In this document: positions 1-64,000 of the stretch, one piece after another | Layout: each line of letters opens with the position of its first letter | How positions within the stretch are numbered: position 1 is the stretch's first letter | Assembly (NCBI RefSeq): GCF_902713615.1 | Contig: NC_052151.1 | Location: 104,057,304 to 104,121,303 of the forward strand | Reading direction: 5' to 3' | Source of the DNA: Scyliorhinus canicula | Lineage: Eukaryota | Length of the DNA stretch: 64,000 bases | Notes under the pieces: model-generated | The model's database searches: none | Seen by the model: only the letters and a program-made list of their open reading frames with translations | Told to the model about the DNA's origin: nothing | Position numbers and translations under genes: made by a program

Positions 1-83
1 ATGTGCAGGCTAGGTGGATTGGCCATGCTAAATTGCCCCTTAATTGGAAAAAATTAATTGGGTACTCTAAATTTAAAAAAAAA
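1..83 (+). mobile_element. 3' part of HE1/V-SINE (A/T-tail subtype)
   Basis: gatTGGCCATGCTAAATTGCCCCTTAATTGGAAAAA...GGGTACTCTAAATTT plus A-run, same tail as many other copies in the window. Confidence 0.85.
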
Positions 84-99
84 CAGTACGTGTTTAACA

Positions 100-290
100 T
101 ACTAAAATGTCCCACGGCACATTGTTGAACAGAAGTTGACATCCAAAACACAACAGAATATTACTGCAAATTGGGTTTAGTCAAAGAGGTAGGTTTAAGA
201 AGGATCTCAAAAGGAGAGAGTTGGAGAGGTTTAGGAAGGGAATCAGCAACTAAAGATCTAGTCCCCAACAGTGGAGTGTTTAAAATCGGG
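100..290 (-). mobile_element. Decayed L2-like LINE 3' fragment
   Basis: gaggtaggtttaagaagg...ggagaggtttaggaagggaatc resembles the reverse complement of shark L2 3' ends; recognition only. Confidence 0.4.
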
Positions 291-417
291 TATACCCAAT
301 GGCTAGTGTAGGAAAACATAAATATGATGGGGTTAAAGCCCAGCGAGCGGAGAATACTGCCCGAGGTCAATGGAATTTTCCATTGTTGGTGGCTCGCCCG
401 TGGTGTTCTTGAGGCAA

Positions 418-451
<34 letters not shown>

Positions 452-635
452 GTGGAAGAATTCGGCCCATACAGTAAAGCGTTATCAGATGCACACATGG
501 TGTTGATGCAATAATGTGGTCAGATCACATGACTAAGTAGTACGCAAGATCTTGGAGAGCCGGAGCTCACACCTCGTGTGGAAGTCCAAATGTGTAAATG
601 TTGTAAATATGTTCTGATTAAAAAGATATGGGCAC

Positions 636-2475
636 GGAGACGTCCGGTGGCGCCATGTAGGAGGAGGTCACACATTGGGTGGTTCCCACTAGAGCTTTTG
701 TTTTCTGAATGGTCTCCAGTATGGTTGTGGTAATTAGAAGATGTTGGAAGCCCAATGGAAGAATACAGGATTAAAAAGGAACATGCACTAGTCTGCCTGA
801 GATGTTGAGTTAGGTGTGGAGTGCTGTGGGAGGAAAGTTGACAGGAGCAAGCTTGCCGGGTGGAGCTGTGCCCATTACAGTGGACACGCTGGCCAAGGTG
901 ATGGTGGTAGAGTTTGAGCGGCTGTTTCCTAAGAATTTTAAGCGGCATGGAAAGGAGATGATGGGTACGCTGAAACAGTTGGTGATCATTATGGTGGGCC
1001 AATAAAGGAGGCCATTGAAAAAACATCAATGGCAGTGCAAGAGCAGGGAGAGATGTTGAAGGGGGTGGAGGAGGCATTGTCACAGCACAGCAATCAGCTC
1101 ACCTCGTTGGGCGAGGTGCTGCAGAAGGTGCAGGAGAACAATGAAGGGCTGAGAGCCAAGGTGGAGGACCAAGAATCTGCAGACCGTGGGACTGCCTGAG
1201 GGGCTGGAGAGCTGGAGGCTGACGGAATACTTTTCAGAGATGTTCGGGAAGTTGTTGGGGGAGGACGAGATCAATTCCCTCTTTGAGATGGAAATGGCTC
1301 ATTGGTCGCTCCGACCGAAACCGAAGACAAAAGATCCACCTCGAGCTGTGACAGTTTGTTTTCACAGCTAGCAGATGAAGGAGATGCCACTGAGATGGGC
1401 CAATTGAATAGAGAGGCAAGGTGGGAAGGCAATGGTATTCATATGTACCGAGACATCACATTGGAGCTGGCAAGACAGCGGGCAGCCTTTAACAGGGCAA
1501 GGTGTAGTGTGCGTTTAGGGGTGGTCTACCTGGCAAAGTTGAGTGTTGTGCATAACTTCAAGGATTTTTACTTTGAGACAGCGGAGGAGGCAGAGGCATT
1601 TGTGAGGACTGAAGGATTGGGACTGAATTGAGTTTGGACTTTGTTTTCTCATGTTGTGGTTGGGAGGGGTGATGTATTGGGGTTTTTCATGTGGGGTTGT
1701 TCAGAAGGGCTGAGTGCGGGGGTTCTGTTTGTTTTTTTGTACAAAGCATGTGGAGGAGGGGGCCACCTTGCTAGCGAACTTAAGTTGGCTGGTAAACGGG
1801 AGGGAGATGGAGGGAGCAGCAGAGGCTGCTCATGGCAGCAGGGCTGGGGGCCATGGTCATGACTGATAGGAAGGGGGGGGGGGGTTAACGACCCCAGTAT
1901 GAATGGTAATGTGGAACGTGCAGGATTGGGTGGACCAGTGAAGCGAGCAAGGGGTTTCTCGCATATGAAGAGCTTGAGAGCCGACATGGTGCTGTTGCTG
2001 GAAATCCATCTGAGTGTGAAGGACCAGGTTATGCTTCGGAAGGGCTGGGTAAGTCAGGTGTTCCACTCAGGCTTTGATAGCAGGGTAGTGGTACTAGTGG
2101 GTAAGTGGGTTAGGTTTCAGATGGAGATGGTGGTGGCAGATCAGGGGGGCAGATACTTTATAGTGACGGGTGCTTTGGAGGAGAGGTTGGTGATGTTAGT
2201 TTGTGTGTATGCCCCGAATTGGGATGACATAGGCTTTATGAAGGAGATATTGCCTGCCACAAAGTTTCAACACGCATCAGTTAATTTTAGGTGGAGACTT
2301 ACAACACTGTGTTGCATCCGAAGATGGATCGGTCTAAGCCACGCTCTTTGGCCCCTTCAGGGGTGGCGAAGGTGTTGGCAGCATTTATGAAGGAGATGTG
2401 GGGAACAGAAAGGTGGCAGTTCTTACATCTGGGTAAAAAGTGTATTCTTTTTTTCGTCAGTGCATAGTATATATG
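636..2475 (+). mobile_element. L1-clade LINE, 5' portion (5'UTR, ORF1, APE endonuclease of ORF2), degenerate and 3'-truncated
   Basis: ORF1 pieces 814-1631 (GLPEGLE...AHWSLRPKP...PRAVTVCFH; IHMYRDITLELARQRAAFN...FETAEEAEAFV) resemble L1 ORF1 RRM/CTD. 1899-2390 GLGGPVKRAR...LLEIHL...GRYFIVTG...VYAPNWDD is the APE domain. Stops and frameshifts present. Confidence 0.88.
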
Positions 2476-3174
2476 GCATAGTGTTTTGGCCTAAGTTTGT
2501 GGTGTGGGTTAAGTTGTAAAGAAATGAGTCAAAGACGAGTGTGTGTACGAATGAGGTGAATTCAGGATGAAATCAAACAAGAATGTACAGCAGGGTGGGG
2601 ACGGTTAGAGTGCACAACTGTGGGAAAAATAGGCCATTTCAAAACTGTTTGTCACCCGAAAACACTGACAACCAGCAAAAAGAGAGAGATAGTTTTAAAG
2701 CAAAGCATTGTAGTCAGTGGAAGAACCACAAGAACAGAAATGATCCTTCTTTGGGAAGATTAAAGGACGTTGAAAACCGGTACTGCTGGGTTCAACTCAA
2801 GGTGGATGGACACTCCCCACTCCAAACCCCGTTATAAAAAAGGGCACAGGTACTGGGTTTTTTAACTTTATCAGATAAAACACATAGCAAGACAAATTCC
2901 CAAAATTGTTCAGAGAGCTGGGAAAATTAAAGATCTGAGAACCACATCACCCTATGAGCTGATACTAAATTAATTTGCCTCCTTACCCCGAGGAAAGTCC
3001 TTCATCCATTCTTGGACAAAGTCACAGTCAATATAGAAAATATGGTTTTCTGATTGGTGTTCAGGTTTGGTTGCAGTCAGTCCCAATAGCCCTTTAAAAA
3101 TCTGCATGGATTTAACGGAGATGAACAAAGCTGTGGAACAGGAGATCTTCCTAATAGTCTCAGTGGACAAGAGT

Positions 3175-4640
3175 TCCTCCACACTTCCAAGAATCCTGCC
3201 TTTAACCCTGTATTCAGCATTCAAATTCGACCTTCCAAAAAGAATCACTTCACATTTATCTAGGTTGAACTCTATCTGCCATTTCTCAGCCCAGCTCTGC
3301 ATCCTGTCAATGTCCTGTTGTAACCTGCAACAGTCCTCAACACTATCTACAACTCCACCAACCTTCATGTCATCAGCAAACTTACTAACCCACCCTTCCA
3401 CTTCCCCATCCAAGTCATTTATAAAAATCACAAAGACGCCACTGGTCACCGACATCCAGGCAGAATACTTTCCATCCACTACCACTCGCTGTCTTCTTTC
3501 AGCCAGCCAATTCTGAATGCAGACAGCCAAACTTCCCTGTATCCCATGCCCCCTAACTTTCTGAATGAGCCTACCATGGGGAACCTTATCAAATGCCTTA
3601 CTGAAATCCATATACACCACATCCACTGTCCAACCTTCAATGTGTCTCATCACATCCTCAAAAAACTTAATGAGGGTTGTAAGGCATGACCTGTCCCTCA
3701 CAAAGCCATGCTGACTATCTTTGATCAAACTACATTTTTCTAAATCATAAATTTTATCTCTCAAAATCCTTTCCAGTATTTTGCTGACCAGAGACGGAAG
3801 ACTGACTGCTCTGTAATTCCCAGGGATTTCCCTTTCTTGAACAGGGGAACAACATTTTCCTCCCTCCCTCCAGTGGAGAGTGAGGACGCAAGGTTTATCG
3901 CCAACAGTGCAGTAATCTTCTCCTTCGCTTTCCATAGTAACCATGGGCATATCTCATTGGCCCTGGGGACTTATCTATCTTGATGCTTTTCAAAATTTCC
4001 AGCACAGCTCCTTCTTAATATCAACCTGTTCGAGCCCATTAACCTGGTTCACGCTGTTCTTATGAGCAACAAGGTCCCTCTCTCGAGTGAAGACAGAAGC
4101 AAAATATTCATTTAGGACCTCTCCCACCTCCTCAGACTCTAGGCACAAGTTCTCGCCACTATTCGTGATCAGCCTTACTCTCACTCTGTTCATCCTCTTA
4201 TTTCTCACACAATTATAGAATGCTTTGGGGTTTTCCCTAATCCTTCTCACCAGGGTTTTTTCTTGCCCCCTTCTAGCTGTCCATTTTTGAGTTCATTTCT
4301 GGCTCCCTTGTAACCCTCTAGAGTCGTGCCAGATCCTTGCTTCCCCAACCAGAAGTAAGCTTTCTTCTTCCTCTTGACTGGAAGCTCCACTTCTCTTGTT
4401 ATCCAAGGCTCCTTCACCTTACCATTCCTTCCTCGTCTCAGTGAGACAAAACTATCCAGCACTCGCAGCAAGTGCTCCTTAAACAACCCCCACATTACTG
4501 TTGTGCATTTCCCCAAAAACATCCATTCCCAATTTATGCTCCTCAGTTCCTGTCGAACAACAGTATAATTTTCACTCCCCCAGTGAAATACCTTCCCATA
4601 CTGTCTGTTCCTATCCCGCTCCATGATGATGGTAAACGTC
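3175..4640 (-). mobile_element. CR1 LINE ORF2 fragment (RT), degenerate
   Basis: NYRAVSLPSLVSKILE, QHGFVRDRSCLT, DVVYMDFSKAFDKVPH, KFADDMKVGG, FNLDKCEVILFG; upstream pieces 3990-4657. Confidence 0.92.
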
Positions 4641-5095
4641 GTTGGAATGGTGAACAAGTGTTCATGTTCCTACAATTTGCAGAGGTCAATTAGCCTTTGA
4701 GATAGCTTTTGAGACAGGGTCAACAGTGGTGGTAGAAAATGGACCAGCAAGTGCTTTTGGAAAGATTAAACAACTTTCAACCTCTTTTGAAATTAAGGCC
4801 CAGGCTGACCAACCACGGTAGCAGCAGATGCGAATTATCTACAGGTTTGGGGGAAGTACTATTTCAAGGGCAAAAAGATGGCAAAGATACAATGGCAAAG
4901 ATGGCAATGCTTCTAACCTGTTTCTGCCAGTGAGCGAATGAAAGCCACAGTTGGAAATTAAACTTTAGCAGCAACATGGGTGTGTAGAAAAAGTTCAGAT
5001 TATGTTATGGGATTATGTCTCAAAGCAGACCAAACACCATGAGTCCCTCTTCTGACCATGTAAGAAATTGAGAGGCTGCTGCTCAGAAAGATTCA

Positions 5096-5294
5096 CAGTA
5101 AAAAGTCTTACAACACCAGGTTAAAGTCCAACAGGTTTGTTTCAAACACGAGCTTTTGGAGTGCAGCTCCTTCTTCACCCGAGGAAGGAGCTGCGCTCCG
5201 AAAACTCGTGTTTGAAACAAACCTGTTGGACTTTAACCTGGTGTTGTAAGACTTCTTACTGTGCTCACCCCAGTCCAACACCGGCATCTCCACA
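5096..5294. mobile_element. Palindromic Penelope-derived (pLTR-like) non-autonomous element with degenerate hammerhead motif
   Basis: Two inverted arms meet at ...ccttcttcacccgaggaagg... Flanked by the 13-bp direct repeat tcagaaagattca (5083-5095, 5295-5307). Confidence 0.8.
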
Positions 5295-5503
5295 TCAGAA
5301 AGATTCAGACAAAGATGGACAAGTTGGGACTCGATCACAGTTTGTGAAAGGAAAATGCTGAACAACAGACACATCATCAGAAGGAATCAATTAGGTGGTT
5401 TTAAACTTCATTGAGGAGTTGAAGCATCTACATCCTTAATCAATCAGCATAAATCAGCTCCTACAAAAATGGTGCATTAAGTAAAATTAGCCCAGTTAAA
5501 CTC

Positions 5504-5970
5504 GGGCGGCAGTAGCACACTAGTTAGCACTGCTGCCTCACAGCTCCAAGGACCCGGCTTCAAATCCGGCCTCAGGTGACTGTAATAATAATAATCTTTA
5601 TCAGTGTCACAAGTAGACTTTCATTAACACTGCAATAAAGTTGCTGGCCGCCACATTCTGGCGCCTGTTCAGGTACACCGAGGGAGAATTCAGAATGTCC
5701 AAATTACCCAACTTTGTGTGGAGTTTGCACTTTCTCCCCTTCTCTGCTTAGGTTTCCTCTGGGTGCTTCGGTTTCCTCCAGTGCTCCAGAGAAGTGCAGG
5801 TTAGATGGATTAGCCACGCTAAATAGCCCCTTAGGGTCCAGGGATGTGTAGGATAGGTAGGGTTACAGGGCTAGGGTGGAGGAGTGGGCTTTAGGAGGGT
5901 ACTCTTTCCAAGTGCCGGTGCAGACTTGATGGGCCAAATAGCCTTATTCTGTACTGTAGGGATTCTATGA
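5504..5970 (+). mobile_element. HE1/V-SINE (CR1-type tail) interrupted by a minus-strand SINE 3' fragment at about 5583-5710
   Basis: tRNA-like head (ttagcactgctgcctcacag...cttcaaatcc), V-core gtgtggagtttgcac, tail gggattctatga; insert starts (taa)n tctttatcagtgtcacaagtag. Confidence 0.85.
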
Positions 5971-6091
5971 TCTAGCCACGAAAAATGTCTTAAAATCTGT
6001 GAATATTGTCTGGAAGGATTACCAGACTATACCCCCCCTTAATCCAATACGGCACCAATATTTTGAACAGTGATTTAGCATCACTGTTATT

Positions 6092-7811
6092 TTTTTTATT
6101 TGGGCATTTGCAAGTTTTTATAATAATAACAATGCCATGAACATGATACAATAAACCTCCCCCCCCCCCCCCCATCCCAATCTTTACACACCCCAACCAT
6201 GAAACAACAATCCAGCCCTCTTAATCCCACCTCCTTTGGAATTCTACGTCTGCCGACATTTTAATTTTCCCCGAGAAAGTCAACGAATGCCTGCCACCTC
6301 CGGGTGAACCCTACCATTGACCCTCTTAAGGTAAACTTTATTTTCTCAACCCAGCTGTGTCACTAACCCAGGTCTCTACACTAGGGAGCTTACATTCTCT
6401 CCACATTAATAAGATCCGTCTCCGGGCTAGCAGCGAGGCAAAGGCCAAGACGTTGGCCTCTTTTGTCCCCGAAACACCCAGCTCTTCCAACACTCCATAG
6501 ATCGCCACCTCCGGAGTTGGCACCACCCGTGTTTTGAGTACCATGGACATTGCCTGAGCGAACCCCTGCCAGAATCCTCTGAGCTTCGGGCATGCCCAAA
6601 ACATGTGGACATGATTTGCTGCGCTTCCCGCGCACCTCGTACACCTGTCCTCTCTCGCGAAAAGTTTGCTCATCCGGGCCACAGTCATGTGTGCCCGGTA
6701 GACTACCAGGAATTGTATCAGGCTAAGTCTGGCACATGATGAGGATGCATTAACCCTGCTTAGGGCATCCACCCACAGACCCACCTCTATCTTTCCTCCT
6801 AGCTCGTCCTCCCACTTGCCCTCGAGCTCCTCCACCGGGGTTTCCTCCACCTCCCTAAGCTCCTGGTAAATATCTGATACCTTTCCCTCTCCTCTCCCAC
6901 GAGGTACTGGAGACAACTCGTGCTGTATCCCCCGTAGCGGCAGCAGTGGGAAGGCCGGAACCTGCTTTCTCAAGAAGTCTTGCACCTGCAAATACCAAAA
7001 CCCGTTCCCTGCTGGCAATTCAAATTTATCCTCCAATGTTTTCAAGCTGGGAAAGCTCCCATTTATAAATAGATCCCCCATCCTTCTAATTCCTGCCCTT
7101 TGCCATCTCTGGGACCCACCATCCAGCCTACCCAGTACACACCGATGATCGTTATAAATCAGGGTCCAAACCGATGCTCCCTCCACTCTCTTGTATCTCC
7201 TCCACTGCCCCCAGATTCTCAGAGCCACCACCACCACCGGACTTGTGGAGTATCGGGCCGGCGAGAATGGAAGAGGTGCTGTTATCAATGCTCCCAAACT
7301 TGTGTCTTTGCATGATGCCGCCTCCATCTGCTCCCATATTGACCTCTCCCACACTACCCACCTCCTAATCATGGCTATATTAGCCGCCCAGTTATAATTG
7401 CAGAAGTTCGGCAGCGCCAACCCACCGTCCCCACCGACTGCGCAACACTTTCTTCACTCACGGGGTTTTACCCGCCCACACAAAGCCCGAAATACTCTTA
7501 TTCACCCACTTGAAAAAAGGTCCTTGGGATGAAGATGGGGAGGCACTGAAAGACAAACAGAAATCTGGGGAGGACCATCATTTTCATGGTCTGTACCCTC
7601 CCGCCAGTGATAGTGGGAGCATGTTCCATCTCTTAAAGTCTTCTTACATTTATTCTACCAGCCGGGATAGGTTTAACTTGTGCAGTGCTTCCCATTCCCG
7701 GGACACCTGGATTCCCAGATACCGAAAGCTCTTTCCTACCATTCTAAGCGGCAGCTCTACCAGTCTCTTCTCCTGCCCTCTTGCCTGAATCACAAACATC
7801 TCGCTACTCTC

Positions 7812-7843
<32 letters not shown>

Positions 7844-8634
7844 ATGTTCAATTTATACCCTGAAAAATTGCCAAATTGCCCCAGGATTCGCATGATTTTC
7901 CTCAACCCCTTCAATGGGTCCGAAATATACAAGAGCAGGTCAACTGCTAATTCCACTCCACCCGATCAAAAGCCTTCTCTGCATCCATCGCTACCGCCAC
8001 CTCCACCTCCTCTCCTCCTGAGGGCAGCATAATACCATTTAAAAGCTTTGAACATCGGCCTAGAGTTGCCTGTCCTTTACAAATCCCGTATGGTCCTCCC
8101 CTATCACCCCCGGGATACAGCCCTCTATCTCTGTGGCCAGTATCTTAGCCAGCAGTTTGGCGTCCACATTCAGTCAAGTAATTGGCCTGTCTGACCCACA
8201 TTGCTCCGGATCCTTTTGCCGTTTCAGGTTCAATGAAATCGAGGCCTGCGACATTGATGGGGGAAGGACTTCCTTCTCTCTTGCTTCATTAAATGTCCTC
8301 ACCAGCAGTGGGCTCAATATCTCTGAACACATCTTATAGAATTCCACCAGGTAGCCTTCAGGCCCCGGGGCCTTGCCAACTGCATGCCCTCCAGCCCCTC
8401 GATTATTTCCTCAATCTCAATCGGGGCTCACAGCCCTTCCACCAGGTCCTCACCTACCTCGGAAACCTCAACTGACCCAAAAACTGCCTCATCCCCTCCA
8501 CCCCAGCCAGGGGTCCCGACTCATAATTTGCTGTAAAAGTCCTCAAACACCTCATTCACCCCAACTGGGTCCAGGACAGTATTCCCACCTCTACTCTTTA
8601 CTCTCCTCATCGCCCTGGCCTCCTCACTTACGCG
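6092..8634 (-). mobile_element. L1-clade LINE, 5'-truncated (RT C-terminal part, zf-RVT, 3'UTR, poly-A)
   Basis: ORF 6338-7420 LALPN...YNWAA...CTRCAGSAANHVHMFWAC; A-tail with AATAAA at about 6092-6101; 11-bp TSD tcactgttatt at 6081-6091 and 8635-8645. Confidence 0.92.
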
Positions 8635-8799
8635 TCACTGTTATTAATGACTTACTAGTTTTCTATGGAGATTAGTCACAGTGAGAACCCATTGGCTTCA
8701 TGGTCTTCAAAAACTTCACCAAGGGCATTTAGAAATTCCAAATATGTGCAAGGGCACAATCAGTCTGGTACCAAGAATTACACATCCAATTGAAGAAAT

Positions 8800-11700
8800 T
8801 ATTTCTTTTGTTTTTAAATGTATCTTGTTACAAACATGTATCAAAGCAGGTTATAGCAAATAAACACCCGGTGAAACATACTTCCCGACAATCAACTATA
8901 TAGTCTGTACAGATTTTTCACCTTTTTCATCATCCTCCCCCCACCAATGAACAGCTCCTCAAACACGGTCACAAATATCCCCCACCTTTTCTCAAACTCC
9001 CCTGCTGAGCCCCTTAACTCATACTTCATCTTCTCTAACCGCAGGAAGTCGTACAGGTCACCCAACCATGCCGCTACCCCAGTGGCGATGCCGACGACCA
9101 TCAACAAAATTTGCCGCCGTGGAAACAGCGGGGCGAACCGCTAAACACATATGCTTCATTTGCTGTCCCGCGTTCACACCTCTCACACTCATCTGCTACC
9201 CCCTGAAAGAACCCACTCATTCTCGCCCGAGTCATATGCACCCTGTGCACCACCTTAAACTGTATCAGGCTCATTCTTGCACAAGAGGAGGTCCCATTTA
9301 CCTTTCGCAGTGCCTCACTCCATTGGTCTCTCCTCCCACTTGGTCTCTCCTCCCACTTGGTCTCTCCTCCCACTTGGTCTCTCCTCCCACTTGGTCTCTC
9401 CTCCCACTTGGTCTCTCCTCCCACTTGGTCTCTCCTCCCACTTGGTCTCTCCTCCCACTTGGTCTCTCCTCCCACTTGGTCTCTCCTCCCACTTGGTCTC
9501 TCCTCCCACTTGGTCTCTCCTCCCACTTGGTCTCTCCTCCCACTTGGTCTCTCCTCCCACTTGGTCTCTCCTCCCACTTGGTCTCTCCTCCCACTTGGTC
9601 TCTCCTCCCACTTGGTCTCTCCTCCCAACTCCGCTTTCCATTTCTCCAGGATCTTCACCACCCGCTCACCTCCCTGTTCCCCCAGCCACTTAGCTCCTCT
9701 AGACTGGCGAACCCTTCCTCCAAATACAAACCGCTCACCTTGACCAATCCCACTTCCCTCCACCTCCTGGATACACTATCCATCCCCCCTGGCTCAAACT
9801 CATAATTCTCGCACAGCCCTGAAATGCCTCCTCAGCTTATTCCATATCTTCACCGTGGACTGCACTGAGCTCCCTGAATACCTACTCAGAGCCATTGGCA
9901 ATGCTGCCGTCACCATAGCCCTCAAACTAGACCCTTACAAGAGTCCTCTTCCATCCTAACCCACTCTACCCCTTCTCCTTCCCACCACCGCCGCATCTTG
10001 TCCACATTCGCCACCCAATAATAATGAAGCAAGTTTGGCAACGCTAACACCCCCCTGCTGCCTCTGCAGCAGGGTCCTCCCCACCCTCGGCACCTTCCCC
10101 GCCCATACAAAGTCAGAGATGATTGTGTCCAGTTTCCGAAAAAAGGCCTTTGGTATAAAGATCAGAGAGCCTGAAATACAAACAAGAAACTTGGCCGAAT
10201 ATTCATTTTCATCACTTGGATCCTCCCTGCCAACGTTAAGTGCAGTGAGTCCCAGCTCCTAAGATCCTCCCTGGCCTCCTCCACCAGCTTCGTTAAGTTC
10301 CACTTATGGAGCCCTGTCCATTCCCTCGCTACCTGAATCCCCAAGTACATAAACCTATTCCTCGCTACCATAAATAGCATCCCCCTTAAATTATCCCGCT
10401 GTGCGAGTTCATTTACAGGGAATACCTTACTTTTCCCTACATTCAGTATGTGCCGTGAACCCTCCAAATCTCCCCAACAGGCCCATAATTCTTCCCATAC
10501 TCTCCAACGGATCAGAAACATACAGCAAGAGGTCATCGGCAAAGAGCGACACCCGATGCTCCCTGTCCCCTCATAATCCCCTGCCCCTCCACCGACCCCA
10601 TGAGAGCCATCACCAACGGCTCTATGGCAAGCATAAATAGCAGCGGCATCATTGAGCCTCTCTGCCTTGAACCGCTGTGTAAGTCAAAGCGTCGTGAGCT
10701 CATGATTCGTCCTCACCCTCGCCCTTGGTGCCACATACAGCACACACACCCATGCCACAAATCCCTGCCCAAAACAAAAAATTCCCAAAACATCGAACAA
10801 GTACTGCCATTCCACCCGATCAAATGCCTTCTCTGCGTCCATGGGCACCATCAGATCCGGTACCAGAGCTCCCGATGGATTCATCATCACATTCAACAGC
10901 CGTCTTACATTACTCGTGAGCTGCTTGCCCGCCACGAAGCCTATTTGATCGTCTGCAACCATCTCCGGGACACACTCCTCCATCCACTCTGCCAACAACT
11001 TAGCCAATGCTTTCACATCCGTGTTCAATTGTGATGTGGGTATCTAGGACCCATATTCCACCGGATCCTTTCTTCTTTTGGGATTAATGTGATTACTGCC
11101 TGCTTCATCATCTCCGGCAATTCCCCCTTCCCCAGTGCTTCATTAAACACTCCCAACAGATGTGGTGCCAGGTCCGTCGCAAATCCCTTTAAAAATTCCG
11201 TCGGGTACCCATCTGGCCCAGGGGCCTTCCCTAACTTCATACCCCTGATACTATACGGCACCTCCCTCAGCCCCAGGGGCTCCTCCAACGCCTGCCTCTT
11301 TGCTTCCTCCACCTGGGGAAATTTCAGCTCATCCAGAAACAGCCCCATGTCCCCCGCATCGACCTCAAAGTCCCTGGCAGTACTCTCCAAATGCCTCATT
11401 TATCTTCCCTGGCTCTGACACCACATCCCCAGCCCCAGTTCATATCTTCAATATTTCTCTGGGCGCAGCTTGCCTCCGCAGCTGGTGCGCCAGCATGCGG
11501 CTCGCCTTCTCCCCATACTCTTATTGCACCCCTCTTTCCCTACACAGTTGCCCTACCGCCCTCCCCATTGTCAGCCTGTCAAACTGCCCCTGCAGCTTTT
11601 CCTCCTCGCCAATCCCTCCACGGTGGGCACCCTCGAATATTCGCTGTCCACCTCCACTCGCTCACTTGACGGTCATGTTCCACTCTCCTTTCCTTATCCG

Positions 11701-12410
11701 CACGAGCCTTTAAAAATATTATTTCTCCCCTGACTACTGCCTTCAGTGCTTCCCAAAAAATGGCTGTTGACACCTCCCCATTCTGATTCAACACATACTC
11801 AATCGCCGCCCACACCTCATCACAAAAACCTCCATTTGCCAACAACCCCAAGTCAAACTTCCACCCCAGCCTCTGCTCTCATCCCGTTCTAAACTGCATC
11901 TCCAGCCAGTGTGGTGCATGGTCCGAGATAACTAACCCCACATACTCTGCCCCCTCCACCTAACCAAAGTCTCCCGACTCACTACAAAGTATTCAATCCT
12001 CGAACACACCTTATGGATGTGTGAAAAGGAGGAATACTCCCTTCCCCCTGGGCTCTGATTCACCATACCCATCCTCTCCAGAAACTTCTCCAGTTCCCTT
12101 GCCATTCGTACCCTACCCATCAACCTGGGGCTTGACCCATCCACCCTTGGCTCGAGGACACATTTAAAATCTCCTCCCATGATCAACTGTTGCGTGGCCA
12201 AATCCGGGATTGCTGCCGGCAACCCCCTCATAAAACCCACGTCATCCCAATTTGGGGCATACTCCTTTACCAATACTACCGGTGTCCCTTCCAATACCCC
12301 ACTCACAATCACATATCTCCCACCCAGATCCCTCACCTCCTTCGTACTCACAAATCCCATTTTTTTTGCTTTGCTCATTAAAGTCGTCACCCCCCTCGAT
12401 TTCCCCAATC
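8800..12410 (-). mobile_element. L1-clade LINE ORF2 (APE to zf-RVT) plus 3'UTR, 5'-truncated, degenerate
   Basis: GRYVIVSG...YAPNWDD...GGDFKCVL; GKAPGPDGYPTEF; MDAEKAFDRVEW; YLGIQV; LALPNLLHYYW; CERCERG. Confidence 0.92.
9323..9627. repeat. Perfect minisatellite (TTGGTCTCTCCTCCCAC), about 18 copies, inside L1 ORF2
   Basis: 17 full 17-bp units from 9323 plus a 16-bp final unit at 9612-9627; no variant units seen. Confidence 0.97.
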
Positions 12411-13104
12411 CTCATCACGATGAATTGGTTTCTCACGAAAGTTATTGATGGGCAGGAGATTGAGAATACAGCTTCCATCTTTGACATTAAAAAAACAAAC
12501 TTAATATCACAAGAATGACCACAAGAGGGTTAAATCGCATGAGGATGAACAGAGAAGCATTCAGGCTCAGAACTTTAATCATAGGCACAGAACAAATGTG
12601 TTACCAGTGCTGAAGTTCAGAGAGAGAATATGGGCGAGAGAACAACACAGAGAAGGTACAATCATTGAAAAATCTCTGCAACCAAGATGGTATTGGGCTG
12701 AGATGTGCTGGGGTATCATACAGAGAACTGCAGGGCCTTAATATTCTTGAAACAAAAACCAACAGAAACTTAGATTACTATTCAGATCCTGAAAAAGTGG
12801 AAAGACCTTGCACAGGCCCTGCAGTCACACAGGAGAAGAACACTCGCACCAACAAAAGGGAGTATTGAATATCCGTGACCTAAAAAGGTCAGAACAACAT
12901 CAGGGTGATGAAGTAAAGCATCCGAGAAACTAAGGAGTCTGAGACTTTGAAGGGTGATGTAGGAAAATGCAAGGATAAAGACTCAGTGGATGGAGGGTTG
13001 TATACTGGAGGGTTAACAACAGAAACTTACAGGATGTTGTTTTAATAATGAGGTCAGGTTACATCATTGAATACTGAGAGATCCGAAAGAGAACAGAAGC
13101 TCTT

Positions 13105-13225
13105 CATAGAATTTACAGTGCAGAAGGTGGCCTATCGAGCCTGCACCGGCCCTTGGAAAGAGCACCCTACTTAAACCCACATCTCCACCATATCCCCTTA
13201 ACCCAGTAACCCCACCTAACCTTTG
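13105..13225 (-). mobile_element. HE1/HER1-type 3' tail fragment
   Basis: catagaatttacagtgcagaagg...gaaagagcaccctac...cccacctaacc. Confidence 0.75.
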
Positions 13226-13659
13226 CCTAATTTATAAATATTTGCTGCAACTAAATTGTTCTGCCTTTAAAAGATCTATAAATATGAGCAACCAACTGTT
13301 GGGAGACTGGACAATTCCCAAACCGGCCTAAACCCCTACCACAAAATAAAACAAGAAGAATTGGAGGAGCACAGATATAGAAGGTTGTACGGTTGTAACG
13401 AAAGTTACAGAGGTGGGTTGGGGCAAAGCTATCACTGGATTTGGATGTTTTAAAATTGCGCCATTTCTTAAATGGGAGGCAACTTACTTCAAAGAGCACA
13501 AGGGTCGGACAGAAGCATCAGAACTGCAGAAGCAACCTCAGTCAGGAATACATCAAGAGGCAACTAAGACATGGATGGGGTTTTAACAGATCAGCTGAGG
13601 CACTGAGAACACAAGTATGAATCTAAAAAATAGGAGTGAGCCATTTGATCCCTTGAGTC

Positions 13660-13970
13660 TGTTACCTTGCAGCGCGAGGGACCTGGATTCAATTCGGCTT
13701 TGGTTGACTGTGTGTGGAGTTTGTATTTTCTCCCTGTGTCTGTGTGGGTTTTCTCATGTGCTCTGGTTTCCTCCCACAGGTCGAAAGTGTGCAGGTTAGG
13801 TGCATTGGCCATGCTAAATTTGCCCTTAGTGTCCAAAGATGTGCAAGTTAAGTGGGGTTCCGGGGATAGGGTGGAGTAGTGGACATGCTCTTTCAGAGAG
13901 TCGATGCAGACTTGATGGGCCGAATGGCCTCCTTCTGCCCTGTAGGTATTCCATGGTTCAAATTCTATGG
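13660..13970 (+). mobile_element. HE1/V-SINE (CR1-type tail)
   Basis: gtgtggagtttgta...ggtttcctcccaca...ggccatgctaaatttgccc...gatgggccgaatggcctccttctg. Confidence 0.85.
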
Positions 13971-14049
13971 TATGCTATTTGGTCAGATCATTGGTGGTAT
14001 GATTGTGGTGTCACCTTCACATCTTCTGGCATAACCCTGGACTCCCAAG

Positions 14050-14460
14050 TCAGTCAAAACTCAATATAGCCCAGCTCCAACTATTTGCTGGGATGACAAA
14101 TTCCAAAGATTAAAGATCGCCAAGAGAAGAATTTCTATCTCATTCTGATCTTAAATGGAGTACCTCTTATTCTGAAACAATGTCCCCAAGTTCGGGATTT
14201 CCCCACGAGAGGGAGCATCCAGCATCCACCATGTGAAACCCCCTCAGACTATTATACACGAGAGATAATTTTATTGAAGCATTCTTCTAAACTACAAGAG
14301 GTATAGGCACTACCTGCTCAACCTTTCCTTCATCCCAGGAATCAACTTAATGAACCATCTTTGAACTGCCTCCAATGCAACTATACCCCTGTTTAGACAT
14401 TCAACTCTCTAGGTGCAGTCTCATCAGTGCCCTGGACTATTGTATCAAGACTTTCTTGTC
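14050..14460 (-). mobile_element. Old CR1 3' fragment; a more 5' piece of similar type lies at about 19045-19410
   Basis: Resembles the reverse complement of the CR1 C-terminus (compare 35950-36450), e.g. atgaaccatctttgaactgcctccaatgc. Confidence 0.6.
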
Positions 14461-14699
14461 TTTTTTTGTGAGGAGGCCAGAAAAAAATTCAGCATCCCAT
14501 ATCCTTCCACTGAAACATTGAGGAGAAGCAGTTTTGACATGGATACATCTTCTCATTTCTTTGTCCTAAATGAAGAGGGCATGCAAGGAGCTCCTAAACG
14601 CCATTATCATGACCATCTTCAACCAGTAGTTTTTCTTTTTTCTTTGTCTTTTCATTGGTATAGTTATTTTTTCCTTTGTTTTTTTTTTGGAATTGTAGT

Positions 14700-17600
14700 T
14701 GTATGAGTTAACCGAAGGTTTAAGACATGGCAAGAGAACCCAGACCCGAGTCATGCTCCTCGTGTGCGATGTGGGAGCTCAGTGACACGTCCACTGTCCC
14801 TGGCTCCTTCACGTGCAAGAAGTGTGTCCAGTTGAAGCTCCTGTTAGACCGCTTGATGGCTCTGGAGCTGCGGATGGACTTACTTTGGAGCATCCGCGAT
14901 GTTGAGGATGTCGTGGATAGCACGTTTAGCGAGCTGGTCACACTACAGGTGAAAGTTACTGAAGGAGATAGAAAATGGGTGGCCAAAAGACAGAGCAAGA
15001 GTAGAGGCAGTGCAGGTGTCCCCTGCGGTCATCTCCCTGCAAAACAGATATACCGCTTTGGACACTGTTGAGGGACATGACTTACCCGGGGAAGGCAGCA
15101 GCAGCCAGGTTGAACAGCCAGCTGTCGTGGTGCACATAGACACCAACGATATAGGTAAAAAACAGGACGAGGTCCTACAAGCTGAATCCAGGGAGTTAGG
15201 AGTTAAACTAAAAAGTAGGACCTCAAAGGTAGTAATCTCAGGATTGCTACCTGTGCCACGAGCTAGTCATATTAGGAATGTCAGGATAGAGAGGATGAAT
15301 CGTGGCTCAAGAGATGGTGTAAGAGGGAGGGATTCAAATTCCTGGGGCATTGGAACCGGTTCCGGGGGAGGTGGGACCAGTACAAACTGGACGGTCTGCA
15401 CCTGGGCAGGACTGGAACGGATATCCTGGGGGGGGGGGGGGGGGAATGGTGTTTGCTAGAGCTGTTGGGGAGGATTTAAACTAATGTGGCAGGGGGATGG
15501 GAACCAATGCAGGAATGTCAAAAAGTAGTAACACAGGGTCAGACACAAAAGGCAGTAAGGGGGAAAGTGTAAGGCAGAGAAGCCATAGTCAAAAATCAAA
15601 AAGGGCGACAGTATAAGGTGCAGTGATTGAGGGGAGCTCAGTGAATAGGCCCACTAATATCAAAAGGGATAAAACGGGAAGTAAAAACTTGTTACATGAA
15701 GATATGGGGTCAATGATAAGGAAAATTAGGAGAAAAGTTAAGAGGAAATATAACTTAGCAGAGGTTACTGATTGCGGTGGTAAGATTCAAAACAGAGGTA
15801 TAAAAGCCAACTTAAATGTACTTTACCTGAATGCTTGTAGTATTTGGAATAAGGTAAATGAGTTGATGGCGCAAATCATCTCGAATGACTATGATTTAGT
15901 GGCCATTACTGAAACATGGTTCAAGAATGGTCAAGACTGGGAGTTAAATATCCGAGGGTATCAAACTATTCAGAAGGACAGAGTGAATGGTAAGGGAGGT
16001 GGTGTAACTCTGTTATTTAAGGAGACATCCGGGCAATAGTAAGGGATGTCATAGGTGCTATGGTGGATAAGATTGAATCCATTTGGGTGGAAATCTGGAA
16101 TAGTAAGGCGAAAAAGTCACTGATAGGAGTAGTCTATCGGCCACCAAATAGTAACATTATGGTGGGGCAGACAATAAACAAAGAAATAACTGATGCATGT
16201 AGAAATGGTACAGCGGTTATCATGGGGGATTTTAATCTATATGTTGATTGGTTTAACCAGGTCGGTCAAGGCAGCCTCAAGGAGAAGTTTATAGAATGTA
16301 TCCACGATAATTTCCGAGAACAGTATGTAATGGAACCTACGAGGGAACAAGCGGTCCTAGATCTGGTCCTGTGTAATTAGACAGGATGATTTAATGATCT
16401 CATATTTAGGGATCCTCTCACAAGGAGCGATCACAATATGGTGGAATTTAAAATACAGATGGAGGGTGAGAAGGTAAAATCAAACAATAGTGTTTTGTGC
16501 TTAAACAAAGGAGGTTACAATGGGATGAGAGAAGAACTAGCTACGGTAGACTGGCAGCAAATACTTTTTGGTAAAACAGTTGAGGAACAGTGGAGAACTT
16601 TCCAAGCGATTTTTCACAGTGCTCAGCAAAGGTTTATACCAACAAAAGGAAGGACGATAGAAAGAGGGAAAATCGACCGTGGATATCGAAGGAAATAAGG
16701 GAGGATATCAAATTGAAGTAAAAATCATACAAAGTGGCAAAGGTTAGTGGGAGACTAGTGGACTGGGAAATCTTTAGGGGGCAACAGAAAGCTACTAAAA
16801 AAGCTATAAAGAAGAGAAAGGTAGATTATGAGAGTAAACTTGCTCAAAATATAAAAACAGATAGTAAAAGTTTCTACAAATATATAAAACAAAAAAGAGT
16901 GGCTAAGGTAAATATTGGTCCTTCAGAGGATGAGAAGGGAGATTTAATAACGGGAGATGAGGAAATCGCTGAGGAACTGAAGAGGTGTTTTGGGTCAGTC
17001 TTCACAGTGGAAGACACAAATAACATGCCAGTGACTGATAGAAATGAGGCTATGACAGGTGAGGACCTTGAGAGGATTGTTATCACTAAGGAGGTAGTGA
17101 TGGGCAAGCTAATGGGGCTAAAGGTAGACAAGACGCCTGGCCCTAATGGAATTCATCCCAGAGTGCTAAAAGAGATGGCTAGGGAAATTGCAAATGCACT
17201 AATGATAATTTACCAGAATTCACTAGACTCTGGGGTGGTCCCGGCGGATTGGAAATCAGCAAACGTGACACCACTGTTTAAAAAAGGAGGTAGGCAGAAA
17301 GCAAGTAATTACAGGCCAGTTGGCTTAACTTCGGTAGTAGGGAAGATGCTGGAATCTATCATCAAGGAAGAAATAGCGAGGCATCTGGATAGAAATTGTC
17401 CCATTGGGCAGACGCAGCATAGGTTCATAAAGGGCAGGTCGTGCCGAACTAATTTAGCGGAATTTTTTGAGGACGTTACCAGTGTGGTAGATGACTGGGA
17501 GCCAATGGATGTGGTATATCTGGATTTCCAGAAAGCCTTTGACAATGTGCCACACAAAAGGTTGCTGCATAAGATAAAGATGCATGGCATTAAGGGTAAA

Positions 17601-17880
17601 GTAGTAGCATGGATAGAGGATTGGTTAATTAACAGAAAGCAAAGAGTGGGGATTAATGGGTGTTTCTCTGGTTGGCAATCAGTAGCTAGTGGTGTCCCTC
17701 AGGGATCAGTGTTGGGCCCACAATTGTTCACAATTTACATAGATGATTTGGAGTTGGGGACCAAGGGCAATGTGTCCAAGTTTGCAGATGACACTAAGAT
17801 GAGTGGTAAAGTGAAAAGTGCAGTGGATACTGGAAGTCTGCAGAGGGATTTGGATAGGATAAGTGAATGGGCTAGGGTCT
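14700..17880 (+). mobile_element. CR1 LINE with ORF1 (CxxC..CxxC zinc finger/zipper plus internally deleted SGNH esterase) and ORF2 (APE+RT), 3'-truncated
   Basis: MAREPRPESCSSCAMWE...CKKCVQLKLL; VVVHIDTNDIG; LYLNACSI...VAITETW; VYRPPNS...MGDFN; YRPVGLTSVVGK...LDFQKAFD...[10 protein letters not shown]...KFADDTK. Confidence 0.95.
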
Positions 17881-19058
17881 GCCACCATCCTCTACCTGCT
17901 CCATGATAATGTGCAAACCATGATCCTGACTAATGGATTCATCACAGAGCAAATTTGCTTTCGGATTGGGCTCAAGCAAGGTTGTCGCACCTACGCTCTT
18001 CTCGACCATCTGTTTCATCTCACAGCAAGCTCTTTACTGGAGGGAGTGGAGATAAACTACAGGACAAACAGGACTCAGTTTAACCTTGCCACTTGTAGTA
18101 CATGTCCAAGTTTGTCCCATCCTCTCTCATTGAACTACAGTAGGCAGACGCTGCCTGCATTTGTGCAGACTCGGAGGGCAATGGGCTTTACACTAAATAG
18201 CTGTAAGACAAATGTCCCGTACCAAGCTGCTCCACCACACAGCACTGTCTCCCAGTTATCAAAATCCATGACTACGCTTTGGATAACATGGACCATTTTC
18301 CATATCTTAGAAGCTACTGTCAAACAAGGGCAGACAACAAGGTTTAACACCACCTTCAGTGTGCCAGCGCTCCCTGCGGTCACCTGAGGAAGAGAGTGTT
18401 TGAAGATCAGGGCCTCGTATCTGGCACCGAGCTCATGGTCTGCAAGGCAGTGATAATGATACCTGCCCTCCTAATTGGCTCCGTGACATGGACTCTGTAC
18501 AGCAGGCACCTCAAAACCATAGACGTAACACCAGCAGCACCTCCGCAAGATCCTACAAATCTCTTGGCCAATGTCAGTGTTCTTCTTTAGGCCAACATTC
18601 TGAGTATCAAAGCATTGACCACAAACAATCAGCTCCATTGGGTGGGCCACGTTGTCCACATACCTGATAGAAGGCTCCCAAAACAAACACTCTGCTCAGA
18701 CTTGGACATGACAAGTGAGCCCCAGGCCAGCATAAGAAACACTTCAAGGACATCCTCAAAGCATCCTTCAGGAAAATGAACCTACACTTCGGACTCCCTA
18801 GCCCAAAATGGAAGAAAAGCATCTGGGGAGGAGCTGAACAACTCGAGCTTCATCACCAAGAGCAAGCTGAAGTCAAGTGCCATCAGCGAAAGGAGTGCAT
18901 GGCAACCTGGGCACCCCACCCACCCGTTCCTCCAACCACCGTCTTGCCCACCTGCGACAGAGACTTGGTCACACATTGGACTTCTCAGTCACCCGAGAAC
19001 TAACTTTTAGTGTGGAAGCAACCCATCCTTGTTTCTGAGGGGTTGCCCAAGGAGGAGG
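17881..19058 (+). mobile_element. RTE-clade LINE 3' fragment, degenerate
   Basis: ILYLLHDNVQ...GLKQGC; GVEINYRT; GFTLNSCKTNV; QLHWVGHVVHIPD-RLPKQ-type C-terminus; 3' end gaggggttgcccaaggaggagg. Confidence 0.85.
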
Positions 19059-19469
19059 CTTTTGTCTCCCTCATTTCTTTAACAGTGGTGTTACATTTGA
19101 AATTTTTCATTCCACTGTGATCTTTCCAGAATCTAGGGAATTATGGAAGATTATTAACAATGCACCCACTACGTCTTCAGCTACTTAATTGAAGACACTA
19201 GGATGCAAACCCTCAGGTCGCGGGTACTTGTCCACCCTTAATGCCCCCAATGTTCCTCGTACATTTTCGCGAGTGATTGTGATGGGTTTTAAGTTCTCTC
19301 TAGTTTTCTACAATTCTTGGGACACATTTAATATCTTCTGCTGTGAAGACTGCGACAAAATAGTTGTTCTCTGCCATTTCCTTGTTTCCCATTAGTTTCC
19401 AAGTCTCATCCTCAAAAGCGACGAACAGTTACTTTCGCTAGGTGGAAATAATCTGTCAAAGTAATGGTT

Positions 19470-19828
19470 CAGATGTAGTCAGAAGCTCATTTCGGTGTTA
19501 ATTAGAGACTCTGCGGGATGCTTTGGCATATGGTGGAATTTGAATTCAATATAAATCTGGAATTAAAAGTCTAAGTGGACCATGAAACTATTGTTGATTA
19601 TTGTAATTTGCCCATCAGGTTCACTGATGTCCCTTCGGGAACGAAATCTACCATCCTTATGAGGTCTGGCCTACGTTAATCCAGACTCCACATCCACTGC
19701 AATGGTGTTGACTCTTCAATGCTCTCTGAAGTGGCCTCAGAAGCCACTCAGTGAAGAACAATTAGGGATGAGCAATAACTGTTGCCTAGCTAATGATGCC
19801 CACATTCCATTAATGATTTTTTTTTTGT
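19470..19828 (+). mobile_element. Older SINE with L2-type tail
   Basis: ggtggaatttgaattcaat...ggttcactgatgtccctt...caattagggatgagcaataactgttgcctagctaatgatgcccacattcc. Confidence 0.6.
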
Positions 19829-20136
19829 TCAGAGCCATGTTGCAAAAGGTTTCATCCCAAAAAAATTGCGACCGAGAGGAATGGAATTGGTGGCTTGGCA
19901 TAAGCATTGTGTTAGAGACTGAAAACATTGGCTTCAATCTTCATAATATTAAGTTAAATGAAATTTCTGTTCACCCGATGCTGGATGTCAAACAAGCAGC
20001 TAACAACTGTTGGAATATGCGTAAAAGTGATGGCATGCCACTACCCCTGAAAGACACCGATATAAAATCACCATTCATTCACAAGGGATTGTGTAAACAC
20101 AATGTGCATTCATTCATTAAGAAAAGGCACATGTCG

Positions 20137-20333
20137 GGCAGCACGGTGGCCTAGTGGTTAGCACAACCGCCTCACGGCGCTGAGGTCCCAGGTTCGATCC
20201 CGGCTCTGGGTCACTGTCCGTGTGGAGTTTGCACATTCTCCCCGTGTCTGCGTGGGTTTCGCCCCCACAACCCAAAAATGTGCAGAGTAGGTGGATTGGC
20301 CACGCTAAATTGCCCCTTAATTGGAAAAAATAA
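20137..20333 (+). mobile_element. HE1/V-SINE (A/T-tail subtype), runs into assembly gap
   Basis: gggcagcacggtggcctagtggttagc (A box)...ggttcgatcc (B box)...gtgtggagtttgcac...aattgccccttaattgg. Confidence 0.9.
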
Positions 20334-20475
20334 NNNNNNNNNNNNNNNNNNNNNNNNNNNNNNNNNNNNNNNNNNNNNNNNNNNNNNNNNNNNNNNNNNN
20401 NNNNNNNNNNNNNNNNNNNNNNNNNNNNNNNNNNNNNNNNNNNNNNNNNNNNNNNNNNNNNNNNNNNNNNNNNNN
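20334..20475. other. Assembly gap (142 N)
   Basis: Run of n. Confidence 1.
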
Positions 20476-22426
20476 CATCAGCAGCAGGGTATGTGTGTGT
20501 TCTGCTCCAGCTGAAGTGAAATGGAGGTAAGATCACATGGCACACTTCCCTTAAGGTGATGCCATGCTGCTATCCCTTAAAGACATAATGTAACACAGAC
20601 AATTTAAGGTTCAGTGTGCAAAACTGCAAATAGCACTCCAGAAAGGATCTGGATCAAGGTTCCATGGAACAAAAAACACTGGCCCACTTTTGTTTTCCAA
20701 CTCATTTCAGATTAAGGCAGACTTTTCAGAAACCTTTTCAATTATTTTTCTGTAGTTGTGCTCCATCTTGGAATGATATATCAATCTCGGCAAGCAAACC
20801 TTTCCATCTTTCATAGTCTATCAACTGCTGATGACAACACTTCCTCTTCTCCTGTCCACATCCAAGTGCAGGTGAGATTTAACAACATCTCATCGAGGTG
20901 TCAGCATCTGACAGTGCAGCCCTTTCTCAGAAATGCAATGAAATCACAGCCTACAATTTGTGCCCCATTCATGGAAGGATCTTAAATTTTCTGACCAGAA
21001 GCAGAAATGCTTGTATGGCTCAAATTTTATACCTAAATCTCACTCTCAGAAGTAGCAAGGATTGGATTTCCCTCTCCAAAGGCACTTCTGCAAAAGTGGG
21101 GAAAAAAGGGGAGGAAATTTGCATCATTCTACCAGATCTATTTACTGCTAGGAGTGATGATAAGTAGTGAATGTCCTTGCCCGAATTTGGGCAAATAGAA
21201 ATCACAGTGATCTGGTTACATTTTTCATCATGATACTATTGTATTATTACAATGCCAGCACTTAGCAGACATCCAGAATTTGTAGGCAGTTGGAAGTCTA
21301 AGAATGATAACCTATGCCCCTAAAAACTCTTGAGGGATAATAATCTGCCGGTTCTACAAGAGTAGAATTTGTGAATTCAAAAATTCTTAACGTTGCAGTT
21401 GAACCTGTCTTTTGCAGCATCTCCAGTCTTTCTACCCTTAACCTCACCCACAACAATACAGGTGGAAATACCATCAGGAGGTCAAAATGAAAATTAACTA
21501 GATTGATCCAGTCACCAACTTCATGCAAGCAACCATATTTTATGTCCAAACTCATGGCTCATACCATTTGTCAGAAAGTATTAGCCCTCATTTCCCCCAA
21601 CACATTCTTGCGGACACTGCCATAATGCATCTTTGTCATCCTATCTTATTTTTTCTTTTCTCAAAATATCCTTCAACATTTGGACAGGTTGCCCCGATAT
21701 TCAGTTACTATGTAAATTCTTCTGTTGGATGAATTAATTAAAAACAAATTATAATAGGTCACATCACAAGGTGCTAAATGTCACTTTAGAAACTGTACAA
21801 ATTCATTTAAAACATGTTCGAGATAACCTTCGCCACCACTGAGATTAATTATGCTATTAATTGTAAAATGTCCTGTAATTGAAAGCAAAATTCCATTTTA
21901 GTTTCTTTGCCTACTTTCTCCACAGAAAAGCAATTTCTTCACAAAAGAAAAGATGACAAGGTCATTCAAGCAATAGTTTTTCAATGATTTGCAATCCTTC
22001 AACTGAGTCGCTTTATCTTGGCAATAGCTCCATAAAAATGCTTGCATTTCAATCTCCTTTTGACAATATGTTGCAAAGATAATTGGTGTTCTTCAGACTT
22101 ACTTTAGCATTACAGCGATAACGATTGGCATTATCTAATCTCCCTTTGTTGCCTGCTTAAATATGTCCTTAAAAAGCTGTTCAACACACTCGTGTTCGAC
22201 AATTTCTGTTGAATTTATTTCTGTCACATCAGGTTAACACCTGGCAAATGCTGTCCATAAAAATAAATTCATGAAATTCTTACCAATAAGATGACTTATT
22301 CATGTTCATGCATCTGACATTATCTGCCAATAGACACCAAGATGAGGAGATGCAGGCGTTGGACTGGGGTGAGCACAGTAAGAAGTCTTACAACACCAGG
22401 TTAAAGTCCAACAGGTTTGTTTCAAA

Positions 22427-22461
22427 CACGAGCTTTCGGAGCACTGCTCCTTCCTCAGGTG
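22427..22461 (-). ncRNA. Minimal type I hammerhead ribozyme motif (mirror copy, sense to the host gene)
   Basis: Exact reverse complement of 22470-22504. Confidence 0.7.
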
Positions 22462-22469
22462 AGGAATTT

Positions 22470-22504
22470 CACCTGAGGAAGGAGCAGTGCTCCGAAAGCT
22501 CGTG
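22470..22504 (+). ncRNA. Minimal type I hammerhead ribozyme motif (Penelope-type)
   Basis: CAC-CTGAGGA-A-GGAGC(agt)GCTCC-GAAA-GCTC-GTG: core CUGAnGA/GAAA, 5-bp stem II, palindromic AGCT in place of stem III, CUC triplet, CAC/GTG stem I. Confidence 0.7.
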
Positions 22505-22675
22505 TTTGAAACAAACCTGTTGGACTTCAACCTGGTGTTGTAAGACTTCTTACAATAGACACCAAGATAGAATAGGCCACATTTTTCCAGTAATTTTTCT
22601 GCCACACAAAATTGAAGCCTAGTCACACAACTCAGTAGTGAAGCTCAAAATTGCACAGAATATTAATTTTCTCAC

Positions 22676-22798
22676 CTTGTGGCACATTGTGCTGCAAATG
22701 CAACATATCTTCACTCCTGACATGCCTCCAATCAAAATCATCTTCCTGATCTTGCCAATATTCACATGGTTCCAGGCCATCATCAAATGTACAGCCTC
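22676..22798 (-). CDS. PTPRK: Internal coding exon (probable exon 2) of a type IIB receptor protein tyrosine phosphatase, N-terminal part of the MAM domain, most like PTPRK
   Basis: Minus strand reads tttttgcttacAG|GA GGC TGT ACA TTT GAT GAT GGC...GTG CCA CAA G|GTGAG. 123 bp, phase 1-1, canonical acceptor and donor. Peptide (G)GCTFDDGLEPCEYWQDQEDDFDWRHVRSEDMLHLQHNVPQ(G) fits the MAM start C-x-F-D...C-x-Y-x-Q...DDF-x-W and aligns without gaps to recalled human PTPRK (GGCTFDDG...PQG). Absent from the ORF track because it is short. The paralogue (K vs U/M/T) is less certain than the family. Confidence 0.8.
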
Positions 22799-24487
22799 CT
22801 GTAAGCAAAAATAAATAATTAAATGGCTAAACGAATAATAAAACTCAGCAACTGGTCTGGTTCACCCTAGATTTCCCATTAGACGTTTTCAGCAAAGGAA
22901 ATGAGTTGAACCTGCTGTTTGAGTTCACATTGGTAATTTTTATCCAATCACCTTTCAACTGAACAATTCCATTCAGAAGACGATTGATTCTCTCATTCAC
23001 CAAGATTCTACAATTAACCGTAATGGTCCCTCTAAACATTCTCCACAAATGCTCGGTCTGGAAATCAATTCCAAGTGTTGAACACACTATATGAAAAAGT
23101 TATTTTCTGTTAGGAGTCTTTAATCTACCTTCTATCAGATAGAACCCATGTTCACTTGTCATTTTACAGAAACATTTTAAATTAACATTGCTATTCCCAT
23201 AATTACCGAATAGAAGATCATCTCCTCAGCATGACCTACGACTGACAAGTCCAATTTTCTCATAACCATTTGCTTCCAAGGTTCGGGGATTTTCTTGAAT
23301 GCCTTTTTTTCTTGTGTGGTGAATGTACTAATTGTTATACACTATATTTCCTATTTGTGGCAGTAATGTTATGAAAAACCCTGTTTAAAATACACACATG
23401 CAGTTGTCTACTAAAGTTGTAACTAAGGACTCGTAAAAAGTGAGGTAATCATTAATGGAACAGTGTTTTGATTGTAGGAGATGCCCTGGAGTGCAGATGA
23501 TTTATGAGTGCGTGGTGTTTAGTTCTAGCTATGCAGGTCATGAAACTTAGTGGGATATAGATAATGTTATTAATGGGAAGAGTCAGGTGTCTGGAGTTTT
23601 GTAGGATTTTAAGTGGAACAGCAGTTTTGCCAAATGATGTTAGGTTGAGTAGAAGTGTACTGGATCTGCTCTTGAAAGGAACTCTCTCCAACAGCCTCTG
23701 CATAGATAAGCAAGATGCGTTAGCTTTATTTAAAGTGTCATTTGAACCATGTTGGGTTGCTTAATTGGAATTAGTAGCAGGTGTAGATAGTAAGTGACCA
23801 AGTTTTTCCTTTCATTCAAGAATTGTTGAACTGATCATTGTAAAACTATGTCTTTGATGTTAATGTAGTTGATACCATGTTTGAATTAAAATGTCATATT
23901 TAATCATAGAATCTCCACAGTGTAAAAGGAGGCCATTCAGCCCATCGAGTCTGCACTGACCATTCGAAAGACCACCTTGCACAGCTGAATCTTTCATCAC
24001 AGTTTCACTGGTATAATATCACATTAAAATCTGTTGATTCTTTTTGAAAGTCCAGATCACAACAGATTTTCCACAGTGCCTCAGTTCAGGAGACTTGTCG
24101 GGCTAGATGTTCCCTACTTTGGTTGCTAAAGTTATTGCTGCTTTGCCTGCTTACTCGCCAATGCTTCAGCTGTTTACATATCCCCAAATCTAATTGTGCT
24201 TTTTATTGCCTCAGGTTGATACTACTTAAGCCATTTAATCATTCCATTTCTTCCTTAAGCACAGATACTCATGCACAGATTGTATATGCATGTTCATGAT
24301 ATGCATGTTCAATGTTACTTATCTGTAATTTATTCTCTTTTGTGAAGGATGTTCACCTAAAAAAAATAATTTGGTAATTCCCTCCACATAGGCTTTCTCA
24401 CCTGTTTCCAGAATATCCTGTTTTTTTTTACATTTTATATTCTGAACACCTACATATTATTTGTCTATCAAGTTTGATTACCAAAAA

Positions 24488-24715
24488 GGTCAGCACGGTG
24501 GCGCAGTCAGTTAGCCCTGCTGCCTCACGGTGCTGAGGTCCCAGGTTCAATCCCGGCTCTGGGTCACTGTCAGTGTGGAGTTTTCACATTCTCCCTGTTT
24601 TTGAGTGGGTTTCGCCCCAACAGCGCAAACATGTGCAGGCTAGGTGGATAGGCCACGCTAAATTGCCCCTTAATTGGAAAAACTGAATTGGGTACACTAA
24701 ATTATTAAAAAGAAA
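24488..24715 (+). mobile_element. HE1/V-SINE (A/T-tail subtype)
   Basis: cagcacggtggcgcag...ggttcaatcccggc...aattgccccttaattgg...gggtacactaaatt. Confidence 0.9.
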
Positions 24716-25179
24716 ATTTTATTATCGAACAAATTACCAATTTTAGCAAATGGTATAAATTTGTCTTTTGAGCATAAAGTAAAATCTGCAGACAATGCGA
24801 CACAGAATAAATTTCAACTGATATTAATTCATACTCTTGGTCTAAACTAAGGATATATCTTTCACAACATATAATTTAGAGGAATTTATTTTGTTTTAAT
24901 GTTATACTTGTTCCCACATGGCATGCTTGCAGAAGGTAACAGAGAAGTCTCAAAAGGGAAGTTCATACATTCACGACAAAGAAGGGAATGAGCGATATGG
25001 ATAAAGGGTGTGAAGAGTTAAATTAAAGTAACACAGATTATTCGAGAATGAGCACCAGTACAGAGCAGCTGGACCAAGTGGCACGTTTCTATGCTCTAGA
25101 ATCTATGTTCTAGGCTCTAGAATCTATGTTCTAGATTCAATGTAATTCAATTCCATTTGATGTAATTCTCTGTACTGCA

Positions 25180-25630
25180 TAGAATTTGCCTGGACAAGTA
25201 CAGTTCCAATAACACTCAAGGAGTTTGACTCCATCCAGGCCAAAGCGGCGTACTTGATTGGGACTCCAACCACCATATTTAGCATTCACTCCCTCACCAC
25301 CAACATACTTTGGCAGCAGTGTGGAGATGTCGGCGTTGGACTGGGGTGAGCACAGTAAGAAGTCTTATAACACCAGGTGAGAATTCACTAGGTTTGTTTC
25401 AAATCACTAGCTTTCGGAGCACTGATCCTTTCTCACCCGAGGAAGGAGCAGCGCTCCGAAAGTTAGTGATTTGAAACAAACCTGTTGGACTTTAACCTGG
25501 TGTTGTAAGACTTCTTACTGCAATCCGGAATACTCACTGCAGCTACTCACCAAGGCTCCTTTACAGTATTTTCCAAATACATAACCTTTACCATCGAGGA
25601 CACGGGTAAGCAAAATACAGCCTGCATGTC
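25180..25630 (+). mobile_element. Old L2/CR1-group LINE 3' end, interrupted by a Penelope-derived palindrome
   Basis: gcctggacaagtacagttccaataacactcaaggagtttgactccatccaggccaaagcggcgtacttgattgg (AW...TLK..DSIQAKAAYLIG) ... ctcaccaaggctcc. Confidence 0.6.
25320..25520. mobile_element. Palindromic Penelope-derived element, degenerate hammerhead (CCGAGGA core)
   Basis: gtggagatgtcggcgttggactgggg...ctttcggagc...ctcacccgaggaaggagcagcgctccgaaag...gtaagacttcttactg; no clear TSD. Confidence 0.8.
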
Positions 25631-25648
25631 GGATCTGGCCCGTATCTT

Positions 25649-26338
25649 GGGCGCAATTCTCCCCCCCCCCCCCCCCCTCCTCCACCCAAATGCTGGGTGG
25701 GAGAATCGCAGGAGCGCCAGGCGAGTCCCGCCTCACCGCCCCGGCACTCGCACGCGATTTTCCCACCCCCATCGAAACCGGCGCGCCGAGTTTTACGGCT
25801 GGCCACTCGGAGAATCGCCGCTCGCCGTTTGTAACGGGCGAGCGGCAATTCTCCGGCCCGGATGGGCCGAGCGGCCTGCCCAATACAATACAATGTATTC
25901 ACGCCGGCACCGACCACACCTGGTCGCTGCTGGTGTGAACAGCGTGTGAACGCTGCGGGGGGGGGGGTTGATCACCGGTGGGAGGGGGGACTTAAAAGGG
26001 GTCTGGCCCGCGATCGGTGCCCACCAATCGGCAGGTCGGCCTCTCTGAGAGATGCACTCCTTTTCCTCCGCCGCCCTGCAAGATCACTCCGACATGTCTT
26101 GCGGGGCGCCCGCGGGGAGGACGGCAACCGCGCATGCGCGGGTTGGCGCCGGCCAACCTGCGCATGCGCGGGTGATGTCATTTACCCGGCGCCAAGACCG
26201 GCACGCATAAATGACAAGGCGAGGATAGGCCTCCGAAGGGGGGGGTGAGGGCGAGGAGTGGCCTCCGACGCTGGAGTGAAACACTCCGGTTTTCACTCGG
26301 GCGTCGACACTTAGTCTCCCGTTGGGAGAATCCCGCCC
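25649..26338. mobile_element. GC-rich MITE, probably PIF/Harbinger type
   Basis: 15-bp imperfect TIRs GGGCGCAATTCTCCC / GGGAGAATCCCGCCC; 3-bp TSD CTT (25646-25648, 26339-26341); no transposase; CpG-rich with internal hairpins. Confidence 0.8.
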
Positions 26339-26361
26339 CTTATTTCTGACTGGCCTGCCAT

Positions 26362-26410
26362 ATGAAATGAAATGAAATGAAATGAAATGAAATGAAATAT
26401 GAAAATGAAA
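26362..26410. repeat. (ATGAA)n microsatellite
   Basis: About 7 perfect units then degenerate; same motif as the tail of the short SINE at 33746 and 58719. Confidence 0.9.
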
Positions 26411-26694
26411 AAATCCCAGACCAGAAAATTAAAAAATAATACCAAATCGTTGCACTTGATGAAAGTTCACTTTATTGGCAAACGTTTTACAGCAGCAATG
26501 CAATGTCTGTGTCTTTGATTGGTTGCTATGATCACATTTCCAATCAAAGTAGCCAACGGCTTAGGATGGATGAGGTGCAAAAATTAGTTATATACCAGTT
26601 TTCAGTTTTGCAAGGATTTGCACTTGCGGCTTTTTAGTCAAGGGATTCAATACAACAATGAGCTTGTCGAACAAGTGAAAAGTAAACACTGTAT

Positions 26695-26952
26695 ATAATA
26701 ATAATATTTATGGTCACAGGCTTACATTAATACTGCAATGAAGTTACTGTGAAAAGCCCCAAGTCACCACATTCCGGCGCCTGTTCAGGTACAGAGAGGG
26801 AGAATTCAGAATGTCCAATTCACCAAACAAGCACCCGGAGGAAACCCACGCAGACACAGGGAGAACGTGTATACTCTATACAGTGACCCAAGCTGGGAAT
26901 CGAACCTAGGACCCTGGAGCTGTTAAGTAACAGTGCTAACCACTGTGCTACC
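26695..26952 (-). mobile_element. V-SINE with (TTA)n / Rex-like tail, internally deleted
   Basis: taataat...gtcacaggcttacattaatactgcaatgaagttactgtgaaaagcccc...ggaggaaacccacgc...gggaatcgaacc...cactgtgctacc. Confidence 0.85.
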
Positions 26953-27430
26953 CATGTTGAGTGTTTAACAGGCAGTGGACTTCAAAATACTTCCTTACGC
27001 TTGTAGCAGCGAAAGCTGTGTGCCTAGTTTGCAAATAAAAAGTCAAAGAATACAACGTGAGCCGACAGGGCAAGCATGCAGCCAAATGTAAGGACATGTC
27101 TGACGAAGAAAGCTAGACAATCACATGAGATAGAAAAAGTGCCATTTTTTAAAAACCAGACTAGATACATCGCAAGGTGGAATTACCAGAGTGAGTTTTG
27201 TGATTGCACACACAAAACCGGCAAAAGCAGCAAGCTATTCTCCGAGGGACAAGACAAGAACACAGTTTGAAAAAGTTTCACTATCAAGGCAAACGTGATG
27301 AGACATGTAGAAGAAGTCTTTTGATTCCTTTTTGCTTCATCTAATTACCTGTTTTCTCCTTAAACATAACATGCTCCACTTTCTAATCACACAAATAACT
27401 GAATTCTTTACATTATTTGTTAGCAACTAT

Positions 27431-27653
27431 TTTTAAAAATAATTTTAGAGTACCCAATTGATTTTTCCTAAGGGGCAATTCAGCGTGGCCAATCCACCTA
27501 GCCTGCACATCTTTGGGTTGTGGGGGCGAAACCCACGCAAACACGGGGAGAATGTGCAAACTCCACACGGACAGTGACCCAGAGCCGGGATCGAACCTGG
27601 GGCCTCAGAACCACGAGGCTGCGGGGCTAACCCACTGTGCCACCGTGCTGCCC
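27431..27653 (-). mobile_element. HE1/V-SINE (A/T-tail subtype)
   Basis: Full length; 16-bp TSD atttgtt(a/c)gcaactat at 27415-27430 and 27654-27669. Confidence 0.92.
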
Positions 27654-28083
27654 ATTTGTTCGCAACTATATTATGATTTCAAGTTTCTAACTCCTCCACA
27701 AATGGAAACATCTTTTCTTTCACCCCACCAAATCCGGAGATCCTTATTGAGTTATCCAGAAGCATTCTCTATGGTGGAAAAAGAGCCACATCCTTTTCAA
27801 TCTATCCATACAATTAAAACTTTTCAATTTTATGTAATTCATGAGGTAACATGACTCATCTCCACTGTTTCTATTCTCTACTAAATCTGTCACCCACCTG
27901 CCACCTCCTGGTCCATCTCAGCCTCTGCCCCTTTCCCAGTCTCAAAATTATTACATGGAAACACGAAAGCAATTTGACAACTTTTTAAATCGAAGAAATA
28001 TCTGCCCCTTCTGATGTGTCCTAATGAACCTCAAGACAGTTTGTTGCCCATGTCTCTGCACAAACGAGCCCCAATAAAGACAA

Positions 28084-28241
28084 AGCTGGCTTTTAAAGCA
28101 GACCAAGGCAGGTCAGTAGCTCGGGTTCAATTCCCGTACCGGCCTCCCCGAACAGGCGCTGGAATGTGGCGACTAGGGGCTTCTCACAGTAACTTCATTT
28201 GAAACCTACTTGTGACAATAAGCAATTTTCATTTCATTTCA
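28084..28241 (+). mobile_element. Short tRNA-derived SINE with (TTTCA)n tail
   Basis: gctggcttttaaagcagacc...ggttcaattcccgtacc...cacagtaacttc...tgtgacaataagc...ttcatttcatttca; same family as 33746 and 58719. Confidence 0.85.
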
Positions 28242-28509
28242 CAGGGCATTGCATTAGTCAATTTCACAGGTAATAACGCATGTTAATTGACAGGGTCAGT
28301 GTAGCAGATTTAAATTTGATAGGTATGCAGATTTAGTACTAAAATGGCCACTCATCAATTCAGTTCAATCGTTAGGCAATCAGATTAACTGAAGAGCTCA
28401 TTTCATGATACAGCTTAGTGTCCGTAATGCAAAGCAAACATATTTTTTGTTAAAATGTTAAAACAAATCTCACATGACAATACGCACAGATAGTCCAGGG
28501 CCCAGAATT

Positions 28510-28742
28510 CTTTTTCTATTTAAAAGATATTTACAGTACCCAATTCATTATTTTCAATTAAGGGGCAATTTAGCATGGCCAATCCACCTAGCCTGCACTT
28601 TTTTGGGTTGTGGGGGTAAGATCAACGCAAGCACGGGGAGAATGTGCAAACTCCACACGACAGTGACCCAGAGCCGGGATCGAACCTGGGACCTCGGCAC
28701 CGTGAGGCAGCAGGGCTAACCCACTGCGCCACCGTGCTGCCC
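28510..28742 (-). mobile_element. HE1/V-SINE (A/T-tail subtype)
   Basis: Reverse complement of the 20137-type copy; imperfect TSD agaat(t/g)cttttt. Confidence 0.9.
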
Positions 28743-29361
28743 GAAGAATGCTTTTTCTGATGTCTACTACAACCATACGGCAGTCTAAGTGCAACAGCTG
28801 TGATTCAGTTATTACTGTATAGCAGCAAACCTTTTGAAACAATACAAACTGATTGTTCACAGATCCCCAACTCACTAAATTCTTGTTCAATCCTCAATGG
28901 CATATTGGCTGCAGCTCAGCCAGCCTGCTTGCCCAGAAATCTTGTGAATAGCCAAGATTAACAGTCCAAAATGAATGCCAGGTCAGACGATGCACAAGCG
29001 CAAGAGGGAGTGGGAATGAGAGAGAGAAAATCCAATCTTAAGAAAGGTAAAAAACCGGACCTGCTCAGTTTTAATATTAAATTCCAGATCAACTTCTGCA
29101 AGTTCAATCACGATGAGTCACCATTAAATCCAGCTCTCTTTTCTCAGCTGATTGGCTGCTTCACAAGAAAATGAGAACTATTTTTTATCTGTTCACAATA
29201 GTTAAAGAACAAACTGTTGGCAAATGCTTGCCTGAATCCCATCAATCTCTTCATGTTGATACTCAACTAATGCGTGAAAAATAGGTGGAGGAATATATTC
29301 TCAGGCGCATGTGTGCCTTTTGCTGTAAAATTCCTCATAATGTAATCTTACAATATTGTTA

Positions 29362-29693
29362 GAGTTAGAACTTAGAACTTAGAACAGTACAGCACAGAAC
29401 AGGCCCTTCAGCCCTCGATGTTGTGCCGAGTAATGATCACCCTACTCAAACCCACGTAACCCGTAACCCAACAATCCCCCCATTAACCTTACACTACGGG
29501 CAATTTAGCATGGCCAATCTACCTAACCCGCACATCTTTGGGCTGTGGGAGGAAACCGGAGCACCCGGAGGAAACCCACGCACACACGGGGAGGACGTGC
29601 AGACTCCACACAGACAGTGACCCAGCCGGGAATCGAACCTGGGACCCTGGAGCTGTGAAGCATTGATGCTAACCACCATGCTACCGTGAGGCC
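29362..29693 (-). mobile_element. HE1 SINE, full length, CR1/HER1-type tail
   Basis: (agaactt)n agaacagtacagcacagaacaggccc...ggaggaaacccacgc...gggaatcgaacc...ccaccatgctaccgtg. Confidence 0.9.
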
Positions 29694-29990
29694 CCCCTCA
29701 GATGAAGAGTAGAAAATCAGCAATAATCATATTGGGTGTTGTTACAAAATTGTAAAATACTTAATTATTAGCGAGGAACTATTGCCGCTTTGTATAAACT
29801 GTAACTAAAATGCAAAACCTTGCTTGAGGATGTATGGAAACTAGCCGAAAAACTGGCCAAAATAGAGCTCAAATGTTAAATACTAACTAGAACCAGATGT
29901 GCATCTGTCCAAAAGTAATCTAAAGAATGATTATGCACTCAAAACATGTGTTTGAACAAATCATCCACCAATGTGCAGGATGAAGTAAAC

Positions 29991-30217
29991 TTTTAAAAAT
30001 AAATTTAGAGTGCCCAATTAATTTTTTTCCAATTAAGAGGCAATTTAGCGTGGCCAATCCACCTACTTGCACATCTTTGGGTTGTGGGGGCAAAACCCAG
30101 GCAAACACGGGGAGAATGTGCAAACTCCACACGGACAGTGACCCAGAGCCGGGATCGAACCTGGGACCTCGGCGCTTTGAGGCAACAGTGCTAACACACT
30201 GCGCCACCGTGCTGCCC
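29991..30217 (-). mobile_element. HE1/V-SINE (A/T-tail subtype)
   Basis: Full length; TSD aggatgaa(g/c)taa. Confidence 0.9.
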
Positions 30218-32394
30218 AGGATGAACTAAGCTGACCACAGCAAAGGCGGCAAAAGAATATTTTGCATTGACATAATGATCAAGATTTTTGACTAATAAGG
30301 AAAACTTAATATCAAATTATGTATGGATAAATTTTCCACTTGTTACAAATGTAAGACTTTATAAACTGGTTATGTTTAAACTGTCTTCTTTTAACTTGAG
30401 GCACAATAGAATGTCCTGGAATGGGGAATGGTCAAGTTGTATGGAAGTCTGACCAGAGACAGACCCATGTGATTCAATTGTCATGGGGAAGGAGACCTCA
30501 AACTCAGAAACTCAAGTACTAGTTTTTAACCCCTTGACAAAAGCGAGGGGGCAGGTCATCTTGCGGAACTCAGACTGCCAGCCAGACACTTCGAGGAAAA
30601 AGTTGCAACCGTGGCTGTGACAGCAAATGGGAGACTGTTTTTGTTAACCACCAAGCAGGATGCTGGTGAGAACAGATTGCCTGTTTAAAGAGGTAAGGAC
30701 CTGTGGAGATTTGAAGGCCCAGGAGTCAAAAGAGGGTACCTTGTTACTTGAAACAAATTCAATTATACTCGGGAGATTAAGTGAAGGGATTTTTGAAGGA
30801 CACTGAAAGACTTCATCATTGACAAGGCATGTATATCCTTTGTCTGGTTCCCCAAGATTGTTAAACATCTCAAGCAAAGAAATGAAAGGAAGGTTGCAGA
30901 TCCCTTAGTCCTAGCAGATGAGCAGACTCCTGTTGGTTAGCTTGGGTTGTGAAACACAGACTGACACAAATTCAGCCATTTTTAAAGGTATTTGTCCAAT
31001 TCTAAATATTTTTTAGAAATAGCCATAAAATATATATAAATTTATGCACTTGAGTTCTTATTCGCCTCACACTATCATGGCTCTAGAAGGGAGCGGAATG
31101 AGTGAGACTATACGTACATGAACTGGAACAGACATAGCCGAGAGTCCTATCTAACAGTGGTGAGTAAAAAGATACATCAGAAGTACTAGCATAGAAAATG
31201 CAACAGAGATGGAGAAGCCAGGAGAATGGAGGAGTCTTCAGAGGAACCGCAGTCAAAGAATTCTGTCTTGCAATCAGTACAGAATCACCAGAACTCCAAA
31301 TTTCAAAGGGAACAACTTGTATAAAAGAGTGATCACCATGTGGTTCAATCACATGTTCCATAAACTACATACATTTGTATGCCTTTGCAAACCTAAAGAG
31401 TTGGTCCATCCTAAATTAACCCAAAAAAAAGCATGGGAGACAACTTTGCATTCACCATTCCAATATTGACCAGTCAACTTGCCTGGTTTGAATTTAAACA
31501 AAAGCTTGGGGGACAACTGTTCCCTGGTGCATGCGCCATGGAAATGCCTCGACCAATCAAAGTCAACTTGCCACACATGCAGCATAAATTATCGTTCCCT
31601 ATGAAATTTATGACTCTTGTGATTCTGTCCTGTTGTAAAGCTTAGACAGCATGTTTCTTTTTCAGTAAAAGTCAAGTCCTGTACTGCCAAACTACTAGAT
31701 GTAGTCAAGGTAGCTGCGAGTATCAACGGGCTTATAGTGAACATTGGTTGATTGTCTCTCTCTATTTCTTAGACAGGCGGGGAAGATAAGGAAGGAAAGA
31801 TAAGAGTAAGAGATGAATTATATGAAGCGGAGAGAGGATGAAAATTGGAAACAAAGTTAATAAAATTTTCCAGTTCGGAGTAAGATGCGCCCATACAGTG
31901 ATGAACATACTGGGAAAAGGAGGTGATGAAGGCCGCCCTCACCCCCTCCCCCACACTATGGAGGACTGGAATAAGACATGTTGCACATATTTCACCACCT
32001 CCCCACCCCCAACAAAAAACGGGGAATAGCTTGGACCAATGGAGGTATTCATGGTATACCTTTTACTTGGAGGAAGTAAGTGGGAAGTAAGTGGATCTGA
32101 GCGAAGTTGTGCTGTGTGAGTACAAGTTCAGCCAGGCAGAGGAAGTTTGTTGCTCATCAATCAAACTGGTTGGATGTCCTTAATCCATACCAATGTATTA
32201 CCTCCTTTCCCATTTGTTTTAATATTGCTAGCCAAACTCCTGTTGGGGACTTTAACACAAAAGCCTTCTGAAGATCTGAGTACACCATGTCCACCGACTC
32301 CCTTTATCAATTTGGTTAGCAACATGCTCAAAGGAGCTCTTTATAGCAGAGAAGGCTGGGGGTGGGGGGGGGGGGGGGGGGGGGGGGGTGTTGT

Positions 32395-32760
32395 ATAGGA
32401 TTGAGGGATTTAGACAGGAGAAAGAGGAAGCAGCTGTTTCTCTTGGTTGACTGGTCAATTGCAAGGGAGCAATAGTTTAAGGATGAGGGGCAGGAGATTC
32501 CTAGGAGATTTGAGAAGAAATAAATTTAATTCAGAGGGTGGTGCGAATCTGGAATGCACTATTTGGGAAGGTAGTAGAGGCTGGAAACCTCACAACCATT
32601 ACAAAGCGCTTGTATGAGCACTTGAAACATCATCATATTCAAGAATATGGGACAAGTGCTGATAAATGGGATTAGCACGAGACTAGTAGTTATTGTTGGT
32701 GCAAACTCGATGGGCTGAAGGGCCTTTTCAGTGCTGTAGGACTTTCTATGATTCTATAAC
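32395..32760 (+). mobile_element. Old CR1 3' end
   Basis: cagagggtggtgcgaatctggaatgcact...gatgggctgaagggcc...ttctatgattctat. Confidence 0.7.
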
Positions 32761-32984
32761 GGGTTCATACAAAATGATTTACCATTCATAAATCTACATT
32801 GACTATACCCAATCAAAAATTATCTAAGATACACGTATCTTATCTAAGATACATGTATCACATCCTTTCTCACAGAATCCAGCATTTTCCCCACTACTGA
32901 TGTCAGACCAACAGGTCTGTAGTTCCCAAACCACATCCAAATTGAATATCCAGATATAGTTATCACAAAATGCCGGGAAAATCG

Positions 32985-33303
32985 TAGAATTATCAGTGCA
33001 GAAGGCCATTCAGCCCTTCGAGTCGGCGCTGGCCCTTGGAAAGAGCACCCCGCCCAAGCCCATATCACCACTCTACCCCCGCAACCCCATCCAACCCTTT
33101 TGGACACTAAAGGACAATTAATCATGGCCAATCCACCTAATCGGCACATCTTTGGACTGTGGGAGGAAACCGGAGCATCCGGAGGAAACCCACGCATACA
33201 CGGAAAGAACATGCAGACAAACAAACAGTGACCCAAGCTGGGAATCGAACACGAGACCCTGAAGCTGTGGAGCAACAGTGCTAACCACTATGCTACCGTG
33301 CCG
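32985..33303 (-). mobile_element. HE1 SINE, flanked by small CR1 scraps (about 32765-32930 minus, about 33310-33430 plus)
   Basis: tagaattatcagtgcagaagg...ggaggaaacccacgc...cactatgctaccgtg; NYRPVGLTSVVGKMLDS on the minus strand near 32860-32925. Confidence 0.85.
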
Positions 33304-33745
33304 CACCAATGACATAAAGGGATAAGGAGATAGTACAGGAAAAAGGTATTTGGATGATCAGCCAGGATCATATTGAATGGCAAAGTAGGCTTGATTAGCT
33401 GAACGGCCTACTCCTGCTCCTATGTTCCTATTTTTCTAAGAATTAATAAATCAGGATTGAAGGTTGAGCAAAAACACCAAGGTTGAAAAGACCACTAAGA
33501 AAACTAGTAAGTAAGAAGTTAAATATGTCTATTTCATTATAGATTGGTACTAACTGCAATACGGTGCGTCATGCCATAATGTTTTCACCTGCAATTATAG
33601 GGCCCAGAATACGACTAGTAAGATGTCATTACACAGTTATTCAGAGCTCTTTTGTTTTAAATTAATTTCATACATTGTCACTGCTGCTACTATTACACTG
33701 AAGTAGTTACATTAAAAAGAATATGCACGTTAAGCAGGACAATTA

Positions 33746-33932
33746 TGAAATGAAATGAAAATCGCTTATTGTCACGAGTAGGCTTCAATGAAGTTACTGT
33801 GAAAAGCCCCTAGTCGCCACATTCCGGTGCCTGTCCGGGGAGGCTGGTACGGGAATCGAACCGTGCTGCTGGCCTGCTTTAAAAGCCAGCGATTTAGCTG
33901 AGTGAGCTAAACCAGCCCCTGAACCAGTCCCT
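33746..33932 (-). mobile_element. Short tRNA-derived SINE with (TTTCA)n tail
   Basis: tgaaatgaaatgaaaatcgcttattgtcacg...gctaaaccagcccct; TSD aattatgaa at 33741-33749 and 33934-33942. Confidence 0.9.
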
Positions 33933-34346
33933 GAATTATGAACATGGATCAGAGGATGATAAACTTGATGGTTTTACATTTTTGTTAAAATTACACATCC
34001 AACAGTAATAGTTGCACCTCTTTCTGGGATCACAGAGAAGACATTTTTAAATGAAAATGTTAAAAAGTAAATTCTGGTACTTTCGTTTGAAATGCTCCAG
34101 ATTGATTTTGGTAATGATTTACAGATGATCGGAATGGAATTCCCACACTGTGGTTTAATCAACAACAGCCACGGTAAAACAATTCAAAGTTTGTAACTTA
34201 GACTTTTGTGAACATAATGATATATTGTTAACATTCTTTGGCTGGTTCGAAAATGACACCGAGGTCATTTAGCCTCAACTGACATTTAGTGCTGTACTTT
34301 CACCAAGTCGGGATGACTTGGGAGCCTGTTAAAAATAGCATGTGGA

Positions 34347-35015
34347 GGGCTGCACGTGTCAAGCACTGGGACTACGGTGCCGAGGACCCGGGTTCGAATC
34401 CCGTCCCTAGGTCACTGTCCGTGTGGAGTTAGCACATTCTCCCCGTGTCTGCGTGGGTTTCACCCCCACAACCCAAAAGATATGGTTAGTTAGGTGGATC
34501 TGGTTTACTAATGCCCTTTAAGAAATCTGCTGCCCTTATCTGATCTGGCCGACAGGTGACTCGAGAACATGTGATTGACTGTTAAATGTCCTCTGAAACT
34601 CAGTTGCATATGAGAGTTTAGATTGGTTTTCCTTGGAGAAAAGGCGGCCCAGAGGAGGCTTAATAGAGGTATTCAAGATCCTGAGGGGTATGGACAAGCT
34701 AAATAGTGGGAGACCGTTTCCTCTCGAGAGTACATCAAGAACTAGAGGGGGCAGATTCAAAATAATGGGTGAGTGAATAGGCAGGTAAAAGTGGCGTGAA
34801 GAAGAGATATTTCATTAAGAGGGTGGTTGGAAGTCTGGACCGAATTTCACAAGAGGTTGGTGGAGGCAGGTTCAATTGCTTGCTCTCTGAAAAGAAATAG
34901 CGTACAAGGTTGCAGGGGTAAGGCGGGAATTGGAATTAGGTAGAATGCTCTTTCAACGGGTCAGTGCAGAGCTGGTGGGCCAAATGGCCTCCTTCTGTAC
35001 TCCTGGTAATTCTGT
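34347..35015 (+). mobile_element. Composite of a 3'-truncated V-SINE (34347-34500), an older SINE scrap and an old CR1 3' end (about 34600-35015)
   Basis: ggttcgaatcc...gtgtggagttagcac; ttttccttggagaaaaggcggc...ttaatagaggtattcaagat...gggccaaatggcctccttctgtac. Confidence 0.7.
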
Positions 35016-35865
35016 AAACAGAAAAGGAGCACTCCATTGTTAATGGAGGCAGTGAGTGATGTCACTATTTTGTCTTGTAGCTAAAAGTAACCAACTGCTT
35101 CCTATTGGGAGAAAGCAAGGAGATTTGTCAGACAGAACTGTAACTGTTAATATTTGTATCAGTTCAAAACAGAATGGCATGTAAAAGATTTAATTAAATA
35201 ACGTGAATCCAACACTGATCCTCGAGCACAAGGCACATACATTCCAATGCTACCCATACTGAATTTCCAAAACAAAGAGTTTTCTTATCAGCTTTTCATA
35301 AAAAGATTCACTAAGTGATCAGGTTCTATTGCATTAGGTTCAGCGAGTTCAATCAAATACCAACTTACTGCATTCCATTGTGGATAGAAAGTACTTCATC
35401 ATCAAAAAGATTGCTCCACATTTGGTAGACTAGGTACTTAAAGTCTTAAGTGATAAAGTTGAGTAGCAAGTGACTTGTATCATCCAAATGGGTATGATAT
35501 CAATGCTTTGTCAACCAAACGATCATGACAATTTAAAAAAAAATTGTTTCAGCTGTGAACAGAGAAAAGTTATGGTGCAAATAAAATATTCAGCCCCATC
35601 ATGTCGGCATGGTCAGAGAAAAAAAGAAAATAGCCGCACGTTTTATTCCCATTTTCCAGCACCTGGCCCGTAGCCTTGTAGGTTACACGCGTTAGGTGTA
35701 GATCCAGGTACCTTTTAAAGGAGTGGAGCATTTCAGCCTCATCCACCAATTCAGGCAGTGCACTCCAGACACCCACCGCCGTCTGGGTGAAAATGTTTTT
35801 CCTCGCGTCCCTTCTAATCCTATCACCTTAAATCTATGTTCCCTGGTAATTGATCCCTCGGCTAG

Positions 35866-38800
35866 AACATAGAACATTACAGTGCAGTACAGGCCCTTCG
35901 GCCCTCGATGTTGCGCCGACGTGTGAAACCCCTCTAAAGCCCATCTACACTAGTCCCTTATCGTCCATATGGCTATCCAATGACCATTTGAATGCGTTTA
36001 GAGTTGGTGAGTCCACTACTGTTGCAGGCAGGGCATTGCACGTCCTTACTACTTTCTGAGTAAAGAACCTACCTCTGACATCTGTCCTATATCTATCTCT
36101 CCTCAATTTAAAGCTATGTCCCCTCGTGCTAGACATCACCATCCAAGGAAAAAGGCTCTCACTGTCCACCGTATCTAATCCTCTGATCATCTTGTATGCC
36201 TCAATTAAGTCACCTCTTAACCTTCTTCTCTCTAACGAAAACAGCCTCAAGTCCCTCAGCCTTTCCTCATAAGATCGTCCCTCCATACCAGGCAACATCC
36301 TGGTAAATCACCTCTGTACCCTTTCCAATGCTTCCACATCCTTCCGATAATGCGGCGACCAGAACTGCACGCAATACTCCAAATGCGGCCGCACCAGAGT
36401 TTTGTACAACTGCAACATGACCTCATGGCTCCGAAACTGAATTCCTCTACCAATAAAAGCGAACACACCGTACGCCTTCTTAACAACCCTCTCAACCTGG
36501 GTGGCAACTTTCAGGGATCTATGGACATGGACACCGAGATCGCTCTGCTCATCCACACTACCAAGAATCTTACCATGAGCCCAGTACTCTGTCTTCCTGT
36601 TATTCTTTCCAAAATGAATCACTCACACTTTTCTGCATTAAACTCCATTTGACACCTGTCAGCCCAGCTCTGCAGCTTATCTATGTCCCTCTGCAACTTC
36701 TAACATCCTTCTGCACTGTCCACATCTCCACCAACTTTAGTGTCATCTGCAAATTTACTCACCCATCCTTCTACGCCCTCCTCCAGGTAATTTATAAAAA
36801 TGACAAACAGCAGTGGCCCCAAAACAGATCCCTGTGGTACACCACTAGTAAATGGACACCAGTCTGAACATTTCCCATCAACCACCACCCTTTGTCTTCT
36901 TACAGCTAACCAATTTCTGATTCAAACTGCTAAATCACCCTGAATCCCATGCCTCTGTATTTTCTGCAATAACCTACCATGGGGAACCTTATCAAACGCT
37001 TTACTAAAATCCACATACACCACATCAACTGATTTACCCTCATCCACCTGTTTGGTCACCTTCTCAAAGAACTCAATAAGGTTTGTGAGGCACGACCTAC
37101 CCTTCACAAAACCATGTTGACTATCTCTAATCAAATTATTCCTTTCCAGATGATTATACATCCTATCTCTTATAAACCTTTCCAAGACTTTGCCCACAAC
37201 AGGAGTAAGGCTCACTGGTCTATAGTTACCGGGGTTGTCTCTACTCCCCTTCTTGAACAAGCGGACAACATTTGCTATCCTCCAGTCTTCTGGCACTATT
37301 CCTGAAGACAAAGATGACTTAAAGATCAAAGCCAAAAGCTCAGCAATCTCCTCCCTAGCTTCCCAGAGAATCCTAGGATAAATCTCATCCGGCCCAGGGG
37401 ACTTATCTATTTTAACACTTTCCAGAATCGCTAACACCTCCTCCTTATGTACCTCAAGCCCTTCTAGTCCAGTAGCCTGTATCTCAGTATTCTCCTCGAC
37501 AACATTGTCTTTTTCCTGTGTGAATACAGACAAAAATACTCATTTAGCACCTCTCCTATCTCCTAGGACTCCACGCACAACTTCCCACTACTATCCTTGA
37601 CTGGCCCTACTCTTGCCCTAGTCATTCTTTGATTCCTGACATATCTACAGAAAGCTTTAGGGTTATCCTTGATCCTACCTGCCAAAGACTTCTCATGTCC
37701 CCTCCTGGCTCTTCTTACCTCTCTCTTTCGATCCTTCCTAGCCAACTTGTAACTCTCAAGCACCCTAACTGAACCATCACGTCTCATCATTACATAAGCC
37801 TCCTTCTTCCTCTTGACAAGTGTTTCAACTGCTTTAGTAAACCATGTTTCCCTCGCTCGACCACTTCCTCCCTGCCTGACAGGTACATACTTATCAAGGA
37901 CACGCAGTAGCTGTTCCTTGAACATGCTCCACATTTCGATTGTGCCCATCCCCTGCACTTTTCCTCTCCAGCCGATGCATCCTAAGTCTTGCCTCATCTC
38001 ATCATAATTGCCTTTCCCCCAGATATTACTTTTGCCTTGCGGTATATACCTATCCCTTTCCATCACTAAAGTAAACATAATCGAATTGTGGTCACTATCA
38101 CCAAAGTGCTCACCTACCTCCAAATCGAACACCTGTCCTGGTTCATTACCCAGTACCAAATCCAATACGGCCTCGCCTCTCGTTGGCCTATCTACATACT
38201 GCGTCAGGAAACTCTCCTGCATACATTGGACAAAAAGGGACCCATCTAAAGTACTCGAACTATAGTGTTTCCAGTCAATATTTGGAAAGTTAAAGTCCCC
38301 CATAACAACTACCCTGTTACTTTCACTCCTATCCAGAATCATCTTTGCAATCCTTTCCTCTACGTCTCTGGAACTTTTCGGAGGCCTATAGAAAACCCCT
38401 AACATGGTGACCTCCTTTCCTGTTTCTAAACTCAGCCCATACTACCTCAGTAGTCGAGTCCTCATCAAACGTCCTTTCTGCCACCGTAATACTGTCCTTG
38501 ACTACCAATACCACCCCTCCCCCTGAGCTTACTGAAATATCTAAACCCTGGCACCTCCAACAACCATTCCTCTCCCTGCTCTATCCATGTCTCCGAAATT
38601 GCCACAACATCGAAGTCCCGGGTACAAACCCATGCCACAAGTTGACCCACCTTATTCCGGATGCTGCTGGCATTGAAGTAGACACACTTTAAACCACCTT
38701 CCTTCCTGCCGGTACACTCCTGCAACTTTGAAACCTTACTCATGACCTCACTACTCTCAACCTCTTGTGTACTGGAGCTACAATTCAGGTTCCCAATCCC

Positions 38801-39422
38801 CTGCTGAACTAGTTTAAACCCTCCCGAAGTGCATTAGCAAACTTTGCCCCCAGGATATTAGTACCCCTCTGGTCCAGGTGTAGACCATCCCGTTTGTAGA
38901 GGTCCCACCTACCCCAGAATGAGCCCCAATTGTCCAGGAATCTGAAACCCTCCCCCCTGCAGCCACGTGTTCAACTGCTCTCGTGGCACGGGTAACAACC
39001 CAGAGATAATAACTCTGTTTGTCCTGGATCTAAGTTCCACCCTAGCTCCCTGAATTCCTGCCTTACATCCCTATCCCTTTTCCTACCTATGTTGTTGGTA
39101 CCTACGTGGACCACGACTTGGGGCTGCTCCACCTCCCCCTTAAGGATCCCGAAAACACAATCCGAGACATCGCGGACCCTGGCACCTGGGAGGCAACACA
39201 CCAACCGCGAGTCTCTCTCGTTCCCACAGAATCTCCTATCTATCCCCCTAACTATGGAGTCTCCAATGACTAATGTTCTACTCCTTTCCCCCCTTCCCTT
39301 CTGAGCAACAGGGACAGACTCTGTGTCAGAGACCTGTACCCCATGGCTGACCCCTGGTAAGTCCCCCATCCCCCCCCCCCCCTCCCCCCAACAGTATCCA
39401 AAGCAGTATACCCATTACTAAG
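35866..39422 (-). mobile_element. Younger CR1 (HER1-type) LINE, 5'-truncated within ORF1; esterase, APE, RT and (ATGTTCT)n tail; frameshifted
   Basis: LVIGDSIVRG...CCLPGARV...VHVGTNNIG (SGNH); VAISETW; YRPP...GDFNFP...SDHN; KSPGPD; DFSKAFDKVPH; [10 protein letters not shown]; KFADDTK; LVRPHLEYCVQFW. 6-bp TSD ggctag at 35860-35865 and 39423-39428. Confidence 0.95.
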
Positions 39423-39782
39423 GGCTAGGGGAAACAAATCTTTCCAGTCCACCCGATCTAGGCACCTCAATTATGTATACCTCACTCACATCACTCCTCT
39501 GTTCTTAGGAAAATAACCCTAACTTAGCTAATCTTTCCTCATAGTTGTAACTTTTCGGCGCTGGCAGTATTCTTGTAAATATCCACTCTTTCCAGAGTAA
39601 TTGCGTCCTCCCAGATCTACACACAAAACTCCAGCTGTGGTCCAACCAGCATTTTATACATTTCCATCATTACGTCCCTGCTTTTGTATTCAATACCTCG
39701 CCCAATAAATGAAAGAACTCCATATGCTTTTTTTTTTCCACCTTGTCCACCTGTCCTGTCACCTTCAGAAACCTGTGGAGAT

Positions 39783-40654
39783 TGTTGCTCGTTTTGTAAA
39801 GTGTGCTTTACACTTAATCTGCTCTGTTTTATAACCTTGCTCTAGAGTCGCCAGGTATCTTTATGATACCACCACGAGGTTCAAGTTCAAGTGCTGATCA
39901 ATAACTCAATACACCAGTTAATAAGGTTCAAATCAAAGCACATTTATTATATGCACAATCAATCGCATAAAATACTACAGAACTAGACTATTTCTACCAC
40001 TAAAGGCCAATACTTAGCTTTGGAAAAGGAACCCACTGGGTCAGGGAACAATGGCCTCTCGTTCGATCCTGAGACTGCAGGCTTCCAGCTGGTATGGACT
40101 AAGGGTTAGGAGCGCCTATCTCGTAGCGTGCATTGACTGGACACTTACTTTTTGGTGTAGCTGCTAGGCAAGTCTCTCAGAGTTGAGAGTCACGGTCAAG
40201 AGTTCTTTGAGAGCTGCCAAGAAGACTTGCCAAGAGAGCGAATTGAACTTGGGGACTCTAATTTATAGTCCCCAGGAGCTTGGCACCCTTTTGGGCGGAC
40301 CCCGTACCTGGATCAAATTGATTGGACCATGTTCCAATCGATTGGTTTGATTTCCCCAATACTGGGGCTGTTCCCCGATCGCTGGGAAGTTCCTAAGTGT
40401 CCGTTGGCTTCTTTTGTTTTGGCTCCCGCTGGCGCCGAGGAGTCCGGCTTTGCCTCGATTATCTTAACTGTTGCTATTGTTCCCGGGGAACGCTCATCAA
40501 TACGCAGATGGTCATCAGTTTCAGTGCTGTCTGCGAGTCTTAATATACAGGAAGCTTGGCATTCTGCTTGCTTCCCTGTACCTGTCCATTTTTCCCTGCG
40601 TTCTTAGCGAATCTCCATTTTAAAGTCGGGAAGTGGCCAACCCAGGTGGCTACA
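39783..40654 (-). mobile_element. Solo LTR (TGTAGCCA...GCAACA family), 872 bp
   Basis: Minus strand starts TGTAGCCACCTGGGTTGGCCAC and ends GAGCAACA; TATAAA and AATAAA present; 4-bp flanks agat/acat; interrupts CR1. Confidence 0.85.
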
Positions 40655-40737
40655 ACATGTACTCCAAGGTCTCGCACTTTCTCAGCCCCCCTCAATATCC
40701 TCCCATTTACTGAGCTTCAGAAGTGACAGGAACCAAA

Positions 40738-41546
40738 TGTAACACTCTTCTAGGATCAAAAGCACTTTTGAGCATTATAAGGGAAAAAATGTAATTAGAG
40801 TTCAATGAACTAAAGTCATGCTGAACATGATTACATAGTCACGTTAGAAGTAATTAAGCTTAAAGGTACACTGAACAGTCAAGAGCAAAACAAAGTTACT
40901 TTACGATAATGTCATATAAACTTAACAACTGTGGAAGGGCAATATAAACGCGAAAACTATAGCAGCCAGCAGAGTCAGCTCTCATAGCTGCCCTCGGTCA
41001 TGGGAAGGATAAAATACAGAAACTGAGCAGAACAGAGAATCCATCAGGAGAAAACCAAAAGTTAAAGAAGAAAGACTGTCACGGCAGACCTGAAGGTCTA
41101 ACAACTGACTAGGAGGATCCAAAGAAAATAACTTTTTACATTTCTGCAAAAACAGTGATTTTATCTCTTAAAAGAAAAAAATAATAATAAAATAACTTGA
41201 AAGTTTTAACCTGAAACAGTGATTATTACATAGTCTACTTTACTTACTTAGTAATGTGGGACCCAGGATTGATGCTACTAACTGGTAAGTAGATAAAAAC
41301 TTCTATGAAGATATTGGTTATACCGGGGGATAACTTGAAAATATAGATTGACATGAATAGCACCCACCTAAATCTGCATAGGAGTCAGGGAGTGAGAATC
41401 CCTGTTCACTATTTAGAATGTCTTATTGACCCTTTTTGGTATAGGGGGAATTCTAAAAATAGTGCCGAGTTTTTTACTTCAGGGCTGAGATCATTCCGTA
41501 CAAAAGGATTTTCCTTAAAATCAGTATCCTGAAATTCATCCTTACA
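40738..41546. mobile_element. Possible old solo LTR
   Basis: TGTAA...TTACA termini about 810 bp apart; no convincing TSD. Confidence 0.3.
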
Positions 41547-41779
41547 ATTACGCAAAATAATCAGAACAGTTCACCAAAAAGCTGGATTTATTTCACAGTG
41601 CAAGACCATACTTAAAAACAAAGGAATCTGCAAACGATTAGATGAAGTAATTTCCATAAGGGAATACTTCAGCCTAATGAACAGGACAAATTACGAAAAG
41701 AACACTCACCCCAAACAAGCAAGCCAGTCAGTAAAACAGGCATTTCCAGTAAATTGATATTAAGCAAGTTCAAGATTTA

Positions 41780-42215
41780 CCTGTACAACAAGCAGCAAAA
41801 GTCCCATGCCACTGAAAACAGTTTCCTTTCACAAAAGCATCCATTGACGATTATCCTTAGTTTCCTGTCAATGAATCCATTTTGGATTCAACTCGCCACC
41901 TTCCCATATCCAATAGGATCTCACTTTTCTGACCAGTGTACCATGTGGGACCTTGTCAATGCCTCAATAAAATCTATGCAGACAACATCCACTGCGCTAT
42001 CCTCATCAATCCTCCTTGTTACTTCCTCACAACATTCGATTATTTAATGAGACATGATCTTGCCCAACAAAGTCATGCTGTCTATCCCTGATTAATCCAT
42101 GCCTTTCCAAGTGACAGTTCATCCTGACACTCAGAACTGATTCTAATAATTCGGCCATCACTGGTGGCATATAATTTTCTGGCCTATCACTTACACTATT
42201 TTTAAATAATGACAC
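41780..42215 (-). mobile_element. Old CR1 RT fragment
   Basis: PENY...LLESVL...HLERHGLIRDRQHDFV; ttgtcaatgcctcaataaaatctatgcagacaacatccactgc is the reverse complement of a VDVVxxDFxxA-type motif. Confidence 0.7.
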
Positions 42216-42231
42216 AATCGGGGGTGGGGAG

Positions 42232-43065
42232 ATTGATTGATTGATTGATATTTATTGTCACATGTACCGAAGTGCAGTGAAAAGTATTTTTCTGCGGACA
42301 AGGGAATGTACACAATATGTACATAGTAAACAAAAGAATAATCAACAGAGACGGTGAATCAACAAATAGTGATTGGCTATAGTGCAGAACAAGGCCAAAC
42401 ACGAGCAGCATATGGCATCGTGAATAGTGTTTGTACAGGGAACAGATCAGTCAGAGGGAGAGTTGTTGAGAAGTCTAATAGCTGTGGAGATGAAGCTGTT
42501 CCTATGTCTGGCTGTGCAGGTCTTCAGATCTGCCTGATGGAAGGGTCTGGAAGAGGGCAAAGTCTGGGTGTGAGGGGTCTCTGACAATGCTGTCTGCCTT
42601 TCTGAGTCAGCAGGAGATTTATACAAAATCAATGGGAGGATGGCAAGCTTGTATGATGCTTTGGGATGAGTTCACCACACTCTGCAGTTTCTTGTGATTT
42701 TGGGCTGAGCAGTTGCCATACCATGCTGTAATGCAGGGGGATAGGATGCTCTCTACGGCACATCTGCAGACGTTGGAGAGAGTCGATGCAGACATGCTGA
42801 ATTTCTTTAGCTTTTCTGTAGAAAAGTTTGGGAGCGGGAGGTTGTGCTACGCTTTCAGAAGTCAATGATCAGTTCCTTTGTCTTTCCATCATTTAGAGAG
42901 AGGTTGTTTTCGGTACACCATGCAACCAAGTGATCGATCCTCCCTTCTGTAGTTTGATTTGTTGTTTGAGATACGACCCACCACAGTCGTATCATCTGAA
43001 AACTTATAGACTGAATTGGAGTTAAATCTCGCAACAGTCGTGTGTGTATAGGGAAGATACAGGTG
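42232..43065 (-). mobile_element. Rex1/Babar-clade LINE 3' fragment with (AATC)n tail
   Basis: YKFSDDTTVVGRISNN; CIT-WYG-CSAQ-type region; RHRNSFISTAIRLLN; tail catgtgacaataaatatcaatcaatcaatc. Confidence 0.85.
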
Positions 43066-43984
43066 GGGAAGATAACACAAAGGGAGCGTGGAAGCGGTTA
43101 CATTTCCAGGGCTCCGGATCTGCTCATCTTTAATCCATCCTTTCATCCTGTTGCACATTTTGTATTTGTCGTGCTTGGGGTGCATGGCTCGTGCTACGTC
43201 CCAAAAAGTGTTTGGTCATTGTTCTTGCAAGAAAGATGAGAGAAAATGCCGAGTTCCTCGTTTGTGCATGGTGGCCAGGTATGCTGGGATGGGGCCCTGC
43301 TTTCAGTGGTGCAGTTGCTATTGAACGCGTTTCCACCTTGGCAGTGCTGTGTCCATTGGATGATAGCTGCCATTGGAGATGTCGCCTGGCTAAAAGTCTC
43401 AGCTCGGAAATACAGGTCATCAGGACCGCATTTCCAAAATTGTGGCGTAATTTTAATCGCAGTATTGAAGGTTCTTGTAATTGAGAAAGCCATTCCTCTA
43501 GTGGATACCCATCTCCATGCGCCTGAGAACAACTTGGACTTGTTGTCAGCGCTCTCCTCATTCTCTTTTAGACTACATGATTAATATTGGTTCTGTTCCA
43601 GGCCAGGATGGTGTTTAGATTGCGTTTTTGGGTACTTATTATACTTCCCCTTAGAGCTGGGGCTCTCGTGGACTTGCTTTAGTTTATTTGTAGCTCTGGC
43701 TATGAAGAATCTATTCTTGGGTTTTGCATGGCTGCGGTTGGGTTTAATATTTGAGAGTTGTGCATGGTTTGGTCATTGATGCCTGTGATGTTGCTGGAGC
43801 TAAGAAGTGGGCCGAGATAGGGTGATCTTTCAGAATGTCAGTGCAGACTTGATGGGCCAAATAGCCTCCTTCTGGCTTGCAGGGCTCTATGAATACATTT
43901 CAGGAATTTTGTGCACTCGGGGCCCTTCACATTGTCAGTGTCTGAATTGATATTCAGATAGCTATATTATTGTATTGGATAGGA

Positions 43985-44470
43985 TTTGATTTGTCACATG
44001 TACCGAGGTAGTGAAAAAGATTGTACAGTCCAGAAAGATCGTTCCATGAAGAAACATAGGATATATATAAATACACAAAATAAATACACAGGCAAAGGGT
44101 GAAGCATATGGAGTGCAGTACTACTAGGTATGAAAGGTGTAGGAAGCGATCAGTTCAGTCCATAAGAGGGTCATTCAAGAGTTTGTTAACAATGGGGAAG
44201 AAGCTGTTTTCGAACCTGTCAGTGCATGTTCTCAGACTTTTGTATATCCTGCCCAATGGAAGAAGTTGGAAGAGAGAATAACCCGGGTGGGAGGGGTTTT
44301 TGATTATGCTGCCTGCTTTCCCAAGGCAGCAGGAGGTTAAAACAGATTCAATGAATGGGAGGCATGTTTGTACGATGGATTGTGCTGTGTTCATGATTAT
44401 CTGTAGTTTTGTGCGGTCTTGGGCTGAGCAGTTGCCATACCAGGTTGTGATGCAGCCAGATAGGATGCTT
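43985..44470 (-). mobile_element. Second Rex1/Babar 3' fragment
   Basis: SILSGCITTWYGNCSAQDRTKLQ...SHPGYSLFQLLPLGRIYKS...RFENSFFP..KLLN. Confidence 0.85.
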
Positions 44471-45704
44471 AATGTAGAACTATACTGTTGTTTTGTTTGT
44501 GCAATCAAATCTGTCCAAATATTTGCTCTTCTAACTTTCTCCCACTATTTGGGGGTCTACAGCACACTGCTGCCCTTTGTTTTATTTCTGAGCTCAACCC
44601 ATATGGTCTCATTTGATTTGGTATATCATCCCTGATTGATTATTTAACCAGTGATGCTACACCCCCAACTTTATCCCCCTCTCTATTCTGTCTGAAAACT
44701 CTATATCCAGGGATGTTGAGCTGCCATTTCTGTTCTTCTTTAAGCAAAGTTTCGATTATAGCGATAAAATCATGTTGCTCCATGTATGTCCCCTCAGCTC
44801 ATCAGATTTATTTGCTATAGTCCTTGTTTACAGCCACTTCTTTGCCTTTCAGAATCACTCACTAATTTTCTACTCCCATTCTTGTGCTGAATTTGCACTC
44901 TGATTCCCATCCCCCTGCCACTCTAGCTTAAACCATCTTAAACAACCTTTGTTATTGAACCTATGCATAGGCAGGCTGGCACGACCTATTCTTCCTCAGA
45001 GACTGATTGAGAGACTAACCTTTGGCTTTAGAGAGGAGGGAAGGGCAGGCGGCGAAGTGCAAGTGACACAGACCAAGAGATAGAAACAGAGAACAAGAGA
45101 GACTCAATGAGAGAGAAAGAGACTCACATGAGACAGGCACACAGACAGAAAGCGCGCGAGAAACAGAAGGAGGGGGAAGGGAGATAAAAGAGAAAGAGAC
45201 ACATAGATATTGAGGGAATAAGTTGATAAATGGAAGTGGAGCTCAGCAACAAAATATAACAGCAATGCATCCAAGTCAGGATCAAGTTTGACTTGATGAT
45301 GATGATAATCCCCCCATGCACGTACATCCTTTATAGAGGTCATGGGTTTCGGACCCATGTATTGAAACTAGATTTCAGGCTTCCTGAATCTTACTCAGGA
45401 ACAAGCAAAAAGTAACATCTGACTTACAGTTTCTTGACACTTCAATGTATCTGATCTTCGATCCATAAAATGATCAGGGATAAAACAAATTTCTCAGCAA
45501 ACGGATATATTTTGCTCTGCTTTACCATCTCAGGAACCCCTTCATGAATTGGTGCACTTGGCTCTGAGGTTTGTATGCTCGGAGCACCCATCAATAATTT
45601 GTGCACCAAATTACTTCCTAAATTCCCTTATGGTTCGAGGTCTAAAAGTTAAGTTACACTCAGGGTCAGGGAGTTTTTGATCGAAAACTGAGAACAGAAA
45701 GCAT

Positions 45705-45822
45705 AGGGCAGCATGGTGGAGCAGTGGTTAGCACTGTTGCCTCACAGTGCTGAGTACGCGGATTGAATCCCGGCCCCGGGTCACTGTGTGGAGTTTGCAT
45801 ATTCCCCCCGTATCTGCGTGCT
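45705..45822 (+). mobile_element. V-SINE 5' fragment
   Basis: gggcagcatggtggagcagtggttagcac...gtgtggagtttgcat. Confidence 0.8.
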
Positions 45823-45824
45823 GA

Positions 45825-46310
45825 ACTCATGTCGAGTCCAGAAGGCTGCAAGGTGTTGAAATGCAAGGTGAGATGCTGTTCCTCAAACCTGTATGGAGCC
45901 TCACTGTAACGCTGCAGCAAGCCAAGGGCAGAAATGGGAGAGGGCAGGATGGTGAATTAAAATGGCAAGCACCCGGAAGCCCGGGGTCATACCTACAGAC
46001 TAGGCAAAGGTGTTTATGCAAAGCACTCGCTTAGTCTGCGTTTGGTCTTCCCAGTGTAGAGAGGACTGCATTGTGAGCAGGGAATACTGCATGCTACTTT
46101 GAGCAAGTTACAAATACATCACTGTTACATCAGGGAGAACAGTGGCATAAGTCACCTTTCTCCCTTCCTTCAATTCCAAAGGAGACCATCACACACTCAA
46201 AACACTAATTCTATACCTTGCCCCACAGATTCTGCCAGACCTGCTGAATGATTTTAGTGCTTTATATATTCTTATTTCAGATTTCCAGTATCCACAGTAA
46301 TTTGCTTTTG
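45825..46310 (-). mobile_element. Penelope-like element remnant: GIY-YIG endonuclease C-terminus (minus, about 45825-46100) plus inverted pLTR end (plus, about 46225-46310)
   Basis: Minus strand CSQCSPLYTGKTKRRLSECFA*..HL...ACHFNS...EEQHLTLHFNTLQPSGL; plus strand cacagattctgccagacctgctga...ttcagatttccagtatcc. Confidence 0.8.
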
Positions 46311-46459
46311 GTTCAATGCATAAAAGCAGCCTGTGAAACTTTCAGCATGTTCCCATTCTGCAACTAATTTCAGAGAATAAATTTCCAACATTTCCTGAAC
46401 GCCAAATACCATGAATCATTAGAATGCATATACTTCCCAAGAAAGAATCTCGGTTTCAT

Positions 46460-46682
46460 TTTTAAAAACATTTAGAGTACCAAATTCAATTTTTCCAATT
46501 AGGGGCAATTTTGTGTGTTCAATCCACCTACCTCGCACATCTTTGTGGGGGCTGGGGGCGAAACCCCGCAAACACTAGGAAATGTGCAAACTCCACACAG
46601 ACAATGACCCAGAACCAGGATCGAACCTGGGACCTCGGCACCGTGAGACTGCAGTGACACCCACTGCGCCACCGTGCTGCCC
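46460..46682 (-). mobile_element. HE1/V-SINE (A/T-tail subtype)
   Basis: Reverse-complement copy; flanks share agaatctc. Confidence 0.85.
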
Positions 46683-47702
46683 TAGAATCTCTGTTCTGAG
46701 CTGTACACTTGATGTAATCAATAGATATGTGTTAAGTGCCGGGAGAGAGTTTGATTTACTCAGCTGAATTTGCAAATATTCATGAATAATGATCATGAAA
46801 TCTCTATTAACTGTTTTATGCACAACTCCACAATTTTATAAAAGCTGAAACCAGCACTAATGTTTGAAAAATAAATCAAAACAAACCCGCATCAGCCATT
46901 TCTGCTAAATTTACCTTCCTAGAAAGTGAATGGAAAAAAGCTGAGTATCAGTTCCTACAAAGTACATTCATTTTAGCACAGTAAAAATGCAGTAGGCGAC
47001 TCAGCCCATCTCGCTGGTTCTGCTATTCAATGCTACCTCTTAATTGTACAACACCCCAAATAATCATCAAATTCTCCCTTAAACACTTGCACATTGCCTG
47101 CTTTCATTGTGTGAAAGGTGAACTCTTATTGAGCAAAGTAGTTAAATCTAAGCTACCAAAATACATCAATCATACATTCCCACATAATGCTTAAATTGCT
47201 CAATAATCTCAGCATAGAACCCAAAAAGGGATAACCAAGGCATAGTGTATTAGGTAGTCGTGGGTTTATAACACACATGTAACAGTCAATATATTCATCA
47301 TTTCTTTTCCATTGGAGAAAAAAGGAAACACAAGTACGGGAAAATCTTAAGCAAATATGCAGAAGGCCATTCTGTCAATAGCACGAGCTCTCGGGAAGGT
47401 TGCATGGAGAAAATAAAAGATTATGGATAAGATACAAACGGCAGGGATATTTTAGCAGCAGAGTCAGGTAGCTGAGATTTTAATCTGAGCAGGAGACACA
47501 AATGTTTACCCAATAGGCAGGACGAGAATCTACTTGACTTGGGGTGATTTGGTGGTAAGGATTGCAGAACACAGACAAAAAAAGATATTCTGCATGCTGG
47601 CACAAGTAGTCAGGTAGGATACATTGTGTTACTATAAAGGGAATGGAATTCTAGTCATTGGAGAGAAGGTGAAGGCCTTGCCTCCAGTTGAGAGGCAAAA
47701 AT

Positions 47703-48230
47703 CTTTTAAAAAAAAATAAATTTAGGGTACCCAATTAATTTTCTCCAATTAAGGGGCAATTTAGTATCCCCAATCCACCTATCTGCTCATCTTTGGGTTG
47801 TGGGGGCGAAACCCACGCAAACACGGGGAGAATGGGTGGGGTGAAGGTACAATGCTTAATTCACACTATATATCATTGTGTCCTTGTGGGCTCTGTCTGT
47901 GAGCTGTTGGGCGGCTCTGCCCACAGGGGGAGATGAGGAGCTTGTACAGGGTTCCACCCTTGGCTCCGCCCATGGCTCTGCCCATGGCCCCTCCCACTAC
48001 CGGAAGTATAAAGTGCTGCGGTCTTGAGTCTGCCCTCAGTTCTTCTGGTCACAGGCAGGCTCAGTTGTAAGTCTATTAAAACCACAGTTTACTTCCTCTC
48101 GTGTCTTGAGTGAATTGATGGTCACATCAATGTGCAAACTCCACACGGACAGTGATCCAGAGCTGGGATCGAACATGGGACCTCAGCGCCGTGAGGCAGC
48201 AGTGCTAACCACTGCTCCACCGTGCTGTCC
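47703..48230 (-). mobile_element. HE1/V-SINE split by a short LTR-like insert
   Basis: SINE reads ...gggagaatg [insert] atgtgcaaactccacacgg... Confidence 0.85.
47835..48129 (+). mobile_element. Short solo LTR-like insert (about 295 bp)
   Basis: Cleanly interrupts a SINE with atg duplicated; GC-box-like ctccgccc, gtataaag TATA, attaaa poly-A signal, ends CATCA. Confidence 0.7.
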
Positions 48231-50717
48231 CTAGAGTTGAAAATTCTCTTGACCCATGTTTTGGTTCTGGGAAGAGGAGGGGTGAAGGTGGAGAAAAATA
48301 GCACACAACTGGTCTAAGCTAGTGATGTGCGGTAAATATGGATTCAAGCTGCTCCAGTCTTTGCTTTGACTTCTGATAACTGCCTTCATCTTTTCATTGA
48401 TTTACTTTACTGGAACTCAAACTTTCATGTTCTTATATATTTCAGCATCTTGACACCTTCCCGCCAGTCTCCTTTTTAAGTATAAAATTCCATTCTGCAT
48501 TTTTTCTTCCACAGTGCATTGCCACACAAACTCCTGTATTAAATTTTCTCTGCCACCAGTATCACTCATTCCACTAACATACTTCCTCCTGAATTAATTA
48601 AAATTCCTCCTTAGTTGCCAAACTCATAGCTTTTCCGTTTGCAGGAAACCTGCGTATCAGGCTGCCACAGCCAGATGAAAATCTTGATTCAAATCACCGG
48701 TATAACAAAGCCAAAGAGAAAGCCAATACTGATAGAATGGGGAAGGCAGGGTGGGAGATGTGGTGGCTGAAAGGAGAACTGGGTTTGATCAGAAAATTGG
48801 TGTGAAACTTCTTTTCTGTTTAAGACAGCGAGGACAGGCCAGGGAGAGTCACTCTCAAATATTTACTATTTAGTTTCTTGTAGAGTAAGTCTCAGGAACG
48901 TTGTGTGTCCTCCACTCCTTTTTCTCAAAAAAAAATCAAGTTTGAAACATTCCACCTTTGCCACAACAATGTTGAGTCATCAGTGTCAGATTACAGACAC
49001 AGATTTCACTCGTGTATTTCATGCAAGTTTACAATTAATCTACAAAAACATAGGTTACCAAACTAAGTTTGTCTTTATGCGCCAACATGTGGTTTTAACA
49101 AAGTATTTTTTAAACAAATTCACACAAAACAAAGACCGTATCATGGCATCCAAAACATAAAGAATGCGCATATATAGCTGTTCCGCTCTACCTTCCCCCA
49201 CTTTAGTTTCTTTCAGAAAACTTTGTTCCAGTACTTTGTCTGGCAGGCACTGTGGCAAAACCACCTGAGCTCCATAAAGAGCAATTCACATGGTAGGTCT
49301 ATTCAAACAAAGTAGGCAATTGCTAAGCAACTTGGGAGGGACCAACAGCCTTGAGCAATACTTTCTGGAATGATAATGAATTGAATGTGATTTGTACTTC
49401 AGCCCGCAGAAAGATGCATAGAGGTATAATAGGTCATCTTTTGTTGTGAAGCAGTATCCAGACAGATTTTATCGTGCAAGAACCAGCAAAGTATATCAAA
49501 AGCAGCCATTCAATTCATTATATCAAATTATTTGATCAGCCTTGATCCATATTTAAAAATGCTGTGTACACATTTATTTCTTGTTGCTTACTTGGGCAGA
49601 AAAGGCACCGACATTGCAGACTGATTCATAAGAATTGTGTAATTAGTCCAAAGTAAAATTATAGCAGGCGTAAACTTCCACATATCACTGTGCCAAAAAA
49701 CAGGGAGAAAGCTGTTTAAATAGTTAGTGCCTACACTAGGTATCCGTGCTCAAAGTTGTACTGTAAGATGGGGGAAAAGGCTTGAAACGGTGAAAAAATT
49801 AATTTTCTTTCCCCACAAAACAGTACTATGGTTAAATGTCTCAGTCCGTAATTAGTTACCTTTCCTATTCAAGAGGTGTTCCGCCTTCTCAAGGTCAAGT
49901 ATAGAATACACACCTGCTTTTAACAGCTGTTGTTTCCACTGGGACAAATAAGGATGTGGTGATCCAAATTCTCAAGAGTACCCTAGAACAGCTCCAGGTT
50001 TGCCTCGGAAATCAGATGTTTGGAGGGGAGAGGAAGACTCACCCTACCTACCCTTCTGCTAGTCAGACAATGGCAAGAATCCCCATTACATTGCAACAAA
50101 TAGGCACTTATTGCCTCCACAGAACCTTCGGCCTTCTGTTTTTAAATTTACTAACATTTAAACAATTTAAAACTTCTGAGCATGTCGCGGCAACATTCCC
50201 TTTGTCACTATCAAATGTCTACCATGTTGGCAAATGTAAAATTGGATGAACATTAGTCTTTTTTATCCATCATTTCTTACGTTACTAATTTAACTTCACT
50301 ACCCATTCAATTTAGATGCAGTGCATCAGCAAAGAGCCATTTTTACCCAAGCTCTTCTGTTATCAACAGGTGAAAAGAAGCCAGCAACACCCTCATGCTC
50401 AAATTGGTTCCCGTCTTCCTTTCCGTCTCCTATCAGCCAAAAATTCTACTTTATATAGAAAAGGAATGTAGTGTCTCTCCCTCGCTGTACATATCTGCCC
50501 CATAATTGTTGGACTTGGCACTTGTTTCACAGCTGTAAGCCATTATAACAATTTACCTTTTCTGTCAAAACACAGTAATTAGTTGGTTTCAAAATTCATT
50601 TTTTCTGAAAAAACATGGAGGAAAGAATAATGTTTTCTGGAATTCAAACAACACAAAAGGTATAGTAGCTATGCAACCAACAGTCATCCTACCCCAACAC
50701 ATGAATCCAAAGTTCCA

Positions 50718-50858
50718 ATAGAACATAGAACATAACAGCGTAGTACAGGCCCTTCGGCCCACGATGTTGCACCGTCCTGTGAAACCCTTCTAAAGCCCCT
50801 CTACACTATTCCCTTATCGTCCATATGCCTATCCAATGACCATTTGAATGCGTTTAGT
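50718..50858 (-). mobile_element. Short 3' stub of the same CR1/HER1 family as 35866-39422
   Basis: Closely matches 35863-36000 (agaacatagaacat...atccaatgaccatttgaatgcgtttag). Confidence 0.9.
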
Positions 50859-50940
50859 TTTAAAATTTGTTAAAATGTTTTAAAATTTGCCCACTTTTCC
50901 CAAATAATTTTGAAAACATTGAGCAAAAACTGCTAGTAGT

Positions 50941-51166
50941 GGGGCAGCATGTTGGCGTAGTGGGTTAGCCCTGCTGGCTCGCGGCACCGAGGTTCCAGAT
51001 TCGATCCCGGCTCTGGATCACTGTCCGTGTGGAGTTTGTACATTCTCCCCATGTTTGCGTGGGTTTCTCCCCCACAACCCAAAGATGTGCAGGCCAGGTG
51101 GATTGGCCACACTAAATTGCCCCTTAATTGGAAAAAATGAATTGGGTACTCTATATTTATTTTTTT
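50941..51166 (+). mobile_element. HE1/V-SINE (A/T-tail subtype)
   Basis: 14-bp perfect TSD aaactgctagtagt at 50927-50940 and 51167-51180. Confidence 0.93.
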
Positions 51167-51769
51167 AAACTGCTAGTAGTTGAAGGAAAACATCCAGTTC
51201 AATGAGTAGAAATGATACTGATGCAAACTGGGAAAGTATATGTTCCAAAATTCAGTCTGCAGAATCCACATTCAACTCAAACATCAGCTTTTGTGCGAGA
51301 CCTTCAAATAAAGTTGTGAAAGCAGTTGATGCAGGAGGCAAATTCAACAATGTCACTGAGCCAAAAATTACATAGACATCAACATGGTTACTTCCTCATA
51401 TTTTTAAAGCTGAACAAAGACATCAAAAAGGCTGATGTGATATCTGCCTCGAACACTGAACAAATTGAACTTTCGGACTGTAACCCTGAATAATAGGAGC
51501 TAATCTGACATTGAAGAAATTTGCAAGAGGGCTCAGTCCAGATTTGAATACTTGTTTCTACTAGAACTTCTGTACAAACACATTCAAAACTAATTCAGCT
51601 ATTTTTAAACAAATATATTAACAGTCCAAAGATTTGCAGGTTAGGTGTGGTTATGGTGATAGGGCAGGGGAGTGGGCCGAGATAGGGTGCTTTTTCAGAA
51701 GATTGGTGCAAACCCAATGGGCTGAATGGCCTCCTTCTGCACTGTAGGAATTCTATGATTCATAGACTC

Positions 51770-53640
51770 TGACCTGCTCTGGAAGTCGCTGTATTTTCAT
51801 GCTAATCCTGTTCAGTTTCTGGTCAATGGTAAACCCCCCTCCCCCCCCCCCCCCCCCCCCTCCCCCCCAAGATGCTGATAGTGGGGGATTCAGAGATGGC
51901 AATGCCATTGAATGTCAAGGTGCGATGGTTAGAGATGGTTCTTGCCTGCCACTTGGTGGCATGAACGATACCTGACACTTGTCAGCCAAAGCCTGGATCT
52001 TGCCCTGGTCTTGCTGCATTTGGACATGGACTGCTTCAGTGTTTGGAAGTTGCAAGTGGTGAGCATTGTATAATCCTCAGCAAACACTCCACTTTGAACC
52101 TTATGATGGAATGAAAGGTCATTGATGAAGCAGCTGAAGATGGTTGGCCCGAGGACACTACCCTAAGGAATTCTTGCAATGACGTTCTGGAATGGAGATG
52201 ATGGATCAACAGCCACATACATGATGGAGGATATCCCAATGTGAGGACAGGACCACATTGTAGCCACCTAAGATGGACACTGGGCTACCAAAATGGAGAA
52301 CTGCTAAGGCTGCAGGGAGAAAAGTAAGGACAAGCAGTTTGCAGAAGGCTAATTAGCATTCTGCACGTACAAAAACCAGTTTATGGCCAGGTGCAGGATC
52401 TCAGCTTAAGGTGTAAATGGCAACAACAATTTGCATAGTAATGAGGTGATCCAGATCTGGGCCCACACAATAGAAACATTTGGGTTTGAATGGATACTTT
52501 GAGTGGACGCCCAGACGAAACGGCACCAGAAGTATCCTTCACAAAGGACCCTAGAGACCGCCCCACCCATCGAGAAGAGACCCTCAGATTGGGGGGTTTG
52601 GAAAATATCGATTGGGAGAAGATCCAATCGATATACAGCAGGTAGAGACCGCCCCGAAGAGGCACGGACTTTGGGGGGGACCTATAAAAGTAGACCCCGC
52701 ACATGGTCCGTTCTGTTTTGCTCCGGCTCCGCTGCTGTTTTGCTCCGGCTCTGTTGTTTGGCTCCGACTCTCTGCTGTCTTCATCGCTTTGCTGATACAT
52801 CGCATCCTGACTCCAGTTCCATTACCAGCCGTTGAGCATCAGCCATCGTTCAGTAAGTGCCAAAACAACGCTCGCTACGTGACCCAGGCATTGCTTATAC
52901 TCTAGCCGACTATTAGTGAACAGAAGGTGCAGTCCAGAAAGGAACAAAGGCCTGGTCCCCTGACCTTGCTGGTTACTACTTAGATAAGTATTTAGTCGTT
53001 TAATAGTAGAAATAAGTATTAGTCTTTAGCGTATGCATGCGTATTTATTATATTGGTTATAATAAATATCAATCGTTTGAACTTACTAATCGGTGTACAG
53101 TTTTATTACTTTGAACCTGACCTTGATATACTTGTGAGGTGTCTAAATACGGCACCTGGTGACTCCAAGCAGAATTACATACACAGAGCTGTAGTAGTGT
53201 TAAGCACACGGTCTTTAAACGGAGGCGTGTTAATACACTCCAATAAACGCGTAATACACTCAAGTAAAACGTGCAACAACATCTCCACAAGCGCTATGTG
53301 GGCACTCCTGCACATACCATCAGAGACAGATGTAGCTGCAGCAGGCAGTGTGGTGAAGATGAGGTCATGTATATTTTTCCCTCTGGTTGGTTCCCTCACC
53401 ATTTGCAACCAGTCTAGCAGCTATGTTATTTGGGGCCTAGCTAGCTTGGTCTGTCGTGCTTCTGAGCCACTCCGATTCCCCAGAATACATTTTTGCCAGC
53501 CTGATTTGATCAACTGTAGGTTGGACGGTGTGGGGAAGAGAGGAGAGGGGGCACAACGGTAATCAGGTGGTTTCCTTGCTCATGCTTGACTTGCTGCCAT
53601 GAAAATTCATGGACGGCAGAGTCGATGTTGGGCAACAGTC
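51770..53640 (-). mobile_element. Old L2/CR1-group LINE fragments split by a solo LTR
   Basis: Minus strand ttccttagggtagtgtcctcgggccaaccatcttcagctgcttcatcaatgacc (P.GSVLGP.IFSCFIND); VREPTRGKNIHDLIFT...SAHIALVE. Confidence 0.65.
52259..53278 (+). mobile_element. Solo LTR (TGTAGCCA...GCAACA family), 1020 bp
   Basis: TGTAGCCACCTAAGATGG...TATAAAAG...AATAAA...GTGCAACA; perfect 4-bp TSD ACAT (52255-52258, 53279-53282). Confidence 0.9.
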
Positions 53641-53806
53641 TGGTTTAGTCTCAGACAGTTGCAAGAGGGAGGATAGAGCCAGCAGATGAAGAATGAATTT
53701 AGGAGCAGAGTCCAAAATCAATGGCTTCAGTCTTCCCAATATTAATTTTTTGGAAATCTCTGCTCATTCAGTTTCGGATGTCAGGTATGCAGTCTGTTAA
53801 TTTAAC

Positions 53807-53921
53807 CATGTGGAGATGCCGGCATTGGACTGGGGTGAGTACAGTAAGAAGTCTTACAACACCAGGTTAAAGTCCAACATGTTTGTTTCAAGCTTTCGGA
53901 GCACTGCTCCTTCCTCAGGTG
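53807..53921 (-). mobile_element. Single-arm Penelope-derived pLTR unit beginning at the hammerhead motif
   Basis: Minus strand CACCTGAGGAAGGAGCAGTGCTCCGAAAGCTTGAAAC...CATCTCCACATG; direct repeat taatttaac at 53798-53806 and 53923-53931. Confidence 0.8.
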
Positions 53922-55094
53922 CTAATTTAACAACAGTGCAAGAGTTAAGACAGGTAGAGGGGAGGTAGAGCCGAGTTTCGTCTGCTTAAATGGGAAAACA
54001 AATTCTTTGCTTTCGAATAATTTTGCCGTGTTTATCAGCAGTAGTGCTCAATTTATTATTCTGCCAATTTCATTATTCTTGCTTTAACATGAAATGTCAA
54101 AGCTGCCCTAAATTTGTATTTGCAATGAAGAGGATGCGATTACCAATTTCTAGTATTTATTCAATCTGTTGTTTCCATGGTAGGAGAGAGAGAGAGAAAA
54201 TAAAGCTGGGGGCAACACTCAAAACTATGTAGTCCCTCATTCAAGTTGCCTTTAATGAGCTACATATATGCCTTTATAAATAGTAGCATGTACACACTTC
54301 AAGTCCAAGGAGAGATAAAAGCACTAGGCACTATCATCTACGACATAAACACTGCGGTCAGAAGCAAACATCAAATTTCTGCCCACAGCCAGTAGCCATC
54401 AGGGAAAGTCCAAGTATCATCAATTAAAAGCGTTCTCAGTGGTAAGGGCTTGGAAACGGTTTCAGACAGTCAAAGTGAAATCTCAATCTGTTCGGAATTC
54501 ACTGATCTCAGCCAATATAGCAATTGGCTTCAATCCCTTGGAACCCATTTTTTTTTGCCTGTTTGATCTACTAGCTGGAGGAAAAGAAAGACTGTATTAT
54601 GATCCTATTACTTGCAAGTAAAGTAATGCAGCCACATTCTGTGGTCAACTACTTCCCATGAATTAAAGGACTCTGCAGTATGTTAACTTAATTCCAAGCT
54701 GAGATTCAAACCTACACATTCCAAGAAACCTCTCAGCTGTCGGAGAAGATATTAGGCAAGCTTGGCAAAAGCAAAAGATATTTTAAAAAAGGAGAGGGAG
54801 TTGGAGAATCTCAGAGAATAAATTCTAGTGATTAAGCCTGAACATCTGAAATTATGTCAAACGGTCAGAGGACCACAGAGTTATCTTGTGTTGAAGAGCA
54901 GAGATAGGATGGGGCAAGTCCATGAGGGAGTTTAAACTCAAAAGAATTTTAAATTTGGGGTGTTAAAAGGATCTGGTCAGATGCTGAATTAATGACTTTC
55001 TGAATGTGACATTATTACAAAGAATAGTGTCTCGCCCTTCAAACTATGCAATGGTGTTGAAAACCTGAAATTTCCTGTCTAAATGGTACTGAGG

Positions 55095-55960
55095 TGGTGC
55101 TGAGAGTAGGAGGAGGAGGGGGGAAGGTTTCAGAGATACACAAGGAGCTGATGGAGGGAGAGGGGGCCCCGATAGGGGAGGTGAAAAGAAAGTGTGAAGA
55201 AGAGCTAGGTGGGGAGTTGGCGGCCAGATTATGGGAGGAGGCCCTGAGGCAAGTCAATGCATCCTCGTTGTGTGCCAGGCTTAGCCTGATACAGTTTAAG
55301 GTGGTCCATAGGGCACACATGACTGTGGCCTATGGACCAGGATGAGCAGGTTTTTTGAGGGGGTGGAGGATAGGTGTGGGTGCTATGCAGGGAGTCCTGT
55401 GAACCATGTCCATATGTTTTGGGCATGCCTGAGGCTGAGGGGTCTCTGGCAGGGGTTTGCTGACATCATGTCAGAAGTAATAAAAATGAGGGTAGTTCCG
55501 AGTCCAGAGGTGGCAATCTTTGGCGTGTCGGTAGACCCGGGAGCCCAGGGGGTGAGAGAGGCCGATGTCCTGGCCTTTGCCTCCCTGGTGGCCCAGAGAT
55601 GGATCCTACTAGGATGGAGGGACACGGAGCCCCCAAAGTTGAGGATATGGGTTAGCGACAAGGCGGGATTTCTCAGACTCGAGAAAATCAAATTTGCCTC
55701 GAGGGGATCGCTGTAGGGGTTTGCCCGGAGTTGGCAGACGTTCATCAACTTCTTCGAGAAAAAGTAAGTTGCAGGTTGGGGGGGGGGGCTAGTGTAAGAT
55801 CAAGAAAAACTGTGGAAACGGGGGCTGGGGAAGGAGGTCCTGTTTATGTAAAAGGGGGGGGGGGGGGGGGGGGAAGGGTTGGTTATATTGTTTTATTCTT
55901 CTTGTTACCAGATATAATTGTTAGAATTATAAATGCCGCAATAAAATATATTCTAAAAAA
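55095..55960 (+). mobile_element. L1-clade 3' fragment (ORF2 C-terminus, 3'UTR, A-tail)
   Basis: LWEEALRQVNASSLCARLSLIQFKVVHRAH; NHVHMFWAC; FLRLEKIKF; aataaaatatattctaaaaaa. Confidence 0.9.
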
Positions 55961-56857
55961 TGATAAGCAGGGACAGACAAAAGACCAGACATTTCAATAC
56001 CGCATATCCCACCAGCCCCCCTGTCCCCCACCCCCACAAATGAATATTGCATCTGAACCGTCTCTTTATAGCAATAATGCCCCATCCTAGTGATTAAGAC
56101 CATAGATCATAAGAGATAGAAGGAGGTCATTTACTCCATCAAGCCTGCTCTTTGACTGAATAAGATCATGGTTTATCTGATCAGGTTATGACTTCTAACT
56201 GTTTTTTTGCCTGCCTCCCATATCCCTCAACAGCAGATCAAAAATGACTGTCTAACTCAAACTTGCACACATTCAATAACTCAGTCTTCGCTGGTCTCTG
56301 TGGGAGAAATTTCTAAAGACTAATAACCCTCATTTCCATCTTAAACCTAGTCCCTGCCTTTAGACTCCCCCCAAGAGGGGATACATCCTTTCATCATCGA
56401 CCCTGGCAAGTCCCCTCAGCATTTCGTATTTTTCGATAAGATAATTTTTCTTTCTTCTGAACAAGGCTCAACTTGTTCATTCTTTGTTCATAAAACAACT
56501 TTTCATCCAAGGAATTAGCCCAGTGAACCTTCTCCGAACTGCTTCCAGAGAAGCATATTCCTCCTTCGGTAAGGAGGCCAAAACTGCACCCACTACAATC
56601 TCACCAATGCCCATTACAGTTGTGGAAAGACATCCCTACTTTTGTACTCCATGCCCCTTGCAATGAAAGCCAACATTCTATTTGTTTTCCCACTTGCTGC
56701 ACCTGCATGCAAAGCTTTTGTGGTTCATACGAGGGCACTCTGCTCCCTCTATACCGAAGCATTTTGAAGTTTTGCTCCATTTTAATAATATTCTGCTCAT
56801 CAATTACATCTGCCAGTGGACAAGCTCAAGCTCACGTTTTCCCATAATATACTCCAG

Positions 56858-57068
56858 AGGGTGGCACAGTGGCTAGCACTGCTGCCTCACGACGCCGAGG
56901 ACCTGGTTCAATCCCGGCTCTGGTTCACTGTCCGTGTGGAATTTGGACATTCTCCCAGTGTCTGCGTGGGTCACACCCCCACAACCCAAAATGCGCAGGG
57001 TAGGTGGATTTGTCATGCTAAATTGCCCCTTAATCGAGGGGGAAAGAAATTAGAACTTTAAATTTGAA
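56858..57068 (+). mobile_element. HE1/V-SINE (A/T-tail subtype)
   Basis: 11-bp TSD aatatactcca on both sides. Confidence 0.85.
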
Positions 57069-57217
57069 AAATATACTCCATATTCCACATTTTTGCCCAC
57101 TCACTTAACCTATCTATAACCAATGACAGATTTATTTATTTTTTTCCAGCCTCCACACTGCTCATTTTCAAATCATCTTTGTTTTGTCAGCAGATTTGGC
57201 TATAATATAGCTGGTTC

Positions 57218-58088
57218 TGTAGCCATGTGGGATGGCCACTTTCGGTATACAAAAATTGACGCTCACAGAGACTCTAGGGAAATATGGGCAATACTAGGCA
57301 ACAAGCAGGCACAGAGCCTGAATGTATATTTGGAACGCAGTTTGCAGACCGAATCGAAACTCTGGGTCGATTAGCATATTGATGGACCATCTCCGAGGAA
57401 CAAAGGACGAACACTCAGATAGTTGATACTGTCGCAGACATCCTGACGCCAGTGCCCCAACCGAAAGACACAAAGCAAGGCCAACAGCCACCGAGGACAC
57501 ACCCAGTCATCAGGGCACCAACCCCTTTATTGGTTTAGATCGATGGCAATGATCAAGAAGCTGCACAATTAATTGGGACCAAGTCTAAGGCCCGCCTAAA
57601 AGCACACGCAGCCCCTCCAAATAATGGAAGGAACCCCCAACAAAGATTCGGCTTCTTGGATTTGGCTTCAAGCGGAGACCCCCATCCACCAGCATCACCA
57701 GAAGCAAGTAAGTTCAAGGTCAACGCTCACTACCAAACGGACGACATTAGCTGTTCTCCTGTTACCTCTTTGAACCCAACAGCCTCAGATCCGAACAACG
57801 GCCATTATTCCTCTGACTAAGTGGGCACCCGAAGTTAAGCATAGGCGTTAGCGATAGATAGTTTAGTTTGTAGTACTGTTGTGCATGAGTAGATGTTACT
57901 GTGCGTGTAAATAAATAGTATTGACTTTGAACTAACTAACTGGTGGATTGGCTCTTTGATCGGTATTTGGGTTGAACCTTGTGGCGGTATCGAGAAATAC
58001 CTGCCGACTCTGAAAGTATACACATAATTAGGATTAAGAAAGGTGACCGTATTGACTGCTATATTTATAGAAAGTAAACAGAGCAACA
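57218..58088 (+). mobile_element. Solo LTR (TGTAGCCA...GCAACA family), 871 bp
   Basis: TGTAGCCATGTGGGATGGCCAC...AATAAA...tacctgccgactct...GAGCAACA; interrupts CR1; TSD not preserved. Confidence 0.82.
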
Positions 58089-58209
58089 TTACTTTCATGC
58101 AAGTAATTAATATTTATTGTAAATAGTTGAGACACTTGCACTGATCTATATTACATCCCAGTAGTTAGTTTGCCACCCTGAAAATGATTCTTTTATCCGA
58201 ACTGTTTCT

Positions 58210-58945
58210 GATACCTGGTACCTCAGTGCCGTGCTAACCACTGCGCCACCGTGCTACTTCGAAAGGGAAGATTAATAATAATCTTTATTAATGTCACAAG
58301 TAGGCTTATATTAATGCTGCGATGAAGTTACTGTGAAAATCCCCGAATCGCCACACTCCAGCGCCTGTTCGGCTATACGGAGGGAGAATTCAGAATGCCC
58401 AATTCAGCTAACAAGCATGTCTTTCGGGGAAACCCACGCAGACACGGGGAGAATGTACAGACTCCGCACAGACAGTGACCCATCGGAATCGAACTGGGGT
58501 CCCTGGCACTGTGAATAATAATAATCTTTATTATTGTCACAAGTGAGGGCGGCATGTGATGCAGTCGTTGGTCCTGGACTGCGGCGCTGAGGATATGGGT
58601 TTGAATCCCGGCCCTGGGTCACTGTCCGTGTGGAGTTTGCACATTCTCCCCGTGTTTGCGTGGGTTTCACCCCCACAACCCAAAGATGTGCCGGTTAGGT
58701 GGATTGGCCTTGCTAAATTGAAAATGAAAATCGCTTATTGTCACAAGTAGACTTCAAATGAAGTTACTGTGAAAAGCCCCAAGTCGCCACATTCCGGCAC
58801 CTGCCCGGGGAGGCTGGTACGGGAATCGAACCGTGCTGCTGGCCTGCTTGGTCTGCTTTAAAAGCCAGCGATTTAGCCGAGTGAGCTAAACCAGCCCCTG
58901 CTAAAGCCCCTGCTAAACCAGCTAAATTGCCCCTTAATTGGAGAA
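58210..58945. mobile_element. SINE cluster: V-SINE head stub (minus), (TTA)n-tail SINE (minus, 58273-58513), V-SINE (plus, 58547-58945) containing a nested short SINE (minus, 58721-58920)
   Basis: Each piece matches other copies in the window; nested copy has TSD gctaaattg at 58712-58720 and 58921-58929. Confidence 0.85.
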
Positions 58946-58959
58946 AAGTGGCAGAGACA

Positions 58960-60710
58960 CAAAGTGTTTTCATTGGAATATAGCTGGACGTGTGAAATTG
59001 CAGTGTAGGCCAACTTAGGAACAGTGCTGGAAACAGACTCTGCAAAACTGGACAAGCTAGTAGGGTTCATTAAAGTGGGGAGAAAAACCACTGCCCCAGT
59101 GGAAGACGTGCCATAGAGTGTACAAACTGTTCAGAGGCTGGTGGATAAGCAGATATCGGAACTTAAGAATTTTATTTGAGAGGGTAAAGTTTACTCATGT
59201 GTACAAGGTGGAGTAGCTGAGGAGATTAAGATCTTATGGAATACAGGAGCAAGTCAATTTTTAGTGGTGAGAGACAAAAGAGATATGTGATTTAGAAGGC
59301 ACATTATCACATGTGGGATTGCTGGTGAGAGCAGTAGTGTGCCACGATGTATGGTAAGGTTAGAAAGCCCATTGAAAAGTGGTGAAGTGGCAGGAGTAAT
59401 AGAAGAAATACCATTGCCAGAGGTACAATTTTTCATGGTTGTGATACAGCTGAATCACAGGTAGGAGTGCAGCCTACTATGGTTGAATAGCCAGTGGAAT
59501 AATACCAGGACTACTTGGACAGGACAAATGCAAAAAATGTCTGAACGAAAATGTGATTGCTAATGCCCGACTCTGGTTTGGGAAAAGACTACAATGGACT
59601 ATATTCATGTGATATTTGCCGGTTTAAAAATGAAAAAATGGCATATACTGTATAGAATGTAAACTGTATGTAATCTTAAGAAATATTTAAAATTGAAACG
59701 GGTTCAGAAATAAAGCCATCTGTGGATATTGATATATTGATCTCTGGGGAGGTGTGACGCAAGGAAGATATTAGGAATCTGGGTCCAGAAATGAGACCCC
59801 AATGTACCAGGCAATTTAGGGTTTAACAAACTGATGGGGGGGGGGGGGGGGGGGGGGGACTGCTAGCACAGAGTCAGAGGGATATGCCCACACCTGGCTG
59901 AGTTACATCGCCCCAGTCAGGTGTAAACACGTTTGTGGGAATACACAAGGAGCCCAGATCCATTCTTCTTCAGGACAGTTCTGTCTGTCCAGCTATTAGC
60001 CGATTATAGAGTCTGATGGCCTCTTTATCCTGCAATGGGAGGTTAGTTCCATATCAATAGCAGAGCTCTGTTCTTTTGAATAAAAGGGAGTGGGTAATTA
60101 AACAGGCAAGATAATGCTGTTGGGTTTAAGCATGGAAACCCCAGCAGAAAACCTTTGTTTGAGGGGATGGGTGGAGCTTGGGGAAAGGGAGAGAAATAAT
60201 GCTGTTCTGAAAGTTACTGGGGAAAAGGTTTTGGAAATCAACTAAGAGAAGTCATGAAAGTTACACAGGAGATGGCTTTGGAAATCGACTGGGCAAGGTC
60301 ATGAAAGTTGCCACCAAGGCATGTTTATGGAAAAGGGTTCTGAACCAATGTACCTGACAGAAGAAAAATTACTTTGTAAAAGCAAGTATTGACTTTGTCT
60401 GCTAGTGTAAGTGGCTTGAGACCTGCATGTTCTGTAAAGTGCTGTTTAATGGGAACTAGTGTGTTCAGGTTAAGAAACTGCATGTAATCTGTTACCGTTA
60501 GGGTTGAAGTTTAAAGGTTTAAATATTGCTTTTTTTTCTTTTGTTTTAATAAAGTTTGTTTATAAAATAACCAAGTTCTATTTCTTATATTTTCGCTCCT
60601 GGAACAAATTAATCTTTCTGCACCGTCTTAAAACTTTAAAAAAGAGTTACGATTCTGATTCAGTCCCTTAGCTCCTGTTGAGAGCTAATGGGAAGAATCA
60701 TCAGAACAGG
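58960..60710 (+). mobile_element. Decayed Gypsy-like LTR retrotransposon: protease remnant, PPT and 3' LTR
   Basis: 59225-59266 IKILWNTGASQFLV resembles the (L)RDTGASQ aspartic protease motif; ggggagg immediately before TGTGAC at 59753; downstream AATAAA. Confidence 0.55.
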
Positions 60711-61774
60711 CTTCTGCTGTTGGCGAATTCATGAAACTCTCCAAAAACGAAGGGATTTGCTTGTGGGCAGCCATTCAAAGTTACAACTCAGCAAAATGCG
60801 GATTTGGAATCCCATTGGAAGCTGAGAGAATCGGTGGACAGTTTGATTTAAGAACTGTAACTCTCTGGAGTGTGTGATATGCAATTAGTATAAAAGGAGA
60901 ATGTTTCTCTCTGTAGTTTAAAATTGACTACACAAAGAAAATAGTTTAGCGAAAAGTGCTTTTACTCATTTGTTACAGTACAAGTTTTAAAACAGGAAAT
61001 CTTGTGTCATTCCTTCAGCAAGTAACTACGATTTCTTTAGAAGTTATCTCTGGAGTCTCTGTGGGCATCACAACAGTATCTAAAATGATGAGTCCAAAAA
61101 TTTATTTGCAGGCAAACTGACTGACCTATGATTACCTGGGTTATTCTTCTTTCCTTGTTAAATCAAGACAGGACTTCAGACACTTTCCAGACCTACCACA
61201 TTTAACTACAGTTTTTGGAATTCCTATGTCAAATTGAGGAAAGTTGAAGGGCGACATAATACTGCTTTCCATTCTGCCCTAGGATGTGCACGATCCCATC
61301 ACTCCAGAGTGGTTTTGAACCCCCAGAGTCCACAAGTGAAAAGCCAAAGACTGTTTTCCATAGTGTCACCTAGTGTCCGCATTAATCTGTAATTTCATGC
61401 ATTATCACTACTTTTTATTTAACAGTCTACTTATTGCGAAACAATTCTATAATATGGGCTATATTCTAATTTCAGAGATGGGAGTCTTGCATGTCAAAAG
61501 CAAGAAGGTTGAAGATTACCCAAGTAAAAAAAATCAATAATTGACAAAGGAAACTATGACAGAGCCATAAAAGGGGAGGACAATAGAAAAGAAAATTACA
61601 TGGCAAACTAATCATACAAATCCTCTTAAATCAAGATTAATTGCTTACATTAAAAAGTGAAATTGGAAGGGAGGTCACGTCCAAATTTTACTTGTTAGTG
61701 TTGCGAACTTTAACTTGTGTTGTGAACTTTAACTTTTTTAATTGCAATGGTGTTTGCATTTCTTGTGTTCTTTA

Positions 61775-62312
61775 AAAAAAAGAGAACTTGCATTTCCATA
61801 GAGCCATTTACAATCTCAGAATATTCCAAAGTACTTCACAGTGAATAAAGTGTTGTCACTGGCACAATATGGGAAACAAAAGAGCCAATGTGCACAAAGC
61901 AAGTTCTTACAAAGAGAGATGATGAGCATTCATTCCGATTTAGTGTTCTTGGTTGAGGAAAACATATGGGACCATGAACTGGATTCAATTTGAATTGTTT
62001 TTTGGAGCAGGTGAGGAGCTGGATTAGGGGTTTGCCCCTGTCCACAATCTGAGCTGTGGTTTTGTAACTATGATAAAGTCATTATTTTTTTTAAACATAT
62101 CCCCTTCTTCTGAGTGCCATGAGACATTTCAGGTTCACCTGAGGGGGCAAATGGGGCCCTGATTTAGCAATTCATCTCAAAGGTGCACACCACCTCTGAC
62201 AGTGCAGCATACAGTTAGTACTGCAACATAGTGTGAGTCTCGATTATATGCCCCAAGTCTCTGGAGTGGGACCTGAATCCAGAACCTTAAGACTCAAGAA
62301 GTGACACTGCTA
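61775..62312 (-). mobile_element. SacSINE1-like Deu-SINE, old
   Basis: agtgccatgagacatt...cacctgag...cacctctgacagtgcagca...ctctggagtgggacctgaatcc is the reverse complement of the tRNA head plus Deu core; tail aacttgcatt...caaagtacttcacag. Confidence 0.7.
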
Positions 62313-63059
62313 TTGTTAAGGCTGGGCTAAAGTGTGCTGATTAATTATTACATAAGCGCCGATTTTAAAATAGGCCATATAACCAAGGCCAAATTTATCT
62401 TGCTTCGAATTGGATTCATTATGCTTCTACATAACAGAAGCAAATTAATATGGAAGGAGACGCTTTAGAGATTTTAATTCGAACAATTGATTCTAATAAC
62501 TTAAATGCTACATGACAATCCACATTAGTACAACCTGAAATTCAACTGTAGAGTATACTACGTAATCCAAACCTCATGTCAGTCCAATTATAATAAACAT
62601 CTAGGAATATATGCAGCCACTTGCGTGGTAATCCTATTACATGCACTTTGTGGTGGACATCTGCTATATACATAGGTGGGAAAATGATGAGGCGATGTGC
62701 AAGACTGCAAACTCAAAAAAGATTCCAACAACCTTGCAATATCTGAACAGGCTTTTCTTCAAAGTGGATTCAGAGCTCAACATTAAGGAAAGAAGTAAAT
62801 GATATTGGGCAAAGTCCTGATAGAGATCTCAAGCAAAGGTTTTGAAACTTCTGTACTGAAGAGATATTCTGTGACTTAAGTCTCATCTGACAGTTACTTA
62901 GTTATCAAATTACACATGTTTACAAAAACTCAGAAACTCTAAAATCCAACCGAGAACAGTGTCCCCTTCTTTCCTCCAATCAAACACACAAAACAGATTC
63001 ATTTTTAAAATATTGAACATATATTTTCTAATACTGTTCAAATGGAGAAGTTGAGCTCA

Positions 63060-64000
63060 GAGTTTTCAACGTTCATGATGTTTGTTAAAGTCCATGGGAT
63101 AAAAGGGGCAAGTAGCAGCACGGATACAAATTTGACTAAAGAAAAATCTGTATCAAATGGTTGTTTTTCTGACTGGAGGGAGGGTCTGCATTGGCATTCG
63201 CCAAGGTTCAAAACTTGTTTTTGATACATATTAATGACTGGGAAATACAGGGCATAATTCATAGATGACACAATGTTTTAAAATGCAGTAAAAGGGAGAA
63301 AGATATTAACAGATTTTGAGACAGGCTGGTGCAACCAAAAGATACATGTAAAATAAACTTCAGTGCAGAAACAGAGGCGATACATTTTGGGAAGCAGAAA
63401 GTACTATTTAGCTTTTATTAACCTATTTTAAATGAGGTGCAAGAACAGAGACCAGGAGGCATCTGTGCACAAATCTTTGAATGTGACGTAACAGTTTCAC
63501 AAAACAGTGAATAACGCACATGGGATCAATCCTGATGTTTTTTAAACAGAGGCACCAAGTACAGGAAGTAAAACCCCACTTGTAGCACTGCATTCAATTC
63601 AGGGCAACACACTTTAGTAAGGGTATGGAGGCTTTGGAAAAGTTAGAAGTTTACCAGTATAGTCCCAGGGATGAGGAATTACAGATGCATAGATAGATTG
63701 GCGAGGCTGGGGCTTTTCCTCCCTTTTCTTTTTTAAATTTAGAGTACCCAATTCATTTTCTTCCCCAATTAAGGCGCAATTTAGCGTGGCCAATCCACCT
63801 ACTCTGCACATCTTCTGGGGGCGAGACCCACGCAAACACAGGGAGAATGTGCAGACTCCACACGGACAGTGACCCAGAGCCGGGATCGAACCTGGGACCT
63901 AGGCGCCGTGAGGCAGCAGGGCTAACCCACTGCGCCACCGTGCTACCTGCGGGGCTTTCCTCCCTTGAACACAGAAGGACTAGAGGAAATCTGATAACGG
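63060..64000 (+). mobile_element. Old CR1 RT/C-terminal fragment interrupted by a V-SINE (minus, about 63725-63946)
   Basis: VKVHGIKG...NGCFSDWRE; SINE flanked by ggggcttt(t)cctccctt on both sides. Confidence 0.75.

Follow-up and report, generated by a model that had tools for sequence, protein, structure and literature searches.

The fold-back insert at positions 22344-22552 of the window (the whole 64-kb stretch of Scyliorhinus canicula DNA analysed here) is a young copy of a hyper-abundant, gene-less Penelope-type element in an intron of a PTPRK-like gene. As such, it is nothing unusual among the repeats of this genome. We consider it very probable that the insert is, taken as a whole, a retroposed mini-element of the Penelope-like element (PLE) type, accompanied by a head-to-head copy of itself and carrying the hammerhead motif of its family, which is inert at this locus. 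The insertion architecture and the motif together point to Penelope parentage. The first-pass annotation of this DNA had proposed an ORF-less Penelope-type fold-back retroelement in which either strand carries a minimal type I hammerhead motif. The features of minimal hammerhead ribozymes (min-HHRs) support that proposal, as does the PLE architecture, comprising variable target-site duplications (TSDs), head-to-head units and a one-sided tail.

Inverted- and direct-repeat searches confirm the outline that had been drawn before, with two inverted arms of 85 nt each that differ by one mismatch (approximately 99% complementary), a 6-nt spacer, GGAATT, between them, and a TSD with an exact core of 16 nt. 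The last two bases of this duplication (AT) may alternatively represent microhomology with the start of the element. The searches also revealed a 34-nt extension, absent from the first-pass annotation, on one side of the insert only. The coordinates of these features, of the other family copies in the window and of the adjoining exon are summarized in the table.

Table. Features of the fold-back insert, further copies of its family in the window, and the neighbouring host exon.
Feature	Position	Strand	Remarks
Left TSD copy, CAATAGACACCAAGAT	22328-22343		Exact 16-nt match to 22553-22568
34-nt tail, on one side only, which extends the long unit at its 3' end (5' to 3' on the minus strand)	22344-22377	-	In the long arm of 4/4 window copies; family-wide boundaries 22341/2 and 22375/7
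Left inverted arm, body of the long unit (hammerhead-sense strand is minus)	22378-22462	-	
Minimal type I hammerhead motif, sense to host pre-mRNA	22427-22461	-	Descriptor match and position-by-position mapping; predicted scissile bond 22430/22429
6-nt spacer separating the two unit heads	22463-22468		Repeat search
Right inverted arm, short unit without tail	22469-22553	+	
Minimal type I hammerhead motif, antisense to host gene	22470-22504	+	Descriptor match; C17 is 22501
Right TSD copy	22553-22568		Exact 16-nt repeat
Copy A, fold-back with tail on the right	5094-5295	+	13-bp TSD TCAGAAAGATTCA; hammerhead cores broken (CCGAGGA / GTGAAGA)
Copy B, older fold-back with tail on the left	25323-25520	-	Arms 86% (86.1%) alike; cores broken; no clear TSD
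Copy 53, solo long unit without inverted partner	53810-53925	-	9-bp TSD TAATTTAAC; motif lacks helix III/I owing to a 7-nt deletion
Host exon encoding the first part of the MAM domain in a PTPRK-like receptor phosphatase	22676-22798	-	Donor GT 22675-22674; acceptor AG 22800-22799

Read outward from the centre of the insert, each arm begins with the same 35-nt motif, CAC-CTGAGGA-A-GGAGC-AGT-GCTCC-GAAA-GCT-C-GTG. The catalytic boxes C3-U4-G5-A6-N7-G8-A9 and G12-A13-A14-A15.1 are present in type I order in both arms (CTGAGGA ... GAAA). An extra A lies between A9 and G10.1 (22480 on the plus strand, 22451 on the minus strand), followed by a GGAGC/GCUCC helix, the G10.1-C11.1 pair of which is invariant in all seven arms found in the window. 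A helix III hairpin is absent, and a palindromic AGCU (about 15.1-16.2) is found instead, with U16.1 followed by C17, which corresponds to C22501 in the plus-strand motif and lies opposite G22430 in the minus-strand motif. Helix II has 5 bp and helix I only 3 bp, which is at the short end of published min-HHRs. Judged from its sequence, the motif of the insert has every feature listed for the min-HHRs of PLEs (PMC4209133).

A relaxed min-HHR descriptor, run on both strands of the 64-kb window, matched only the two motifs of the insert, and had no match in 200 + 100 Markov-1 randomised windows. A second descriptor, for U3-A8 core variants, had no match in the window. None of the Rfam hammerhead models (Hammerhead_1, _3, _II, HH9 and HH10) reached its gathering threshold anywhere in the window, and searches of 701 nt and of 52 nt at E<=10 gave no hammerhead match either. 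Sub-threshold Rfam matches to miRNA and other families (E<=10) are driven by the hairpin, and were rejected as chance. The seven arms in the window, with nearly invariant helices, contain no double-sided (compensatory) change in helices I and II; for the wider family, the pile-up of reads yields frequencies of single columns. The hammerhead motif is part of the source sequence of the family, neither a chance string nor a host invention.

The seven arms belong to four copies of the family, three of which are head-to-head. In all three fold-backs the 34-nt tail is one-sided, and it is also present in the solo unit; the TSDs measure 9, 13 and 16 bp. The arms of the insert are 98.7% identical, compared with 93.6% and 86.1% in the two older copies with broken cores, and it is because the insert is young that its hammerhead motif is intact; we found no sign of selection at this locus. 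The altered box CCGAGGA (U4 to C) occurs in two window copies that nonetheless look normally retroposed. Apparently, an intact hammerhead is not needed for insertion of the family, as copies with broken cores were still retroposed. A contig from organism C aligns to the left flank of the insert (approximately 93%) precisely up to 22343, although a further 441 nt of the contig follow; this suggests that a close relative lacks the insert at this site. In many other copies of the family, position 22462 is followed by a weak consensus, which is absent from the 64-kb window.

Beyond the window, the family unit has two alternative outer ends 34 nt apart, visible as loose ends at 22341/2 and 22375/7. 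Past these ends the consensus is AT-rich and agreement is only 0.34-0.40, as expected of unrelated flanks. At the joints between opposite strands, in three runs, one partner always begins within 22458-22466, and the truncation of the other can fall at any point of 22392-22444. Such joints are the PLE-type arrangement of an inverted, 5'-truncated copy adjoining the 5' end. Published PLE insertions may carry a tail of 30-40 bp at one end, along with an inverted 5'-truncated copy next to the 5' end (PMC8557442); this tail has been explained by two start sites of reverse transcription and has been called unique to PLEs (PMC11167929). The 34-nt extension corresponds to this optional tail.

We propose that the family unit of approximately 85-119 nt carries the minimal hammerhead at its 5' end and a region where reverse transcription starts at its 3' end, with the 34-nt tail as an option. 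The RT/GIY-YIG enzymes of a Penelope-like element would have mobilised the unit in trans, and it would have entered the locus as two head-to-head units, one with and one without the tail, as PLEs often do, and the 85-bp near-perfect palindrome flanked by the 16-bp target duplication would have been formed at insertion. An autonomous PLE (RT plus GIY-YIG) is absent from the window, in which Pfam searches of 19 ORFs returned only LINE-type RVT_1 and APE endonuclease matches.

Two other origins were weighed against these insertion features. A fold-back or MITE-type DNA transposon would also have long terminal inverted repeats, a small size and no ORF. We regard this origin as scarcely credible, in that the length of the TSD varies rather than being fixed, the solo half-unit has a TSD of its own, and the inverted partner is joined at differing inner points. 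In addition, the single tail makes the structure asymmetric, and this tail may be found to either side of the loop. LINE-type target-primed reverse transcription also typically yields TSDs of differing length, and fragments of LINE RT/APE are frequent in the window. The family could on these grounds be a LINE-mobilised SINE, in which the palindromes arise via twin priming or template switching, and the hammerhead-like string, to which no Rfam hammerhead model responds, is a coincidence of the family consensus. This possibility is unlikely. Neither poly(A) nor a simple-repeat tail is present at the outer ends, Rfam detects no tRNA, 5S or 7SL-like head, and the two discrete 3' ends together with systematic head-to-head pairing at a fixed head are PLE signatures. 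Coincidence is further opposed by the complete set of listed min-HHR features, by the sparing of the core among the family variants listed, and by the lack of descriptor matches in the 300 randomised windows.

The family is represented on a very large scale. Per DNA run, 13,395-18,093 contigs aligned to the family unit, and the summed word depth on the unit was 2.0-3.7 million versus 3.6-7.0 on the single-copy flank. Our rough estimate of 5x10^5 arm copies per genome agrees with the density of seven arms per 64 kb. Members of the family occur under three organism labels. A conserved 30-mer of the arm had no match in a metagenome collection, which evidently does not include host DNA of this animal. 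A literature search on shark Penelope elements yielded no description of it, and a full-text literature search with three sequence strings from the unit yielded only unrelated primer coincidences.

Among the variants listed, those within the motif that reach a DNA share of at least 10% affect only H17 (22430, C/A), loop II (22443 and 22445) and N7 (22454), the latter being U in one subfamily consensus. Position 17 alternates between C and A across the family, and the hammerhead allows both. U4 is altered in only 2-3.5% of the DNA depth, and no other core position is found among the variants listed. The well-supported DNA variants of the family hence sit only at positions where the hammerhead tolerates change (N7, H17 and loop II), an argument that is post hoc because the counts cover only copies at least 80% alike and leave out 23 weaker variants.

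The exon beside the insert had been called PTPRK-like, and this assignment holds: its product matches the Pfam MAM domain (E 8e-5), and the best solved structure is that of PTPRK (8a1f, E 2e-7). Counted from the donor of this exon, the intron runs for 122 nt before the nearest end of the insert. Transcription of the host gene yields the minus strand, and the minus-strand motif is sense to the PTPRK-like gene. A cut after C22501, as predicted previously, corresponds to C17 of the plus-strand motif; it does not apply to the pre-mRNA, in which the cut would fall between 22430 and 22429. About half of the words sampled from 22554-22798 are present in many probable RNA runs, under three organism labels, and this is likely the exon half. 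On the intron flank of the insert, RNA depth is zero in run X24.

The first-pass annotation had further suggested that the insert could cleave the intron or affect splicing, and this is not supported by the predicted folds. According to ViennaRNA, the hairpin of the insert has an energy of -167.9/-170.6 kcal/mol versus -108.5/-106.5 kcal/mol with hammerhead helices I and II forced; it is approximately 60 kcal/mol more stable than any fold that holds these helices, and the probability of helix I in the insert is around 1e-42. For the isolated 35-mer, the minimum-energy fold (-10.5 kcal/mol) lies below the hammerhead fold (-8.1 kcal/mol). On either strand of the insert the antisense arm is transcribed before the sense motif, and each transcript of the insert contains a single sense motif, therefore a dimer cannot form in cis. 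We envisage that the antisense arm, being made first, would allow the sense motif to zip into the long duplex, which would render the ribozyme inert. The 3-bp helix I and the silence of the Rfam hammerhead models likewise speak against cleavage, and in one oligo-dT run the RNA reads of the family do not accumulate ends where the cut is predicted.

These results also bear on the possibility that the host has recruited the insert to act on the PTPRK-like pre-mRNA, either as a regulated ribozyme (cf. the intronic hammerheads HH9/HH10 of amniotes) or as a hairpin RNA (a precursor of miRNA or endo-siRNA, or an element that modulates splicing). The position 122 nt downstream of the donor of a conserved exon, the gene-sense orientation of the minus-strand motif, the long perfect hairpin and a weak, hairpin-driven Rfam likeness to several miRNA families (27-28 bits) are compatible with recruitment. 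We nevertheless consider it very improbable. The insert is one among approximately 10^5 near-identical copies, it is very young (98.7% arms, intact TSD), the end of the organism C match at 22343 suggests that the site is unoccupied in a close relative, and the hammerhead fold is thermodynamically excluded. The scores for mir-290, mir-587, mir-3167 and mir-3934 (27-28 bits) compare with gathering thresholds of 51-86 and reflect generic hairpin alignments. We find no evidence that the insert cuts or regulates the PTPRK-like transcript; it is a young intronic repeat that is probably neutral.

RNA reads of the family indicate a different fate. In the RNA of run X24, 30 of the 47 change places listed are A>G or T>C, with a strict strand asymmetry. 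Examples are A>G at 22380 (15/847 versus 247/833 on the two strands) and at 22403 (36/922 versus 308/709), and T>C at 22402 (292/912 versus 3/703). In two DNA runs the same places are mostly altered at <2%, and at most at 5.4%. The true family polymorphisms at 22430, 22443 and 22445 are strand-symmetric, unlike the A>G changes in RNA. Sites of the A>G type inside the motif include 22434 (A15.1) and 22457 (opposite U4). Such strand-specific A-to-G changes are typical of ADAR, and support, at the level of the family, that its transcripts are edited by ADAR as dsRNA, an alternative fate that the first-pass annotation had raised. The insert is more likely a target of RNA editing than a working ribozyme. 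At this locus its RNA would likely be edited by ADAR, and possibly be subject to other dsRNA processing.

We speculate, tentatively, that the mini-Penelope family of approximately 120 nt, by inserting head-to-head, has seeded approximately 10^5 ready-made long hairpins. If true, these hairpins would be the chief source of intramolecular dsRNA in this cartilaginous fish and its dominant substrate of A-to-I hyper-editing, and the hammerhead of the family would be active only where the inverted partner is truncated before the motif. Such seeding would be the single-insertion equivalent of the inverted Alu pairs of primates, and in the partner-truncated copies the ribozyme would sit in the loop of a hairpin, with the arms extending helix I. 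The family is a clean natural case of three PLE hallmarks (a minimal hammerhead, a head-to-head partner and a tail between two RT start sites), compressed into approximately 200 bp and amplified to about half a million arm copies. Its reads provide direct evidence of dsRNA-like editing of PLE palindromes in vivo, ribozyme core included. The family also offers a compact substrate for studies of PLE trans-mobilisation, and is useful for the annotation of chondrichthyan genomes, since PLE palindromes break assemblies and mimic miRNA hairpins.

The min-HHRs of PLEs form consensus families genome-wide, mostly outside full PLEs, and "dual min-HHRs on opposite strands" have been reported (Cervera & De la Pena, 2014; PMC4209133). 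The motif described here shares with them (PMC4209133) the type I topology, the CUGANGA and GAAA boxes, the unpaired nucleotide between A9 and G10.1, the G10.1-C11.1 pair, the short helix I and the massive spread, as well as the palindromic AGCU without a helix III hairpin, which implies action as a dimer. It differs in helix lengths, helix II of the insert having 5 bp versus the published 6-8 bp and helix I having 3 bp (PMC4209133). Also unlike the known min-HHRs, the two motifs of the insert are head-to-head, 8 nt apart and fully complementary, and they belong to a young family with nearly invariant helices and without compensatory changes.

As in PLE insertions (Craig et al., 2021, PMC8557442; PMC11167929), the 5' end adjoins an inverted partner, and an optional extension, here of 34 nt, occurs on one side only. 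The two discrete 3' termini and the AT-rich consensus in the family flanks are further likenesses. PAc HHR mutants still insert in vitro (PMC11167929), and the retroposition of family copies with broken cores parallels this observation. In contrast to PLEs, the unit is only approximately 85-119 nt long, without an ORF and without a direct pLTR, and its head position is fixed, as in a defined non-autonomous element, rather than randomly truncated.

In the non-LTR retrozymes of animals, repeats of 170-400 nt that carry canonical type I hammerheads are arranged in tandem, head to tail, and give rise to circular RNAs (Cervera & de la Pena, 2020, PMC7229834; Li et al., 2026, preprint, 10.64898/2026.07.22.740005), and they have been found in one chondrichthyan (Li et al., 2026, preprint, 10.64898/2026.07.22.740005). 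Like the family described here, they are short non-autonomous hammerhead repeats, proposed to derive from PLE pLTRs, with dispersed solo monomers, also in introns. The insert differs in being an inverted pair with a minimal hammerhead. A retrozyme needs head-to-tail hammerhead repeats, in which two sense ribozymes flank a unit, and we rejected this assignment for the insert, the motifs of which lie on opposite strands; a single, rare type of head-to-tail joint was seen in the family ("goes back 124").

Inverted Alu pairs in primate introns are ADAR substrates, which form long intramolecular dsRNA and are hyper-edited from A to I. The family resembles them as an abundant short retroposon whose transcripts form long intramolecular dsRNA and show A-to-I hyper-editing. 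Unlike in Alu pairs, each single insertion is already a hairpin, and the machinery is of the PLE type, as the architecture suggests, and not that of LINE-1.

The focal copy, a fold-back element in an intron of a PTPRK-like gene on the minus strand, consists of two 85-nt arms that are 99% complementary and parted by the spacer GGAATT (sequence and repeat search), and is bracketed by an exact 16-nt direct repeat, CAATAGACACCAAGAT. The inverted arms with a single mismatch, the 6-nt spacer and the 16-bp target-site duplication (TSD) described in the first-pass annotation were all recovered; a 34-nt extension on the left side only was absent from that description. Read from the centre outward, both arms start with CAC CTGAGGA A GGAGC AGT GCTCC GAAA GCT C GTG. 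A relaxed descriptor of the minimal type I hammerhead (minimum lengths of 2-3 bp for helix I and 4 bp for helix II, the boxes CUGANGA with an optional extra base and GAAA, and a palindromic insert of 0-6 nt followed by U and H) matches both arms, as claimed earlier. It matches nowhere else on either strand of the 64-kb window and found no match in 300 Markov-1 randomisations. The Rfam hammerhead models, which had been named as a check, did not match the focal motif at any threshold set. Its helices are short (helix II 5 bp, helix I 3 bp), and there are no compensatory changes among the seven window arms.

Coordinates of the focal copy, its relatives and neighbouring features in the window
Feature	Position	Strand	Boundaries
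Focal copy	22344-22553
Left extension	22344-22377
Left arm	22378-22462
Right arm	22469-22553
TSD of focal copy	22328-22343; 22553-22568
Motif in pre-mRNA sense	22461-22427	-	predicted cut between 22430 and 22429
Host exon	22676-22798	-	AG 22800-22799, GT 22675-22674
Copy A	5094-5295
Copy B	25323-25520
Copy 53	53810-53925
Shared centre of copies A and B	5176-5190; 25432-25446
RVT_1 / APE-type LINE ORF	2970-3950	-
RVT_1 / APE-type LINE ORF	15623-16039	+
RVT_1 / APE-type LINE ORF	16734-17906	+
RVT_1 / APE-type LINE ORF	36922-37533	-
RVT_1 / APE-type LINE ORF	37563-38405	-
Faint zf-RVT ORF	6338-7420	-

A BLAST search of the window with the element as query returned four copies. Alignment of their seven arms defines the unit, in hammerhead sense, as 5'-(T)CACCTGAGGA...GACTTCTTAC(TG)-3', optionally followed by the tail TGCTCACCCCAGTCCAACGCCGGCATCTCCACA. 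TSD lengths differ (16 bp in the focal copy, 13 bp, TCAGAAAGATTCA, in copy A and 9 bp, TAATTTAAC, in copy 53), and copy 53 is a solo unit with its own TSD and no inverted partner. The unequal TSDs and the solo unit exclude a cut-and-paste fold-back element or MITE.

Contigs from three runs of DNA or probable DNA, together with the raw reads of a single RNA run, were aligned to 22100-22468. This query extends from the left flank through the tail and left arm to the spacer and was picked to exclude the inverted repeat; 13,395, 18,093 and 2,398 contigs and 2,606 RNA reads aligned to the element. Family-wide loose ends before 22341/2 and before 22375/7 mark two outer boundaries, beyond which the consensus is AT-rich and of low agreement, as expected of unrelated flanks, and the inner boundary of the unit is fixed at 22462. 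Where opposite strands join, the start of one partner is always at 22458-22466; the other partner can be cut at any point within 22392-22444. Because one side of the joint is fixed and the other variable, we read these copies as a complete unit that meets, head-to-head, an inverted unit with a variable 5' truncation, precisely the arrangement reported for Penelope-like elements (PLEs) (Craig et al., 2021; PMC8557442). The loop is oriented oppositely relative to the tail in copies A and B, which fits a PLE tail that may sit at either end (PMC8557442). In many other copies the unit head does not fold back beyond 22462 and runs into a weak consensus, ATGAAGAGGTA.GTTCCAGAAA.ATATATA (agreement 0.44-0.48), which may derive from the upstream region of a longer subfamily or of the parent element and is absent from the 64-kb window. 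The window's reverse transcriptase ORFs are LINE fragments (RVT_1 E 1e-16 to 3e-27) with APE-type endonuclease domains; a GIY-YIG domain is absent from all of them. There are 142 N in the window.

Summed word depth is 2.0-3.7 million in the arm versus 3.6-7.0 on single-copy flank. This rough depth ratio, which is not a copy number, corresponds to about 5x10^5 arm copies and is consistent with seven arms per 64 kb in a genome of a few Gb. Family words occur in runs of three coded organism labels; the unique flank shows zero differences from run X12 (organism B), which makes B the probable species of origin. Among the four window copies only the focal one has an intact hammerhead: copies A and B carry the cores CCGAGGA or GTGAAGA plus other damage, and in copy 53 the motif has lost 7 nt. 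Since arm-to-arm identity is 98.7% in the focal copy versus 93.6% and 86.1% in copies A and B, we ascribe its intact motif to youth. Copies A and B have a common shorter centre (…CTCACCCGAGG…, 4-nt loop ACCC), in which hammerhead position U4 is a C; they belong to a minor subfamily, apparently retroposed without an intact ribozyme core. Copy A sits between minus-strand RVT_1 and faint zf-RVT ORFs and so may be an insertion into an older copy of a retroelement.

The host exon encodes GCTFDDGLEPCEYWQDQEDDFDW..., where a MAM domain begins (Pfam E 8e-5); its closest solved structure is PTPRK (8a1f, E 2e-7). With its splice sites these matches confirm the PTPRK-like exon placed about 120 bp away at first pass; the near end of the focal element is 122 nt inside the intron. 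Probable RNA runs contain about half of the words sampled from 22554-22798, likely those of the exon half. An intact TSD and only one mismatch between the arms point to a recent insertion. A contig of 1,212 nt from organism C, which aligns with the left flank (22100-22343) at about 93%, ends this match exactly at 22343 and extends 441 nt past it, which, judged from the left flank, suggests that the orthologous site is empty in this close relative. Nothing points to recruitment of the focal copy by the host gene, and the proposed effect on splicing is unsupported.

The proposed alternative, a double-stranded RNA edited by ADAR, is supported at the level of the family. In the RNA run, 30 of the 47 change places listed are A>G or T>C and strictly strand-asymmetric: by read strand, A>G counts are 15/847 versus 247/833 at 22380 and 36/922 versus 308/709 at 22403, and T>C counts 292/912 versus 3/703 at 22402 and 108/363 versus 0/385 at 22434. 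At about 30 positions within 22378-22462 the edited share is 20-43% of family RNA reads; in two DNA runs the same places change mostly in less than 2% (maximum 5.4%). True family polymorphisms (22430, 22443, 22445 and 22414) show no strand bias. Overall, the pattern is consistent with ADAR editing seen through a reverse-stranded library, in data that pool the repeat family (RNA depth on the unique flank of the focal locus is zero). The changed positions include A15.1 and the A facing U4, both inside the motif; in many transcripts of the family the duplex therefore extends through the ribozyme in vivo.

Because the units are head-to-head, transcription of either strand always places the sense motif in the 3' arm, and its perfect complement has therefore already been made when it emerges. 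Computed with ViennaRNA, the focal hairpin has an energy of -167.9 kcal/mol (plus strand) or -170.6 kcal/mol (minus strand, pre-mRNA sense). Forcing hammerhead helices I and II to form raises these values to -108.5 and -106.5 kcal/mol, and helix I has an equilibrium probability of about 1e-42. Taken by itself, the 35-mer still favours U4-N7 paired with C16.2-G1.1 (-10.5 versus -8.1 kcal/mol). Each focal transcript carries one sense motif, so the dimer that minimal hammerheads (min-HHRs) require is impossible in cis. Published min-HHRs, dimers included, cleave poorly (PMC4209133), and the anole PLE ribozyme, which insertion in vitro can do without, depends on its protein and shows no read ends in RNA-seq data (PMC11167929). 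No sites with many molecule starts or ends occur in our RNA run, which is weak evidence since it comes from one oligo-dT library. Given this absence and the gap between hairpin (-168 to -171 kcal/mol) and hammerhead fold (-106.5 to -108.5 kcal/mol), the suggested ribozyme action in the intron is unsupported. The cut predicted after C22501 belongs to a real plus-strand motif; the host gene lies on the minus strand, so the other motif is sense to the pre-mRNA and the cut would fall there.

We mapped a variant table from the pile-up of family reads and contigs onto the 35-nt motif. Variants listed at 10% or more in DNA are C to A at 22430 (H17; share 42-91%), changes at 22443 and 22445 (loop II) and G to A at 22454 (N7). 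All four sites are among the six of 35 positions that are tolerant (chance about 3 in 10,000, post hoc test). Changes at U4 (22457) make up just 2-3.5% of DNA depth, and the variants listed include no further core position. As the test is post hoc, 23 weaker variants lie beyond those listed and one site is a CpG, the result is suggestive, not proof, that source copies keep a hammerhead-compatible sequence. A 30-letter subfamily consensus in the loose ends, ...GCTCCTTCAT, has U at N7; provided the remainder of the box is unaltered, it would read as the canonical CUGAUGA.

On its architecture and motif, the focal copy is probably a PLE-derived element bearing a min-HHR. The identity of the object and the double-stranded alternative stand from the earlier interpretation, while ribozyme action and a splicing effect go beyond the evidence. 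The copy is of value in showing PLE hallmarks compactly, together with editing at the level of the family. Min-HHRs are spread genome-wide, mostly outside full PLEs, and dual motifs near each other on opposite strands have been reported (Cervera and De la Pena, 2014; PMC4209133). With the PLE min-HHRs of that study the focal motif shares the catalytic boxes, the extra base after A9, the G10.1-C11.1 pair, a short helix I and a palindromic 15.2-16.2 with no real helix III, the feature through which min-HHRs act as dimers; by this comparison every feature listed there is present.
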